Source: Crocinitomicaceae bacterium
GTDB lineage: Bacteria > Bacteroidota > Bacteroidia > Flavobacteriales_D > Crocinitomicaceae
Length of the DNA stretch: 64,000 nucleotides
Reading direction: 5' to 3'
NCBI GenBank assembly: GCA_041688525.1
Contig: JBDNIA010000124.1
Span: 8,380 to 72,379 of the forward strand
In this document: one piece after another, positions 1 through 64,000 of the stretch
How positions within the stretch are numbered: the first letter of the stretch is position 1
Layout of the letters: every line of letters begins with the position of its first letter
Notes under the pieces: generated by a model
Told to the model about the DNA's origin: nothing
Databases searched by the model: none
The model's input: the letters and a program-made list of their open reading frames with translations, nothing else
Position numbers and translations under genes: made by a program

Positions 1-2189
1 CTTGCTAATGGTGCAGCAAGATCAAGACTTATAGTCGAACCATCAAGTTCAAAAATTTCATCTTCAAATGTAGTGTCATAACTATCCCACGTGTCTTCGT
101 ACCATCCATCTGCATCCCATCCACGGCCGGGGCCGAAGCCAAAGCTCTTAACTTCAACACCGCCGTAATCTAACCCAGTCATAAGTTGATTTAGATCCTT
201 GCCTGTCATTCCAACTGTTGGAGTATAATAATTATTAATTCTGTCTTGTGCTTGCATTAAGCTAACAGTTTTTTTATACTCAACTCTTATTGATTTGCCG
301 TTAGCCTGAGCTTCAGTAAACGAGATTTGTCCGTAATATCGATCATACCCTTTAGTAGTATCAAGTAAATTACTATAGGTATATTCACTGTTTAATGCTT
401 CTTGAGTATTAACGTATACATTTATAGTCGACCTTGATAAGTCCATTGGCCATACTAAGTTAAACTCATACTTGTTGCCACTTGCTGTAAATGTTTCTGT
501 TTGACTTATTATTGTATAAACATATGTTCCTGTAGTTCTATCAAACTTAACAGTAGAATGTATTCCTCTAACTAGTCCATTGCCTATTTGTACACTATAT
601 GTTGCTTCTTCTCCGCCATCGACGATATTGTTTAGTGCTGACACTGTAGGAGCACTGTAGTATCCGCTACCTGCATTAACTACATCAACTTTAGTTACTT
701 TGCCGTTGGTTCCGATGTGTGCTTTTAACACGGCGCCTCCGCTGCCGCTTAATGTTAATTCAGGCGAACTTCTATATCCGCTACCCTGGTTTACTACTTT
801 AACACTTGTAATTTTGTAACCGTTGTTATCTAACCAATTTTTATTTGGATAAGTTTCAACGTCAGCGTTGACACCAATTAATACACCATCTTGCACTTTA
901 ATGGACTGCGGAACAATGTTACCTTCAACTACATTGTATGACGGTGGCAAGTCAAAGTCAGTAACAACTGTACTTGTATTATCAAGACCTTCGTATGCAC
1001 TTAGATATTCTCTAATTTTAGTACCGAACGGTTTAACTTCTTTAATATAGGCTTCATAACTTGGAAGGTTATCGTTATTAAAAGTAATATCTTCTCTTAA
1101 CATTCCAACATTATGTTTTGCTTTAATAAAGCTAGTTTTGAATGCCCAATCGATATATGTTTGTTCACTAAATGCATATCTTAGACCTGCAAAGAATAAT
1201 GCATTAAAACTAACTAATAGTTCGTCAATAAACAAATCATCTTTAATTGATGTTAATATAGTTCTAAGTTCAATTACCGGTTCACTATCATAAATTTTAG
1301 TATCAAAACTTATAGTATCAAAACCTGTAGAAGATTCAACAGTATCATATAGTGTAGATTTAAACTGTATTGTACCGTCTTGTCTACCAACAGTGTTGTA
1401 ATTAACAGTGTAATCGCTAGTATTTTGATCATCTACTTTTTCTAATAATAACCAACCCCCTGTACCAACTGTTGATATCTTTACAACATCGCCAATGGTA
1501 TCGTCTAATGCAGTCAATTCATAGCTATTGTCAATTAGATAATCAATCTCAGTTAATGCACTGTAACTAGTTGCATACCAATCTGCATAATCCCAATACA
1601 GTCTTACATTATAACTTTGACTTTGAATTCTATTCCAAGTTCTAGTTTCACTAATTCTTTCGTATAGTGCCCATTTACCTTGTATAGCACTATCGCTATT
1701 AACTAAAACTGTAAATCTTCTTACAGTTAGTGTAGGATTAGTATTATAGTATTCACCTGGTTCTACAACCGTAACTTCAGTAATTCTACCTAGGGCATCA
1801 ATTGTAGTCTGGAACTCTGCTCCTGTACCGGCGCCTGCAACTGTTACAGTTGGAGGCACTCTATAACCCCTACCCGGATTTACAATATCTACTCTTACAA
1901 TCTTACCGTCTACAACTACAGGAGACACTATAGCTTGTGTTGCTTTTGCAACACCTATAAATGCTAAATCATCTATTGTATCTACAGTTGCATCCCATAT
2001 GTTAGTTACTTTTCCCGGTGCTGGATCCGCATTAAACAATGTAGTAAAGATCTTATCATCTACAATTAAGTTTTCTTTAAGGATAAGATTAGTGCGTTCA
2101 ATGAATTGTTTTAAAGCTTCATAACGATTTGCAAACCAACTCTGTCTTGGTCTATTTAAAGAACCGTATTTTTGTCTTAGGCTTAACAT
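1..2189 (-). CDS. Fibre/baseplate-associated virion structural protein, N-terminal >729 aa (ORF continues past the left edge)
   Basis: Not in the ORF track because no stop lies inside the window. Hand translation of the minus strand from ATG 2189-2187 (MLSLRQKYGSLNRPRQSWFANRYEALKQF...) reads 729 codons to position 1 without a stop. It carries three 'V.V.N.G.GY...P.V' modules (VDIVNPGRGYRVPPTVTV, VKVVNQGSGYRSSPELTL, VDVVNAGSGYYSAPTVSA). Similar modules recur near the C-termini of the giant ORFs at 49483 and 55574. Confidence 0.75.
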   Translation of the reverse strand, partial: MLSLRQKYGSLNRPRQSWFANRYEALKQFIERTNLILKENLIVDDKIFTTLFNADPAPGKVTNIWDATVDTIDDLAFIGVAKATQAIVSPVVVDGKIVRVDIVNPGRGYRVPPTVTVAGAGTGAEFQTTIDALGRITEVTVVEPGEYYNTNPTLTVRRFTVLVNSDSAIQGKWALYERISETRTWNRIQSQSYNVRLYWDYADWYATSYSALTEIDYLIDNSYELTALDDTIGDVVKISTVGTGGWLLLEKVDDQNTSDYTVNYNTVGRQDGTIQFKSTLYDTVESSTGFDTISFDTKIYDSEPVIELRTILTSIKDDLFIDELLVSFNALFFAGLRYAFSEQTYIDWAFKTSFIKAKHNVGMLREDITFNNDNLPSYEAYIKEVKPFGTKIREYLSAYEGLDNTSTVVTDFDLPPSYNVVEGNIVPQSIKVQDGVLIGVNADVETYPNKNWLDNNGYKITSVKVVNQGSGYRSSPELTLSGSGGAVLKAHIGTNGKVTKVDVVNAGSGYYSAPTVSALNNIVDGGEEATYSVQIGNGLVRGIHSTVKFDRTTGTYVYTIISQTETFTASGNKYEFNLVWPMDLSRSTINVYVNTQEALNSEYTYSNLLDTTKGYDRYYGQISFTEAQANGKSIRVEYKKTVSLMQAQDRINNYYTPTVGMTGKDLNQLMTGLDYGGVEVKSFGFGPGRGWDADGWYEDTWDSYDTTFEDEIFELDGSTISLDLAAPLA

Positions 2190-2213
2190 CGGATCAGGGA
2201 CTACGCGATTTTG

Positions 2214-3848
2214 TTAATCGTATCCAACTAAGCTGTCGTACCATTTTCTAATAATATCTCTGTTAGGTTGACTTGTTTCAAGGCCTTCAGATATAATTTG
2301 ATATTGTGTATGAACATTTTGATCTTGATTTTGAATTGTCCAGAATTGCGTACTTAATGCTACGTCAGTACCTTTGATATATCCTTCTACATTATAGAGT
2401 ACAAAACTGCTTGGACTAATTAATCCAGCAAATGTATATCCTTTAGCAACAGGGTCAGCAATGTAATCTGCTACATCGCTAATGTTAATTTTTCTAAATT
2501 CTACATCGGGTGTAATCTTTTTGTTAGCTACCCAGAAATAATAAGTTGTTTTAAACGTACCTGCTATACTGTCGTATTTGCGCTTAGTGCTGTATGCACT
2601 GTCACTGTGTAGACTAGTTCCGCTATAGCCTTTTGCAAATCCGTTTTCAGTATCTGCTGCTGCATCCCACACACTAGGTAATACATCAGACTCTACCCAT
2701 TCGTATACATCAATAGTGCTACCTTGAAATACTTTAGTCCAATTTTGTGTGCTATAAATCACATTACCTTGATACGGATTATAGAATTTAGCATTAGTTA
2801 AATTCCACCATACTTCGCCAATATGGTCACTACCCCAGCTATTAGTTACATCAACAGTAGTTCCTCCAATTAGCGAAGTATCATATAATGCAGGATCATA
2901 ATAAGTTTTAAATGTCAACTCTTGTTCAGCAACACCTGCTACTTTTCCTTGAATTGGATCAATATAATCGATATATGTTAATAATTCATTTTCCTTTGTA
3001 TTGTAAAGGAACATCTTTTTAATCTTGTTAATATCAACTGTAGGTTTGGCAGCTCTATGAGTTGTCCACATAGTTGATAACTTGCTATTAGAAAAGTCTA
3101 TTACTTGGCCAGTATAAATGCCAGAAACTTTGGTTGGTAACCCAACATACAAGTGATTGTTTTTAGCAAGAATATTTCTACCAAAGTAGTTTACATCACT
3201 ATCTGGTATTTGTATTGTTTGTGCAAATAATAATTCCGACTCTATCTTTTCGTAAACGTATACAACTCCCACATCTTTATTAACTGTTTTAAAATCTGTA
3301 AAGCCGCTATCAAACACAGTAGTAAATGCGTCAAAGTACGTTTTAGTTTTTGAATCTGCACTTCTAGATGAAACGTGTAATTTTTCTCCGTCAAATTCTA
3401 CTTTCCAACCAAACATTTCAGCTCTCTCATTATTAGGACTGCTTAATGTTTGTGATTGAACAAATACTCCGTCAACTTGTTTATAGATATAGACAATGCC
3501 CTGATCTGCTTTGTAGTCGTCATTTAAAGGAGCGCTAATTGCAATTAACATTCCGTCAGTTGAGATTGACACTGAATACCCAAATGCCGATGTTTTATCA
3601 GGTGCATCTATTTCTTGCGATTTTTCAAAATGTCCTTTATTAGATCTATAAACTACTATTTGATTAGGCGACGTAACATCATATAATGCATTAACAACTA
3701 ATACTTCTCCAGAAGTTGCAATATCAAATTGCGAACCAAATTCCTCAAGGCCAGTTTGATTTAATATAGTAAGTGTACTGTCGTCGCCTACACTAAGTCC
3801 AGTTGAGTTAGGAATAAATCCAACGTAATCAACTAAATCGCTTGTCAA
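2214..3848 (-). CDS. FG-GAP-repeat (beta-propeller-like) structural protein; probably the C-terminal continuation of the upstream 2852-aa ORF
   Basis: 544-aa ORF whose only start is a TTG with no Shine-Dalgarno; the first ATG is about 100 codons in. FG-GAP-like blades are present: AFGYSVSISTDGMLIAISAPLNDDYKADQGIVYIY, MFGWKVEFDGEKLHVSS, YFGRNILAKNNHLYVGLP. Its reading frame is open upstream to 3926 and completes a repeat unit begun in the previous ORF (see findings). Confidence 0.7.
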   Translation of the reverse strand: MTSDLVDYVGFIPNSTGLSVGDDSTLTILNQTGLEEFGSQFDIATSGEVLVVNALYDVTSPNQIVVYRSNKGHFEKSQEIDAPDKTSAFGYSVSISTDGMLIAISAPLNDDYKADQGIVYIYKQVDGVFVQSQTLSSPNNERAEMFGWKVEFDGEKLHVSSRSADSKTKTYFDAFTTVFDSGFTDFKTVNKDVGVVYVYEKIESELLFAQTIQIPDSDVNYFGRNILAKNNHLYVGLPTKVSGIYTGQVIDFSNSKLSTMWTTHRAAKPTVDINKIKKMFLYNTKENELLTYIDYIDPIQGKVAGVAEQELTFKTYYDPALYDTSLIGGTTVDVTNSWGSDHIGEVWWNLTNAKFYNPYQGNVIYSTQNWTKVFQGSTIDVYEWVESDVLPSVWDAAADTENGFAKGYSGTSLHSDSAYSTKRKYDSIAGTFKTTYYFWVANKKITPDVEFRKINISDVADYIADPVAKGYTFAGLISPSSFVLYNVEGYIKGTDVALSTQFWTIQNQDQNVHTQYQIISEGLETSQPNRDIIRKWYDSLVGYD

Positions 3849-3913
3849 ATTCCAATCGTTAAAATTAAATGCTCCAGCGGCAATATTAGTTTTTGCAACA
3901 TATAGATCATTAC

Positions 3914-6900
3914 TTAGATAACAATGTCATTAGTAAAATAATTAAGACCTTGGCTAAATGTACCTTTAAAGTTTTTATTCTTTGCATAGTCCCAATTATA
4001 AGTTAGACTATTTTCTTCACCCTTTTTAATGAAATACAATCTACCCGGTAAGCTAGATGTTTTAGATCCTTCAGCGTGAACAAATCCTCTGTAAAGATTT
4101 CCGTTTTTAGTAATTTTTATAGAACTACCAAGTTTAAAGTTTGCCTGTTTTTCAGGAACTGTGTAACTAGCTATACGATCGTATCTACCCGGTGCAGCTT
4201 TAGAATATATAGTATAAAGACCTTCATTAGCTAGTCCGCTTGAAGTTCCCGTTGTTTCAGCTGGAATCTGATATACTTGTGTCCATTCGTTGTTAACTGC
4301 ACTTGGAGAATTTGCAAGTCGAGGTATCCCTGACACAGTTGCAGTTGTATAAAACCAATATTCTATATCTAATAAACTAGATGATAGTGTTAGTGGTATA
4401 GTTGTTGGAGCTTCAAACACTAAAAGTTTGCCAATACCTTCGCTAGGTAAACCTAGGCTAACATATTGTATCTGTCCCATTGTTCTGTTGGCTTGATAAG
4501 TTGGACTAGGATCTCCAGGAATTAGGTTAAATCTAATTTCAGCATTTTGTCCATACACATCGCCTTCAGACCAAGTGCCTGTTAAACTCTTAATGAATAC
4601 AGTTACATTAAGGCCTTTTCGTTGGTAGAATGCAACTACGCCAGTAGCGCCGGTTGTTAAGTCTGCTACAGTCTGTCCTACTTTAGGTTCAAATGGATTG
4701 CCAGCAGCATCAAACTTTGTGTAGTTGAAGTTTATATAACCGTCCCATACATCATAAATTATCTGAGTAGCATTAGTAGTTGATGTTGATAATCCAATAG
4801 CTGTCAGGTCTCTAATAATACTAGTACCGTATTGAGGTAGTTGATTAACATATAACTCAATATTGTATCCTTGAACAAATGCATCACTGATTGCTTTAGG
4901 AGCTCTAACTACATACAAGTTACTTAAGAACGGCGAGGTAGAACCATATGCACCTGGTAAACCTTGATAACTTAATTTTTGTATATAAGCATTATATGTA
5001 TTTTGACTGCTAGTTGTAGCAGTGTTATAATCTAATGAATTATAGAATACTGTAGAAGCGTGTGCTATATCTGTAATAACATCGTAAAATACTAAACCTC
5101 TACCTTGATCTGTATTTTCAGTAATAGCCGTTGGTGTATAACTAGGAGTATCAATATACCAGAAGCCGCCCAGTTGTGTGCTAGTATCAATACTATCACT
5201 CGGACCTTGTAAAATATACTCACCAATAAAGTCACCGTCGTTACGGAATAAACTATCAGTACTGCTAAATGTACCATTAACGCCTGTTAAGTACATTACT
5301 ACTTCCGCACCTACATTAAAAATATAATCAACTGTTCCGAGAGCAGTTTGAGTTTGCAGTATGTCGCCTAATTCTGGTTGAACAGTTGACGATCTAACAT
5401 ATAACACTACATCAATTTTCTTTTGAATTGTGTGAGTTTGTTCTATAAATGCTGCATCAATCACTGCAAACGATCCGTTAAACGGTGAACGAGATGCAAG
5501 TGCTGCTAATCCTTGATTAGAGTATGTTGTTTGATTCCAGGCAAGTTTAATTTGATTGCCTACTCCGCTACCATCATACTGCGCTAAGGGTGCTCTAATT
5601 AATAGATGTGTTACTGGCTGGTTTAAAAATGCTAAGGATGCTTCATTAGGATCTATTGCATAATTTCCAACAAGTAATGTTGGTATAGATTCTGTACTAG
5701 TATTTTCTATATTTAATACATCAACAATATATGTTATAGAATTAAAACTATTAAACTGAATACTTGCTTCTTCACCTTCTATATCAACTAATGATTTCCA
5801 TAATTGTTGATCTTTAGCAACAATTGAACCTTTGCCGTAATCACTGCCAGGAACAAACGTACCGGCATATTTTGTTTTAACATTTGACGCATTTGGTGAT
5901 CCAACAATTACATATGCTCCGTCTGGACTAACTGCAACTGCCGCGCCAAATTGTTCTAAATCATTACCAAACTTAAAGGGTTCGATAACTTGTGTTTGTA
6001 CAAAGTTTATTGAATCAGTGGCACGAGAATAAACATAAACTTTTCCGTCGCCCTGGTCTGGGGCTCCGACAATCAGTGTGGTATTTCTATCATCAACACT
6101 CATCGCAGTACCAAATGATACATCTGACGATGTTGATGGTTTTGTTAATCTTAATTGCTCTGTAAATAAGTTTTCATTCTTAAGTACTGACCATTTACCT
6201 AGACCACTAACATTATCAATCCATAGATAATCATTGGTGTCAAGATTTTGTTGTAATATAGTATTTGCTGAGGAAATATTAGCAGCACGCACTTTTAAGA
6301 AACACGTAATAGAACCTACACATTTAGTAATTTCTGTTTGTACAGTGGGTGTGAGCAAAGTAATAACATTTTTATCTACAGCAGATACAACATAGAAGCC
6401 ATCTAAATCAAATTTTTCTGTAGTTGATGCTGCTGTAGAATCCTCAGCAATATATTCTACATAGTTACTAAAACTATGTAATCCAATTACATCATCAACT
6501 TCAATGTCAGTAACGTTAGTTGTAAGCGTTAGAGTAAACGAAGTAGTTCCAGCTGAAACTGCTTCAACTTCATAATCAGTGTCAACATGTTTATATACAC
6601 CCCAATCAAGATTATCATTTCCAACCCAGATATAATCAGTTATTTTAACATCTACAAAATTAAAATCAGCAATATTAGCATAACTTGTTGCAATACCACG
6701 AACATCTTCAGGATTTACATATCCTGCATTTTTTACATAACTTGTATCTACATACTTTTCAGGGAAAGGTTTATGGTTGTAGTTAGGAGTTTTTTGGTAA
6801 ACTTCATAAGGGAGTATTCTGTAGACTAGATCAGTTTCTGTTCCGGTTGTACTTGTTACTAAGTCAATTGGCTGAGGAGTTAATCTAAATTTACTTTCAT

Positions 6901-9900
6901 CAAGTAATAATTCATATTCTTCAAACCCATCACTTGCGCCGTATTGGCCGTCACGGATTGCCCATTCTTCGTAAAACTCTAAACTATCTTTATCAGCACT
7001 ACTTAATACATCAAATAGTTTTGTTAATGCATTTTTAGTACCTTTGTCCTGTATCATACCTTGATAAAATTTATACTGACTCACATCATCATTAATAATA
7101 TTTTCAAGGTATTGACGTTTCTGATAACCGATTAAGTGTTGCGCCATGCGCTGTTGCTCAGTATCAAAATTGTCTGAATCTAAGTCATAAAAATCTGCAA
7201 ACTGATTAGTTTTGTATTCAAAGTTTGCATATAGTCCTGCTTCGGGTTTTTCGTTTAAGCGATTCCAGTCATTTGCATCAAAAGATTCTGCCCCAGATAA
7301 TTTAGTAGATGCACTGTAGTAAAACTCTTTATATTTTACAATACTACCAATTGCATAATCCGTCCAAGACTCCCAAGTTGTTGCCTTAGCATCATCATAT
7401 ATAAATCCGGGAATATTTAAACTGCCGTCCCATTCTTGAGTAACATATCCAAGAACTTTAATTCTTTCCTGTCTGTAACCCGGTTGTGTATCATAAATGA
7501 TATCACCAAATACAGTCTTATTATCAATCAATAACACATGCTCTTTTTGTACAAGAGGAAGTTTAACAGCAAACACACCGTCGGCGGTATTTCTTGGACG
7601 AATAATAAACTCGTTAGGCGAACGTCCTAATGTTGAAAATTCCTGTACTAATTTTGTACCGTCTGATTGAAGCAAACTGTATCCGTAGAAACTATCAAAG
7701 ATATTATCTACCATTGAATACTCTGATACAAATTTTAATTGTGTAGCTGCTGGGCTTAATGTAATAACACTGCCTTCGCCCCAGTTTTGTGTAGTCCAGA
7801 ATAAGAATTCATTTACACTGTGGCGCCAGTTTAATACAACCTTTGCATCGCCTTCGTAGTAATCAAATACAAATCCTTGGTCCATTAAGTACTCACCGTA
7901 GCCTAATAGAAAGTCGACTACGTCTTGGATAGTAACAAATAATTGTCCGTAATCTGCTTCAAGAACAATATTTTTATTAAACTTTCTTCTTACAAATGCA
8001 GTTCTGCCGCCAATTAACGGTAGCGCAGGTAGTTTAACAAGATTAGTTGTATCAAAATCTGTACTGCTTATAAAGTTAGATTTTACTCTATAATATGCAC
8101 CCTGGTATTCAATATTTTGTCCGGCAACATATTGTTTGCCGCTATCCCATATTAAGTAACTTTCACTAATTCCGCCAATGTTAATACTAGGATCTGATTG
8201 TGTAGATATTGCTGCATAATAATTAAAAGATGCAATTTCAGTATCATACCCGTTAATCACGTAGCCGTCACTTCTGCGCTCTACAATGACACCACTGTAA
8301 GAAACAGTTTTAATAGGAGTACTTGTGTTTAAGAATATTTTATAGTTTTCATCTGGAACAAATACATTGCCCTCATTTAACGGTGTGCGACTATCTAATA
8401 TTAATCTAAACTTGTCCTTATCAGTAAATCCTGCTAGCTTGTATCCTAACTGATTTTTAATAGTTCTAATGTTTGATTTGTAGGCAGTGTACGATGTTGT
8501 TATATCAGCTGCCATATAATTTGCAATATAGTTTACAACACCACTAGTATAAACTTGAACTGTGTCTTCATATGTATTTGGAAATACAATATCAGATAAT
8601 TTTATTCTAGTATTTGTTTTAGCATATATTAAATCGCCTGAAATGTTTCTTACTTGATTAATTCTATCAAACCCAGTAGCAAATAGCATATGTGGTTTGT
8701 TAATTGCAAATGCGGTAATAACACTAAACGGATATTGGCTACTTGCTCTCCAAGCACTTTCAATAGGGGCGCCATCGCCGAATACAAAACTTTCATCTAA
8801 CAATTGGTTATCAAAATAATTGATATAGCCTGACTCAATAGGAGATAATAAATTACCTTCACTATTAACCGGCAAGTGGTTAGTTAACCCTGGACGTTTA
8901 TAATTATTAAGTATTTTATATTTTACGCCAGGTTGTCTTACAATACCTGCTTCGATATCTTGCCATAAAAGCAAGTTCTCTTTGGTGTAGGGAGCAGGGC
9001 CGTACTGTGTTTCCCACCACGTAGGCATAACTGTAAACCCAAGCATTTCCCAAGGGTGTGTATGCGGGCGATCAGTATCGTAGGCTTGCTGGTAAATCTG
9101 TCTCCAGAAGCCCGGTAATACCGCACCAGTAGGACCAGTACTACCTGCGTAGTTAAATGTAAACGAGTTAGCTCTATCAAAGAAATTATGTAATGTGTAA
9201 TCTTGGTCAATTAGTTTTGTCCACTGCAAAAAGTCAGCTAGTATTACTCTATCAATTTGACGTTTACTAACTGCTGTATTTCTGTAGTCACCGCCGATAA
9301 GACTATGTATGTTTAAGAAATTAGTATCGTATCCTACTTTAATGTTATTAAAAATTCTTTTTTCAAGTTCTAGTAATAAGTCATCTCTATAATCATCAAA
9401 CGCTGCAATCTTACTACCGTCGTGTCCTTGAATAATATATCTCGGAGTTTGGTAGGTATCGTCTAAGTATTTTGCAGGCTCGTATGAAGGATACAGGCCT
9501 AGCTTGCTTGGCGTAGGTGGAACGTAACTGCCGTTAGTAGTTTCATATTCATATATATCAACTATATCATCAGGCTGTTTAGCCGCTGTAATTAAAACAT
9601 AACCTTCAGTGTTAAACGTATAATCTCTACCTTGAACTAATTGTACTTCATTTAAGTATACTTGCACTGCTATTCTTGAAGGTGTACTTAATGAAAATGC
9701 TGTTGACAACGGGTAATACAATTCGTCGGCATCAATTACGGCAGTAGTTAGTTTCTTAGTTGCACCGGTAGGAATCATGTCACTAAAGAAAAACGGTTGT
9801 GTAGAAGTTTTATCTTTATTAATTTCTGTTAGAATTGCATCTACATGTGATTTAATAGTACCGCTAAAACTTATATCTTCTGCTGTCTGTAAGAATAATC

Positions 9901-12472
9901 TTTTAAAAGTTGAGTATTGCAGCATTGCAAACTTTAAACTTTTTACAACATTTGCATCGTTATCTAACATATTATACATTGCAAGATTCATTGGTGAACT
10001 ATGTTGTACAAATCTACGACCTAGTTCTGTTACATTTCCAATATCTCTTAAATTACTTGTACCCGGATATGTTCCTACAAATTCATCATTTTGTTCTACA
10101 ATAGTAGCAACGTGATCATTTACTTCGCCAAGCGTAAATTCTGTAATATTTTCATTTCCAGGATTTCTTTCTAAGGAAGCTGGAATTTCATAATACCCGT
10201 TTGCATTTTTTGTAGCTGCACTACGTGCCTTAATAAGAACTACGTCATTTAAAGTTAATGAATTTATAAATGTTACTATTGCATTATTATTAACATTAGT
10301 AGTAATAGTATAATCTGTACCTTCAAATTGTAATTTATTGTTTAAATATACTCTTGTCCAAAGATCAGTTAATAGGCCACTATTGTCATACATGTCAATA
10401 ATAAACCCAACACTAGTATTGTCAAATATATATTGTCTAATTACTAGTTGTTCGCTAAGTACATTAATTTTTTTCCAACCTGATAAGGTAATATATGTAT
10501 CTAATGCAGAATATTTTCTTAAAAATCCAATATCAGTATTTTTAGTAAAAGCGTTATTTACAGATGTGTAGGTAAACGAATCAAATAATAAATTAAAATC
10601 AAAAACAATGTCACCGACATTATTAATACTTCTATAAGAAAGTGGAAACTTTAACTCGTCATCAGGTGTGCCATTTCCTACTCGATAACTAAACAGTTTG
10701 TTCCCTGCAAATGTTGAAGACGGGTATACAGTTGTGTCTGCATAAGATTTACCGTTAATATCAAAAATATCAAATAACGGAGGCTGATTAGCTTGTGTTT
10801 TATCTTGTGTAAGTTTCCACTCTATACCAGTATAATACAACATCTTACCTTTGTAAGTTGTGCCATTTAATACTAACACAACTTCATTAGTTTGTGGAAC
10901 TGAATCAGTTTCTGGAATTAATGTGATTTGCCTGTTAGTTGCGGCACCACTTGCAAAGTTAATAAATTGAACTTTAAAAATTCGACCAGATACTAATATA
11001 TCAGTGTCTGCTGTAAACATAATACGCATGCCGTCGGCAAGATCAATGCCATCAACGTTGTATCCTGGCGATCCTTCAATAGTTGAAAATGCATCTATCG
11101 TAAAATCATCAACTAAATTAACATCTGTTTTAGCAACAGTACCAAATTGATTTAATTTTAGATCTGCTTCAAATTCAATAATAGGACGTTTAGCACGTTG
11201 TAACTGATCTACATCAACAATTTGTCCATTTGCTGTTGCTGCTGTTTCAATAACACTTTTATGAAACCAACGGTTATAACGACTCCACAAGTTGCCGTCG
11301 ATACTTGCACGATTGATTACGATGTAATCTTTATCTTCTGGATAGCCAATTGCTACGCTGTAAGGAAGTCTATCAAATCCTTGTGCATCAAATTCTACAT
11401 CAATATTAGCAGTAAATGCTGTTGGAACATTTAAACTTGTTTCTGCAATAAGATTAATACGACTACCAACACCTTCAACATAAAATGTAACGTTTGCATA
11501 AGCAGCGGGTTCTACTTCGCCGGTAAACTCAATTTTCATTCCGTTTGATAGTTCTATACCATTACTACTTTTATAGAAACGCTTACCGACTACTTCTTTT
11601 TCAACATCAATAAAAGTTGCTTCGCTAATGTCTTTAACAATAATAGTACCACTTGCTTCTAGGTCGTTTGCTGCTACATAGTATAATACTTCAGGGGTAT
11701 CTGTACCTAATTGTAATGTACTAATACCTTTTTCTAGTCCCTGTACACTAACACCTTCAAGCACTAGAATACTTGAACTATCTAACTCAAATCCGTCTTC
11801 AAGTGTTCTCTTTGTCTTAATTGTAAATGGTAAGTTTGGAGTATCAATATCAAACTTGTAGGTAATTCCTCTATAAAGAGTAATTGTAGGGTTTTGTGTT
11901 AATCCGTCTGGACTGAATACATAAGTGTTATTATCAACATTATCACCGATGCGAACAGTGTAAGTACTTTCAACATCAACTGTATTCCCTGCAATTCCAA
12001 TTGTCTGCGGACCTAAAGGTAACCAGTAGTATTCACGAAAGTTACTAAACTTATCCCAATCAATACTAGGATTCCATGCATATTGTTCTTGCTGGTTGAA
12101 CACACTATGATTGTCGTTAGATTTATTAAAATTGTTTAACTGATTAACAAAGTCGTTATAGTCTTTGTAAAAAGTAACATTATCTAAATTGTCTTTGATA
12201 ACTGCCGCTGGTTCTAATTGATAGTTAAACCTATCAGCTGATACATCACCGATATAATTGTCACTCGCAGTAAATGCTCTAGCAGTTTCTCTACCAATAT
12301 ATCCGTTGAGTTTTTGAACTACGCCTGGCTGTATTAATTGGTCTAATGTACTATTTAAAAACTTCTTGTTTGGAATTGTTCTAAAAAATCTTGGAAGGAA
12401 AGATTCACTGCTGCGTTTGTTAGTGCCGTCTGCTGGCAACGCTGATTCATTTTGGTCGTTATCGTAAGACAT
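3914..12472 (-). CDS. Giant (2852 aa) baseplate/fibre structural protein occupying the T4 gp7 position
   Basis: Uninterrupted 8.5-kb ORF starting 3 nt after the gp6-like gene. FG-GAP-like motifs are present (SFGTAMSVDDRNTTLIVGAPDQGDGKVYVYS; QFGAAVAVSPDGAYVIVGSPNAS). It also has 'Y..G..V.Y....Y......F...W' repeats (YAIGSIVKYKEFYYSASTKLSGAESFDANDWNRL). The gp7 assignment rests on gene order only. Confidence 0.85.
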   Translation of the reverse strand: MSYDNDQNESALPADGTNKRSSESFLPRFFRTIPNKKFLNSTLDQLIQPGVVQKLNGYIGRETARAFTASDNYIGDVSADRFNYQLEPAAVIKDNLDNVTFYKDYNDFVNQLNNFNKSNDNHSVFNQQEQYAWNPSIDWDKFSNFREYYWLPLGPQTIGIAGNTVDVESTYTVRIGDNVDNNTYVFSPDGLTQNPTITLYRGITYKFDIDTPNLPFTIKTKRTLEDGFELDSSSILVLEGVSVQGLEKGISTLQLGTDTPEVLYYVAANDLEASGTIIVKDISEATFIDVEKEVVGKRFYKSSNGIELSNGMKIEFTGEVEPAAYANVTFYVEGVGSRINLIAETSLNVPTAFTANIDVEFDAQGFDRLPYSVAIGYPEDKDYIVINRASIDGNLWSRYNRWFHKSVIETAATANGQIVDVDQLQRAKRPIIEFEADLKLNQFGTVAKTDVNLVDDFTIDAFSTIEGSPGYNVDGIDLADGMRIMFTADTDILVSGRIFKVQFINFASGAATNRQITLIPETDSVPQTNEVVLVLNGTTYKGKMLYYTGIEWKLTQDKTQANQPPLFDIFDINGKSYADTTVYPSSTFAGNKLFSYRVGNGTPDDELKFPLSYRSINNVGDIVFDFNLLFDSFTYTSVNNAFTKNTDIGFLRKYSALDTYITLSGWKKINVLSEQLVIRQYIFDNTSVGFIIDMYDNSGLLTDLWTRVYLNNKLQFEGTDYTITTNVNNNAIVTFINSLTLNDVVLIKARSAATKNANGYYEIPASLERNPGNENITEFTLGEVNDHVATIVEQNDEFVGTYPGTSNLRDIGNVTELGRRFVQHSSPMNLAMYNMLDNDANVVKSLKFAMLQYSTFKRLFLQTAEDISFSGTIKSHVDAILTEINKDKTSTQPFFFSDMIPTGATKKLTTAVIDADELYYPLSTAFSLSTPSRIAVQVYLNEVQLVQGRDYTFNTEGYVLITAAKQPDDIVDIYEYETTNGSYVPPTPSKLGLYPSYEPAKYLDDTYQTPRYIIQGHDGSKIAAFDDYRDDLLLELEKRIFNNIKVGYDTNFLNIHSLIGGDYRNTAVSKRQIDRVILADFLQWTKLIDQDYTLHNFFDRANSFTFNYAGSTGPTGAVLPGFWRQIYQQAYDTDRPHTHPWEMLGFTVMPTWWETQYGPAPYTKENLLLWQDIEAGIVRQPGVKYKILNNYKRPGLTNHLPVNSEGNLLSPIESGYINYFDNQLLDESFVFGDGAPIESAWRASSQYPFSVITAFAINKPHMLFATGFDRINQVRNISGDLIYAKTNTRIKLSDIVFPNTYEDTVQVYTSGVVNYIANYMAADITTSYTAYKSNIRTIKNQLGYKLAGFTDKDKFRLILDSRTPLNEGNVFVPDENYKIFLNTSTPIKTVSYSGVIVERRSDGYVINGYDTEIASFNYYAAISTQSDPSINIGGISESYLIWDSGKQYVAGQNIEYQGAYYRVKSNFISSTDFDTTNLVKLPALPLIGGRTAFVRRKFNKNIVLEADYGQLFVTIQDVVDFLLGYGEYLMDQGFVFDYYEGDAKVVLNWRHSVNEFLFWTTQNWGEGSVITLSPAATQLKFVSEYSMVDNIFDSFYGYSLLQSDGTKLVQEFSTLGRSPNEFIIRPRNTADGVFAVKLPLVQKEHVLLIDNKTVFGDIIYDTQPGYRQERIKVLGYVTQEWDGSLNIPGFIYDDAKATTWESWTDYAIGSIVKYKEFYYSASTKLSGAESFDANDWNRLNEKPEAGLYANFEYKTNQFADFYDLDSDNFDTEQQRMAQHLIGYQKRQYLENIINDDVSQYKFYQGMIQDKGTKNALTKLFDVLSSADKDSLEFYEEWAIRDGQYGASDGFEEYELLLDESKFRLTPQPIDLVTSTTGTETDLVYRILPYEVYQKTPNYNHKPFPEKYVDTSYVKNAGYVNPEDVRGIATSYANIADFNFVDVKITDYIWVGNDNLDWGVYKHVDTDYEVEAVSAGTTSFTLTLTTNVTDIEVDDVIGLHSFSNYVEYIAEDSTAASTTEKFDLDGFYVVSAVDKNVITLLTPTVQTEITKCVGSITCFLKVRAANISSANTILQQNLDTNDYLWIDNVSGLGKWSVLKNENLFTEQLRLTKPSTSSDVSFGTAMSVDDRNTTLIVGAPDQGDGKVYVYSRATDSINFVQTQVIEPFKFGNDLEQFGAAVAVSPDGAYVIVGSPNASNVKTKYAGTFVPGSDYGKGSIVAKDQQLWKSLVDIEGEEASIQFNSFNSITYIVDVLNIENTSTESIPTLLVGNYAIDPNEASLAFLNQPVTHLLIRAPLAQYDGSGVGNQIKLAWNQTTYSNQGLAALASRSPFNGSFAVIDAAFIEQTHTIQKKIDVVLYVRSSTVQPELGDILQTQTALGTVDYIFNVGAEVVMYLTGVNGTFSSTDSLFRNDGDFIGEYILQGPSDSIDTSTQLGGFWYIDTPSYTPTAITENTDQGRGLVFYDVITDIAHASTVFYNSLDYNTATTSSQNTYNAYIQKLSYQGLPGAYGSTSPFLSNLYVVRAPKAISDAFVQGYNIELYVNQLPQYGTSIIRDLTAIGLSTSTTNATQIIYDVWDGYINFNYTKFDAAGNPFEPKVGQTVADLTTGATGVVAFYQRKGLNVTVFIKSLTGTWSEGDVYGQNAEIRFNLIPGDPSPTYQANRTMGQIQYVSLGLPSEGIGKLLVFEAPTTIPLTLSSSLLDIEYWFYTTATVSGIPRLANSPSAVNNEWTQVYQIPAETTGTSSGLANEGLYTIYSKAAPGRYDRIASYTVPEKQANFKLGSSIKITKNGNLYRGFVHAEGSKTSSLPGRLYFIKKGEENSLTYNWDYAKNKNFKGTFSQGLNYFTNDIVI

Positions 12473-12474
12473 TA

Positions 12475-15400
12475 TTAATAAGGCCCTCCAGTTATAGATA
12501 ATCCACTGCTTGTTAAACCTGTGTTAACTGTTGTTGCATTTGTAGTAATAGCACCACTTGAACGAAGCCTTGTAGCAGTTACAGCGTCAATTAGTTCAAT
12601 GTCAGCAACAGTTGCTGCGCTTATAAAAATTTCATCAGACTCTGATTTTATTTCAAATAAACTACCAAACGTTTGTGCTGCTTGGTTTGGAACTATTACA
12701 AATGTTACTAAGTTAGGTGTTAATTGTTGCATAACGTATGTGCTCAACTCTGTAAAATAGAACGGTTCTCCAAACTCCCAATTTTCTAGAGCAAAAAATT
12801 CATTGATTGCTGCAATTACTCTAGTTTTAATGTCATTATCGTTAATCACAATATCAGGATTCTTTACAATTTTAAATTTTGCTTGTAGTGTTGCATCGGC
12901 TATTTCTCCAAACAGTATCTTATACTTAACTGGATGATAAATAATTTCGTCACTAATTGACTTAATTTTGTTAAGTGATTGTCCGTAATTTAAATACAAT
13001 TGATCACTACTCGGTGAAAGAGGTTTTGTACTTACTGTGCCGTCAATATAAAGCCTAAAGTTATTATCATATGACTTTGTTAATAGATACACATCTACAA
13101 TATTACTTACACTTGGGTCAATTCTGCTACTTGCATCTGCTGCATGTACATAATGAAATTTAAGTTTATCGCGACCAATTTTAGCAAGATAGCTTTGTGT
13201 CGTAGTAAGAACGCCTGTTGTTTTAATTAAAATCTGAAATAAATCTTCTGCTATAAAATAAAATATTTGATTATTATCAGCCATTGTTGTATTAGATAAA
13301 GAAATCTTAGTATCAATTACTTGTATACTGCCTGTACCATCTGAGAATACATATTTTCCAAGGTCCGTTGAAACGGCTGTTGAAATATAATTATATTCTT
13401 CTACACCATCAATAGTAGTTGTCTTTAATTGAAATACATACTTGGTTAACGGATTAACAGTTTCATTTACTATTTCATCAAATATTTGAGGATCATCAAC
13501 TACACCGTCGTCGTCACCGTCAAAAAAGCTAACTTGAATTTTGCTACTGTCTACATAACCTTCGGCGTCTCTATATTCTTCAACGATTTCCCAATCAAAA
13601 TCAACAGCAAACGGCGAAGTTAAATCAGGAGACTTATTAATGTTTAAAACTGAAATTTTATCTTTAATAATTTTACCAGTTCTATTGTTGTAAATTTTAT
13701 CCGAGCTATCAAAATAGAATCTAATTTCTTCAGCACTTTCAAATACATATCTACTAGCACGATATGTAATTGTATATGTTTCACCGTTTGTTTCAAACAG
13801 TAATAACCAACTTGCATCTAATTGTTGATTAGTTGTATCACCAGTTTTACCAATACTAAAGAGACTGTCAATGTTTAAGTTGTTAGTTGTAACTATTCGC
13901 CATTCGCCTATATTAACGTCAAATCTTAAACCAAAGCTATTGTATGCAAATACTTGATCAATCAATTGTAGAGAAACAGCTGGTTGTAATTCTGTTGCTA
14001 GTCTAGGTATTATTTGTGTAAGCCTTGCACGATTTGCTACGTCCAGTAAATCACCTGGAATATTATCATTAAGCATTACTGGTCCGGTGCCGTCTGCATT
14101 TGTTGCTGTTCCGTCGCCTACTACACTGATAATTTTAGTCCATTTGTATAACGTGCCGCCTGACGGTATACCCGAACTAAGTATATTACCTAATTTATTA
14201 TCATTTTCACTTTGAAAATACTTTCCTACCGGTGGTTCAAATTTAACAAGTGTTCCTGGTTTTAATAATTTCAATGTACTTGCAGTAAATGCACTTAGCT
14301 GAGAACGTGTGCCAACGGTGTTAGTAAAATATCCTGTATTTTGATTTGTATCGACTGTTTGACTATTCCAAGTTATTCCTAAGTCGCCTACTAGAGTTTT
14401 AGGAAAACTATTATAGTAATAGTTTTTAATTTTTTTATCAGTGAGTATAGGTTCTATAATATTTGCAATTGCACCTTCAATATCAGTTTTAGAAATAAAA
14501 CTAAATTTTAATTTAGGTATTAAAAACTCTTTTGTTATAATACCATCGATGCCAAACAAGTTAGTTTTAGAGTATTTTCCAGTTGCATCTACTAGATCTA
14601 GATAACGACTAATTCCGCTTGCAGTTCTGTTAACACTTTTTACTTTAATAATTTCTTGACTAATACTTAACGGAGCAATTTGATAATCTTCAGCAGTTAT
14701 CATTCTGTTCTGTGTGTAGTAAGTTGCAGGTGCATTGCGTTTAATACTTGCACTTGATTCGCTTGAACTTGCATTATCAACAGTATACTTTAATTGAAAT
14801 ACCATTGTAACCTGTTCTGTTTTACCAGTTTTACTGATGTACGGAACTTTAATACTAACACCGCGCATATCTGCCGGCTCAATTACGATACGCTGATTTT
14901 TACTTGTTCTGTAATATACTCTAAAATTACCTTGTGGCAAGTTACCAAATGTACCATCAGAGAATATTAAACTGATTCTATCATTTGCTCTTGTAAGTAC
15001 ACTGTAGATGTTTCTAATACTTTTGCTTAAACTATTGTAGATTACGTTGTTGCCTTCAACAGCATCAACCTTTGACCATAGTTCTTCTTCAAGACCAAAG
15101 TTGTCAACTTTATACAACCATACATCAGAGTTATTAATATTTGTTGCATCAATTGCAACAACTTGATTAGTACTCGGACTGTCAACTGTAAATGTACCTT
15201 GGTCCATTGCACCTTGTCTAAAGTGACAGAAGTAACCAGTATTAGAACTTGCAGGACCTTTGCCGTCGTTTCTGTAAAGGAATGCAAAGTTGTTTCCTGG
15301 AAACGGTGCTTCTTCTTTAATTTCGCCGTTGTCTACATCAGTTGAGACAATTTCAAATCTACTAGTTGATCCGCTAATTGTTTTATTAAATCCGTATACT

Positions 15401-15990
15401 GGCAATTCAGTATTAGCACTACTTAATCTATACTGCTCTGTAGGTACACCTGCAACTGTATCTTTTTTTGCAGGGCGTCCAATACTAGAATTAACAGGCA
15501 GCGCTGCATTTAAAATTTTAGTAAATTGTTCTTGCCAATTAGGGTTGCTTGGATCGTTCCAGATAACTGTTTGGTTTGCTAAGTTTATGTTATTTGAATC
15601 TCTAACAACTTCTGTTGTGTTAACACTTTCAATTTTAAGCAACCCGTTTGCTGCTTGATTACGTTTAGGATTGTAGGAAAGCAAACGTGCAAGACGGAGA
15701 ACTGATTCTCTACGTTCTGCAAGCTCTAAAAAGTTTTCACGTGCATTTAAGTCAGTACGGAAAGCAATGTTTTGACCTAGGAAAGCAATTAGATCAATAA
15801 GTGCAAGGTACTCTGAACTTTCAATGTAATCGTTAAAATCTTCTGGATAATTTTGACGAATGTAATTGATCATTGTTCGACGTAAATTGTCAAAGTCGTA
15901 TGATTTGAAGTCGGCGTTTCTATAACTCTGATAGATACGCTTCCAATCTTCTGCTACTAATAAACGGTTTTGTCTGTCTGTACTTGACAT
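12475..15990 (-). CDS. gp6: Baseplate wedge protein, T4 gp6 / Baseplate_J family
   Basis: 1171-aa ORF directly after the gp25-like gene. The N-terminal pattern is DFDNLRRTMINYIRQNYPEDFNDYIESSEYLALIDLIAFLGQNIAFRTDLNARENFLELAERRESVLRLARLLSYNPKR. This is the classic start of baseplate J / gp6 proteins. The match is from memory of the family, not from a search. Confidence 0.75.
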   Translation of the reverse strand: MSSTDRQNRLLVAEDWKRIYQSYRNADFKSYDFDNLRRTMINYIRQNYPEDFNDYIESSEYLALIDLIAFLGQNIAFRTDLNARENFLELAERRESVLRLARLLSYNPKRNQAANGLLKIESVNTTEVVRDSNNINLANQTVIWNDPSNPNWQEQFTKILNAALPVNSSIGRPAKKDTVAGVPTEQYRLSSANTELPVYGFNKTISGSTSRFEIVSTDVDNGEIKEEAPFPGNNFAFLYRNDGKGPASSNTGYFCHFRQGAMDQGTFTVDSPSTNQVVAIDATNINNSDVWLYKVDNFGLEEELWSKVDAVEGNNVIYNSLSKSIRNIYSVLTRANDRISLIFSDGTFGNLPQGNFRVYYRTSKNQRIVIEPADMRGVSIKVPYISKTGKTEQVTMVFQLKYTVDNASSSESSASIKRNAPATYYTQNRMITAEDYQIAPLSISQEIIKVKSVNRTASGISRYLDLVDATGKYSKTNLFGIDGIITKEFLIPKLKFSFISKTDIEGAIANIIEPILTDKKIKNYYYNSFPKTLVGDLGITWNSQTVDTNQNTGYFTNTVGTRSQLSAFTASTLKLLKPGTLVKFEPPVGKYFQSENDNKLGNILSSGIPSGGTLYKWTKIISVVGDGTATNADGTGPVMLNDNIPGDLLDVANRARLTQIIPRLATELQPAVSLQLIDQVFAYNSFGLRFDVNIGEWRIVTTNNLNIDSLFSIGKTGDTTNQQLDASWLLLFETNGETYTITYRASRYVFESAEEIRFYFDSSDKIYNNRTGKIIKDKISVLNINKSPDLTSPFAVDFDWEIVEEYRDAEGYVDSSKIQVSFFDGDDDGVVDDPQIFDEIVNETVNPLTKYVFQLKTTTIDGVEEYNYISTAVSTDLGKYVFSDGTGSIQVIDTKISLSNTTMADNNQIFYFIAEDLFQILIKTTGVLTTTQSYLAKIGRDKLKFHYVHAADASSRIDPSVSNIVDVYLLTKSYDNNFRLYIDGTVSTKPLSPSSDQLYLNYGQSLNKIKSISDEIIYHPVKYKILFGEIADATLQAKFKIVKNPDIVINDNDIKTRVIAAINEFFALENWEFGEPFYFTELSTYVMQQLTPNLVTFVIVPNQAAQTFGSLFEIKSESDEIFISAATVADIELIDAVTATRLRSSGAITTNATTVNTGLTSSGLSITGGPY

Positions 15991-16018
15991 GGATTTGCTT
16001 TCCTCTTAACTTATAGTG

Positions 16019-16026
16019 TATTTATT
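16019..16026 (-). promoter_or_regulatory. Late-promoter-like motif AATAAATA(C), 29 nt upstream of the gp6-like ATG
   Basis: The reverse complement of 16018-16026 is AATAAATAC. This is one mismatch from the T4 late -10 element TATAAATA. It shares the ATAAATAC core seen before other late genes in this window. Confidence 0.35.
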
Positions 16027-16050
16027 AATTTGAATAAACCACGTATATAA

Positions 16051-16500
16051 TTAATTGGCTAAAAATCCGTTATTTTGGTCAAATATTAATTGCATATTTT
16101 CTACAATATTGTAGGGTAAAAATATCAATGTTGCTTCTATTTGTAAGCCACTTTCGTACTGATCAACTACTATGTTAGTAACACTTACTCTAGGATCGTA
16201 GTTAATAATAGTAGTTACATTTTCAGCAATAATCTGTTTGATATTTTCAGTTAATGGTTCATATAGAATGTCCCAAATAATTGTACCAAAATTAGGATTG
16301 CTTAAAAGTTCGCCTTGACGAATATGAAAGTGATTAATAATATCTTGTTTTACAATTTGTAAATCATACAGTTGAAATCCAACATTGTTTGGATTAACTG
16401 TAGAAAATCCCCTATAGGTTTTTTCACCTATACCATAGTCAGGACGAGTAGTACCTTTTACAGTAATTTGTTTATAAAGATTTTTCTCTAGTGTGCTCAT
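16051..16500 (-). CDS. gp25: Baseplate wedge protein, T4 gp25 / GPW family
   Basis: 149 aa, the typical size. Motif IKQDIINHFHIRQGELLSNPNFGTIIWDILYEP matches the gp25/GPW signature (G-E...P.FG). It sits between the spike-like and gp6-like genes, as in many T4-related phages. Confidence 0.85.
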   Translation of the reverse strand: MSTLEKNLYKQITVKGTTRPDYGIGEKTYRGFSTVNPNNVGFQLYDLQIVKQDIINHFHIRQGELLSNPNFGTIIWDILYEPLTENIKQIIAENVTTIINYDPRVSVTNIVVDQYESGLQIEATLIFLPYNIVENMQLIFDQNNGFLAN

Positions 16501-16512
16501 ACTGTATTTACC

Positions 16513-18087
16513 TTAATCTTGTCGGCCTGTTCTAGACAGAGTACTAGTAACTGTTGCTGCTCCGGCTCTTGCTTGCCTTAAAATAGCATCATCATAAGGC
16601 GGTGTAGTAACTGCTCCTGCTCTTGCTTCTGCTTCTCCTGCTGCTCCTTCGGAACTTGCACCTGATGCATTTCTCGAAGGTGTGCTTGTAACAGTTGTAT
16701 TACTTATTGCTGCTCGTTCTGCTGACGTTGATCCCGATGCTGCAACTGTACCCGGAGCACATTTTTCATACGTATCTCCTAAAGGCACTGTAGCACCGTC
16801 TTTTACAGCAACCGGAGTTCCAGATGCACTTCCTGATCCGCTAGGTATTACCGATGGCGGAGACGGGGCCGCAGCAACTGCTGCCGCCGGCCCGTTCATA
16901 TGTATAACCGATGCAGTTTCGTAATGGCCTGCACTAGCAATATTACTAGTTCCTGCGCAAGTTAATCTACCGTCAGCGCCCACTAATAAATCCCAGTTTG
17001 CACCAGTTTGTGTTGCCATCTGATTTGCTGCAACTATATTAACATCTGCTCCAGCTTTTAAATTAATATTTTTTGCAGCAGTAAAATTTATATCATTATC
17101 TGATTTAAAACTAATATTGTTTTTTGAATAAACTTCTATTGCTCCGCCGGCTGTCATTTCAATCCAACTTTGACCACTTCCGTGTGCAATATACACTAAG
17201 TCTTCTGTATTGTGGAAAAGTATCTGATGTCCTGTACGTGTTCTAATTCTTACTAATTCGTTCATAGGCAGTGTTGGATCACCGCCTTGATCTAATGTTG
17301 CATATTCACTAGGAGTTGTTGCAGCTGGTCCTTTTCTATACAAACTAGGATCGCCATCATCCATTACAAAAGTTGAACCAGTTAGTCTCGATGATGGAAT
17401 TTCTGTTTGTGCATTTTCAGCACCTACTTTTACTTTAGGCTTTCCTGGTCTACGGTCTAGCGGGCCGGGTGTACTCATTCCAAATACCATACTAGGTACT
17501 TCTCGTCTAGCACTGGAACTAGTAGTGCCTCTAATTGGATCACTAAGTAAGCCGGCTTTAGTAAGTTGTGCTATTGCATCCGTGTTAACAGGTTTTAAAA
17601 ACTGCGTAGGGTCGTTACCAACGCCTGGTTCATTTCTTTTGTTGTATTCTCCAACAGGAGAAATTGCAGTTTGATTTTCTTTGTTGTATTTTGTACTTGC
17701 ATTTCCAGGTACCATAAAGTTCATAAACTTTTCTTGTACACAGCCGATCCAAAATCCTCGACTTTTATTTCCTTCTGCAAATATAACTAGTACTTGTGTC
17801 CCGACGTCCGGTGGCACTGCCCACATTCCGTAACTTTTTTGAGTATAATCAAATCCGTTGTTGTCGCTTGTTCCGTCGTAAGGTGTAATTCCGTAAAACG
17901 GACTTAGATAACTTACTATTGCCATTTCGCCAGTAACGTCTGTGGTGTTTCCTTCAGTTGATGATTTTAACAATTCAACTTCTAGTGAACCCATGTACTC
18001 AGTGTCTAAGTGATTGCGCACCACAGCCAAAAAGGGACCAGGGCCTTCAAATATATTATCACCTGGGGTTCTTGCTTCTGTTGCCAT
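16513..18087 (-). CDS. gp5: Baseplate central spike / cell-puncturing protein (T4 gp5-like OB-fold plus beta-helix, no lysozyme domain seen)
   Basis: N-terminal OB-fold-like segment FLAVVRNHLDTEYMGSLEVELL...SYGMWAVPPDVGTQVLVIFAEGNKSRGFWIGCV. A repetitive beta-helix-like stretch follows (AIEVYSKNNISFKSDNDINFTAAKNINLKAGADVNIVAAN...). The C-terminal tail is Ala/Gly-rich. Position is immediately upstream of gp25. Confidence 0.65.
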   Translation of the reverse strand: MATEARTPGDNIFEGPGPFLAVVRNHLDTEYMGSLEVELLKSSTEGNTTDVTGEMAIVSYLSPFYGITPYDGTSDNNGFDYTQKSYGMWAVPPDVGTQVLVIFAEGNKSRGFWIGCVQEKFMNFMVPGNASTKYNKENQTAISPVGEYNKRNEPGVGNDPTQFLKPVNTDAIAQLTKAGLLSDPIRGTTSSSARREVPSMVFGMSTPGPLDRRPGKPKVKVGAENAQTEIPSSRLTGSTFVMDDGDPSLYRKGPAATTPSEYATLDQGGDPTLPMNELVRIRTRTGHQILFHNTEDLVYIAHGSGQSWIEMTAGGAIEVYSKNNISFKSDNDINFTAAKNINLKAGADVNIVAANQMATQTGANWDLLVGADGRLTCAGTSNIASAGHYETASVIHMNGPAAAVAAAPSPPSVIPSGSGSASGTPVAVKDGATVPLGDTYEKCAPGTVAASGSTSAERAAISNTTVTSTPSRNASGASSEGAAGEAEARAGAVTTPPYDDAILRQARAGAATVTSTLSRTGRQD

Positions 18088-18097
18088 TGTTTATTCC

Positions 18098-20845
18098 TTA
18101 GAACGATCCTGATTGTTGTTGTGCAGAGATATTAGCTGCTTGTTTTGCTCTCAACGCTCTTAACGGTGCATCATCATACGTACTTCCAGCAGCCGGATTT
18201 GGCTTACTAGCTAGTCGTTGTGCAGCAGCTTCGCCGGCGGTGCCTTCTGATTGTGTACCAGCTCCTGAGTTAGATGCTCCGTTTACATTTCTTCTTGCAG
18301 CAGCTTCGCCTGCTGTGCCTTCTGAACTTGCACCAACAGCTGGGTTAGCCGGAGTAGTAGTTATTTGTCCTCCTGCATTATCTGTATTAACTAGCGTGCT
18401 AGTAGCTGGTGCAAGATTATCGTCATCCTGCCTTGGTCTACGTATAGTTTGTAAAGTTTGTGTAAATTGTCCGTTACTAAATTTATTAGCACAAAATATT
18501 ACTTTATATAATCCACTAAATTCTCCTACAGGAGTAGTGCCGCCGCCTGGAAATTCCATATAACCATTTGGACCGTAGTCTAATGGAGTTCTAAAGTTAA
18601 GTGCAATATCAACTTCCCCATTTTCATAATTCATTGTGCCGTCGGCTGTAATGTTTAGTACTCCTGGAACTTGCAATGCATTATAGTTGCCCATCCCGCT
18701 ATCACAAATATAATATGGATCGCCTAGTATTTCTAAATCAACCATAACTAAATCAACACTACTATTAACTAATGCATCATTAAACATTCTAGCAACTTGC
18801 GATTCAGGATGGGCACCATCTAACGTAGTCTTATTTTTTTGAGTAACTACTCTATCTAGAGTTTTGCCAAGATTTCCTGCTGACGCATTTCCTTTAGAAG
18901 TACTAGGTGTTGCTCTTTGACCACTCGAAGTAGTTTCATTTTTAATAGCAGTTTTACTATCTGCACCTGCTTGACCAAGGTCGCCGGCAATACTTGAAAA
19001 GAATGCAGTATTAAATCTAATATCAAAATTAATAATATCTTTATTTTTTCCTGTATAGATATAATTGTATTCTTTAGCTACTTGGGTTTTTAATTGAGGA
19101 ATGCCAGGGCTTTTTGCACTAGCAGATTGAAATATACTTATATGTACAAGATACGGCACAACTCTATAAACAAATATTCTTGACGGGGTTCCAGTTTGTG
19201 AAACTACTTCGGGACTAGAGTCACTATTATAAACTTGCGTTTGAATTCTAAACCAAGGAACCATTCCATATTTGTCTGGCGTCTTAGATGCAATTGCTCT
19301 GCCGTAATCACTAGCAATAATAACTTCTTCAATTATAGTTTGTATTTGTTGCCCTGCTGCAAATGTACCAGTGCGTACATCGCCCGATATTTGTATTTTG
19401 CATCTATCTACTTTGCCTTTGATTGTTTCACTTTCTGAATTAGTAGGTGTTGCAAGTGGTCGTTTGCTACTGTCAAAATTAGATTTAGTAATCTTAGCTT
19501 TGCCAATGTCGTTCATGTTTTGTGTTTTTTCGGCATACTCGCGAATATTTTCTCCAATACTAGATCGTTTAATTGTTATTCCGGCAGCATTTTTTATTTC
19601 ATTTCTATAATCAACTGGAACTTTTCCATTTATGTCTCCTGTTTGCGATATATAAAATTTTCTTATTTCTTCGTCAGTAAATTCTCGAGTAGTTGCAGTA
19701 TCGTCTGCTGTCTCTTCCGGTTGTCCCATCATAAACTGTTGCGATTCTTCATTTGAAGATGAAGTGTTTGGAAACATTATAATATATTGATCAGCTTTTT
19801 TTGTTTTGCCGGCTTTTTCGCCTGCAAGTTGTCTATCGTTTATAATACGGGTTAAACTATTAGCTCCTGTTTGTAACATTTCAGCAACAGATGCTCCTGT
19901 AAAGGTTGTGTCAGTATGTGTTGTTTGTGTTTCGTCAGTTAATGCAGTTTCTTGATAAGGAATTGCAGTTACGGAATATACACTGCCTGATTCTGTTACA
20001 TCAAATTCAATGTTTACCAGTTTTAAAGGAAACATTCTGCGTAAGTTACTTGCATGAATAAATTGTCCAGCATCATTGTATCCTTTAAATTCTACAGTAA
20101 GAAGATACGGAGCATCAATGTAAGTAGGATAACCTGCTCGTATTGCTGATACTTGTAATGCTTGTAAAAATAACCCCATACTGTAAGGTTCGGTTACTTT
20201 AAAACTAATACTTGTTGCATTTGTAGACCGAGTACCGTCATTGCCGGCGACAATAGTTGCAATTTCAACATCATCAATAAAGTATTCAATTTTTCCTTTT
20301 GCTTCATACAACGTTGCACTGCCGGGTGTTGGGCCGCCGCCGCTTCTAAGTATTACAATACTGGGATCCCTACGACGGTATGTGACATCTGGAAATGATA
20401 GTTCTTGTGCTGTTAGGCATCCCAACGTAAAGACATAATTGAAGCTGGTAAATTGTTCTAGCGGATTAGGAAGTACACTGCCGCTCATTCCGTTTGGTGA
20501 TCCAAAGCCGCCACCGAACGATGCTCCTAAAAATCCGCCTAGGCCGCCTTTAATTCTATCCATTATGCCGCCGCCTAACCCACTAGCAATGTTACCAACT
20601 AAACTTTGTCCTATTCCTGGGCCAGTTAACCCATTTAAACTATTTGCAAGATTAACTGTTGCACCTTTTAAGTCTTGTACAGATCCCGATACAGAATCTA
20701 AAACTCCGTCAACTGAAATATTACCGCTTTGCGCAAACTTTTTAGCCGATGAAATTAGTTGCGGGGTAGCTGCATCAATAGTATCAGAAAAACTTTTTCC
20801 TGCTGCTTTTAATCTCGACGCTACATTTTGCGGAACTACTGCCAT
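18098..20845 (-). CDS. Baseplate hub-region structural protein (915 aa; function unassigned, possibly the gp27 role)
   Basis: Long ORF translationally packed between the gp53-like and spike genes. It has a Gly-rich N-terminal region (GLGGGIMDRIKGGLGGFLGASFGGGFGSP). Its C-terminal SEGTAGEAAA / YDDA.LR..RA motif is shared with the spike protein. I recognise no family signature. Confidence 0.55.
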   Translation of the reverse strand: MAVVPQNVASRLKAAGKSFSDTIDAATPQLISSAKKFAQSGNISVDGVLDSVSGSVQDLKGATVNLANSLNGLTGPGIGQSLVGNIASGLGGGIMDRIKGGLGGFLGASFGGGFGSPNGMSGSVLPNPLEQFTSFNYVFTLGCLTAQELSFPDVTYRRRDPSIVILRSGGGPTPGSATLYEAKGKIEYFIDDVEIATIVAGNDGTRSTNATSISFKVTEPYSMGLFLQALQVSAIRAGYPTYIDAPYLLTVEFKGYNDAGQFIHASNLRRMFPLKLVNIEFDVTESGSVYSVTAIPYQETALTDETQTTHTDTTFTGASVAEMLQTGANSLTRIINDRQLAGEKAGKTKKADQYIIMFPNTSSSNEESQQFMMGQPEETADDTATTREFTDEEIRKFYISQTGDINGKVPVDYRNEIKNAAGITIKRSSIGENIREYAEKTQNMNDIGKAKITKSNFDSSKRPLATPTNSESETIKGKVDRCKIQISGDVRTGTFAAGQQIQTIIEEVIIASDYGRAIASKTPDKYGMVPWFRIQTQVYNSDSSPEVVSQTGTPSRIFVYRVVPYLVHISIFQSASAKSPGIPQLKTQVAKEYNYIYTGKNKDIINFDIRFNTAFFSSIAGDLGQAGADSKTAIKNETTSSGQRATPSTSKGNASAGNLGKTLDRVVTQKNKTTLDGAHPESQVARMFNDALVNSSVDLVMVDLEILGDPYYICDSGMGNYNALQVPGVLNITADGTMNYENGEVDIALNFRTPLDYGPNGYMEFPGGGTTPVGEFSGLYKVIFCANKFSNGQFTQTLQTIRRPRQDDDNLAPATSTLVNTDNAGGQITTTPANPAVGASSEGTAGEAAARRNVNGASNSGAGTQSEGTAGEAAAQRLASKPNPAAGSTYDDAPLRALRAKQAANISAQQQSGSF

Positions 20846-20846
20846 A

Positions 20847-21149
20847 TTATATTCCTAATACTTTTGATAATGCGGCGCCTTTGGGTACATAAATTTGTAT
20901 TCCTGCTATTAAATCAAATACAGGATCTTTAAGTATTTCCATATTGCGTTGGGCAAAAACCCACCATAAGTCTTTATCGCCATATAAGTCAAATGCTAAC
21001 AGATCAGGGCGATGTGTATACTGAGGCTGTATTGTAACTAATACATCGTCTGATTCTGCAGGGATAGGTCGTATTTTTAAAATGTCAAGATACTGACCTT
21101 CTTGTGTAGGTGTGTTAAACCAAGGACTAGTTCCAATATAATTTGCCAT
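20847..21149 (-). CDS. Small baseplate protein, tentatively T4 gp53-like
   Basis: 100 aa. YTHRPDLLAFDLYGDKDLWWVFAQRNMEILKDPVFDL resembles my recollection of the gp53 core (SPRPEELANAIYGNPQLYWVLLMCNDNYDPYYGW). TAATG overlap with the upstream gene. Confidence 0.45.
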   Translation of the reverse strand: MANYIGTSPWFNTPTQEGQYLDILKIRPIPAESDDVLVTIQPQYTHRPDLLAFDLYGDKDLWWVFAQRNMEILKDPVFDLIAGIQIYVPKGAALSKVLGI

Positions 21150-22033
21150 TAGATAAATCCTTGTCCGTTGCCTTTGGCATATCCGCCACTGACAAACTTG
21201 TCTAGGCTAAATTGTTGTACAGCTCGTCTGCTGTATGTCGGCATCAATACTACTGCTACGTTGCATCTAGTTGGTGCCCAGGTATCTAGTGAGGGTAAGT
21301 AGATATAATCTACATCTGGCGGCAGTTCGCAAGTAAATTGTTGAACTACAACTGGAACATTTTTAAAAACATAATCGCCGTAGCCGTTAAGTTGTACTAC
21401 TGGTGGCGGACTACCTTGATTGCTTGAATTACCGTAGGACATTTTCGTAACACTTCTCAAGTAGTGTACCATTGCTACCCAATATACTCCTTCTGATTCA
21501 TTTTCAATAATAAAATCTCCACTGATCTGAATGTTATCAGGTTGACTACTTTGATAAACAGGAAAAGGATAGTTACTGTGTGTAGGTTTAACTTGGCTGT
21601 AAGTAGCACTATGCGACATAATAATACTAGGCGTATACGGAAAAATCATTCCGTTTGTTTCTGCTAATGCTGCCGAAAGTGTTGGTTCTAAACCCATACC
21701 TGGTGGTAAAGAAAGTCGGACACGCCAGTCATCGTTATCAGCTCCTTGCCAGCTAACTTCTGAAAATCCAACAGCTCCTGGCATACCAAACTTAGGAAGG
21801 CCGCCGCCACGCAATAAACTCATAAAGTTTTTAGCACTAAATATATCCTCAGCAATGCCTTTTACTGCGTTACCAGCTTGTCCAATTAATCCTTGACCAA
21901 AACTAGCAGCACTACCTAATAGGTTGTTTACTGCTGCTGATGCTTGTGGAGACACTGAATTGCGAGCCTGCGATGCTGCTGACGAAAGTGCTGCTGATGC
22001 CTGTTGTTTTAGGCCGCCGAAATTAATTGCCAT
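21149..22033 (-). CDS. Baseplate / tail-tube junction protein, tentatively T4 gp48/gp54-like
   Basis: First gene of the minus-strand baseplate block. The N-terminus is Ala/Ser/Gly-rich, followed by FPYTPSIIMSHSATYSQVKPTHSNYPFPVYQSS...ISGDF. The assignment rests on position and vague family memory only. Confidence 0.4.
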   Translation of the reverse strand: MAINFGGLKQQASAALSSAASQARNSVSPQASAAVNNLLGSAASFGQGLIGQAGNAVKGIAEDIFSAKNFMSLLRGGGLPKFGMPGAVGFSEVSWQGADNDDWRVRLSLPPGMGLEPTLSAALAETNGMIFPYTPSIIMSHSATYSQVKPTHSNYPFPVYQSSQPDNIQISGDFIIENESEGVYWVAMVHYLRSVTKMSYGNSSNQGSPPPVVQLNGYGDYVFKNVPVVVQQFTCELPPDVDYIYLPSLDTWAPTRCNVAVVLMPTYSRRAVQQFSLDKFVSGGYAKGNGQGFI

Positions 22034-22061
22034 TATTTGTTGTCTCCTATATGTTATTTAG

Positions 22062-22090
22062 TTGACAAAATTAAGTATGTATATTATAAT
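22062..22090 (+). promoter_or_regulatory. Consensus sigma70-type promoter (TTGACA, 17 nt, TATAAT) for the gp55-like gene
   Basis: TTGACA at 22062-22067, an exactly 17-nt spacer, and TATAAT at 22085-22090. GGAG at 22105-22108 and ATG at 22114 follow. Confidence 0.7.
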
Positions 22091-22113
22091 GTATTATAAC
22101 TATTGGAGAGTTC

Positions 22114-22941
22114 ATGAGAAAAGTTAACTATTTAAATAACAAAGATATACTTAAAGAAATACACAAATCAAAGAGTACATTTTGTAGCTTTGTATCAAAT
22201 ACTGATCATCAGTTTGATCTTATTTTGCCTAATATTGACAAAATCAATATTAGAACTATTGCAGAAGCTAAAAGAGTACAAGCTAAACGCTTACAACACG
22301 AAGCATTTGAAGCTCGTAAACTAGCAGGAGAAAAAATTAAACTTGCTGAGTGCGAAATTGATTACAGAAAAATTAAAAAAACTTCATTAGTATTTCGCAT
22401 TATGACATTTGAGCATGTTCCAGACGAGCCGGGGCGCAAGAAGACACCAAAGACAGTTGCCGATCACAAAGTAAAACTTAACTTTCCACCTTTCCAACAT
22501 TTTAAGTTTGATGAAGAAGATAATCTAAAGTGTGTGGGCAAAAGTCATTGGTCAAGCGGAATGGAAAACGGACATTTTAATCTAGGCGGCGGTATGGCTA
22601 CAAATAAACTTGCTCTTATGTGGATGAAACTATGTGATCGATATGCTACTCGTGGTAATGTACGTGGATACACTTATAACGATGAAATGCGCGGGCAAGC
22701 TATCCTACAGTTAGCACAAATCGGGTTGCAGTTTGACGAATCAAAGTCAGATAATCCGTTTGCATACTATACAGCCGCAGTTACTAACAGTTTTGTGCGT
22801 GTTATTAACATTGAAAAGCGTAATCAAAACATTCGTGATGATATTTTAGAAATGAACAACATGAATCCTAGCTTTACACGACAAAATCAAGGCGAGTGGG
22901 AAGCACAACAACGTAGAGAAAAAGAACTAGGTAACAAATAA
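22114..22941 (+). CDS. gp55: Late-transcription sigma factor, T4 gp55 family, with a large internal insertion
   Basis: VNYLNNKDILKEI matches T4 gp55 YNYVNNKELLQAI. NKLALMWMKLCDRYATRGNVRGYTYNDEMRGQAI...FDESKSDNPFAYYTAAVTNSFVRVINIEKRNQ matches gp55 ...[31 protein letters not shown]. The gp55 sequence is recalled from memory. 275 aa versus about 185 aa in T4. Confidence 0.88.
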   Translation: MRKVNYLNNKDILKEIHKSKSTFCSFVSNTDHQFDLILPNIDKINIRTIAEAKRVQAKRLQHEAFEARKLAGEKIKLAECEIDYRKIKKTSLVFRIMTFEHVPDEPGRKKTPKTVADHKVKLNFPPFQHFKFDEEDNLKCVGKSHWSSGMENGHFNLGGGMATNKLALMWMKLCDRYATRGNVRGYTYNDEMRGQAILQLAQIGLQFDESKSDNPFAYYTAAVTNSFVRVINIEKRNQNIRDDILEMNNMNPSFTRQNQGEWEAQQRREKELGNK

Positions 22942-22945
22942 TCTC

Positions 22946-22974
22946 TTGACACTATTAACATTAACCTGTATACT
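22946..22974 (+). promoter_or_regulatory. Sigma70-type promoter (TTGACA, 17 nt, TATACT) for the gp47/gp46 operon
   Basis: TTGACA at 22946-22951, a 17-nt spacer, and TATACT at 22969-22974. GGAG at about 22995 and the TTG start at 23008 follow. Confidence 0.65.
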
Positions 22975-23007
22975 ATAAAGATATACAAATTTATGGAGCA
23001 ATAACTT

Positions 23008-24018
23008 TTGTTTAAAAAAGCAGCAGTCTTTACAGACATACACTTTGGATTAAAGGGTAATTCAAAGATTCACAATCAAGATTGTGAAGATTTTGTTGAT
23101 TGGTTCATCAAAACTGCAAAAGCCAACGGTTGTGAAACTGGTATCTTTTGCGGCGACTGGCATCACAATCGAAATTCATTAAATCTTACTACTATGGATG
23201 CAACTATCCGTAGTATGGAGAAGCTAGGTGCTGCTTTTGAGCAGTTTTTCTTCTTTGATGGTAATCATGACCTGTATTACAAAGACAAGCGCACTGTTAA
23301 TTCAACTGCGTTTGCTAAACACATTCCAGGTATTACATTTGTTGACGAAATTACCACCATAGACGATGTAACTATTGTTCCTTGGCTAGTAGGCGACGAG
23401 TGGAAAAAGCTAAAACATCTAAAAAGCAAGTATATATTTGGTCACTTTGAACTTCCTACGTTTTTTATGAACGCAATGGTACAAATGCCCGATCATGGTG
23501 AGCTACGTGCAGAAGATTTTGTTAATCAAAAGTATGTTTTTAGCGGACACTTCCACAAACGTCAACAACAAGGTGCAGTGCATTACATTGGTAATGCATT
23601 TCCGCACAACTATGCTGATACATGGGACGATGACCGTGGTATGATGGTACTCGATCGTGAAAACGATAAGGAACCACAGTACATTAACTGGCCAGAGTGT
23701 CCAAAGTATCGTACAGTTAAACTTAGCAAACTTATTGACGAGCAAACTACGTTTATTAAGCCCAATATGTACTTGCGTGTCAACTTGGACTTGCCTATCA
23801 GCTATGAAGAAGCAAGTTTCATTAAGGAAACATTCATTACTCAATACAACTGTCGTGAAATTAGTTTGATTCCACAAAAGTCACTAGAAGATATTAGTAC
23901 TCAATTAGACATTGCACAGTTTGAAAGTGTAGATCAAATTGTTGCTGGCGAAATCGCTGCAATTGACTCAGATAACTTCAACAAAAAAACACTTATGGAC
24001 ATTTATAGCGAATTATGA
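23008..24018 (+). CDS. gp47: Recombination endonuclease subunit, T4 gp47 (Mre11/SbcD-type metallophosphoesterase)
   Basis: Phosphoesterase motifs appear in order: FTDIHFG, CGDWHH, DGNHDLYYK, FGHFE, SGHFH. TTG start with GGAG 9 nt upstream. ATGA overlap with the gp46-like gene. Confidence 0.9.
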   Translation: MFKKAAVFTDIHFGLKGNSKIHNQDCEDFVDWFIKTAKANGCETGIFCGDWHHNRNSLNLTTMDATIRSMEKLGAAFEQFFFFDGNHDLYYKDKRTVNSTAFAKHIPGITFVDEITTIDDVTIVPWLVGDEWKKLKHLKSKYIFGHFELPTFFMNAMVQMPDHGELRAEDFVNQKYVFSGHFHKRQQQGAVHYIGNAFPHNYADTWDDDRGMMVLDRENDKEPQYINWPECPKYRTVKLSKLIDEQTTFIKPNMYLRVNLDLPISYEEASFIKETFITQYNCREISLIPQKSLEDISTQLDIAQFESVDQIVAGEIAAIDSDNFNKKTLMDIYSEL

Positions 24019-25787
24019 TAAAAATTAAGGATTTGACTGTGAAGAATTTTATGAGCGTGGGCAATCAGACCCAAGCTGTAAACTTTAATCGCGAGCAATT
24101 AACACTTGTGCTAGGTGAAAACTTAGATCAAGGCGGAGATGATAGTGGAAATCGTAATGGTACAGGTAAAACCACCATTATCAATGCATTATCATATGCA
24201 TTATACGGACAAGCACTCACTAATATTAAACGTAACAATCTAATCAACAAGACAAACTCAAAGGGCATGTTAGTTACACTGCATTTTGAAAAGAACGGTG
24301 TTGATTATCGTGTCGAGCGTGGTAGATCACCTAATGTACTCAAGTTCTTTGTCGACGAGCAAGAACAAGAGATGACAGATGAGTCACAAGGCGACAGTCG
24401 AAAGACTCAAGAGTATATTAACGACTTGTTAGATATGTCGCATGACATGTTTAAGCACATTGTTGCACTTAACACCTACACTGAGCCTTTCTTAAGCATG
24501 CGTGTTAATGATCAACGTGCTATCATTGAGCAGTTGCTGGGTATTACTATCCTTAGTGAAAAGGCCGAAGCTCTTAAAGAACAAACTCGTCAAACTAAAG
24601 ATGCTATTACAAACGAAACACTAAAAATTAATGCTATTCAAGGTGCAAACGAAAAAATACAAACTACTATTGATAGCTTAGGTCGTACTCAACGTGCTTG
24701 GCTTGCTAAAAAGGAGCAAGACTGTGCTAAATTACAGCATGGTATTACAGAACTAGAGCACGTAGACATCGATGCTGAACTAGAAGCACATGAAAAATTG
24801 TCTAATTGGACTCAACACAATACTGCTATTTTGGCTCTTAATAAAGAGAAAAGCACATTAGAGACTGCACAGTTACGTGCAAAGGCTAGTGTTGAAAAGG
24901 TTGAAAAAGACATCTTAAATCTTGAAGATGCTACCTGTTACACTTGTAATCAGCTGCTGCATGCAGACAAGAAACAAGAAATTCTTGACAAAAAGATGAA
25001 AGAGTTACAGGATGCAGACACCTATCATTTAGAAATTAGCAAAAAGCTAACTGCTGTGCTTAAAGATCTTAGTGACATTGGTGATATCAACGGAAAGCCT
25101 AATACGTTCTATGAAAGTGCTAAAGAAGCATATGAGCATCGTAAAAACGTTGACAGTTTGAAACAGTCGCTTGATACAAAACAAAATGAAAACGATCCTT
25201 ATCAAGCACAGATTGATGAATTGTTGTCAACAGCTATGCAAGAAATTGATTGGTCTCCTGTAAACGATCTTACTACATTCAAAGAGCATCAAGAGTTCTT
25301 GCTAAAGCTACTTACAAATAAAGACAGCTTCATTCGTAAAAAGATTATTGATCAAAACCTAGCGTATTTGAACAATAGGCTTACATATTATCTCGACAAG
25401 CTAGGATTGCCACATCAAGTTGTGTTCCAGAATGATTTGAATGTTGAAATTACTCAACTAGGACAAGATCTAGACTTTGATAACTTGAGTCGTGGCGAAC
25501 GCAACAGACTTATCTTAGGTATGAGCTTTGCATTCCGCGATGTTTGGGAAAGCCTATATCAAAAGATCAACTTGTTGTTTATTGATGAGCTGATTGATAG
25601 CGGTATGGATACTGCTGGTGTTGAAAGTTCATTGAGCGTTCTCAAGAAAATGGGCCGTGAAGGTGATAAGAATGTATTTCTTATCTCACACAAAGACGAA
25701 TTAATTGGAAGAGTAAGTTATGTTATGCGTGTTGTAAAAGAAAATGGCTTTACAAGCTACGAAAACGATATTGACATTGTAGAATGA
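24015..25787 (+). CDS. gp46: Recombination endonuclease ATPase subunit, T4 gp46 (Rad50/SbcC-type)
   Basis: N-terminus IKIKDLTVKNFMSVGNQ...LVLGEN...NGTGKTTIINALSYALYG (Walker A). Long central coiled coil with a CxxC hook (ATCYTCNQ). C-terminal LSRGERNRLILG...LLFIDELIDSGMD (signature / Walker B). Confidence 0.9.
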   Translation: MIKIKDLTVKNFMSVGNQTQAVNFNREQLTLVLGENLDQGGDDSGNRNGTGKTTIINALSYALYGQALTNIKRNNLINKTNSKGMLVTLHFEKNGVDYRVERGRSPNVLKFFVDEQEQEMTDESQGDSRKTQEYINDLLDMSHDMFKHIVALNTYTEPFLSMRVNDQRAIIEQLLGITILSEKAEALKEQTRQTKDAITNETLKINAIQGANEKIQTTIDSLGRTQRAWLAKKEQDCAKLQHGITELEHVDIDAELEAHEKLSNWTQHNTAILALNKEKSTLETAQLRAKASVEKVEKDILNLEDATCYTCNQLLHADKKQEILDKKMKELQDADTYHLEISKKLTAVLKDLSDIGDINGKPNTFYESAKEAYEHRKNVDSLKQSLDTKQNENDPYQAQIDELLSTAMQEIDWSPVNDLTTFKEHQEFLLKLLTNKDSFIRKKIIDQNLAYLNNRLTYYLDKLGLPHQVVFQNDLNVEITQLGQDLDFDNLSRGERNRLILGMSFAFRDVWESLYQKINLLFIDELIDSGMDTAGVESSLSVLKKMGREGDKNVFLISHKDELIGRVSYVMRVVKENGFTSYENDIDIVE

Positions 25788-25996
25788 TTAACGACGACAT
25801 ACACGATCAGTTAACTAAGGCTTACTTAGAGTACTTTAAGGCAAACGAGAATTTTGAGTCTCGTTTGTCTCATCGAACACATCTAGCAAGTAGAAAATGG
25901 TTGCGTGAGATTAGAAGGTTAGCAAAATTAAGGCAAGAAGAAATACATATAGCTTATGCAGCCAAGAAGGCGGCTGAGAAGCAAAAGGCAAAATAA
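25784..25996 (+). CDS. Hypothetical small basic helical protein
   Basis: 70-aa ORF with ATGA coupling to the gp46 stop. Lys/Arg-rich helix (SRKWLREIRRLAKLRQEEIHIAYAAKKAAEKQKAK). No family recognised. Confidence 0.5.
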   Translation: MINDDIHDQLTKAYLEYFKANENFESRLSHRTHLASRKWLREIRRLAKLRQEEIHIAYAAKKAAEKQKAK

Positions 25997-26429
25997 GTAT
26001 GTTATGCATTGGACTTATCAAGGTAAACAACTAGACGAACTTCCGGAAGGATGTGAAGCATTTGTATACTTGATAACAAATCTATCCAATAGCATGATGT
26101 ATGTAGGCAAGAAACTAGCAAAGTTTAAAGTAACTAAACCCCCGCTTAAAGGCAAGAAGAATAAAAGACGTAGCACCAAGGAAAGTGATTGGAGAGAATA
26201 TTATGGCTCCAGTGATAGACTTAACGCAGACGTTTTAGAGTTAGGCGCAGAAAATTTCACACGTGAAATATTACATTTTTGTCCCAGCAGAGGCATAGCA
26301 AGTTACTTAGAGGCCCGTGAACAGTTTGAACGTAGAGTACTCGAAACAGATGAATACTACAATGGTATTATCAATGTTAGAGTTGGCGGATCAACCATTC
26401 TCAAAGAACATCTTAAAAAAAATTCCTAA
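25956..26429 (+). CDS. GIY-YIG-type homing-endonuclease-like protein (free-standing)
   Basis: FVYLITNLSNSMMYVGKK is a GIY...YIG-like pair. ...FTREILHFCPS...YLEAREQF resembles the distal catalytic Glu region of I-TevI/Seg proteins. The track start at 25956 overlaps the previous ORF by 41 nt. The in-frame ATG at 26004 (MHWTYQG...) just after that ORF's stop is the more likely start. Confidence 0.65.
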   Translation: MQPRRRLRSKRQNKYVMHWTYQGKQLDELPEGCEAFVYLITNLSNSMMYVGKKLAKFKVTKPPLKGKKNKRRSTKESDWREYYGSSDRLNADVLELGAENFTREILHFCPSRGIASYLEAREQFERRVLETDEYYNGIINVRVGGSTILKEHLKKNS

Positions 26430-26582
26430 GGCAAATCAATACAGCACATAAGGTTGGCGGGCCAGTTTAATAATACCGCTGTGTAAAGCCCGAGGTGATA
26501 TCCGGACACGTAACATATTGATCGACGCACCAGAGTGCGGAAGCCACCAAACAAATTGGGCTCACAGGTTGATATAGATTGA

Positions 26583-26843
26583 TTGCTGTCAGTCGAAAAA
26601 CACAACATAGTTCATAAAAACTTCTTAGCAACAGGAACGAAGCGGAAGGTAATGTACTATAAAGGTAGCACTAACACAGTTAATGCGCTCTTTATGTTAC
26701 ATGATGTCGATGTAGGTTGGGAAAGGTCAGAGCCCAATGAACTTGTGTATAATAATTACCTACTTCCAATGTCATTGCTGGATAAGACTCACATGAAGTT
26801 TATCTTAAAGACGACGGAGCTAGAAATAGTTCCGTCTGACTGA
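26583..26843 (+). CDS. Doubtful hypothetical ORF in the long non-coding stretch
   Basis: 86-aa ORF with a non-ATG start. An internal ATG at 26652 is preceded by GGAAGG. No recognisable motif. A hairpin GACGGA-N12-TCCGTC (26811-26834) covers its 3' end. The region may be non-coding instead. Confidence 0.25.
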   Translation: MLSVEKHNIVHKNFLATGTKRKVMYYKGSTNTVNALFMLHDVDVGWERSEPNELVYNNYLLPMSLLDKTHMKFILKTTELEIVPSD

Positions 26844-26951
26844 AACGATCTACATGAAATTAATACAATATTACATTCGTAATATTGCTTGTTCATATAT
26901 AAATCATTTAATTAAAACGAAGTGTAAGTAGTTTGAGCGTTAGCGAAAACT

Positions 26952-26971
26952 TGTATGAGCTTGCTCATACA
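26952..26971. promoter_or_regulatory. Perfect 20-nt palindrome TGTATGAGC-TT-GCTCATACA (operator or hairpin candidate)
   Basis: 9-nt arms are exact reverse complements. It lies 23 nt upstream of the GATAAATA motif at 26994. No T-run follows, so it is not a classical terminator. Confidence 0.3.
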
Positions 26972-26993
26972 CTAACAGTTAAACACTTTCATA

Positions 26994-27001
26994 GATAAAT
27001 A
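26994..27001 (+). promoter_or_regulatory. Late-promoter-like motif GATAAATA, 28 nt upstream of ATG 27029
   Basis: Sequence ATAGATAAATAAC. One mismatch to T4 TATAAATA. Confidence 0.4.
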
Positions 27002-27028
27002 ACTTGCAAGCATTAAGGATTATTCAGA

Positions 27029-27895
27029 ATGAAAGTACATCACATATTAGCAGAAGTAGATTATGCAGTAGTCAGAGCAGGATCTGGTCGGAATAGAGTA
27101 TTTAATATAATAGATCCTACAACTGGTGCTGTTGTTGGTAAAGAACGTATTCGTGGACAAGCAGATGCAAAAGCAAAAAACTTAACTGCAAAATCAAATG
27201 TAGCTGCTCCTAAACCAAGTAATACTCCGGCGCTACCAGTTACTACTCAGCCTGAGGCACCTAAGTCTGTCAGCAAAGTTAAAAAAGCAGTTAAACAAAT
27301 AGTTAAATCGCCTGGCAAAACTATGTATAACTTATTTTTATCATCACCGGTAGGAAGAGTAATAGGAGCACTAATTTCTTTTGAACAACTATCGACTGAC
27401 TTAGACGCATATGCAAATGTGTATGCAGCAAACAAATGTAATATTAATGCTCCGGAATTAAATGCTGCTCAACTTATAATAACTGATAATATTGCTGGCG
27501 GCTTAGTTAGTTTCTTAACAGTTGGCGCATCAACCGCAGCTTCGTTAGCAATGCTAACAAGATTCTTTACTGTTGTTCCTGGCTTTGGCTGGGTCCTATC
27601 AATTATTGGCGGCGCAAGTGGTATAGCTATATCATATCTATTAGGTAAACTTGCTAGAGATACTGGAATTATTAAAGGAATTAGTGATTTTATTGCAAAC
27701 ACCATGTTGAGCAAGGAAACATTATCTAGTCTAAGTTTCCCGCAATGTGATGGTGCAACTGAATCAATTGACGAAGCTATTGAATTTAGATTACAAGAAT
27801 CTGTTTCACAAATTAAAGCTGCCTCAAAAGATATGGTAATGAACGATCCAAAATTACTTGCTATGCTCAAAGCTGCTAAAGTAACGGCATCCTAG
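27029..27895 (+). CDS. Membrane protein of unknown function
   Basis: 288-aa ORF. Two hydrophobic spans are present (GGLVSFLTVGASTAASLAMLTRFF; VVPGFGWVLSIIGGASGIAISYLLG). They follow a Pro/Lys-rich linker (APKPSNTPALPVTTQPEAPKSVSKVKK). Confidence 0.6.
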   Translation: MKVHHILAEVDYAVVRAGSGRNRVFNIIDPTTGAVVGKERIRGQADAKAKNLTAKSNVAAPKPSNTPALPVTTQPEAPKSVSKVKKAVKQIVKSPGKTMYNLFLSSPVGRVIGALISFEQLSTDLDAYANVYAANKCNINAPELNAAQLIITDNIAGGLVSFLTVGASTAASLAMLTRFFTVVPGFGWVLSIIGGASGIAISYLLGKLARDTGIIKGISDFIANTMLSKETLSSLSFPQCDGATESIDEAIEFRLQESVSQIKAASKDMVMNDPKLLAMLKAAKVTAS

Positions 27896-28142
27896 TATCA
27901 TTTGTAGCTTGAATGTTTTCTTTGATGATCCTGTTTAGGATCTCTCTATCTTCATTAGAAATCCTAAACATTAGATCTTCGTAACTAAAACTTCCTCTCA
28001 TATACCAACCAAGCCGATAAGCATCGTCTTTTATTTGTTTGATATCATTTTCAAAATCTTTAGCTAGTGCTAAAATCTGAGATTCCTCGAGAGGGATGAG
28101 CGTGGCGCGAAAAAACTTGAATAGTCCAAGTCCAGTCTTGTC
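27876..28142 (-). CDS. ATG-less -1-frame ORF (88 codons): candidate frameshift extension of the gp26-like gene
   Basis: Hand translation gives DKTGLGLFKFFRATLIPLEESQILALAKDFENDIKQIKDDAYRLGWYMRGSFSYEDLMFRISNEDREILNRIIKENIQATNDTRMPLL*. The frame opens 9 codons before the heptamer T_TTT_TTC (28115-28109, minus strand). Five stops close it in the 19 codons just upstream. Confidence 0.5.
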   Translation of the reverse strand, partial: DKTGLGLFKFFRATLIPLEESQILALAKDFENDIKQIKDDAYRLGWYMRGSFSYEDLMFRISNEDREILNRIIKENIQATNDTRMPLL

Positions 28143-28933
28143 TTATAAACTTCATTACATGTTTCACTTGCACAAGCAACATCAAATGCTGGTAAGTTCC
28201 ATTTTTCAGTTAATGTTTTAATGCCTTGTTGTAATTTTGAATAAAACTCAGCATCATTTTCAGATACAAATTTATAGATAGTATCTGATTCTATTTCAAT
28301 ATCATCACCGTTTTGTACTGACTCAACGTGTGCTACTGCTAATCTAAGATTTAATGTAGTAATGTCTAGTAATAACTTATTAAGTAGTGTATTTTTTTCG
28401 TCTTGTGTTAATTTTTCTTTTTCAATTTGGACAATTGCTCTGTCAAGCTGATAACGTTCGATAGCAAAATCTGTAGTTCTTTTATAAGTTATAGGTTTGA
28501 GATTAAATGTTAAATCACCAATCTCAAATTTTTCTCTAATGTCGTAGTTGGCAAAATTTGCCAACAGCCCTGATAAATTAATTTGACTTTGTGTTGCTTC
28601 ATTACAATGCGGACATGATGTATTAACTGGTATTGCATCACCGTGAGTTGCAATGCGAATTGATATTAACAAATAATCTAAATCGTAACCAACTATTTCC
28701 CAGGGATTCAATATTCCCGGAATACAACTCCTAATAACTTGTGCAGTAGCTTCTCCAGAAAATAATGCATCCGGAGTCTTAAAAATAATCTCATCCATAG
28801 CACTCATATCAAACACAGGCAAACTTACAAACTGCCCGTTGTCTAAAACATCATCTGAATAGAACACACCCTTGCTAGGTAGGTCGATATAAATTTTAGG
28901 TTGTCTTTTGTACTTTTCTAAAAAACTACTCAT
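28070..28933 (-). CDS. gp26: Baseplate hub subunit-like protein (T4 gp26 / T4_baseplate family-like) with a zinc-ribbon-type Cys pattern
   Basis: IDLPSKGVFY near the N-terminus. ...YDLDYLLISIRIATHGDAIPVNTSCPHCNE...ACASETCNEVY shows CxxC ... CxxxxC. This fits my memory of the gp26 family pattern (LPS.G..Y, D..yL...iR, C..C). It is divergent from the tape-measure-like gene. Confidence 0.55.
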   Translation of the reverse strand: MSSFLEKYKRQPKIYIDLPSKGVFYSDDVLDNGQFVSLPVFDMSAMDEIIFKTPDALFSGEATAQVIRSCIPGILNPWEIVGYDLDYLLISIRIATHGDAIPVNTSCPHCNEATQSQINLSGLLANFANYDIREKFEIGDLTFNLKPITYKRTTDFAIERYQLDRAIVQIEKEKLTQDEKNTLLNKLLLDITTLNLRLAVAHVESVQNGDDIEIESDTIYKFVSENDAEFYSKLQQGIKTLTEKWNLPAFDVACASETCNEVYKTRLDLDYSSFFAPRSSLSRNLRF

Positions 28934-28944
28934 ATTATTCCTTA

Positions 28945-28979
28945 CATAAATACATAGTAATACTTGTAATGTATTTATG
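28945..28979. promoter_or_regulatory. Divergent pair of late-promoter-like motifs in an 11-nt inverted repeat (CATAAATACAT ... ATGTATTTATG)
   Basis: Plus-strand CATAAATA at 28945-28952 faces the 29006 gene. Minus-strand CATAAATA at 28979-28972 faces the 28933 gene. The arms 28945-28955 and 28969-28979 are exact reverse complements. Confidence 0.45.
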
Positions 28980-29005
28980 GGTATGATAACCTTAAGGAAA
29001 CTAAA

Positions 29006-31129
29006 TTGGCTGAACCATTAACTGAAGAAGGATTAACAAGAGCACTAGCTCAATTTGTTAAAAAATCCAGCGGAAGCAGTAATAGTGGCCCGAGTAACTC
29101 TTTTGATGTTACTGGGCCTTTAAGCGCCTTTAAGAATTCACTTAATAAAGCAGGTGGATCATTAACTGACTTTTCAAAAGGTATTACATCATCTACTAAA
29201 GGACTTGGAATACTAGGTAAAGCATTAGTCGGAGTTACGGCTATTATTGGATATCTCGAAGACACCCAATCTGAATTTAATAGTTTAAGTAAAGTTGGCG
29301 CAGGCCTAAATGGAAACTTATCAGATCTAAGAGTAAGTGCTGCAAGAACTCGCTTACCGTTAGATAAATTTTCAAAACTGATTTCTAACAATGTCACAGA
29401 GTTAGCAGGCTTTGCTGGAGGAGTTGAAGGCGGCACACGAAAAGTTGCAGCATTAGGTAAAGAATTATTTGCGACTCGAGAAAACGGCACACAGTTGATT
29501 GACGGATTTATGAATCTTGGATATACTATTGAAGAAGCTAACGAATTCGTAGTTAAAAATACATCATTGATGCGTCGTAGGCAGCTTGTAGAAGGTCTAA
29601 CTGATGCTCAATCAGTACAAGCAGCTCAAGAGCTTGCTAAACAAATGGACATTGTTTCTAAGCTGACAGGCAAAGACGCTAAATCACAAATGGATGATAT
29701 GACAGCACGGATGCGTAACGGTTCAACTGATTCTAAACTTCGTCTATTAGAAAAACAAGGTATTACTACTGCACGGGCCGCATATGAAAAATCAACAGCA
29801 GCATTACAACAATCGCCTGCTGTAGTAAGAGATTTGTTAGCAGACCTTGTACAAACCGGAGTACCAATGACAGCAGCTACTAAGAGCTTTATGGCATTGA
29901 ATAGTGAGGCAGGTGCACTCTTAACGAAAGCAGCTAATGCAACTAAAGCAGGTGATGTTGAAGGTGCTCAAAGATATGCTGAAGAGGCAGCGCGAGCGAC
30001 TGTTAAAAGTGCAGACTCAGTACAGAATTTAACAATTGGAACTTACGGACAGATAAGTGAAATTGCACAAGGTCAAGCAAATGTATTGCAAGAAGTTGCT
30101 CCAATAATTGATGCTGTTGCAGCACATACTAAAAAAATGGAATTAGAACTTGGACGCACTGTATCATTTACTGAATCATTTAACAACATGTTAGGCGGCA
30201 TAATTACATCACAAGGAAATCAGGTAGCAGGTAAAGGAGCCGGCCAAGAAGCATTAGTTGCACTCAATGAAGCCCAACAAGCACTAGCTAATGTTGCAAG
30301 TGCAACTAATGAAGCAATTGCAAAAGAATTAAACAACAGTTTAGTTGTAGGCGCATTAAATGAATTATCTGAACAAATGAAAAAATTTACTCCGGAAGGT
30401 ATTGCAGCTACAGTTCTTACTATTTCTTCAATATTGCCCGGAGCAAGCAATGCTGAACTTGCCAGGGAAGCAGTAACTGTGGGCGCGGTCAGTAAAGAAG
30501 ATTCAGCACTAATTGACGAACTAGCGAATCCTACAACACTTCAAGCAAGAAGAAATGAGATTGAGGCTGATCTACAATCTAGAGATATTTTAAATGCTGA
30601 CGGAAGTCTTAATGTAATAATTATTAAAAATCTTTCTGACAGCCGTCGCGAAACTGCTGAAAAAAATCCTATAGCACCAGAATATGAAGGATCGTCGCAA
30701 AGATTCTTTAAAAGAATCTTTGGAGGAGAACCAGCAGCTGGTTCTCCAGGAGAACCAGCTGCAAGAAAATACGGCGGCCCGATGAAAGCAAATAAGCCAT
30801 ATAAAATTAATGAAGGTAACGAAACAGAACACTTTGTTCCTGGAATGGACGGCTCAATGATTCCAAACATAAAAAATATAACAAGTAGACTTCCGGCAGC
30901 AATGAACGAACTTCAGAAAGATATGGCGCAGTTTGGAGCACCAAGGTCACAATCTGCACAATCAGCAATGGGCGGTGGTGGCGGTGAAATTGAACAATTA
31001 CTACAAACCACTAACGATCTTTTATTAGCTGTGTTAGGGGTAAATACTGCACAAGCACGTACAGGCGAAAAGCATTTAAGAAGTGCTAGGGGCGCTGGCA
31101 ATTTAATGAACGGATTCGGTAGAGCATGA
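29006..31129 (+). CDS. Tail tape-measure-like protein (T4 gp29 role)
   Basis: 707 aa, TTG start with AAGGAA upstream. It is a long Ala/Gln/Glu/Lys-rich, predicted helical protein with Gly-rich ends (MGGGGGEIEQLL). It sits next to the hub gene. The assignment rests on composition and context, not on a motif. Confidence 0.55.
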   Translation: MAEPLTEEGLTRALAQFVKKSSGSSNSGPSNSFDVTGPLSAFKNSLNKAGGSLTDFSKGITSSTKGLGILGKALVGVTAIIGYLEDTQSEFNSLSKVGAGLNGNLSDLRVSAARTRLPLDKFSKLISNNVTELAGFAGGVEGGTRKVAALGKELFATRENGTQLIDGFMNLGYTIEEANEFVVKNTSLMRRRQLVEGLTDAQSVQAAQELAKQMDIVSKLTGKDAKSQMDDMTARMRNGSTDSKLRLLEKQGITTARAAYEKSTAALQQSPAVVRDLLADLVQTGVPMTAATKSFMALNSEAGALLTKAANATKAGDVEGAQRYAEEAARATVKSADSVQNLTIGTYGQISEIAQGQANVLQEVAPIIDAVAAHTKKMELELGRTVSFTESFNNMLGGIITSQGNQVAGKGAGQEALVALNEAQQALANVASATNEAIAKELNNSLVVGALNELSEQMKKFTPEGIAATVLTISSILPGASNAELAREAVTVGAVSKEDSALIDELANPTTLQARRNEIEADLQSRDILNADGSLNVIIIKNLSDSRRETAEKNPIAPEYEGSSQRFFKRIFGGEPAAGSPGEPAARKYGGPMKANKPYKINEGNETEHFVPGMDGSMIPNIKNITSRLPAAMNELQKDMAQFGAPRSQSAQSAMGGGGGEIEQLLQTTNDLLLAVLGVNTAQARTGEKHLRSARGAGNLMNGFGRA

Positions 31130-31142
31130 GGATAGCAGCATA

Positions 31143-34100
31143 ATGTCGTGGAAAAAATATTTTACTCCGGTACAAACTGGGGATAACCCAAACGGAAGTT
31201 ACAGCCCAATAAGTGGTGCTAACTCTGCTGGACGTCCTGGACCTGCAAAATCAAACTACAGTTCATATCTTCCTGATGTGTATGTTGGTAGTCCAAACAG
31301 AGTTGAACGTTACGGTCAATACAACACTATGGATATGGACAGTGAAGTTAACGCTGCACTAGATATCCTTGCTGAGTTTTGCACACAAAAGAATAAAACC
31401 AACGGTACTAATTTTAAATTTGCATTTAATAAAAGTGCAACCAACAATGAAATTAATATTTTAGGTCAGTACCTAAAACAGTGGTGCAAACTAAATCAAT
31501 TTGAAACTAGAATGTTTAGAACATTCCGTAACATATTTAAATACGGCGATGCAATATTTCTAAGAGATCCAGAAACTAAAAAACTTTATCATGTTGACCC
31601 CGCAAAACTAACACGAATTATTGTTAACGAAAGCGAAGGTAAAGTTCCTGAACAATACATTGTTAAAGACATAAACTTAAACTTTACTGAGATGGTTGCA
31701 ACAACACCGTTTATCACTAATGGTAATATCACAGGTGGTGGCGGAGGAGGATATACTACTGGTGGCGTTCGAGGTATGGTAGGTAATGCTCCTACACAAA
31801 ACGGATCACGATTTAATACTACCAACGGTGAAGTTGCAATTGATGCCGAACATGTGTTGCATCTTAGTTTAAGTGAAGGCTTAGACAACAATTACCCATT
31901 TGGAAACAGTTTATTAGAAACTATTTTTAAAGTATTCAAACAAAAAGAATTACTCGAAGATGCTATTATTATCTATCGTGTACAACGTGCTCCGGAACGC
32001 CGAGTATTTTATGTGGACGTAGGCAACATGCCAAGTCACCTTGCTATGCAGTTTGTTGAGCGTGTTAAAACTGAGATTCATCAAAGACGTATTCCAAGTG
32101 CTACAGGCGGTGGCACTAATGTTATTGACTCAAGCTATAATCCTCTCTGTTTGGATTTATCTACAAGGATTCCTCTACTTGATGGAAGAACATTAGCACT
32201 AACTGAGTTAATTGCAGAGTTTAAGCAAGGAAAAGAAAACTGGGCATACAGTTGTGATCCTGTGACTGGCAAAATAGCGCCAGGGGTAATTAACTGGGCT
32301 GGTATTACTCGTAGAAATACACAAACTATTCAATTAACATTTGATAATGGCGAAACTTTAGTTTGTACTCCAGACCACAAGATACCAGTATTTGGAAAAG
32401 GTATGGTAGAGGCCAAGGACATTGTCGAAACTGATAGTCTAATATCTTTTAATAAAAGAAACAAAAAGATATCGTCTAAATCTAATGACTATGAGCAAGT
32501 TTGGGATCATAGCAAGAAGGAATGGCAGTGGACTCATCGAGTTGTAGGCGAGTTTTTTAGAAACTTGAGCAAACATCAGGAATTTACATACCTTGAACAA
32601 AATGCAGGAAAGTCTAAAGCAGTAATACATCATCGAGATTATAATCGCTTTAATAACGATCCACGTAATCTTCAATATATGAATAAAGCTGATCACATAC
32701 AGTACCATGCTGCAAATAAATCAGATTACTGGTCTAATTTATCAGAAGAAGAATTCCAGTTAGTTACGGGAAAAATTTCTAATACGTTAAAAACACATTG
32801 GAAGAATATGACTATTGTAGAAAGACAATCAGCTCTTTACAATATTAGGTCAGCACAACAGAGAGCAGTGTGGATGAGACAGAATGATCCTGCGACTACG
32901 GTCAGTTATAAAAAGAACGCTGGCAAATCTAGAAGTGACCACCTTAATAGTAATCTAGCTGCGATGCAACAAGTGGTAAAAAACTTGGAATCTAGAGTTA
33001 AAATAAAAAATCAATCGTTACATTTGACATTTGAAATGTTACAGATAGTAGTGGAGATAGTTAAGACTCAGTCAACAAATAAGAACACTGTAATTAATCT
33101 TTGTGACAATAACAAAGAGTTATTAGATCTGTTAAAGAAAGAAAATTCAGTTGCTCTTGATTATAAGAACGCTCAGTGTAAGATTGACTTTACGCGATTT
33201 GGTTATAGTAAACTAAATGGACTTCTTAAGAAAAACGGATACACTAACTGGAAACAGTTTGTAAAAGAAATCGATCAGTTTAACCACAAAGTAGTAAAAA
33301 TAGAAGTAGTGTCTAATCGAGATACAGGAACTATTACTATAGACGGCACTGAAAAATGGCACAACTATCACACGTTTGCTATTGAAAGTGGTATCTTTGT
33401 TAAAAATTCAATAAATGAAGATTACTTCTTTCCGCAGACAGCAGAAGGTCGCGGATCTAAAGTTGAAACACTTCCGGGTGGTACTAACCTAGGTGAAATT
33501 GATGACCTTAGATATTTTACCAATAAGCTAGTACGTGGATTGCGTATTCCAAGTTCTTACTTACCAACTGGAGCAGATGATTCATCTAGCAGTTATAATG
33601 ACGGTCGTGTCGGAACAGCATACATTCAAGAACTACGCTTTAATACTTACTGCGAACGGTTGCAAGGCTTAATTGTAGAAGAATTTAATCAAGAGTTTAA
33701 ACGTTACTTGTTAGAAAAAGGCGTAAACATTGATACTGCAATGTTTGATCTAGAGTTTGAAACACCACAAAACTTTGCAAGCTATCGTCAAGCAGAACTT
33801 GATAATGCTCGTGTACCAACATATACACAAATGAGTGCTATACCATATGTTTCAAATCGCTTTGCTATGAAACGCTTCTTAGGTATGAGCGAAGAAGAGA
33901 TTGCAGAAAACGAGCGTCTATGGAAAGAAGAAAACGACGAAACTATCAATACCGGTGGTGAAGACGCAAGTTCAGAAATGCGTACAGCAGGTATTAGCAG
34001 TGCAGGTATTAGTGCAGATATTGATGGTGCAGAAGATATTGCGCCAGAAGGCGGCGAACCAGAAATAGGCGCAGAAGCAACTCCTCCAGACACAGCAACG

Positions 34101-34151
34101 GGCGCAGCACCAGGAGCTGCTGCTCCAGGCGCAACAGCACAAACGATATAA
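31143..34151 (+). CDS. gp20: Portal vertex protein (T4 gp20 family) interrupted by an intein
   Basis: LEDAIIIYRVQRAPERRVFYVDVGNMPSHLAMQFVERVK and INEDYFFPQTAEGRGSKVETLPGG are gp20-type portal motifs, from memory. 1002 aa, of which 420 aa form an intein. Confidence 0.88.
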   Translation: MSWKKYFTPVQTGDNPNGSYSPISGANSAGRPGPAKSNYSSYLPDVYVGSPNRVERYGQYNTMDMDSEVNAALDILAEFCTQKNKTNGTNFKFAFNKSATNNEINILGQYLKQWCKLNQFETRMFRTFRNIFKYGDAIFLRDPETKKLYHVDPAKLTRIIVNESEGKVPEQYIVKDINLNFTEMVATTPFITNGNITGGGGGGYTTGGVRGMVGNAPTQNGSRFNTTNGEVAIDAEHVLHLSLSEGLDNNYPFGNSLLETIFKVFKQKELLEDAIIIYRVQRAPERRVFYVDVGNMPSHLAMQFVERVKTEIHQRRIPSATGGGTNVIDSSYNPLCLDLSTRIPLLDGRTLALTELIAEFKQGKENWAYSCDPVTGKIAPGVINWAGITRRNTQTIQLTFDNGETLVCTPDHKIPVFGKGMVEAKDIVETDSLISFNKRNKKISSKSNDYEQVWDHSKKEWQWTHRVVGEFFRNLSKHQEFTYLEQNAGKSKAVIHHRDYNRFNNDPRNLQYMNKADHIQYHAANKSDYWSNLSEEEFQLVTGKISNTLKTHWKNMTIVERQSALYNIRSAQQRAVWMRQNDPATTVSYKKNAGKSRSDHLNSNLAAMQQVVKNLESRVKIKNQSLHLTFEMLQIVVEIVKTQSTNKNTVINLCDNNKELLDLLKKENSVALDYKNAQCKIDFTRFGYSKLNGLLKKNGYTNWKQFVKEIDQFNHKVVKIEVVSNRDTGTITIDGTEKWHNYHTFAIESGIFVKNSINEDYFFPQTAEGRGSKVETLPGGTNLGEIDDLRYFTNKLVRGLRIPSSYLPTGADDSSSSYNDGRVGTAYIQELRFNTYCERLQGLIVEEFNQEFKRYLLEKGVNIDTAMFDLEFETPQNFASYRQAELDNARVPTYTQMSAIPYVSNRFAMKRFLGMSEEEIAENERLWKEENDETINTGGEDASSEMRTAGISSAGISADIDGAEDIAPEGGEPEIGAEATPPDTATGAAPGAAAPGATAQTI
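32148..33407 (+). mobile_element. Intein (420 aa) with an HNH homing-endonuclease domain inside the portal gene
   Basis: It starts at Cys (TGT 32148-32150): CLDLSTRIPLLDGRTLALTELI (block A). Block B TxxH is in LVCTPDHKIPV. The HNH motif is HHRDYNRFNNDPRNLQYMNKADHIQYH. It ends ...WHNYHTFAIESGIFVKN (Asn codon 33405-33407), followed by the +1 extein Ser. Confidence 0.85.
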
Positions 34152-34158
34152 ATACAAT

Positions 34159-34407
34159 ATGATATTACGCGAGCTATTTTATTTTGATAAAGAAACAATC
34201 GAGCCTACTGAGGATGATCGATATGATCCTCAGTACGACGACAGTGTTGTTAAAATGGATGATACACGCAAAACACGTCTTACCCTACGCCAAATCAACC
34301 GTGCAAGGAAAGCAAGTGAGCTACATACAACTGAGAAAGCTGGCGAATTAGATTTCGTTAGACAGATGTATGGAATAGCAGCACAAGCAGCCGCAGCCGG
34401 AGTGTAA
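34159..34407 (+). CDS. Hypothetical small acidic head-module protein
   Basis: 82-aa ORF between the portal and the next gene (TAATG overlap at 34407). It occupies the position of the T4 small prohead-core genes. No motif recognised. Confidence 0.5.
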   Translation: MILRELFYFDKETIEPTEDDRYDPQYDDSVVKMDDTRKTRLTLRQINRARKASELHTTEKAGELDFVRQMYGIAAQAAAAGV

Positions 34408-35117
34408 TGGCAAAAATAGACAAAACTCAATATACAAAACAACAATACAAGATACTTAAAACTGCTGCAAAAGCAGATAAGTTAGTTGTTTCTGAAATAG
34501 AAAATGTTGAATCAATGCCTATGATAGAATCAAATACTGCATTTGTACTAGGTAACGGAACTAGCAGAGCAAGTGTAAAATCTCAAGAATTAAAAACGTT
34601 TGGTAAAGTATATGGTTGCAATGCGCTTTATAGAACATTTGACCCTGATTACTTAATTGCAGTTGATGTTAAAATGGTACTTGAAATAAACAAAGCGGGG
34701 TATCAGCACAAACATAATGTATGGACTAATCCCAATAAAAGTTATCAAAAAATGTCAAACCTAAACTTCTTTCAACCTAGCAAAGGGTGGAGTAGTGGGC
34801 CTACAGCGCTATGGCTAGCTAGCCAACACGATTATGAAAAAATCTTTATATTGGGGTTTGACTATAAAGGGTTAGATGAGGGTAAAAAACTTAATAACAT
34901 GTATTCTGACACTGTAAACTATAAAAAATCAACAGAAGGTGCAACATTCTTTGGTAATTGGCTAAGACAAACAGTAAGTGTAATAAAAGATAATCCTAAA
35001 ATTAATTTTATAAGAGTAATAGCATCAGATAACTACATTCCAGAAGAGCTAAATAAATTTGTAAATGTAGAACATATTACAACAGATACATTTAAAAAAA
35101 TATACTCTCTCTCTTAA
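34407..35117 (+). CDS. DUF115 / Maf / Cst-type sialyltransferase-like putative glycosyltransferase
   Basis: FVLGNGTSRASV...VYGCNALYRTFDPDYLIAVD...GWSSGPTALWLASQHDYEKIFILGFDY parallels the GNGPSL ... CN ... PDY..s.D ... sG.....A..lG...I.l.G.D pattern. That pattern is what I recall for Campylobacter Cst-II and DUF115 (MAF_flag10) proteins. Confidence 0.4.
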   Translation: MAKIDKTQYTKQQYKILKTAAKADKLVVSEIENVESMPMIESNTAFVLGNGTSRASVKSQELKTFGKVYGCNALYRTFDPDYLIAVDVKMVLEINKAGYQHKHNVWTNPNKSYQKMSNLNFFQPSKGWSSGPTALWLASQHDYEKIFILGFDYKGLDEGKKLNNMYSDTVNYKKSTEGATFFGNWLRQTVSVIKDNPKINFIRVIASDNYIPEELNKFVNVEHITTDTFKKIYSLS

Positions 35118-35216
35118 ATGGCTCGTTTTGAGCCCATTATCGCATCATATTCCTTATAAACAGTAAATACAAATGACAGCCTTACCATAGGTATAACATT
35201 TATTAGGAGAATAAAA

Positions 35217-36125
35217 ATGGCAGATCGTAACAAATTTGAAGAAATGCTTGAGCGTCTTGTAAACGAAGACCGCGCAGGTGCAGAAGAACTATTCCACGAG
35301 ATTGTAGTTGAAAAATCACGTGACATTTATGAATCACTACTAGAATCAGATCTAGAAGATGAAGATGACGAAGAAGTTGATGAAACAACTGATGAAGAAG
35401 TTGATGAGTCAGACGACGAAGAAGTTGATGAGTCAGAAGATGACGAAGAACTAGACGAAGACTTTAACCTAGACGAATTTGAAGTTGAAGCAGACCCAAT
35501 GGCAGACATGATGGGCGGCGACAAAACTGACGACATGATGGGCGATATGAAAATGAGCTCCGATGACGACAGTGACGATGGTGAAGAAGGTACTGACGAG
35601 CGTATCAATGATTTAGAAGATGCTTTAGAAGAACTAAAAGCAGAATTTGAAAAAATGATGTCCGGTGAAGAAGGCGAACCAGAAATGGACGACGACGAAA
35701 TGGATATGGACGACGAAGAAGCCGATGACGACATGGACGACGAAGAGCCAGAAGAAGAGTCATTCCAAGCAACAATTACCCCACTAGAATCAAAAGTAGC
35801 TAAATCAGCAGGCGAGCAAATGCGCGAGTATGTTGAAAAAGTAAGTGCTACAATGGGCGACAACGGTGTAAACACAACGTCAACTCTAGCTAAGCCAAAC
35901 AACATGGGCGGAACAACTGCTAATATCGCAAAAGGCGGAACAGCAGATACTAAAGGAACAGCTGGTGGTTTAGCAAGTAACAAACCACAAGCAATGAATA
36001 CCAAGAACGTAAACGTTGTTGGTGCAAATGGCGCGACAAAAATGTCAAGCCAACCTGGTCACGGCGCTGAGAAAAAGGGCAAGCCAGAGACTGCTGCTAA
36101 TACCAAAAGTACTATCGGCAAGTAA
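35217..36125 (+). CDS. Extremely acidic protein with a basic/Gly-Thr-rich tail (prohead core / internal protein candidate)
   Basis: 302 aa with long Asp/Glu runs (DLEDEDDEEVDETTDEEVDESDDEEVDESEDDEELDEDF; EPEMDDDEMDMDDEEADDDMDDEEPEEE). It lies immediately upstream of the prohead protease. RBS AGGAGA at about 35204. Confidence 0.6.
   Translation: MADRNKFEEMLERLVNEDRAGAEELFHEIVVEKSRDIYESLLESDLEDEDDEEVDETTDEEVDESDDEEVDESEDDEELDEDFNLDEFEVEADPMADMMGGDKTDDMMGDMKMSSDDDSDDGEEGTDERINDLEDALEELKAEFEKMMSGEEGEPEMDDDEMDMDDEEADDDMDDEEPEEESFQATITPLESKVAKSAGEQMREYVEKVSATMGDNGVNTTSTLAKPNNMGGTTANIAKGGTADTKGTAGGLASNKPQAMNTKNVNVVGANGATKMSSQPGHGAEKKGKPETAANTKSTIGK
35367..35462 (+). repeat. In-frame 24-nt tandem repeat, about 4 units (GAYGAAGAAGTTGATGARNCANNN)
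   Basis: Units at 35367-35390, 35391-35414 and 35415-35438, plus a degenerate fourth. They encode DEEVDETT / DEEVDESD / DEEVDESE / DDEELDED. Confidence 0.8.
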
Positions 36126-36139
36126 GTAGGGAAATCTAG

Positions 36140-36763
36140 ATGAAAAACTTACGAGAACACCTAAGTTTCGACCAAGCGAAGATAATCGTTGAGTCTGCTA
36201 ACGAAGGAAAAGACTTGTTCATGAAAGGAATCATGATACAAGGCGGAGTACGCAACGCTAACCAGCGTGTGTATCCTGTAAATGAAATTGGCAGGGCTGT
36301 CAAAACTCTCAGCGAACAAATCGAGGGTGGATACAGTGTGCTCGGAGAAGTTGATCATCCAGAAGGACTTAATATTAACCTAGATCGCGTAAGCCATATG
36401 ATCAGCGAATGCTGGATGGATGGCCCAAACGGTTATGGGAAATTAAAGATACTACCAACACCTATGGGTAACCTAGTTAAAACAATGCTGGAAAGCGGAG
36501 TTAAACTAGGAGTCTCATCAAGAGGTTCAGGTAATGTTAGTGAAGACGGTAGCGGCAACGTTAGCGACTTTGAAATTATAACAGTGGACGTTGTGGCACA
36601 GCCTAGCGCCCCTGGAGCATATCCTACTGCAATCTATGAGCATCTTATGAACGCTCGTGGAGGAATGAAGGCGTATGAACTGGCACAGGCAACAAAACAC
36701 GACACCAAGGCACAGAAGTACTTAAAAGAATCGCTGATTAATATAATCAGTCGACTCCAATAA
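36140..36763 (+). CDS. gp21: Prohead core protease, T4 gp21 family (peptidase U9)
   Basis: GIMIQGGVRNANQRVYPVNEIGRAV, VLGEVDHPEG, GVSSRGSGN and VDVVAQPSAPGAY parallel the gp21 segments GIFMQAEVVNRNKRLYPKRILEKAV, LGELNHP, GVSSRGLG and VDAVWGPSAPDAW. The gp21 sequence is from memory. Confidence 0.9.
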   Translation: MKNLREHLSFDQAKIIVESANEGKDLFMKGIMIQGGVRNANQRVYPVNEIGRAVKTLSEQIEGGYSVLGEVDHPEGLNINLDRVSHMISECWMDGPNGYGKLKILPTPMGNLVKTMLESGVKLGVSSRGSGNVSEDGSGNVSDFEIITVDVVAQPSAPGAYPTAIYEHLMNARGGMKAYELAQATKHDTKAQKYLKESLINIISRLQ

Positions 36764-36777
36764 AAGGAGAACAAAAT

Positions 36778-37872
36778 ATGTTGGAAGCACTTAAAACACT
36801 TTTCGAAAACGATGTAGTTTCTGAGGAAGTACGTGCAGATATCGAAGGCGCATGGAATGCAAAGATTCAAGAAAACAAGATGCAGGCAACTGCTGAGTTA
36901 CGTGAAGAATTTGCAAAGAAATACGAGCACGACAAGTCAACTATGGTTGACGCAATCGACTCTATGATTTCAGAACGCCTTGCAGAAGAAATTTCAGAGT
37001 TTGCAGAAGATCGCAAACAACTAGCTGAAGCAAAAGCAAAGTATGCAGTAGCAATGCGTGAAAACGCAGACCTAATGAAACGCTTTGTTGCTGAGTCGCT
37101 AGCAAAAGAAGTTACTGAGCTGCATGAAGATCAAAAAGCAATTGCCAAAAAGTTTGGTATGCTTGAGAACTTTATCGTTGATGCACTTGCAAAAGAAATT
37201 GCAGAATTCCACGAAGACAAGAAAGATTTAGCTGAAACTAAGGTCAAACTTATTAAAGAAGCTAAAAACAAATTTGCAGAAGTTAAAAATAACTTTATTG
37301 CAAAAGGCGCTGCTAAGGTATCTGCTATTGTTGAATCAACTCTTACTAAAGAGATGACACAACTTAAAGAAGATATTGAAGAAGCACGTAGAAACGATTT
37401 TGGTCGTAAGTTATTTGAAGCATTTGCTTCAGAGTACGCAACAAGTCATCTGAACGAAAATTCAGAAACTGCAAAATTAATGCAAGTTGTTGCGTTGAAA
37501 GACAAACAATTAGTTGAAGCAAAAGCATTTGCTGTTAAAGCAAAAGTATTAGCTGAATCTAAAGACCAAGAAATTAAACGCATGGCATCTATTGCCGAGC
37601 GCAAAAACAGACTTAGTGAACTCTTATCGCCCTTGAATAAAGGTCAAAGAGAAATCATGACAGATTTACTGGAATCAGTACAAACCGATAGACTACAAAA
37701 GTCTTTTGATAAGTACCTACCATCGGTTATCGATGGACATACTCCGGCAAAGAAGGCAGTCTTATCAGAGGCAAAAGAAATTACAGGCAACCGCGAGAAA
37801 TCGCACACTAACGTTAGTTCAATGCAAGATGATAATGTCGTTGACATTCGTCGTTTAGCTGGTTTAAAATAA
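36778..37872 (+). CDS. Prohead scaffolding protein (T4 gp22 role), coiled coil with internal repeats
   Basis: It sits between the protease and the major capsid gene. It is Lys/Glu/Ala-rich with four related units: RLAEEISEFAEDRKQLAEAK, SLAKEVTELHEDQKAIAKKF, ALAKEIAEFHEDKKDLAETK, TLTKEMTQLKEDIEEARRND. RBS AAGGAGA. Confidence 0.65.
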   Translation: MLEALKTLFENDVVSEEVRADIEGAWNAKIQENKMQATAELREEFAKKYEHDKSTMVDAIDSMISERLAEEISEFAEDRKQLAEAKAKYAVAMRENADLMKRFVAESLAKEVTELHEDQKAIAKKFGMLENFIVDALAKEIAEFHEDKKDLAETKVKLIKEAKNKFAEVKNNFIAKGAAKVSAIVESTLTKEMTQLKEDIEEARRNDFGRKLFEAFASEYATSHLNENSETAKLMQVVALKDKQLVEAKAFAVKAKVLAESKDQEIKRMASIAERKNRLSELLSPLNKGQREIMTDLLESVQTDRLQKSFDKYLPSVIDGHTPAKKAVLSEAKEITGNREKSHTNVSSMQDDNVVDIRRLAGLK

Positions 37873-37882
37873 GGAGAAAACT

Positions 37883-39058
37883 ATGTCGGAACTACTAGAA
37901 AGCCGCTGGTCAGATACAAAAAATGCACTTCTTGAGGGCCTAACAGGTACCAAGAAGGCTGTAATGGCAACTACTTTGGAAAATACCCGTAGGTATCTTT
38001 CAGAGAGTGCTACAGCTGGTGCAACATCTGCAGGCAATGTCGCAACACTTAACCGTGTTATTTTACCCGTTATTAGACGTGTAATGCCAACCGTTATCGC
38101 TAACGATCTAGTTGGTGTTCAGCCTATGACAGGCCCAGTGGGACAAATCCACACACTACGTGTTCGCTATAGCGACACGGCAGGTACAGGCGCAAGTGGC
38201 GCAGTAGCTGGTGAAGAGGCACTAAGCCCATTCAAGATTGCTGAAGCATATTCAGGCAACACAACATCAGGTAAAGCAGCTTCAACTGCCGCTCTTGAAG
38301 GTGCTGCTGGTAATAAACTAAGCATCCAGATCTTGAAGCAAACTGTTGAAGCAAAATCACGCAAGCTATCAGCTCGCTGGACTTTTGAATCAGCACAAGA
38401 CGCACAGTCAATGCACGGTATTGATGTTGAAGCAGAAATCATGGCAGCTCTTGCACAAGAGATTACTGCTGAGATTGACCAAGAAGTACTAGCTTCGCTA
38501 GTTTCGCTTGCTGGTACAGCTGGTTCAACATACGACCAAGCAACTGTAAGTGGTACTGCTACTTTCGTTGGTGACGAGCATGCTGCTCTTGCTGTTTTAA
38601 TTAACCGCGAGTCAAACAAAATTGCTCAACGCACACGTCGTGGCGCAGGTAACTGGGCCGTTGTTTCGCCATTCGCGTTAACAATCCTACAATCTGCAAC
38701 TACTTCAGCGTTTGCACGTACAACTGAAGGAACATTCGAATCTCCAACTAACACTAAGATGGTTGGTACATTGAATAATGCTATGAAAGTTTATGTTAAC
38801 ACATATTCAGCAGATAGCGCAGCAGTTCTAATCGGTTACAAAGGTTCAAGCGAATCAGATGCAGCGGCATTCTATTGCCCATACATCCCGCTAATGAGCT
38901 CAGGTGTTGTACTAGACCCAGCAACATTCGAACCAGTCGTATCGTTTATGACACGTTACGGATATGTTGAGCTAAACAACACAGCATCGTCTTTAGGCAA
39001 TGCTGCTGACTACCTAGCTAAAGTTGCTATCACAAACGGCAACGTATCATTCCAGTAA
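37883..39058 (+). CDS. gp23: Major capsid protein, T4 gp23 family
   Basis: VIRRVMPTVIANDLVGVQPMTGPVGQIHTLRVRY matches the gp23 segment VVRRAIPNLIAFDICGVQPMNSPTGQVFALRAVY, from memory. RBS AAGGAGA. A strong terminator follows. Confidence 0.92.
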   Translation: MSELLESRWSDTKNALLEGLTGTKKAVMATTLENTRRYLSESATAGATSAGNVATLNRVILPVIRRVMPTVIANDLVGVQPMTGPVGQIHTLRVRYSDTAGTGASGAVAGEEALSPFKIAEAYSGNTTSGKAASTAALEGAAGNKLSIQILKQTVEAKSRKLSARWTFESAQDAQSMHGIDVEAEIMAALAQEITAEIDQEVLASLVSLAGTAGSTYDQATVSGTATFVGDEHAALAVLINRESNKIAQRTRRGAGNWAVVSPFALTILQSATTSAFARTTEGTFESPTNTKMVGTLNNAMKVYVNTYSADSAAVLIGYKGSSESDAAAFYCPYIPLMSSGVVLDPATFEPVVSFMTRYGYVELNNTASSLGNAADYLAKVAITNGNVSFQ

Positions 39059-39075
39059 TTAGTTACTGAAATATA

Positions 39076-39103
39076 AAATAGGCCCTCCGGGGCCTATTTT
39101 TAT
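39076..39103 (+). terminator. Rho-independent terminator after the major capsid gene
   Basis: AAATAGGCCC (39076-39085), loop TCCG, GGGCCTATTT (39090-39099), then TTAT. The 10-bp stem is perfect and has a GC core. Confidence 0.85.
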
Positions 39104-39119
39104 GACTTGAGTAAACTTT

Positions 39120-39127
39120 GATAAATA
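39120..39127 (+). promoter_or_regulatory. Late-promoter-like motif GATAAATA(CT), about 90 nt upstream of ATG 39217
   Basis: GATAAATACTTGTGT. This is nearly identical to GATAAATACTGTTGTGT at 45111. Confidence 0.4.
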
Positions 39128-39216
39128 CTTGTGTCGATAATCGTGCCGCAATCAGCGGACTTATGCAGAAATGACCCACTGCGTAGACCTAGAACGTTTT
39201 AAAGGAGAAAAAACAA

Positions 39217-39780
39217 ATGGGACGTCCACTAAACAAGAGATTTTTCGGAACACCAACAAATGCTGGTAACGAGATTAAAGTACAGTTTCACAACGGAGAT
39301 GCATCAGTAAACGGTTGGATCATTAAGCAACTTGGAAGTAAGAAATTCCGTTGCACCGACGGCACAGAAACAAAAGTTTGTACATTAGTAGACAAACTTA
39401 CTGGAGCAATTGCTGCTGGCGAAATGACTATTACAGTTAAAGACGACGACGGAGTAGCACGTCAAGTTACCAAAATTGCAGGACGTAAAGTAACACTTGA
39501 CACAGGTGTAAGCATTGCTTGGAACATGTCAGACGCAAATAATGATAATGCTGTTGAAATGGAAGAGGCGGGTAGTGAAACTGCTAGTGAAATTCTTGTT
39601 GCAACAGCACTTGTTACGAATGGTATTGTTTACCAAATCGTTACAGCTGGAAACACAGACTTTACAACATTCGGCGCAGCAGACAGTGATGTCGGTACAA
39701 TCTTTACTATGGCAGCACAGCCAGGCACAGGAACTGGTACTGTTAGAATTGCACCAGATGATTTTGAAGCTGACGAATAA
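39217..39780 (+). CDS. Hypothetical virion-module protein
   Basis: 187-aa ORF with RBS AAGGAGA. N-terminus MGRPLNKRFFGTPTNAGNEIKV. No family recognised. Confidence 0.6.
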   Translation: MGRPLNKRFFGTPTNAGNEIKVQFHNGDASVNGWIIKQLGSKKFRCTDGTETKVCTLVDKLTGAIAAGEMTITVKDDDGVARQVTKIAGRKVTLDTGVSIAWNMSDANNDNAVEMEEAGSETASEILVATALVTNGIVYQIVTAGNTDFTTFGAADSDVGTIFTMAAQPGTGTGTVRIAPDDFEADE

Positions 39781-39839
39781 GCGTAATATTAGTTATGGGG
39801 GATTAAGTTCTCCCATTACTTTCTACATAGGAATTAAGA

Positions 39840-40874
39840 ATGTCAAAGGTATTACGAGTAACAGACGGTAACTATAGAATCATAGTAGATAACGGTACGA
39901 CCGGAACAATCTACTTAGATACTACTAGTGGATCAGCAAGCCCTAGAGGCGTTGTTGTGATCACCGGCGACTTAGAAGTTAAAGGGACTACAACTACTGT
40001 AGAATCTACTGTTACTACTATTGCTGATAACATACTAACACTAAACGATGGAGAAGCTGGTGCCGGAATACGTGCCAGCTTCGACTATAAAGCAGGTATT
40101 GAAATTGATAGAGGTAGTTTACCTACTGCAAGATTAGTATTTGATGAACAAAGTCCTTATGTTGCAGGAGGAAGCAGCGGCACAGGCTCATTTAGATTTG
40201 AAGACATTAATGGAGCATTTCTTCCACTTAATGTAAACAGTATTAATGCTGAAGGACCGTTGTATGTAACAACTCCTAACAGTGCTATTAATGTAGCAGG
40301 TACAGTTGACTACGAAGAAAATGTATTTAACTATACTGCTGGCGTAATTACTGATCCAGGCGGCGGAAATGTTGTATTAAATAACGATTTTATTCCAAAT
40401 GCTAAAGGATTAGTTGATTATGTAACATATGCATTTACAAGTAACTTTCAACCTTGTATTTCTGACGCAGACACTAGTGTAGTTGCTGCTGACTTTGATA
40501 ATAGTGCAGTTGAAAGTACTGTAGTTGTAACAGTTGATGGAATACTAACTGCTAATTTTTATTCTAATAGAATAGAATTAGGCGATATTAAGATACAAAG
40601 AAATGAAATTTCAACAGTTAATAGTGACGAATCGTTACTATTATCCTCGCCAGGTGCTGGATCAGTTACAGTTAAAGATGCACTTGAGATAACTGAATTT
40701 TTATATGAGGATGACGGAGTAACACCGTCTAGCACTGCACCCGATAGTGGAATAAAATTGTTTTCAACTACAGAAGGTACAGGTGATACTGGATTATATT
40801 TTGTAAATAAGAGCAGTACCACAGGAGAAATAATAAGTAAAAACAGAGCATTGCTGTTTAGCATGCTTTTTTAA
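39840..40874 (+). CDS. Fibre-like structural protein
   Basis: 344 aa. The N-terminal segment VVITGDLEVKGTTTTVESTVTTIADNILTLNDGEAGAGI is a motif type I associate with phage and algal-virus fibre proteins. It is followed at 9 nt by a member of the 110-aa family. Confidence 0.55.
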   Translation: MSKVLRVTDGNYRIIVDNGTTGTIYLDTTSGSASPRGVVVITGDLEVKGTTTTVESTVTTIADNILTLNDGEAGAGIRASFDYKAGIEIDRGSLPTARLVFDEQSPYVAGGSSGTGSFRFEDINGAFLPLNVNSINAEGPLYVTTPNSAINVAGTVDYEENVFNYTAGVITDPGGGNVVLNNDFIPNAKGLVDYVTYAFTSNFQPCISDADTSVVAADFDNSAVESTVVVTVDGILTANFYSNRIELGDIKIQRNEISTVNSDESLLLSSPGAGSVTVKDALEITEFLYEDDGVTPSSTAPDSGIKLFSTTEGTGDTGLYFVNKSSTTGEIISKNRALLFSMLF

Positions 40875-40883
40875 GGAAACAAT

Positions 40884-41216
40884 ATGGCAATAGTAAACGC
40901 ACAATTAACAACAAATCAACTAGACGTAATTACTGTACCGGCAAGTAAGAGTTATGCTGTTACAAATATATTAGTGTGTAATACAGGCTCTGCAGACTCA
41001 ACATTTGACTTGCATTTTATTGCAAGCGGAACTTCGTTGGCAAATAAAGTTACACGAGTTATTAATAATCTAACATTGCCAGCAGGCGAAACTTTTACAT
41101 TTGATAGTGAAAGAATTGTGTTAGAAGCCGGCGATACTGTATCTTTTGTTGCAAGTCCAGATATTGGCGGTGCATTAACAGACCTAGCAACAACAGTAAG
41201 TTATTTGGAAGTATAA
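40884..41216 (+). CDS. Small fibre-cassette protein, member 1 of a three-member 109-110-aa paralogue family
   Basis: Shares with 48769..49098 and 63260..63589 the MA start, a Cys/Phe-Asn/Thr-Asn core (ILVCNTG / LSFTNLT / VSFCNKN), LPAGE/LPAGT/LPGGV, and the end VSYLEV / VSYVEIT / YGIETVTA. Confidence 0.65.
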   Translation: MAIVNAQLTTNQLDVITVPASKSYAVTNILVCNTGSADSTFDLHFIASGTSLANKVTRVINNLTLPAGETFTFDSERIVLEAGDTVSFVASPDIGGALTDLATTVSYLEV

Positions 41217-41746
41217 TGAGATTAATTAAAGCCCAAACAACCAATCTACGCAGTATTGTAGGCCGCGGCGTTAAGTACGATATTAATGATCAAGTAGTTC
41301 TTGAATCAACTAATGTTGTATTAATACCTAAAGGCGATGCTGGAGAACGTCCTACTAGTCCAACTAACGGACATGCAAGATATAATACAGATGTAGAAGA
41401 GTTTGAGTTTTATCAAGACGGTGCCTGGCGCAAAGTTCGTTATAAAGAGCCTAATAGTGTAGGCATTACTCAACAAAACTTAGGAAATGGCGATGCATCT
41501 GAAACAGTATTTGGACCGTTAGCAAGCGGCGATGCAGACTATCCTATTCCGGCAGCAGCACAAAATGTACTTGTACTAGTAGAAAATGTTTTTCAAATTT
41601 CGGCAACAAACTATACACTTGAGCAAAGTGTAAGCGGAAGTTTAGCAGGTCCTAACGCACCGTATGCAGACGGATGGTATATTAAATTTACTTCTGCACC
41701 TGATTTAGCAAGACCTATAACAGTACTACACAACTTCGACAAGTAA
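41216..41746 (+). CDS. Small structural protein carrying the 'P.G....RP..P..G..RYNT....E.Y..G.W' module
   Basis: LIPKGDAGERPTSPTNGHARYNTDVEEFEFYQDGAWRKV. The same module occurs in the fibre ORFs 41777 and 45232. TAATG overlap with the upstream gene. Confidence 0.6.
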   Translation: MRLIKAQTTNLRSIVGRGVKYDINDQVVLESTNVVLIPKGDAGERPTSPTNGHARYNTDVEEFEFYQDGAWRKVRYKEPNSVGITQQNLGNGDASETVFGPLASGDADYPIPAAAQNVLVLVENVFQISATNYTLEQSVSGSLAGPNAPYADGWYIKFTSAPDLARPITVLHNFDK

Positions 41747-41749
41747 TCC

Positions 41750-41757
41750 TATAAATA
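41750..41757 (+). promoter_or_regulatory. Exact T4-type late promoter motif TATAAATA(C), 19 nt upstream of ATG 41777
   Basis: CCTATAAATACTACTAATAGGAGTAGGGCATG. The motif, the AGGAG RBS and the start codon are in plausible spacing. Confidence 0.5.
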
Positions 41758-41776
41758 CTACTAATAGGAGTAGGGC

Positions 41777-44700
41777 ATGTCACAAGTTGGTAGAATTTCC
41801 GGACCATTATTAACAGCAAACCTTGAACGCAACGGTGTTAACCTTGCATTTAGGAATACTTCTTCTGACACACAACTCTTATTCCTTGATGTCAACAGTG
41901 GTAAAATAGGTGTTAATAAAGGTGTAGCAGGATACGAGTTTGATGTTAACGGAACTTCAAGATCCTCTAATCTTCTATCTACTACGAGCACCATAGCAAA
42001 TTATACAATTGAAGGTAATAATTTAACCGTATTAGTAGGCGATATTAATCTTGTAGCATCTGAAGCTATTAAACTTTCTGCATTAGGCACAGATAATATT
42101 AATATAGATGATAATATTATATCTAGTTTTAATAGCAATTCAAATATTGATTTGATACCTAACGGAACTGGCAAAATTGATGTATTTTCAAACTTAGAAG
42201 TATACGGAAACTTACATAGTAATCAAAATATTACACTTGACGGTACAATTACATTTGGCGATACTATAAGTCAGGATACTATTGAGTTTAATACTGATGT
42301 AAATAGTGACATTAATCCTGATTCAAATGACACTTATCAAATAGGTTCTATTGACAAACGTTGGAGTACGTTGTATACTAACTTAGTAAATGGTACAGGA
42401 GTATCTGCTAATGCTCTTAGCATTAGTGGTCTTGATTATAACTTAAAATTAGGAAATATATTCTACGTTAGTGTTAACGGCGATGATACTAATTCTGGTG
42501 ATTCTAAATTTTCACCATTTGCAACTGTAAAAAGAGCACTAGCTGCTGCTGATGCAAGTACAGCAGGTCCGGTAACTATTCAAATATATCCAGGTGAATA
42601 CCAAGAGCAACTGCCTCTAACTGTTCCAAGCAATGTTACAGTGCAAGGCGTTGATATGCGCAATACTATCATTGTTCCTGATACAAGTTCACAAAGTGAA
42701 GATGTATTTTTACTTAACGGCGAATCAACTGTACAGAATTTAACAATTAAAGATTTTTATGCTCCGGGATATGCATTCAGCTTTGCACCTAACACAGTCG
42801 TAAGCACACGCAGTCCATATGTACAAAACGTAACTGTAATTACAAAAGGCACAACAACAAGTGCAAGCGATCCAAGGGGGTTTGCTAGCAGAGACGCAGG
42901 CGGCGGCGCCTATATTGACGGTGCAGATGTAGAAAGCGTAAGTCAAGAAGCAAGTATGCTTTTCCATAGTGTTACATTTATTACTCCAGGCGTAGATGCA
43001 ATCACAGCAACTAACGGTGTTAGAATTGAATGGCTAAACTGTTTTATATACTTTGCTTCAAAAGGATTATATGCATTTGACGGAGTTGATGGACATCTAA
43101 GCACAGACGGATCAACAGTTAAGTATGGTGCTGAAATACGATCAATTGGTTCGGCAAATATATATGGTGAATACGGTGTTGTGGCAGACGGTGTAGATAC
43201 ATTAATATATCTAATAAACCATAATATGGCGTATATAGGTACAGGAAAATATGTTGATAATGACGCAAGCCGAGTAATTCAAACGCAAGAAGTAACAGAA
43301 TTAAACAGCGGAACAATCTATTATCAAACAATAGACCAATATGGCAATTATAGAGTCGGCGATCAGTTCTTTGTTAATCAAGAAAGCGGCGAAACAAGTT
43401 TAGTTATTAATGAGGCACAGGTTGATGCACTCAATGGATTAACAATTACTACTAACGGTAATATTACATTAATCAACGGCACTCAGGCCAAAACTGGTAA
43501 TATACGATTAGATAATAATGATATTTCATCTATACTTGCAGATATTAATATTAGTGCAGCAAGCGGAATAATAAATCTAAACAGTAGTACTATTGTACAT
43601 AAAAATTTAGACATTACTGGTGATTTAAGTTTTGGAGGCAATCTTAACCTGTTAGGAAATCAAACTACTGATATAATTGACTTTAATGTTAACTTTGATC
43701 AAAATATTAATCCTAATCAAGACGGAACCTTTAATTTAGGTTCTGCTGCTAAAGAATGGGTATACACTAACGCTAATCGTGCAAACTTAGGCGATGTTGA
43801 GTTTACTCAGAACTACATTACTACTACAGTATCAAATGCAGATTTAGAATTACGTGCAAGCGGCGTTAGCGAAATAATACTTCCTAATAATGATTTAGAA
43901 ATAGATAATATTCTAGAAGTTAACGGAATTACAGATTTACAAGACTTGAATACAAACAGTTTTGTGATAGCAAATAATTTAAATATATCTCAAAATTTTA
44001 ATACTACAAACTTAACAGTCGGAAACTTAACAGTTGGATCGCAAGCACAGTTTGAAGAAATTAATATTGACGGTAATATTATTACCACAACTACAAGTAA
44101 TGCAGATTTAGAATTACGTGCAAGTGGTACTGGAACAGTATTAATACCAAATAATAACACTTACATATATAATGATTTAACTGTAGATACACTAAATGCA
44201 GCAACTATTAATATTAACAATACATTTGCTATAGAAAATTTAAACAGTTCAAGCGATATAGAAATATTTGATAATGTTATACGTACTACCAACAGTAATA
44301 GTAATTTAGAATTACGTGCTGCCGGTACCGGAAGTGTATTCTTACAACAAACATACTTTAATACGTCGACAATGGGTACTGTTTCGACAGATTTCAATTT
44401 TGATGTTACTGAAAATTTAAATATAATAGGCGTTGGTGCTTTGAGAATCCCCAATGGAGCAGCATCACTATCTTCGTCGGGCAATCTTGGTGATATAAGA
44501 TTTAATACATCTACTAACTTATTCGAAGGCACAAGTAACGATACTGTTGCGTTCGGCGGTGGTTACTCTACTAACAGGCTTACTAGTCTAACAGCGCATC
44601 CTACAAATAACACATTAATATTTACAGTTAATAACTTACAAGTAGGCACAGTTAATAGCGACGGGATTGAATTAAACAGATTGCAAGTTGATGATATATT

Positions 44701-45088
44701 AATAAATTCTAGTACTATTACTACTAACGTTAGTAACTCGGATTTAGAATTTGGTGCAGATGGGTTGGGCAACATACTTATAGATGATTTTAAGTTTGAT
44801 ACTAATGTTATTACAAATACAAATGCATCTAATGAAAATTTTAAATTTAGAGGAACTAATACTCACGTAGTTATATTTGCTGGTAATCATGCAGTTAAAT
44901 TTCCGGCAGGAACAACAGCACAACGTCCTGCATCTCCTCAACTAGGACTAACAAGACAAAACACAGATCTCGATGTTTTAGAAACATGGGACGGCACCCA
45001 ATGGATTCCTAGTGCAGGTTTAGCTGAGAGTGTCTCAGATGCACAGATGCAAGATATTAGTCTACAACAGACTCTAATTTACGGGTAA
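41777..45088 (+). CDS. Tail fibre / tailspike-like protein with a right-handed beta-helix (pectate-lyase-like) core
   Basis: 1103 aa. FYVSVNGDDTNSGDSKFSPFATVKRALAAA...VTIQIYPGEYQEQLPLTVPSNVTVQG is a beta-helix N-cap type motif. Repeated I.TT.SN.DLELRA.GTG units are present. It is a paralogue of 45232..48762 along its whole length. Confidence 0.8.
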   Translation: MSQVGRISGPLLTANLERNGVNLAFRNTSSDTQLLFLDVNSGKIGVNKGVAGYEFDVNGTSRSSNLLSTTSTIANYTIEGNNLTVLVGDINLVASEAIKLSALGTDNINIDDNIISSFNSNSNIDLIPNGTGKIDVFSNLEVYGNLHSNQNITLDGTITFGDTISQDTIEFNTDVNSDINPDSNDTYQIGSIDKRWSTLYTNLVNGTGVSANALSISGLDYNLKLGNIFYVSVNGDDTNSGDSKFSPFATVKRALAAADASTAGPVTIQIYPGEYQEQLPLTVPSNVTVQGVDMRNTIIVPDTSSQSEDVFLLNGESTVQNLTIKDFYAPGYAFSFAPNTVVSTRSPYVQNVTVITKGTTTSASDPRGFASRDAGGGAYIDGADVESVSQEASMLFHSVTFITPGVDAITATNGVRIEWLNCFIYFASKGLYAFDGVDGHLSTDGSTVKYGAEIRSIGSANIYGEYGVVADGVDTLIYLINHNMAYIGTGKYVDNDASRVIQTQEVTELNSGTIYYQTIDQYGNYRVGDQFFVNQESGETSLVINEAQVDALNGLTITTNGNITLINGTQAKTGNIRLDNNDISSILADINISAASGIINLNSSTIVHKNLDITGDLSFGGNLNLLGNQTTDIIDFNVNFDQNINPNQDGTFNLGSAAKEWVYTNANRANLGDVEFTQNYITTTVSNADLELRASGVSEIILPNNDLEIDNILEVNGITDLQDLNTNSFVIANNLNISQNFNTTNLTVGNLTVGSQAQFEEINIDGNIITTTTSNADLELRASGTGTVLIPNNNTYIYNDLTVDTLNAATININNTFAIENLNSSSDIEIFDNVIRTTNSNSNLELRAAGTGSVFLQQTYFNTSTMGTVSTDFNFDVTENLNIIGVGALRIPNGAASLSSSGNLGDIRFNTSTNLFEGTSNDTVAFGGGYSTNRLTSLTAHPTNNTLIFTVNNLQVGTVNSDGIELNRLQVDDILINSSTITTNVSNSDLEFGADGLGNILIDDFKFDTNVITNTNASNENFKFRGTNTHVVIFAGNHAVKFPAGTTAQRPASPQLGLTRQNTDLDVLETWDGTQWIPSAGLAESVSDAQMQDISLQQTLIYG

Positions 45089-45102
45089 GTCTGCCCTTTT
45101 TT
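45083..45102 (+). terminator. Weak rho-independent terminator candidate
   Basis: GGGTA (45083-45087), loop AGTC, TGCCC (45092-45096), then TTTTTT (45097-45102). The stem is only 5 bp with one G-U pair and overlaps the stop codon. Confidence 0.35.
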
Positions 45103-45110
45103 CAACAAAC

Positions 45111-45118
45111 GATAAATA
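45111..45118 (+). promoter_or_regulatory. Late-promoter-like motif GATAAATA(CT), about 114 nt upstream of ATG 45232
   Basis: AACGATAAATACTGTTGTGT. Same extended motif as at 39120. Confidence 0.45.
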
Positions 45119-45231
45119 CTGTTGTGTAAAACGCGACCAATGTTTTGCATAATCAAACTGTGGTCAACCCGCAAAGAGCGTAAGCTGAAAATGAGGCTGG
45201 AGGGACAGGATCCCCGTGTATAGGAGACGAA

Positions 45232-48200
45232 ATGGCTGTAGGTCGCATATCCGGTCCGTTGCTTAAGGAAAATCTCATCCGTAATGGTATAGATTTAGCT
45301 TTTGAAACAGACCTATTATATTTAGATGTCAATAATCAGCGTATCGGTATCAAGACGACAAGTCCTACACACGAATTACAAATTTCCGGCACAACAAAAA
45401 CAACAAACCTAATAGTAGACACGCTGGCAAATCTTGCCGATGTTACTATTACAGGTAATACAATTAGTAGTACACAGCAGTACTTAAATCTAGGAACACT
45501 AGATAATGTTGTATATCAAAATAAAGCAGTTATTGATAGCATTGATATTGAAGGCAATGTTATTAGTACTAATGAGTCCAATGCTAATTTAGAATTTCGA
45601 CCTAACGGCACAGGTGTAGTAGAAGTATACTCAGATGTACTTGTACAAGGAAATATACACGCAACAGGAAACATTACAGCAGACGGTAATATCATACTTG
45701 GAGATGCAGATACAGATAATGTTGTATTTAATGCAGAAATTGCAAGTGATATTATTCCTGATATTACTAATACATATAGTTTAGGTAGCGATCCTAGCCT
45801 AGGTGGCAAAGAATGGAACGATGTTTGGGTTAATAATCTAGTAGCAACTAGCATTAACTCTACTGCATTAGAAGTTGACGGCATTGACTTGACATTCCGT
45901 CAAGGTAACATTTATTATGTTGCTGAAAACGGCGATGATGCTAATACTGGTTCACACATACAAGATCCGTATGCAAGTGTTGCACAAGCATTAAGCTCGG
46001 CATCACCTGGCGATACTGTTTATATATACCCCGGCGTATATACAGAAATATTTCCACTAACTATTCCGGCAGGAGTTACTGTTAAAGGTCAAGGCTTACG
46101 TGCAGTAACAATACAACCTACAGTAGGTACAACTACAAACACTGCATTCTTACTTAATGGTGAAACTACTATTGAAGATTTAATGCTAACTGGATTTTAT
46201 GCTCCAGGTTACGCATTTGAATTTGCCGCAGGGTTTATTGTAACTAGTCGCAGCCCGTACATTAAAAATGTAACTGTTATTACATCAGGTAGTGTAACCA
46301 CAACTGAAGATCCAAAAGGATTCAACGCAGGAGATGCAGGCGGTGGCGCCTATATTGACGGCAGTGTAGCAATTGCAGGATCAAAAGAAGTAGCAATCTT
46401 GTTTCACAGTGCCACATTTATTACTCCAGGTGTTGATGCAATTACAATGACTAATGGTGTTAGAATTGAATGGCTAAATAGTTTTACATATTTTGCAGAC
46501 AAGAGTATTTACGCATTTGACGGTACTACTGGAAAATATAACAATGGCAAAACACAAATACGTCTAGGCGGCGTTACAGGTACGTTTACTCCAGGCAATA
46601 CAATTACATTTACTTCAGCAGATGCATCAACAGTTGTTAGTGCTATTATTGAAAGTGTAATTGATGACGTTATCATTATTGATGGAAAGTTTGAAGATCT
46701 AATTGGATTTGACAAAACTCCACAGAGTATTAGCGACGGTAGTGCTACTGCTACAACAATATTAAATTACGACCTACGAGACTTTGGTGCAGAGATCCGT
46801 ATGATTGGATCAGCAAGCATTTATGGCAATTATGGCCTATATGGCGATGGGCCAGGCGTACTTGTTTATGCAATTGGACATAACTTAGCTTACATTGGCA
46901 CTGGTAAAAGCGTTACTAATGAAGTATTAGAAGTTATTCAGCAAAATGAAGTTGTAGAACTAAACGGTGCAAGAATAAGATATAACTCAGTTGACCATAA
47001 AGGTGACTTTAGAGTTGGAGGCTTATTTTACGTAAATCAAGAAAGTGGTACTGTAAATTTTGCAGCAAACAATTTAAATATTGACATTACTAACGGCGTA
47101 ACATTTACAACCGACGGCAATAATACATTTGTAAATGGTGAAAGAATTGATACTGGTAATTTGCGCATTAGCGGAAACACTATTGAAAGTTTAAGTGGAA
47201 ATATTAACTTTAGCGCATTTAACGATCAAATTGATTTATTAAACAATGTTAATATTACAGGCGACTTAGATGTAACAGGTAACGTTACTATCGGTGGCAA
47301 TATTACAATTGGTAATGAAGCAAGTGATACAATTCAAATCGTAGCAGGTATCGATAGTGACCTTGTTCCTAGACTAGACAGTACATATAGTTTAGGTATG
47401 CCTAGTAAGCGTTGGAATAATGTTTGGACTAATCAAGCAAACATTGACGGACTTGTAATTAGAGACAACTACATTGAAACTGTTACTTCAAATGCAGATT
47501 TAGAACTACGTGCAAGTGGCACAGGCAGAATCCTAGTACCTAATAACAATGTACAAGTTGATAATAATCTAACTGTAAACGGTACTGCTACACTTGCAAA
47601 TACAAACATCACGGGAACCGTAACGCTTACTGGTGCATTTAATCAAACAGGCAATACTACAATAACAGGAGATGTTGGAGTATCTCAAGACCTAGTAGTT
47701 AACGCAGCAGCACAGTTTGAAGAAATATTAATTGATGACAATTTTATTACTACAACTACAAGTAATACAGATTTAGAATTACGTGCTAACGGCACAGGCA
47801 ACATATTAATTCCTAATAATGTTATTATATATAACAACTTAACTGTTAGCGGAGTATTAAATGTTGGTAATATTGATAGTATTGGTACTATACAAGCTAA
47901 CAATTTTACTACCGGTGATATTTTAATTGATGATAACTTTATTACAACTACTATTTCAAATAGTAATTTAGAATTACGTGCTGCCGGAACTGGTAATATT
48001 GTTATTGATAATTTTACATTTAATGATAGTACATTAACAACTACTGGTAATTTTACCATACAACCAGGTAGCGGTGTAGTAAATATTATTGGAACTGGAG
48101 CTTTAACACTTCCTTTAGGTAATACAAGTGAGCGCCCGAGTGCTGCTGCCGGACAAATAAGATATAACACTCAATTAACAAGATTTGAAGGATATAACGG

Positions 48201-48762
48201 ATCTAATTGGATTAACCTAAAAGGGGTTGAAGACTTAGATGGCAATACTAAAGTAACTGCCGAACTAACTGAGGGCGCAAACGATAATATTATTAGATTT
48301 ATTGTAGAAGATGCTACTATTGTTGATATCAATGCGTCAAGACTTGCTGCTACTAAGGTAATAGTAGATAATATACAGCTTGATGGAAATGTGATAAGTA
48401 CTATAACAGCAAACACAGATTTAGTATTAGATGCTAATGGCACTGGTAGAGTAGTTGTAGATAACATTGCCATTAAAGACAATGTAATTTTAAACAGAGT
48501 TTCTAATAGTAACACTGTACTTCAAAATACTGGAACTGGGTATGTAGAATTTGCAGATCCGTACGGAATTGTATTGCCGGTAGGTGATGATACAACCAGA
48601 CCAGCGGTAGCAACACAGGGAATGATTAGATATCACACAGTTGATAAAAGAGTTGAATTATATGATGGTACTAATTGGGTATCTGTTGCAGGTGCAAGTG
48701 GCGGTATTAGCTTTGCAGACGCAGAAGATATTGCAATTGAAAAAGTATTAATATTTGGGTAA
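45232..48762 (+). CDS. Tail fibre / tailspike-like protein, tandem paralogue of 41777..45088
   Basis: 1176 aa. MAVGRISGPLLKENLIRNGIDLAF corresponds to MSQVGRISGPLLTANLERNGVNLAF in the paralogue. YYVAENGDDANTGSHIQDPYASVAQAL...VYIYPGVYTEIFPLTIPAGVTVKGQG is the beta-helix cap. It has the same SN.DLELRA.GTG repeats and two RP...G.IRY.T modules. Confidence 0.8.
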   Translation: MAVGRISGPLLKENLIRNGIDLAFETDLLYLDVNNQRIGIKTTSPTHELQISGTTKTTNLIVDTLANLADVTITGNTISSTQQYLNLGTLDNVVYQNKAVIDSIDIEGNVISTNESNANLEFRPNGTGVVEVYSDVLVQGNIHATGNITADGNIILGDADTDNVVFNAEIASDIIPDITNTYSLGSDPSLGGKEWNDVWVNNLVATSINSTALEVDGIDLTFRQGNIYYVAENGDDANTGSHIQDPYASVAQALSSASPGDTVYIYPGVYTEIFPLTIPAGVTVKGQGLRAVTIQPTVGTTTNTAFLLNGETTIEDLMLTGFYAPGYAFEFAAGFIVTSRSPYIKNVTVITSGSVTTTEDPKGFNAGDAGGGAYIDGSVAIAGSKEVAILFHSATFITPGVDAITMTNGVRIEWLNSFTYFADKSIYAFDGTTGKYNNGKTQIRLGGVTGTFTPGNTITFTSADASTVVSAIIESVIDDVIIIDGKFEDLIGFDKTPQSISDGSATATTILNYDLRDFGAEIRMIGSASIYGNYGLYGDGPGVLVYAIGHNLAYIGTGKSVTNEVLEVIQQNEVVELNGARIRYNSVDHKGDFRVGGLFYVNQESGTVNFAANNLNIDITNGVTFTTDGNNTFVNGERIDTGNLRISGNTIESLSGNINFSAFNDQIDLLNNVNITGDLDVTGNVTIGGNITIGNEASDTIQIVAGIDSDLVPRLDSTYSLGMPSKRWNNVWTNQANIDGLVIRDNYIETVTSNADLELRASGTGRILVPNNNVQVDNNLTVNGTATLANTNITGTVTLTGAFNQTGNTTITGDVGVSQDLVVNAAAQFEEILIDDNFITTTTSNTDLELRANGTGNILIPNNVIIYNNLTVSGVLNVGNIDSIGTIQANNFTTGDILIDDNFITTTISNSNLELRAAGTGNIVIDNFTFNDSTLTTTGNFTIQPGSGVVNIIGTGALTLPLGNTSERPSAAAGQIRYNTQLTRFEGYNGSNWINLKGVEDLDGNTKVTAELTEGANDNIIRFIVEDATIVDINASRLAATKVIVDNIQLDGNVISTITANTDLVLDANGTGRVVVDNIAIKDNVILNRVSNSNTVLQNTGTGYVEFADPYGIVLPVGDDTTRPAVATQGMIRYHTVDKRVELYDGTNWVSVAGASGGISFADAEDIAIEKVLIFG

Positions 48763-48768
48763 AAGAAA

Positions 48769-49098
48769 ATGGCAACAGTACTAAAAAATACAGTAATTAA
48801 AAATTGCGGAACAGTTCCGGTGTTAATCTATGAAACACTTCCTACTGCACGAGTAACAGTGTTGGGTTTAAGTTTTACTAACCTAACAGATAAATTTGTT
48901 TATGTTGATGTGTTAGTAGAAGATGACACAAGTGTTTCAGGTTATTATTTAAAAGATTCTCTTTTACCAGCTGGTACAAGTTTACGAGCAGTTTCAACGG
49001 GTGAAAAATTAGTATTAGCGCCTAGCAATAGATTGTTAGTTAGATCTAGTTTAGATGATTCAGTTGACGTCATTGTTAGTTACGTGGAGATTACATAA
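48769..49098 (+). CDS. Small fibre-cassette protein, member 2 of the 109-110-aa family
   Basis: Starts 6 nt after the fibre gene stop. Motifs as listed for 40884..41216. Confidence 0.65.
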   Translation: MATVLKNTVIKNCGTVPVLIYETLPTARVTVLGLSFTNLTDKFVYVDVLVEDDTSVSGYYLKDSLLPAGTSLRAVSTGEKLVLAPSNRLLVRSSLDDSVDVIVSYVEIT

Positions 49099-49472
49099 TG
49101 AGTTATTATATTGGTACAAGTCCAGAAGCTGTTATTAACGGCTTTATTAAAAGATATTTTTACGGTTTACGTAGAAACGATGATGGAGAATTATTCTTGG
49201 TCAGAGTTGATCAATTAAGAGGCGCTGGCTCTGTTGTTATTAACGATATCGGTATTGGTGAAAATAACTTTATTGATTTTGAAGAAGGTATTGACTTTCT
49301 AGAAGGCGTTAATATAGACCATGACATTGTATATGAAAACTTGCGCTATACGCAAATGAAATGGGATGGTAGATTGTTGACATATTATATTGACCCAGTT
49401 GATGGACAATTTATTGCAAGAATTTCAGAAGATTACACATATCCTGATAATATTTCAGGACCAGGATACTAA
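49098..49472 (+). CDS. Hypothetical protein
   Basis: 124-aa ORF with TAATG overlap to the upstream gene, 10 nt before the next giant gene. No motif recognised. Confidence 0.55.
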   Translation: MSYYIGTSPEAVINGFIKRYFYGLRRNDDGELFLVRVDQLRGAGSVVINDIGIGENNFIDFEEGIDFLEGVNIDHDIVYENLRYTQMKWDGRLLTYYIDPVDGQFIARISEDYTYPDNISGPGY

Positions 49473-49482
49473 GGAATAAAAA

Positions 49483-52400
49483 ATGGCTGAGTTTAAACTA
49501 GAACGATTTAAGTACAACTGGAGAGGCGCTTGGACTACAAGTGCAGCTTATAAAAGAGATGATGTAGTAAGAGTTAATGGTAAAAGTTATGTATGTGTTG
49601 TAACACATAGTGCAAGTGCAGCATTTAGAACAGATCTAACAGCAACACTTCCTGGATCATCTCCCTTACAACCTCAGCCAAGGTGGGTAGTAATGACCAG
49701 TGGTCGCAGTTTTGTAGGAAACTGGACAGGCAGCACTGACTACAATTTAGGTGATGTTGTTAAATATGACGGATCGCTTTGGTTGTGTACTGTGTCGCAT
49801 GCTGCATCTAATTTTGCAACAGACTTTGATAACTGGGAAACATTTGCTCAAGGATTAGGATTTGTAGGTAACTGGACTAGCAGTACTACATACGGTCCTG
49901 GAGCAATTGTAAAATATAACGGTATGTCTTATAAATGTGTAATTGCTCATACAGCAGATACTACATTAGAAACTAATATTAACGATTGGGAAGTTTATCA
50001 CGAAGGCATAGAAATTCTCGGTGACTGGGTAGCTGGATCAGAATACCGATTAAATGATCTAGTAAAATATGGCGGAACAGTTTTCCGTTGTATAGATATA
50101 CATACATCTAGTGGTTCTAGTTTAGATGATACCAAATTTGAAATTGAAGTATTTGGATCTCAGTACGACGGAGAATGGAATACTTCAACTTATTATAACA
50201 TAGGCGACATTGTCCGACACAGAGGATTTATGTACTATGCAGTTAACAACAATACAAGCTCAAGACCATATGACGATAATGGCAACGTTAACTGGATACT
50301 AGTTTCAAGAAGTTATAGTTTTATAGGATCGTGGGCGCCTACAACTATTACTGTTGCAAGTACAGCAGGGTTAATACCTGGAATGGTATTAACTAAAACT
50401 AGCGGTACTGGAGTATTCCAAACAAATACAACAGTAGTTACTGTATTAAACGCTACCCAGTTTACAATTTTAAAGAAACCAACTGCAACTATTAGCAATG
50501 TAAATGCTACTGCCACTTTAGACACATTATCAGTATCTTTAACATCGGCTAATAGTGCATCTACAGCTTATAAGACTGGTGATATTGTATTACGAGGCGG
50601 AAATCTTTATCTAGCGTTAAGAGATATTGCTGATGGATTTGATGATGGAAGTACATTAGATTATCTTGATGATACTATTTGGGAATTAATTTTACCAGGG
50701 AAAAGTTTCAAAAGCGAATGGATCCTTAACGAGTATTATAGTGTAGGCGATGTTGTTTACTTTAAAGGTAGTGCGTATACTTGTAATTTTGAGCACGAGT
50801 CTTCAATTATTGATGCTCCTGAAGATAACGGTAGCGGATATTTTTACTGGGACTTGCTACTACAAGCTGGTAGACCAGCGGCCTTAAATACAAAAGGTGA
50901 TATGCTAACCTATGGCCCAACAAGGCTACTTGATAATGACGGCAGTACTGTTTTTGACGATAGTACATTCGGCGATACTAGATTAGCTATTGGAGAGATT
51001 GCTCAACTATTATCTGTTTCGAGTGATTTAGAAGCATATTGGAGAGATATTGTTATTGATGCAGATACTGTATATGTAGCAACTAATGGAATTGATGATA
51101 CCGGAAAAGGTACATCTCAAAATCCTTTTAAAACAATTCGATATGCAGCAGAGTATGTAGAAGATAACTTTCCGCCGTTAACTCCTACTATTGTTAGAGT
51201 AAGTACCGGTAAATTTGAAGAAATTGGTCCTATTATTGTTCCGGCAGGCTGCGCAATTAACGGTGATGAATTGCGATCAACAACGGTATTAGCTAATTCG
51301 GCTATAGCCGAATATCAAAACGATTTTCAATATGTTACAGCATACTTAGATCATTTAGTTACAATACTAGCAGATATAATTATTGGACGTCCTATAACTC
51401 CTACATCTGGAAATAGTGTATTGCAAATTACACAAATATTTACTCCAGTTCTTGATATTACAGGAATAGCTCAAGTAGATTTAAATACTGGCGAAATATT
51501 AACTGAAGATACTTTTCCAATCTCAAGTGTAGCCGGCGCAAACGCCGTAGTAAATTTATTTACTACGTTTACTAACTATATTTCTTTTAGAATTGCAGAT
51601 GGCGAAATAAATCCTACAATAACAGGATCAAATATTTTAAATACAAATCAGCCAATTGTTAATGCTGGACTAGCATTAGAAGTTAACGAAGAATTTGTAC
51701 AACAAGAAATTTTAGCGTTCTTGAGATTAGAATATCCTAGTGTGACATTCCCTGAAATAAAAACTAAAAACGATATACACTCTTTAATAAGAGCAATAAA
51801 ACGAGATTTGCAATACACTGGCAACTATGCTACGACTTTTGCTGCTAGAAGATATTCAAATGCGGTCACAGGTTCTCAACTTGATAGTTTATTCTTCTTA
51901 AGAGATACCACAGGTTTAAGAGATTGTACAACAGGAGGATTACAAGGAACTCTTAATCCTCCGGGAGTCTTTGAGCTTTATCAAAAGCCAACAGGCGGGG
52001 CACTTGTAAGTCTTGATCCAGGGTGGGGACCAGACGATGAGCGTACTTGGATTGTTAATCGCTCTCCTTATATCCAAGGCGTTACTAATATTGGTTTTGG
52101 GTGTGTTGGTATGAAGGTAGACGGCGCATTGCACAATGGCGGTAACAGGTCTATGACAGCTAACGACTTTACACAAGTTTTAAGTGATGGTATTGGTGCT
52201 TGGATCACAAATAATGCAAGAGCAGAACTTGTGTCAGTGTTTAGTTACTATTGTCAAATTGGTTATTTTGCCGAAAATGGCGGCATTATCCGTGCTGCAA
52301 ACGGCAATAACAGTTACGGACGTTACGGATCCGTTGCTGATGGTGTTGACAGTACTGAGATTCCTCAAACTGCAACTTTCTTTAATCGAAATAATCAAGC

Positions 52401-55400
52401 ACAGGTAAAAGAAGCAATTGCTGGTGGCAATGCAGATGAATTAATAGCATTTGAATATTCTAATGCAGGAGAACACTATACTAGTGCAACGGCAACTGTT
52501 GTCGGTGCTGGAGAAGATGCAACTGTTGAATATACAGATTTTAGAGACGGTGCATTATTCGAAGCTAGACTAATTTCACCGGATGGTTCTAGTAATAAAG
52601 GCGGTTCTGGATACGTAGTTAAACAAGCAAGTTCACAAGCAACAATAGGAGCATCAAGTACTATTGTATTATCTACTAATGATACAACTCAGTTTTTATC
52701 AGAAATTGAAGGTATGAGAATCATTATTATAGACGGCACTGGAGTAGGCCAATACGGTTACATTGACAATTTTGTATTTGCTACAAAACTAGTAACTGTA
52801 CGTAGAGACAGCGATGCTGAACTAGGTTGGGATAATATTATTCCGGGTACTCCCCTTGCAGCAAATTTAGACACTACGACTCGATATAGAATTGAACCTC
52901 GTATTAGTGTAAGTGCGCCACCATACAGTACAGCTTCTTTTGACTTGTTTACTAATAGATCATATGTTGATGTAGTTTATGGCGATACTACGCAAACATA
53001 TACTAATATAACTGCTGGCAGTGATTTAATATGGAGAGATGATACTAATACACGTATAGCACTAGCTGAAATTATATCAAACACATCTTTACAATTTACA
53101 GCAGAGTTTGCAACTAATCCTAGTGTGCCTTTTAATATTAAAGGAAGAACTAGCGGAGCAACAGCAGTTGCAACAGCTATATCTACTAACACAGGCAAAA
53201 CTATAAATGTTACAATTTCTGCTAACGGAAGTAGTTTTATTGTTGGCGAAGAAATAGATCTTGTATTTGTTTCAGGGTCAGGCAACACATATGATGATGA
53301 TCCTATTGCTGCTAGATTTACAGTGGTCAGACAAGGTGAATCTTATTTAGTATCTCTTACAAATACAGGAGCTGGGTACAATATAAATGATGTTATAACT
53401 ATTTTAGGTACTTCGCTCGGCGGAGCAACCCCCGCTAATGATATAACTATTACAATCACAGATGTAAGTTTAGATAGTACAAGCAGTATTCAAACATTTA
53501 CTTTTACAGGTACAGGCAAAACAGGAATATTTGTTTCTTTAACTAATAGTGAATATAGTAGATATAGTGAAAATGGTCAAAATTGGACTGAAGTTAGTTT
53601 ATCATTTATAGGTGACAATAGAGCACTAATTAACGGCAACAATAGATTTATTGCAGTAGCTAATAATGAAAGTCGTGTAAGTTCAAGTCTAAATGGACAA
53701 ACTTGGACAACAGTTGATCTTCCAATAACTGCATCATGGACAGATGGCGTTTACGGCGGCGGAAAATTTGTTCTAGTAGCAGACGATACAAATGACGTTG
53801 CAGTAAGTGCAAACGGCACTACTTGGACAACAGCAACTATTCCAGATGATACCGGTGGTGCAGACAGTACTATTAGTCAATGGTCAAAAGTTGTTTATGG
53901 TAAAGGCAGATTTGTTGCTGTAAGTAGGAACGATCTTGCAACAGCAACGTCAACAAATGGCGGCGTAACTTGGACTAGAAACGACGAAGTATTACCGAAC
54001 GTAGATTGGACGGCAGCATCTCTAGCATACGGAAATAATAGATTTTTATTATTAGCAGCTGACGGTACAACTGCATATAGCTTTGATGGCGTAACTTGGT
54101 ATGCTGGAACTACTGCAAGTGCAGTATTAACATATAGTGAAATTAAGTATGCACAAGGAATATTTTTTGCTATTGGACTAGATTCCGCAGCAGCAACAAA
54201 TCAATGCGCTACTTCAGAAGACGGTATCCTATGGACTAATAGAGTACTGCCTGCCTCGCAGCGATGGAGTGCATTAACATACGGAGATGTTAATGGAACT
54301 AGCAAATGGGTATTACTTGCCTCAGCTGGAAGTACAGGTGCTGTTGCTCATGTTAGTACAGGTGCTCGTGCAAAATGTAGAGCAGATGTTATTGTAGGTT
54401 CGTTTAAGACTATTAAAATATGGGATAGTGGTAGTGGTTATTCGAGCAGTAATTTACCTGTACTAACAATCACCGATCCTAATTTTGTTACTGAAGTAGC
54501 TTATGAAAGTAGAATAAGTAATGGAGTATTAAGTCAACCAGACTTCATTAATAGAGGTGCAGGATATAGACGTACTACTAGTACCATTACAATATCTGGT
54601 AACGGTTATGCAGACATTGTCCCTGACGAAAATATAATCACTATATCCGGTATTGTAAATCTTCCAAGTCCCGGAGTACAAATACAAATTGCGGGAGTTT
54701 TAAATACTGTAACAGACACACCTAATGATTTGTCTATCTTTAGTGGAGTAATAGTAACAGACTTAGGCGACGACGGAACAGGAAACGAAACTAGACTAGT
54801 ACAACTTACAATTTCGCCAAGTTTAGAAACTTTTTATAATACTGAACACGGGACAGCAATAACATTAAGAGAAAAATTTAGTCAATGTAGAATTAGTGGA
54901 CATGATTTCTTAGACATAGGAACGGGCAATTTTGAAGAAACTAACTACCCAACACTATATGCAAGCGGCGGATTTTTTGTTGCATCGCCTGAAAACGAAG
55001 TTTATGAAACAAATAGTGGTAGAGTATTCTATGTAAGTACCGACCAAGACGGAAATTTTAGAGCAGGCGAATTGTTTAGTGTTGAACAAGCAACTGGTGT
55101 TGTTACTATTAGTGCTCAATTTTTCCAATTAGATGGGCTATCGGCACTTGCCTTAGGCGGTGTAAGATTAGGCGGATCAGGAACAGTTGTTAATGAATTT
55201 TCAACAGACAGCACATTCTCTGCAGATTCAAATAATGTTATTCCAACACAGCGAGCTATTGCATCCTTCCTTGCAAACAGACTATCAGTTGGTGGTGAGA
55301 GTTTAGAAGTCAATAGATTACAAGCAGGAGCTGTTATTATAGGCGGCACTGATAACGAAATAAGCACAATTGGAGGTTATTTACACATTCCCTCCAATGT

Positions 55401-55527
55401 AAATTTTGAAGGCTCGTTTCAAACTGATGACGGTGCCGGAAATATAACAACTGAACAAACAAATATTTCAGGAACAATTGTATCACAAATGTTGTTCCTT
55501 AAAAAATTCGACGATACCATGCAATAA
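49483..55527 (+). CDS. Giant (2014 aa) multidomain fibre protein: N-terminal W/Y repeats, beta-helix core, six Asp-box-like blades, conserved C-terminal module
   Basis: Repeats of type W+G.W.....Y...D.V.Y.G..Y.C...H are present (NWRGAWTTSAAYKRDDVVRVNGKSYVCVVTH and others). Beta-helix cap VYVATNGIDDTGKGTSQNPFKTIRYAAEYVE. Six S.(D/N)G..W units. C-terminus GHDFLDIGTGNFEETNYP...DQDGNFRAGELFSVEQATG. Confidence 0.85.
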   Translation: MAEFKLERFKYNWRGAWTTSAAYKRDDVVRVNGKSYVCVVTHSASAAFRTDLTATLPGSSPLQPQPRWVVMTSGRSFVGNWTGSTDYNLGDVVKYDGSLWLCTVSHAASNFATDFDNWETFAQGLGFVGNWTSSTTYGPGAIVKYNGMSYKCVIAHTADTTLETNINDWEVYHEGIEILGDWVAGSEYRLNDLVKYGGTVFRCIDIHTSSGSSLDDTKFEIEVFGSQYDGEWNTSTYYNIGDIVRHRGFMYYAVNNNTSSRPYDDNGNVNWILVSRSYSFIGSWAPTTITVASTAGLIPGMVLTKTSGTGVFQTNTTVVTVLNATQFTILKKPTATISNVNATATLDTLSVSLTSANSASTAYKTGDIVLRGGNLYLALRDIADGFDDGSTLDYLDDTIWELILPGKSFKSEWILNEYYSVGDVVYFKGSAYTCNFEHESSIIDAPEDNGSGYFYWDLLLQAGRPAALNTKGDMLTYGPTRLLDNDGSTVFDDSTFGDTRLAIGEIAQLLSVSSDLEAYWRDIVIDADTVYVATNGIDDTGKGTSQNPFKTIRYAAEYVEDNFPPLTPTIVRVSTGKFEEIGPIIVPAGCAINGDELRSTTVLANSAIAEYQNDFQYVTAYLDHLVTILADIIIGRPITPTSGNSVLQITQIFTPVLDITGIAQVDLNTGEILTEDTFPISSVAGANAVVNLFTTFTNYISFRIADGEINPTITGSNILNTNQPIVNAGLALEVNEEFVQQEILAFLRLEYPSVTFPEIKTKNDIHSLIRAIKRDLQYTGNYATTFAARRYSNAVTGSQLDSLFFLRDTTGLRDCTTGGLQGTLNPPGVFELYQKPTGGALVSLDPGWGPDDERTWIVNRSPYIQGVTNIGFGCVGMKVDGALHNGGNRSMTANDFTQVLSDGIGAWITNNARAELVSVFSYYCQIGYFAENGGIIRAANGNNSYGRYGSVADGVDSTEIPQTATFFNRNNQAQVKEAIAGGNADELIAFEYSNAGEHYTSATATVVGAGEDATVEYTDFRDGALFEARLISPDGSSNKGGSGYVVKQASSQATIGASSTIVLSTNDTTQFLSEIEGMRIIIIDGTGVGQYGYIDNFVFATKLVTVRRDSDAELGWDNIIPGTPLAANLDTTTRYRIEPRISVSAPPYSTASFDLFTNRSYVDVVYGDTTQTYTNITAGSDLIWRDDTNTRIALAEIISNTSLQFTAEFATNPSVPFNIKGRTSGATAVATAISTNTGKTINVTISANGSSFIVGEEIDLVFVSGSGNTYDDDPIAARFTVVRQGESYLVSLTNTGAGYNINDVITILGTSLGGATPANDITITITDVSLDSTSSIQTFTFTGTGKTGIFVSLTNSEYSRYSENGQNWTEVSLSFIGDNRALINGNNRFIAVANNESRVSSSLNGQTWTTVDLPITASWTDGVYGGGKFVLVADDTNDVAVSANGTTWTTATIPDDTGGADSTISQWSKVVYGKGRFVAVSRNDLATATSTNGGVTWTRNDEVLPNVDWTAASLAYGNNRFLLLAADGTTAYSFDGVTWYAGTTASAVLTYSEIKYAQGIFFAIGLDSAAATNQCATSEDGILWTNRVLPASQRWSALTYGDVNGTSKWVLLASAGSTGAVAHVSTGARAKCRADVIVGSFKTIKIWDSGSGYSSSNLPVLTITDPNFVTEVAYESRISNGVLSQPDFINRGAGYRRTTSTITISGNGYADIVPDENIITISGIVNLPSPGVQIQIAGVLNTVTDTPNDLSIFSGVIVTDLGDDGTGNETRLVQLTISPSLETFYNTEHGTAITLREKFSQCRISGHDFLDIGTGNFEETNYPTLYASGGFFVASPENEVYETNSGRVFYVSTDQDGNFRAGELFSVEQATGVVTISAQFFQLDGLSALALGGVRLGGSGTVVNEFSTDSTFSADSNNVIPTQRAIASFLANRLSVGGESLEVNRLQAGAVIIGGTDNEISTIGGYLHIPSNVNFEGSFQTDDGAGNITTEQTNISGTIVSQMLFLKKFDDTMQ

Positions 55528-55546
55528 TAGCAACGGTTAACATAAT

Positions 55547-55554
55547 GATAAATA
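55547..55554 (+). promoter_or_regulatory. Late-promoter-like motif GATAAATA, 20 nt upstream of ATG 55574
   Basis: ATGATAAATATACTAGCGGAGTAATAAAAATG. The motif, GGAG and the start are in plausible spacing. Confidence 0.45.
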
Positions 55555-55573
55555 TACTAGCGGAGTAATAAAA

Positions 55574-58500
55574 ATGGCAGAATTTAAACTAGGTAGAATT
55601 AGATTTGTATGGAAAAACCAGTGGGCAACTGCTACTGTTTATTATCAAGATGATGTTATTGCTTTTGGTGGCAAAACATATATCTGTACAATAGGACATG
55701 CAAGTCAAGCAGATTTCTTTTCAGACTTGGACATTGTTCCAGCAAAATGGAATCTTGTAAGTGATGGGCAGACTTGGAAAGGTGATTGGACGGTAGATAC
55801 TAATTATATATACGATGACATAGTTAGTTATGGTGCAAGACTTTATATATGTAATACTATACACACCTCAGCAGCAACTGCTATTGATGCTACGGACGGT
55901 CTTGAAGTTGATTTAGGTAAGTGGGATGCTTATGCTGAAGGGATTGACTGGAAAGGCGACTGGGCTATTAGTACTCGCTACCGTATAAACGATTTTGTAA
56001 AATACGGCGGCTCAACTTATGTTTGTAATACACTACACGTATCTGCTGCAACTATCTCCAACGGATTAGAAACTAATTCATCTTACTGGGATATATTTAA
56101 TCAAAGTACAGAATACAAAGGCGAATGGACTGCAAGCATTAGATATAAACTAAACGACTTAGTTCGTTATGGTGCTGGTATTTGGATTTGTTTAACTGCA
56201 CATACGTCAGCAGGTACATTTGGAGCAAACTCAGCAAACTGGACTAAGTTTGTAGAAGGTTTCCAATATGAAAATGATTGGAGTCCTGTTGTACCTTATC
56301 AGTCAGGCGATGTGGTGCGCTACGGTGGAAACCAATATATTTCAACAACATCAAACACCGGAAGTATTCCGTTTGATAATCCAAATGATTGGGATTTATT
56401 TACAGAAGGGTTCCGCTTTATTGGTGATTGGAATGAAGACAGCGCTAATCAACATTATAAAGTTGGTGAAGTAATACGCTTAGGTGGATTTACATATGTT
56501 TGTGTACAAGACCATGAAACAGGTCAACAACCTCCAAACGCAGAATACTGGAAACTAATTAATGAAGGTTTCCGCTGGAGAGGCGTATGGATTGACGACC
56601 AAGAATATTATCAAGGTGATGTTGTACGCTACGGCGATAACAGCTACTATTGTGTTCTTGGACACATTTCAGAAGGCGATGACTATTCAACAGAAACAGC
56701 AGTTCAGCCAGGTGGCGGCGCACAAGGATCTCGTCCAGACTTAGCAGACAGCGGCCAATACTGGAGTATTCTTGCAATTGGAACAGAACAAAGTGTCCTT
56801 ACTACAGCAGGCGATTTAGTTTACTATAGTGGAAGTGCTCCAACAAGATTACCAGTCGGCCTAGAAGGCCAAGTATTAAAAGTAAATACAGCCAGACTTC
56901 CAGCTTGGCAGTTCTTATCTAATATAGAAGATGTTTATTTTGTAGCAGAACATGGTAATGATTTACCGTTTCCAACACGTGGCGGTACAATTGATAGACC
57001 ATTTAAAACTATCCGTTATGCAGCTGAGCAAATTGAAAAAGGAACTAAGAATCCTGTTGCACAACAGCTAATAGAACTTAATAGATCATTTATACAAAGA
57101 GAAGTGAGTTCTTGGATTAGAGATCAAGTAGATAATGCTACTGGCGGAAGTATCTGGGAAAACTTTGTATATGACACTATAAAATGTGAGCGCGATGTGG
57201 GATTTGTACTTGATAGAATAGTACACGATATGGCACACGGCGGCAATTTGAAAACTCGTGCTGCCGCACAGACGTTCTTGAATGCATTAGCCGACGGACC
57301 TTACTCAACAGCAGCAGAAAATAACGGAACAGGCGCTTACGGTAATTTAATAGCAGAAGGTGATCAATCAGTTGCAGCATATAACTATATGCTTACTCTT
57401 ATTGGTAACGCATTGTCTAATACTGCTCCTACATTAATATATCAAAATGTAACAGATGATTCAACTGCTATTATTGATCAATATATTAACATTACCATTA
57501 CAGCAGAAGCAGGCGCATTAACACGTCTTACTTCACTTGCTAATATTATTATTAATGCAATAGACACTGGACTAGTAAGTAGTATCCCTGCTCGAGATGT
57601 TCCGCAAACTCTACTTAAAGTTTCAACAGGTAAGCATTATGAAGTGCTACCAATAATTGTTCCCGCATACTGTGCAATAATGGGAGAAGAACTTCGTTCA
57701 ACACAAATTAATGCAGCATTAGGAACTATTCCTGCAAGTGACAGTACGTACACTATTGAAATTTATGATAGAATTGCAGACGTTGTAAGTGATATTGTTG
57801 TAGGTACATCAGTAACTCCAACAACAGGAAATACAACAGTACAGTTTCAAGACTGGCCCCACGCAATTACAGCTCAATCAACTAATGTTACAGACCTAGT
57901 CAATGTAATGAAGTACCAAACAGATTACTCGTTAAACACAATGCATACTGCATACTTAACGGAACCTGTAACATTTATTGGATCTGCACAAGAAACTGCT
58001 ATAGAAAATATTAAAGCAAATATTAACTTTATTGTTGAAGAAGTAATTGCGTATCTAGCTGATCAATACCCAACACTGCGTTATGGTAAAACTGACACTC
58101 GCAGAGATTCACGTTATGTAATAGATTCATTGATTTATGATTTAACATATGGCGGCAATGCACAAGCAGTTAAAACTGGTCTAGCATATTGGGACGGCGA
58201 TGATAATACAATACCACAAATTCCAGCATCTATTAAAGCAGCTACCATTGCCTCTTTGAACTTCTTAAAAACTACAGCACAAAGTGTTGCAGGTAATAGT
58301 TCAATTGCAAGTCCTTATCAAGCTACAGTTGCACAAGTATTAACTGGAAATGTTGGTAGTATTACAGAGATTGCAAATAATGTTGAAGACATTATTGATA
58401 TTCTTGACAACGGTCCAACTGCTGTAAGCACAACAACTACACTAGTTGACCCAACTCCTGCAAACAGTGTTAATACAACTACTGCACTAATTAGTGCAAG

Positions 58501-61500
58501 CGGCACATTAGATTCAGCAGCAGCTACTATACAGGCCGATACCATTAGCTGGATCAACAGCAACTATCCTACCTTAGTATACAATAGTGCTAAGTGTTCA
58601 AGAGACATTGGTATTATTCTTAAAGCAGTTAGATTTGACTTTATGTTTAACTCTAATTGGCAGACACTTAAATCTGCACATGCATACCTAAGAAAGACTG
58701 CTACTGAAGTTTACACATTAAATCAAAAAGCAGTAACTAGAGCTGCAATTAAATATGCACTAAGTACAGAAGCAGTAGCAAACGTAGGTGGTAACACTAC
58801 TGCAATTGCTAGAATTAATTTAAGTGCTACTATAATTGATCAAATGATATTTGGCGCTACTAATGAAGGTAGTGTATGTCAAGTTGAAGATCAAAATGCA
58901 TACTATGCAATGCTACAGCTAGAGCGCAATAGAGAGTTTATTATATCAGAAGTTACTGCATGGATGAATTATAACTATGTAAACTTTGATGACTTTTATA
59001 ATTCAGCAACCTGTGCTCGTGATATTGGTTACATTATTGATGCTGTAAGTTATGATTTAATTACTGGTTCTAACTTTGCATCAAGTGTTGCCGGCGCAGC
59101 ATATTATAGAGCAGTTGCATCTGCACAAAATGTTGTTAACAATCAGTTAAAACAAACAATTGCTGCTATTAAAGAAGCAAGAAGATTGACAATTGAAGTT
59201 ACTGATTCTAGCTTATATTCTAATATTGCTCGATCTTATGCAATTATTTTAGACATACTTGAAAATGGGTTAACAGCAGTACCTACTTATACATTCCCAG
59301 ACAATGGTACTTCGGTAGCTGCTGATAGTACAACTGCTGGAACATTTATAGCAAATAGAGCAACTTATGTTTCTAGCATTTCAAGTTATCTAAACACTAA
59401 CTACAATGCACAGTGGGTTGCACTAGGCGCAGGCGGTCAAGCAACATGCCAGCGCGATGTTGGCTATATTGTTGACGCTGCGACTTTCGACATATTATAT
59501 GGTGGAAATTATCAATCAGTTATTGCTGGTGATAGTTACTACTCATACGGTACTCTGCAAATTGGCGATGGAGATGAAAAAACAGCAACACTGGCAGCTC
59601 TTACAGAACTAAAATCGTTGCTATCTGCAGATGCAGAAGCAACAAGCCAGGCAGCAGTCGAAAGCAATGCAGATGATGTAATTGCAATCGTTACTAACGG
59701 TGCAGGAACAGTTGCTAAAGTTTATCCAGTTGCAACAGGTGAAACTGCAACAATACAAAGTACATTTAGTGCAATACAGACTGCTAACAGTTTCATACCA
59801 ACTAATGTTACAACATACATTACTAATACATTTAGTTCTTATACTTACAACTTATCGTTATGTTTAAGAGACGTCGGTACGTATATTGATGCATTAAAAT
59901 ATGATTTAAAATATCCAGGTAACTACAAGTCACGCTATGTTGCTCGTTATTATGCTAATGCAGTAACAGGTAGCCGAGAAGAAGACATGTTCTATCTAAG
60001 AGATGCAACTGGCTTAAGAGATTGCACATTACTAGGATTAAACGGTGATTTAACTCCTGCAGGCATATATGGTACAAGTCGTGTTACTGCTGGCGCTTAC
60101 GCAAGTCTTGATCCAGGATGGGGACCAGACGATTTTACAACATGGATTATTTCACGATCGCCATATGTTCAAGGTCTAACTACATTTGGTAATGCAGCAA
60201 TTGGTCAAAAGATTGATGGCCATTTACACAACGGTGGCAATGACTCAATCGTGTCTAACGACTTTACACAAGTTATTAGTGACGGTATTGGTGCGTGGAT
60301 TACTAATAATGGTAGAGCAGAACTTGTGTCAGTGTTTACATACTACTCGCATATCGGTTACTTGGCAGAAAATGGTGGTCGTATACGTGCTACTAACGGT
60401 AACAATAGTTACGGTGAATTTGGCTCTGTTGCAGAAGGCACCGACGCTGATGAAACTCCAGTAACAGCTATTGTTGATAATCGTACACAGTACAATGCTA
60501 CTATTAGTACTGTTAATGTAGACCAAAATCAAATTCTTGTACTTGAATACGGACATGCAGGTAATGACTATACTGAAGCAGCAATAAATATATTTGGTCC
60601 AGGAACAGGTGAAGTACTAGTTGCTGATGAATTCCGTGATAATGCTGTAAATTATGCATTTGTAGATCAAGATGCAGATCCCGATGTAATCATAGGCGGT
60701 AGTAACTATCTAGTAGTAGGCAATACTGCACAAAGCGGAAGTACCACTGGCATATTCCTAGCTGCAACTGACGGCAATCTAAGTAGTACATATCCAGGTA
60801 TGAAAATAGTTATTAGCGGTGGCTCAGCAAACGGCCAATACGCTATTGTTAATACATACAATTCTGGTACTAAAGAAGCAACAGTTATTCGAGAAAGCGA
60901 CGGAATAGCAGGATGGGATCATTATGTATCAGGTACGCCTATTATTGCACCTAACTCAAGTTCGACCTATAAAATTGAACCAAGAATTGCATTTACTGCT
61001 CCTGCAAAATCAAATGCTGCAATAACATTACCAGCAGCCACTACTTGGGGCGATGTTAAATATATTGAAACAGCAGCTCAATATACTAGCATTAGCGCAA
61101 CAGGCGGCAGCGGCAGTGGATTAACGTTTGATGTAACACGTAACGGCAGTAAATATTACCTAACAGTTAATAATGCTGGTACAGATTATACACGTTTAAA
61201 TACTGTAACTATTGCAGGTACAGCCGTCGGTGGCGCAAGCACAGCTAACAATATTACTGTAACATTAACTACACTTAACAGTGTTAGTGGTGCAGTAGTC
61301 GACTATGACTTTACCGGACTAGCACAAACAGGTAAGTTCCTTGCTATTGGTGCAGGTACAAATGGTGCGTTAAGCGTAGATGGCGAATCATGGAGTATAG
61401 AAACACTTCCTTCACTAGGGGCAGGTTTTTGGAGCAGAATTGCAAGCGGTTTACAAAATGATGGTTCATCAACCTTCCAGCCAAGTGCTGTAGTACTTGT

Positions 61501-63244
61501 AGCTGACGGCGATAGTACTGTTGCATACAGTGAAGATGCTGATACTTGGAATACATCAACTCTACCAGTAGGAATGGATACTAGTGCAGAAACTAGAATT
61601 GCATACGGAAATGTTGTAGGCTCAGTAACTAATAGATTTGTTGTTATTAGTAGTGCAGACAGAGATGTTGCATATAGTGATAACGGCGGCGCTACTTGGA
61701 CACTAACAACAGATGCATTAAGTAATATAGGATTCGATCACATAGCATATGGCGCAGGCAAGTTTGTTGCTATTAATATCGGAACTACTAGTGCAGCATA
61801 TAGTGCAGATGGTATTACTTGGATAGGCGCAACTGCTCCAGCAGCATTTGCAGCAGTAACAGACATTGTATGGGGTAACGGTAAGTTTGTGGCACTAGGT
61901 GGCACTAACGGTATTATGTTCAGCTTAGACGGTGTTACATGGTATGAAAATGCACTAACATTGCCATTGACTGTAACCGAACGTAGACTTGCATATGGAC
62001 AAGGTATGTTTGTTATAACATCAGATGATACTGATCAAGTTCTATACTCGCAAGACGGATTGTACTGGCAAGCATACACTCTTACTACAACTATTACAGG
62101 CGGCTACAATGCAATAGCATTTGGTAATCCTGCTAGAGAAGGTAAGTTTGTGATACTTCCGAATGCAAGCGGCACAGGCGGAGTATACGCTAAGATTGGC
62201 GCAACTACAAAAGGTCGCGCAAGTGTAGCAAATGAGCAAATATTTGAAGTTAGAATTATAGAACCTGGTTCAGGATACGCAACTGCTCCAAGTGTTACAG
62301 TAACAGATCCTAACAATATTGTCGATGTTATATTAGTACCAAGACTAGGTGACGGAGTATTAGGACAGCCAACATTTGTTAACAGGGGTACAGGCTTTAC
62401 AAGTTCAACAGCAGAAGTTGATGCACAAAATTCAAATGGTGGTGCTGACTTCCCACAAACCGGAACGTTTATTGCTGTTAGACGCCTAAGTGCTAGACCA
62501 GTTAACGGGTCAAATATTGAATTTGCTAGTTTACCAGGTGAATTTTATAAACTAGTTAATACTATTAGTTTTATAGGCACTAATGCAGGAACATACACAG
62601 GCTTTTTACAACTTAGTCCTGCTATAGCAGTTAAAGACTCACTACCAGACGGTGACACTGTAGAACTACGTATTAGATTTAGTCAAGCACGGTTAACAGG
62701 TCACGATTTCTTAGACATTGGTACTGGTGGATTTACGAGTACTAACTATCCAAATACCCCGTTACAGCAACCAGTTCAATCTAACGAAACTGTTAACGCA
62801 AACGGCGGACGAGTGTTCTTTACAGCAACTGATCAAGACGGTAACTTTAGAGTTGGCGATTTGTTTAGCATTGAGCAAAGTACTGGTGTTGCAACATTGA
62901 ATGCTGATGCGTTTAATATTGCCGGACTGCAAGAACTATCACTAGGCGAAGTAACACTAGGCGGTAACAGTGCAAGTATTAACGAGTTTAGCACTGACCC
63001 ATTCTTTACTGCTAATAGTGATAGTGTAGTGCCAACTCAACGTGCAGTTAAAGCATACATCCAAGCACAAATTGGTGGCGGCGGCGCAACACTTAACGTT
63101 AACAGCGTGACAGCAGGTGACGTGTTTATTGGGACCGATACTATTACAACGCTGAGCGGAAGTGTGCTAAATATAAGAGCGAACGTGGTATTCAGTGGAA
63201 CTGTACTTGGTTTACCTCTAGCATATAACTATTTCTTAAGATAA
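55574..63244 (+). CDS. Giant (2556 aa) multidomain fibre protein, tandem paralogue of 49483..55527
   Basis: MAEFKLGRIRFVWKNQWATATVYYQDDVIAFGGKTYICTIGH corresponds to MAEFKLERFKYNWRGAWTTSAAYKRDDVVRVNGKSYVCVVTH. It has the same beta-helix core (RSPYVQGLTTFGNAAIGQKIDGHLHNGGNDS...). Six S.DG..W units and the same C-terminal module are present. There is an extra roughly 500-aa helical insertion. Confidence 0.85.
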   Translation: MAEFKLGRIRFVWKNQWATATVYYQDDVIAFGGKTYICTIGHASQADFFSDLDIVPAKWNLVSDGQTWKGDWTVDTNYIYDDIVSYGARLYICNTIHTSAATAIDATDGLEVDLGKWDAYAEGIDWKGDWAISTRYRINDFVKYGGSTYVCNTLHVSAATISNGLETNSSYWDIFNQSTEYKGEWTASIRYKLNDLVRYGAGIWICLTAHTSAGTFGANSANWTKFVEGFQYENDWSPVVPYQSGDVVRYGGNQYISTTSNTGSIPFDNPNDWDLFTEGFRFIGDWNEDSANQHYKVGEVIRLGGFTYVCVQDHETGQQPPNAEYWKLINEGFRWRGVWIDDQEYYQGDVVRYGDNSYYCVLGHISEGDDYSTETAVQPGGGAQGSRPDLADSGQYWSILAIGTEQSVLTTAGDLVYYSGSAPTRLPVGLEGQVLKVNTARLPAWQFLSNIEDVYFVAEHGNDLPFPTRGGTIDRPFKTIRYAAEQIEKGTKNPVAQQLIELNRSFIQREVSSWIRDQVDNATGGSIWENFVYDTIKCERDVGFVLDRIVHDMAHGGNLKTRAAAQTFLNALADGPYSTAAENNGTGAYGNLIAEGDQSVAAYNYMLTLIGNALSNTAPTLIYQNVTDDSTAIIDQYINITITAEAGALTRLTSLANIIINAIDTGLVSSIPARDVPQTLLKVSTGKHYEVLPIIVPAYCAIMGEELRSTQINAALGTIPASDSTYTIEIYDRIADVVSDIVVGTSVTPTTGNTTVQFQDWPHAITAQSTNVTDLVNVMKYQTDYSLNTMHTAYLTEPVTFIGSAQETAIENIKANINFIVEEVIAYLADQYPTLRYGKTDTRRDSRYVIDSLIYDLTYGGNAQAVKTGLAYWDGDDNTIPQIPASIKAATIASLNFLKTTAQSVAGNSSIASPYQATVAQVLTGNVGSITEIANNVEDIIDILDNGPTAVSTTTTLVDPTPANSVNTTTALISASGTLDSAAATIQADTISWINSNYPTLVYNSAKCSRDIGIILKAVRFDFMFNSNWQTLKSAHAYLRKTATEVYTLNQKAVTRAAIKYALSTEAVANVGGNTTAIARINLSATIIDQMIFGATNEGSVCQVEDQNAYYAMLQLERNREFIISEVTAWMNYNYVNFDDFYNSATCARDIGYIIDAVSYDLITGSNFASSVAGAAYYRAVASAQNVVNNQLKQTIAAIKEARRLTIEVTDSSLYSNIARSYAIILDILENGLTAVPTYTFPDNGTSVAADSTTAGTFIANRATYVSSISSYLNTNYNAQWVALGAGGQATCQRDVGYIVDAATFDILYGGNYQSVIAGDSYYSYGTLQIGDGDEKTATLAALTELKSLLSADAEATSQAAVESNADDVIAIVTNGAGTVAKVYPVATGETATIQSTFSAIQTANSFIPTNVTTYITNTFSSYTYNLSLCLRDVGTYIDALKYDLKYPGNYKSRYVARYYANAVTGSREEDMFYLRDATGLRDCTLLGLNGDLTPAGIYGTSRVTAGAYASLDPGWGPDDFTTWIISRSPYVQGLTTFGNAAIGQKIDGHLHNGGNDSIVSNDFTQVISDGIGAWITNNGRAELVSVFTYYSHIGYLAENGGRIRATNGNNSYGEFGSVAEGTDADETPVTAIVDNRTQYNATISTVNVDQNQILVLEYGHAGNDYTEAAINIFGPGTGEVLVADEFRDNAVNYAFVDQDADPDVIIGGSNYLVVGNTAQSGSTTGIFLAATDGNLSSTYPGMKIVISGGSANGQYAIVNTYNSGTKEATVIRESDGIAGWDHYVSGTPIIAPNSSSTYKIEPRIAFTAPAKSNAAITLPAATTWGDVKYIETAAQYTSISATGGSGSGLTFDVTRNGSKYYLTVNNAGTDYTRLNTVTIAGTAVGGASTANNITVTLTTLNSVSGAVVDYDFTGLAQTGKFLAIGAGTNGALSVDGESWSIETLPSLGAGFWSRIASGLQNDGSSTFQPSAVVLVADGDSTVAYSEDADTWNTSTLPVGMDTSAETRIAYGNVVGSVTNRFVVISSADRDVAYSDNGGATWTLTTDALSNIGFDHIAYGAGKFVAINIGTTSAAYSADGITWIGATAPAAFAAVTDIVWGNGKFVALGGTNGIMFSLDGVTWYENALTLPLTVTERRLAYGQGMFVITSDDTDQVLYSQDGLYWQAYTLTTTITGGYNAIAFGNPAREGKFVILPNASGTGGVYAKIGATTKGRASVANEQIFEVRIIEPGSGYATAPSVTVTDPNNIVDVILVPRLGDGVLGQPTFVNRGTGFTSSTAEVDAQNSNGGADFPQTGTFIAVRRLSARPVNGSNIEFASLPGEFYKLVNTISFIGTNAGTYTGFLQLSPAIAVKDSLPDGDTVELRIRFSQARLTGHDFLDIGTGGFTSTNYPNTPLQQPVQSNETVNANGGRVFFTATDQDGNFRVGDLFSIEQSTGVATLNADAFNIAGLQELSLGEVTLGGNSASINEFSTDPFFTANSDSVVPTQRAVKAYIQAQIGGGGATLNVNSVTAGDVFIGTDTITTLSGSVLNIRANVVFSGTVLGLPLAYNYFLR

Positions 63245-63259
63245 GGACGGAGATTAAAA

Positions 63260-63589
63260 ATGGCAAACGGAATATTAGGATCGGCAGATCTATTAGCAAC
63301 AACAGATACAGAAGTTTACGAAGTACCGGTTAGTACTTTTAGTGTAGTAACAGTAAGTTTTTGTAATAAGAATGCAACATCAATAACTGTTAGATTAGCA
63401 GCTACAAAACCGGCAAATGCTTCAACACCGGCAGCAGATGATTATTTTGAATATGATGCACAAATTCTACCAGGTGGTGTGTTAGAAAGAACAGGTTTAG
63501 TTTTTGAAGCAGGAAGAAGAATATATGCTTATTCATCGGCTGCTAACACTGTAGCAATGGTATACGGTATAGAAACAGTAACCGCTTAA
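63260..63589 (+). CDS. Small fibre-cassette protein, member 3 of the 109-110-aa family
   Basis: Starts 15 nt after the giant gene stop. Motifs as listed for 40884..41216. Confidence 0.65.
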   Translation: MANGILGSADLLATTDTEVYEVPVSTFSVVTVSFCNKNATSITVRLAATKPANASTPAADDYFEYDAQILPGGVLERTGLVFEAGRRIYAYSSAANTVAMVYGIETVTA

Positions 63590-63602
63590 AGGAAAATAGA
63601 TT

Positions 63603-64000
63603 ATGGCTAGAAGAATAACATCAGGAATATCAGGAAGGTCTATATTAGGATCATTAACTGCATTAAATAACAGTTTGCGATCAGTTGTTTTAAATACAAA
63701 TGTTGTACTAGAACCTAACGGTACTGGAATAGTTGAATCTACAGCACATTTGCAAATTAACGACGGTAGCGCACTTAGACTTGCTGATGATGATTCTAGT
63801 GCATATGTTGCTTTTAAATCACCTGCAACATTAGGTGCTAGTTATACATTGACATTTCCAGCAAATGACGGCGACAATACTCAAATGCTTCAAACTAATG
63901 GTAGCGGTGTATTAACATGGGCTGCTCCATTTGTATCAATTACTGATCAAGTAGCTGATGGAACAGTATACTATCCTACAATAATTACAGGTACTAGTGG
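63603..64000 (+). CDS. Fibre-like protein, N-terminal 132+ aa (ORF continues past the right edge)
   Basis: Not in the ORF track. ATG 63603 is preceded by AAGGAA. Hand translation MARRITSGISGRSILGSLTALNNSLRSVVLNTNVVLEPNGTGIVESTAHLQINDGSALRLADDDSSAYVAFKSP...TNGSGVLTWAAP is open to position 64000. The LEPNGTG unit matches the fibre repeats upstream. Confidence 0.7.
   Translation, partial: MARRITSGISGRSILGSLTALNNSLRSVVLNTNVVLEPNGTGIVESTAHLQINDGSALRLADDDSSAYVAFKSPATLGASYTLTFPANDGDNTQMLQTNGSGVLTWAAPFVSITDQVADGTVYYPTIITGTS

Follow-up and report, generated by a model that had tools for sequence, protein, structure and literature searches.

We identify a T4 gp26-family baseplate-hub assembly gene on the minus strand of the window, the whole 64,000-nucleotide stretch of DNA that was analysed, that very likely uses a programmed −1 frameshift at the slippery heptamer T_TTT_TTC to make both a short and a long product (probability about 0.85, in the absence of protein or reporter data). 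Comparative data strongly support this reading, which the preliminary description had inferred from the sequence alone as a −1 slip yielding products of 287 and 352 aa. In the proposed mechanism, most ribosomes would decode TTT TTC normally and stop 12 codons on to release the 287-aa short form, and a fraction would move one base back on U_UUU_UUC with both tRNA-Phe molecules re-pairing with UUU. After the slip, these ribosomes would read 77 codons in the −1 frame and complete a 352-aa protein (...LDLDYSSFF-RATLIPLEES...) with an extra three-helix C-terminal domain. That the slip is ribosomal rather than transcriptional, and that its efficiency is low, are both inferences without a measurement behind them. 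The features of the locus are as follows.

28070..28933, minus strand: short form, the 287-aa zero-frame ORF encoding the T4 gp26-family baseplate-hub assembly protein
28109..28115, minus strand: slippery heptamer T_TTT_TTC, in phase as AG-T TTT TTC, supported by comparison of relatives
28070..28108, minus strand: zero-frame tail past the heptamer, 12 codons (APRSSLSRNLRF) and TAG at 28072-28070
27876..28109, minus strand: −1 frame extension, 77 codons (RATLIPLEES...WYMRGS...TRMPLL) and TAG, supported by homologous −1 ORFs
27876..28933, minus strand: predicted trans-frame product, the 352-aa long form, with which single-ORF relatives are collinear
28157..28615, minus strand: four conserved cysteines, C107-x2-C110 and C254-x4-C259, from alignments A1 and A2
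28934..29005, no strand: 72-nt intergenic region, inspected directly, from which the gp26-like gene and the 707-aa gene diverge
29006..31129, plus strand: gene for a 707-aa protein, divergent from the gp26-like gene and adjoining the portal gene; an unconfirmed tape-measure candidate

The heptamer and the selected −1 reading frame

The zero-frame codons AGT TTT TTC occupy minus-strand positions 28117-28109, and the tail that follows them is 1 to 12 codons long in relatives, with a sequence that is not conserved in its own right. The −1 frame contains five stops just upstream, is open from 28142 and forms an ORF of 88 codons, of which 11 lie ahead of the C at 28109 that is re-read on entry into the extension and 77 lie beyond it, up to the TAG at 27878-27876. 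The first ATG, GTG or TTG in this frame is an ATG at 28001, codon 48 of the ORF and approximately codon 36 of the extension, and if the −1 ORF is ignored a gap of 174 nt separates the 287-aa ORF from the convergent ORF at 27029-27895. The coordinates in the preliminary description (heptamer, upstream stops, opening at 28142, 88 codons, ATG at codon 48 and 174-nt gap) all held. The two products are predicted to be distinguishable by tryptic peptides, with the long form yielding the junction peptide LDLDYSSFFR followed by ATLIPLEESQILALAK and the zero-frame form yielding LDLDYSSFFAPR.

We compared 41 loci, consisting of 27 IMG/VR metagenomic viral loci with amino-acid identities of 34-100% and 14 jumbo-phage records, with 13 cultured-isolate genomes included among the 41. 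An in-phase T_TTT_TTC or T_TTT_TTT is present in every one of them. T_TTT_TTC occurs in the same phase in 27/27 IMG/VR loci and in 11/14 jumbo-phage records, namely Atu_ph07, Phosso, GAP32, CBB, PA5oct, RaK2, Serratia BF, XbC2, Vibrio 2.275.O, 121Q and the 595-kb uncultured phage LR756511; the remaining three records carry T_TTT_TTT (Xoo-sp13 and RAS14) or a T9 run (RsoM2USA). The seventh base of the heptamer is thus C in 38 of the 41 loci. The codon ahead of the heptamer ends in T throughout, even though it encodes nine different residues (N, S, D, H, R, A, Y, V and G).

All relatives examined have a homologous −1 ORF, 55-81 codons long, and comparison shows that these ORFs are under purifying selection. 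Entropy across the extension is 0.92, 0.57 and 1.33 at the first, second and third codon positions, making the third the most variable, and close-pair dN/dS values are 0.04-0.31. The conserved stretch begins with the first −1 codon, yet in 19 of 20 unique loci no start codon is available until 3-36 codons further on; the −1 frame in relatives is closed 4-18 codons upstream. Conservation of both the heptamer and a selected −1 ORF, which the preliminary description had named as a check on its proposal, was therefore found in every relative examined. Gene callers rarely recover the extension: among 5.8 billion proteins we found more than 460 short forms versus 9 fragments of the extension.

A chance origin of the long −1 ORF behind the heptamer is unlikely. 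The window has a G+C content of 37% and holds 72 in-phase X_XXY_YYZ heptamers within ORFs of at least 150 aa, and the one at 28115-28109 is the only heptamer followed by a −1 frame that stays open for at least 30 codons beyond the zero-frame stop. Open runs in the −1 frame across the window have a median of 4 codons and a 95th percentile of 23, and a run of 77 is reached at 0.36% of sampled positions.

The gp26-like protein and its predicted long form

The 287-aa ORF belongs to the T4 gp26 family, for which a role in hub assembly is known only from T4. It matches Pfam PF12322 (T4_baseplate) at 39.4 bits (E 6.7e-10; cut-off 24.5 bits) and phrog_150 'baseplate hub' (E 5.7e-10), and all listed homologues have a precomputed PF12322 assignment. 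An AF2 model run with alignment A2 reached a pLDDT of 88.7, where single-sequence AF2 gave only 35, and this usable model matches BFVD models of T4-like hub assembly proteins or hub subunits with E values down to 2e-19, including those of CP220, AF3, ACP17, phiA8-29, VH7D and SP-15. No solved structure in the PDB resembles the predicted fold by Foldseek (best E 0.8). The four cysteines C107, C110, C254 and C259 show no variation in alignment A1 and almost none in A2, and we infer that they may form a split zinc ribbon. Invariant residues of the long form are these four cysteines together with D270, F275, W310, M312, R313 and G314. The extension is predicted in the AF2 model to form three helices (pLDDT 73-83), and neither the T4 hub region, larger proteins, Pfam nor NCBIfam yielded a copy of this domain.

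Some relatives encode the long form without any change of frame, and the long form is on this ground a real protein. In an exhaustive search that found roughly 1,000 family members, the whole 352-aa product is contained in one ORF in approximately 18 of the best 150 representatives, and these single-ORF relatives of 319-351 aa are collinear with the long form with no gap at the junction. DNA was available for two of the in-frame relatives only, L047 and L048. Both carry an in-frame long gene that reads GAA GAA TTT AAA at the junction, without a slippery run, and, directly upstream of it, a paralog of the short form (276 or 274 aa) ending at the FF position. By comparison of these two cases, one gene with a frameshift is equivalent to two separate genes.

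Alternative explanations and the search for stimulatory signals

The strongest rival to ribosomal frameshifting is transcriptional slippage, in which RNA polymerase would add one U within the U6 run and the protein products would be identical. In its favor, the site is a homopolymer, longer runs occur in three relatives (T7 in Xoo-sp13 and RAS14, T9 in RsoM2USA) and no conserved ribosome-stalling RNA structure was found. We nevertheless regard it as unlikely. Six U residues make a short run for slippage by bacterial RNA polymerase, for which about nine are usually required. At nearly all loci the seventh base is C, although a longer T run would favor slippage, and the site has the classic X_XXY_YYZ form of tandem slippage, in phase at every locus. 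Separately, we note that under ribosomal and transcriptional slippage alike the phase of the heptamer would be set by the conserved FF residues.

Alternatively, the −1 ORF could be a small gene in its own right, translated from its own initiation site or by termination-reinitiation at the gp26 stop. An ATG overlaps the zero-frame TGA (ATGA) in Atu_ph07 and Phosso, where the extension might also be made separately, and GenBank annotates a small CDS in Phosso, GAP32, CBB, BF, XbC2, 121Q and Vibrio 2.275.O. Against this, the extension in the window has no ATG, GTG or TTG for about 36 codons, yet these codons are conserved and selected, and for the clade of the window we reject an independent gene because no start codon exists over this conserved stretch. 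The annotated starts in GAP32 and CBB drop conserved residues, relatives fuse both parts in a single frame without a gap, the extension is not found within any other protein, and an independent gene would not need an invariant in-phase heptamer. This explanation is accordingly very unlikely.

A sequencing or assembly error (T6 in place of T7), or a recent pseudogene of a 352-codon ORF, could be proposed on the grounds that homopolymer runs are error-prone and in-frame relatives exist, but is all but excluded: three independent assemblies are identical through the T6 site, the same frame arrangement occurs in all 41 loci including the cultured isolates, the −1 ORF is under purifying selection and not decaying, and the in-frame relatives have a different junction that encodes a single F and lacks a T run. 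A homopolymer miscall in particular is excluded because 54 contigs (NCBI, JGI, ENA, Logan) encode the identical 287-aa protein, and the concern in the preliminary description that a seventh A had been missed on the plus strand thus failed.

For programmed ribosomal frameshifting, the preferred reading, we searched for accompanying RNA signals. Folding of the RNA downstream of the heptamer, also proposed in the preliminary description, revealed no conserved structure: RNAalifold returned no consensus for 20 gapless marine-clade sequences and 7 RaK2-like sequences. Individual downstream folds have a mean z-score of only about −1.1 and contain hairpins that differ in register, with strong hairpins confined to Atu_ph07 (−17 kcal/mol) and Phosso (−19 kcal/mol), each starting approximately 18 nt from the heptamer. 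An invariant TCTGA at +27 to +31 corresponds to Ser-Asp/Glu in the −1 frame and has pairing partners that differ between loci. An upstream TGGA, considered as a possible Shine-Dalgarno-like element, is kept in the marine clade only, and other clades have GATCC or AACCC, encoding D/N-P.

Relation to known two-product systems and to the neighboring gene

The gp26-like gene shares its logic with the tail assembly chaperone frameshifts of lambda G/GT and P2 E/E+E′ (reportedly described by Xu, Hendrix and Duda 2004 and Christie et al. 2002, with P2 likewise reported to use a T-run heptamer). As in those systems, ribosomes would slip by −1 at a heptamer close to the 3′ end of a gene for tail morphogenesis, so that most of the product would be short and a smaller share would be extended at the C terminus. 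Like lambda G/GT, the gene adjoins the gene of a large virion protein that is possibly a tape measure, and as in G/GT-type systems the frameshift is kept across very divergent sequences. In contrast to G/GT, the gp26-like gene and the 707-aa gene point away from each other, with the portal gene coming after the latter, and the gp26-like gene does not lie between tube and tape-measure genes; this order of gp26-like, 707-aa and portal genes is common to relatives. The gp26-like protein also has no chaperone among its PDB Foldseek matches and no match to a Pfam, PHROG or NCBIfam chaperone family, and its body of about 275 aa with a Cys4 site compares with roughly 100-140 aa for G-like proteins. 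To our knowledge the G/GT frameshift has nowhere been replaced by two paralogous genes, unlike the arrangement in some gp26-like relatives. The tie to lambda G/GT is by analogy one of logic and not of homology, such that the link to G/GT drawn in the preliminary description held in part, for the logic of two products and not for homology, fold or gene position.

In the Leiman et al. 2010 review (PMC3004832), T4 gp26 is listed as a chaperone of baseplate hub assembly; according to the same review hub composition was contradictory between groups, with other studies placing gp26 in the hub. T4 gp26 shares with the gp26-like protein the PF12322 domain, the cysteine pairs and a C-terminal FF motif at the equivalent position (WKCTCG...KCPECG...KEFFELL*), with CxC...CxxC just ahead of the FF. 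T4 gene 26 is likewise transcribed divergently from hub genes and makes two nested products, in its case via an internal start annotated 26′. However, T4 gp26 is only 208 aa long, its stop lies three codons past the FF that marks the slip position, and it has no heptamer and no extension, with gene 25 immediately next. The earlier statement that no such recoding exists in T4 held; T4 itself was the sole T4-like phage outside the jumbo clade that we compared. E. coli dnaX provides a further parallel, in which a −1 frameshift on a homopolymeric heptamer gives two products, tau and gamma, that share an N-terminal body and act in one assembly. Unlike at the gp26-like site, the dnaX frameshift product is the shorter one and strong stimulators are known (a Shine-Dalgarno-like element upstream, a hairpin downstream), of which none is evident here.

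By analogy with lambda G/GT, the shared body may perform the chaperone job of gp26 and the extension may provide a second contact, with both forms needed in unequal amounts while the baseplate hub or tail initiation complex is being assembled, steps that are inferred and unmeasured. The two-product logic of G/GT, together with the short and long paralogs that replace the frameshift in some lineages, leads us to hypothesize that the hub or tail initiation needs two forms of gp26 in a fixed ratio, an idea that is testable in cultivable phages. A bolder reading, which we consider possible, is that the gp26 family is the long-missing functional counterpart of G/GT in T4-type and jumbo myoviruses. 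Under this bolder reading, the phage could do without neither form and would need the two in a set ratio, with the body gripping the tape-measure or hub complex and the three-helix extension bringing in the next component, tube or hub. Evolution would have moved between three solutions: a frameshift gene, two paralogs, or the T4 short form with an internal-start product. Frameshift annotation is missing from metagenome gene calls and from all 14 isolate records examined (including RaK2, 121Q, GAP32, CBB, PA5oct and Atu_ph07). These isolate records either omit the extension or enter it as a small hypothetical gene, and the searchable full-text literature contains nothing relevant on gp26 or baseplate-hub frameshifting, with subscription-only papers outside the scope of the search. 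For recoding research, these loci offer a natural test set of dozens of very divergent sequences in which U_UUU_UUC occurs with no obvious stimulator.

The neighboring 707-aa protein, called a tape measure in the preliminary description, was not confirmed as one. In 26 of 27 relatives, the largest opposite-strand ORF upstream encodes 720-980 aa and has its start 35-94 nt away from the gp26-like gene; only Atu_ph07 departs from this pattern. The 'tape measure' annotated in Atu_ph07 is only 205 aa and uninformative. Searches revealed no similarity of the 707-aa protein to T4 gp29, Pfam or NCBIfam, nor, with the single sequence or a profile, to PDB sequences. The RaK2 annotators remarked on the tape-measure similarity of its homolog, and the 722-aa homolog in CBB is a virion protein detected with 29 peptides. 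The chaperones of the G/GT family bind the tape measure through the short part and the tube protein through the extension, and they do not enter the virion; the CBB gp26-like protein is missing from the virion mass-spectrometry list shown, which is only a weak hint of similar behavior. The T4 late-promoter consensus is TATAAATA; with a resemblance to it that is untested, the intergenic region between the gp26-like and 707-aa genes contains CATAAATAC and GTATTTATG, which place an ATAAATA motif on both strands.

The probable slip site and the gp26-like product

The gp26-like gene very likely carries a real, widely conserved recoding site, and we place the probability of programmed −1 frameshifting at about 0.85; that slippage occurs, how often, and what each of the two products does are inferred.

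28933-28070, minus strand: gp26-like ORF, 287 aa (short form)
28115-28109, minus strand: heptamer T_TTT_TTC in X_XXY_YYZ phase

The ORF ends ...GAC TAT TCA AGT TTT TTC GCG CCA ... TTT TAG on the minus strand, with 12 zero-frame codons between the heptamer and TAG 28072-28070. The −1 frame opens at 28142, with five stops just 5′ of the opening, and runs without a stop through 88 codons as far as TAG 27878-27876; within this frame no possible start (ATG, GTG or TTG) comes before the ATG at 28001. Re-reading the sequence upheld every coordinate and count in the preliminary description for the heptamer, the stops and the −1 ORF. Slippage would join the zero-frame body to a 77-codon extension, giving a 352-aa long form. 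Within the window (37% G+C) the arrangement is unusual: among 72 in-phase X_XXY_YYZ heptamers in ORFs of at least 150 aa, the gp26-like site alone (1/72) has a −1 frame open for at least 30 codons beyond the zero-frame stop, and −1 open runs in the window have a median of 4 codons and reach at least 77 codons at 0.36% of sampled positions. A convergent 288-aa ORF without a family match (27029-27895, plus strand) shares 20 nt (27876-27895) with the end of the extension.

Profile, fold and motifs place the product in the gp26 family. The 287-aa sequence matches Pfam PF12322 (T4_baseplate; 39.4 bits, cut-off 24.5) and phrog_150 'baseplate hub', and an AlphaFold2 model built from a 107-sequence alignment (mean pLDDT 88.7, pTM 0.73) resembles predicted structures of the T4-like 'baseplate hub assembly protein' or gp26 of many myoviruses (E down to 2e-19); a PDB structure search with this model returned no match (best E 0.8). 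Residues C107, C110, C254 and C259 are invariant in an alignment with relatives, and equivalent pairs are present in T4 gp26, termed a 'hub assembly chaperone' in a 2010 review of the T4 tail (PMC3004832). The model predicts a confident alpha/beta body at residues 1-277 (pLDDT above 90), disorder directly past the junction at residues 278-282 (pLDDT below 50) and three extension helices at 284-313, 318-324 and 327-347 (pLDDT 73-83). The first extension helix ends in a conserved WYMRG(G/S) motif, and extension homologues keep a hydrophobic C-terminal tail (MPLL, LPIL, MPFF).

Conservation of the site and of both forms

A tblastn search with the hypothetical 352-aa fusion found matches in jumbo phages only, and the match was split into two pieces in Atu_ph07 and Phosso. 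We read three frames in the records of 13 cultured phage isolates and of one uncultured phage assembly of 595 kb, 14 in all, and found that the gp26-like gene ends with xxT TTT TTC in 11 of them (Atu_ph07, Sinorhizobium Phosso, GAP32, CBB, PA5oct, RaK2, Serratia BF, Xanthomonas XbC2, Vibrio 2.275.O, 121Q and uncultured phage LR756511). T_TTT_TTT takes its place in Xoo-sp13 and Stenotrophomonas RAS14, and Ralstonia RsoM2USA has a run of nine T residues instead (T9; GTT TTT TTT TCC, locus L042, around 2267-2276). A −1 ORF of 55-81 codons, alignable with the window extension, follows the site in 14/14 records, and all 27 IMG/VR loci (34-100% identity) have TTTTTTC in identical phase with a 77-codon −1 ORF. 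The third base of the codon 5′ of the heptamer is invariably T, although that codon may specify any of nine residues (N, S, D, H, R, A, Y, V and G). The base directly 3′ is G except in three records (PA5oct, Xoo-sp13 and RAS14); almost all extensions therefore begin with CGN, an Arg codon. Across loci the zero-frame tail beyond the heptamer spans 1-12 codons, and going upstream the −1 frame meets a stop within 4-18 codons.

The long form very likely exists as a protein, since some relatives encode it in a single frame. Searched exhaustively with phmmer, 1.84 billion representatives yielded 1,040 relatives, and about 18 of the best 150 are single ORFs of 319-351 aa, 26-33% identical to the query, that match the body through residue ~351. 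The junction aligns without gaps (...LDLDYSSF/FRATLIPLEES against ...LDLDYCNN/FRNQILMMPES, the slash marking the junction), and extension residues W310, M312, R313 and G314 are invariant in this alignment. Two such loci, L047 and L048, were read at the DNA level; their junctions are GAA GAA TTT AAA or GAA GAA TTC AAA, without a slippery run, and each has tandem gp26 paralogs.

L047, 1959-3790: short paralog of 276 aa, then in-frame long gene of 334 aa
L048, 2180-4011: short paralog of 274 aa, then in-frame long gene of 336 aa

The short paralog (PF12322) lies directly 5′ of the long gene with an ATGA overlap and ends just past the FF-equivalent position. Sequence identity between the two paralogs is just 22-25%. 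The L047 short paralog retains AAT TTT TTA, but its −1 frame stops immediately. A third case, on a 192.6-kb contig (P0280) judged by layout only and without DNA, has the portal / 737-aa / divergent arrangement with a 334-aa gene preceding the long form. By comparison, we infer that both forms are probably wanted and that the short form is no mere by-product; the strongest argument is that short and long forms are two genes in some lineages and one gene with a frameshift in that of the window.

Alternative routes and stimulatory signals

RNA-polymerase slippage at the T run would give an identical protein, and the two routes are not separated. We consider it very improbable and favour ribosomal slippage as the likely route because the run is short and 38 of the 41 loci have C as the seventh base; in RsoM2USA the T9 run is long enough that transcriptional slippage might play a part.

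An independent gene would also account for a coding −1 frame, and column entropies at codon positions 1/2/3 (0.92/0.57/1.33; n=20 unique loci) and dN/dS of 0.04-0.31 between closely related pairs do indicate coding. The extension is, however, very likely not a separate gene. It is conserved from the very first −1 codon (R-x-x-L/I...), and the earliest possible start lies 3-36 codons into it in 19/20 loci (codon 36 in the window). Among 5.8 billion predicted proteins the body has 467 relatives, the best 120 of which are all 258-293 aa and end at the zero-frame stop; the extension appears there only as nine fragments of 48-94 aa, none part of a larger protein. GenBank/RefSeq annotation joins the frames in 0/14 records. 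The CDS directly 3′ of the gp26-like gene is a 'hypothetical protein' in 7/14 records, a small hypothetical CDS also marks the extension in Atu_ph07, Xoo-sp13 and RAS14, no CDS is annotated there in RaK2, PA5oct or RsoM2USA, and the LR756511 record is wholly unannotated.

Sequencing or assembly error is effectively ruled out by three independent metagenome assemblies identical to the window through the slip site and by the exact 287-aa sequence, which requires the T6 run, on 54 contigs from four sources.

For ribosomal slippage, RNAalifold detected no consensus structure 3′ of the heptamer in either the marine or the RaK2-like clade, and single-sequence downstream hairpins have a mean z of about −1.1 with differing registers. 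Atu_ph07 and Phosso (L001 and L002) have strong stems (−17 and −19 kcal/mol) of mutually unrelated sequence at matching positions, from ~18 nt past the heptamer (about 18-50 nt), and in both an ATG overlaps the zero-frame TGA; such features might act as a stimulator particular to that clade or as a coupling signal. Many loci have their zero-frame stop only 1-4 codons past the slip site, and a stop shortly after a slip site can aid frameshifting.

T4 gene 26, known systems and neighbouring genes

The preliminary description held that the classical T4 map includes no such recoding, and examination of T4 gene 26 and the hub region bore this out. T4 gene 26 (208 aa) ends ...KCPECGKTHAHVIRGLKEFFELL* three codons past the slip-site equivalent and contains no heptamer; gene 25 begins at once in the −1 frame, with a start that overlaps the stop of gene 26, and an extension profile found no match in the 12-kb T4 hub region. 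T4 thus has only the short form. The T4 record (L010, 3803-4429, minus strand) annotates an internal-start product, 26′ (95 aa), so T4 too makes two nested gp26 products by another route.

The proposed link between the gp26 family and lambda G/GT held in part. The gp26-like gene follows the scheme of lambda G/GT and P2 E/E+E′, with a heptamer near its 3′ end at which a −1 slip would yield a short and an extended product for tail morphogenesis, but membership of that family fails on fold and gene position. The site is a tail-assembly frameshift variant in a protein family other than G/GT, and it is probably undescribed: the full texts searched contained no description of gp26 or baseplate-hub frameshifting, and a prior description is not fully excluded since most subscription journals were outside the scope.

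The neighbouring genes are as follows.

29006-31129, plus strand: 707-aa gene, divergent from the gp26-like gene and 72 nt from it
31143-34151, plus strand: T4 gp20-like portal gene, 1002 aa, next after the 707-aa gene, with a Portal_T4 match in two stretches

The label of tape-measure gene given earlier to the 707-aa neighbour remains unconfirmed. The protein showed no similarity to T4 gp29 or to Pfam, NCBIfam or PDB sequences; the assignment is plausible and unproven. The divergent layout occurs in 26/27 relatives checked, and the homologue is abundant in the CBB virion (29 peptides, 50% coverage), flagged by mass spectrometry in PA5oct, and annotated in RaK2 as similar to an Enterococcus phage tape measure. 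In IMGVR_UViG_3300007722_000381 (L012), an otherwise near-identical contig with 100% identity in the gp26-like gene, it has 793 aa rather than 707 because a tandem repeat of ~17 aa (EGSSPIRETAGDNPIAPEY-like) is present in more copies; such variation might suit a length-determining protein. Atu_ph07 gp701 (L046, 9510-10127) bears the label 'tail length tape measure protein', probably wrongly, since at 205 aa it looks too short for the tail of a jumbo myovirus.

The intergenic region 28934-29005 contains an inverted pair, CATAAATAC and GTATTTATG, which places an ATAAATA motif on both strands, upstream of both genes; judging from sequence alone, we take this to be like the T4 late-promoter core. 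The portal gene is predicted to be split by an intein with an HNH endonuclease, both matches (Intein_splicing and HNH_3) falling under Pfam cut-offs. By appearance only, a 157-aa ORF (25956-26429, plus strand) may be a GIY-YIG homing-endonuclease-like insertion, and 336-aa and 590-aa ORFs (23008-25787, plus strand), as read from the sequence, resemble the gp47/gp46 recombination nuclease pair, which related phages carry close to the gp26-like gene.
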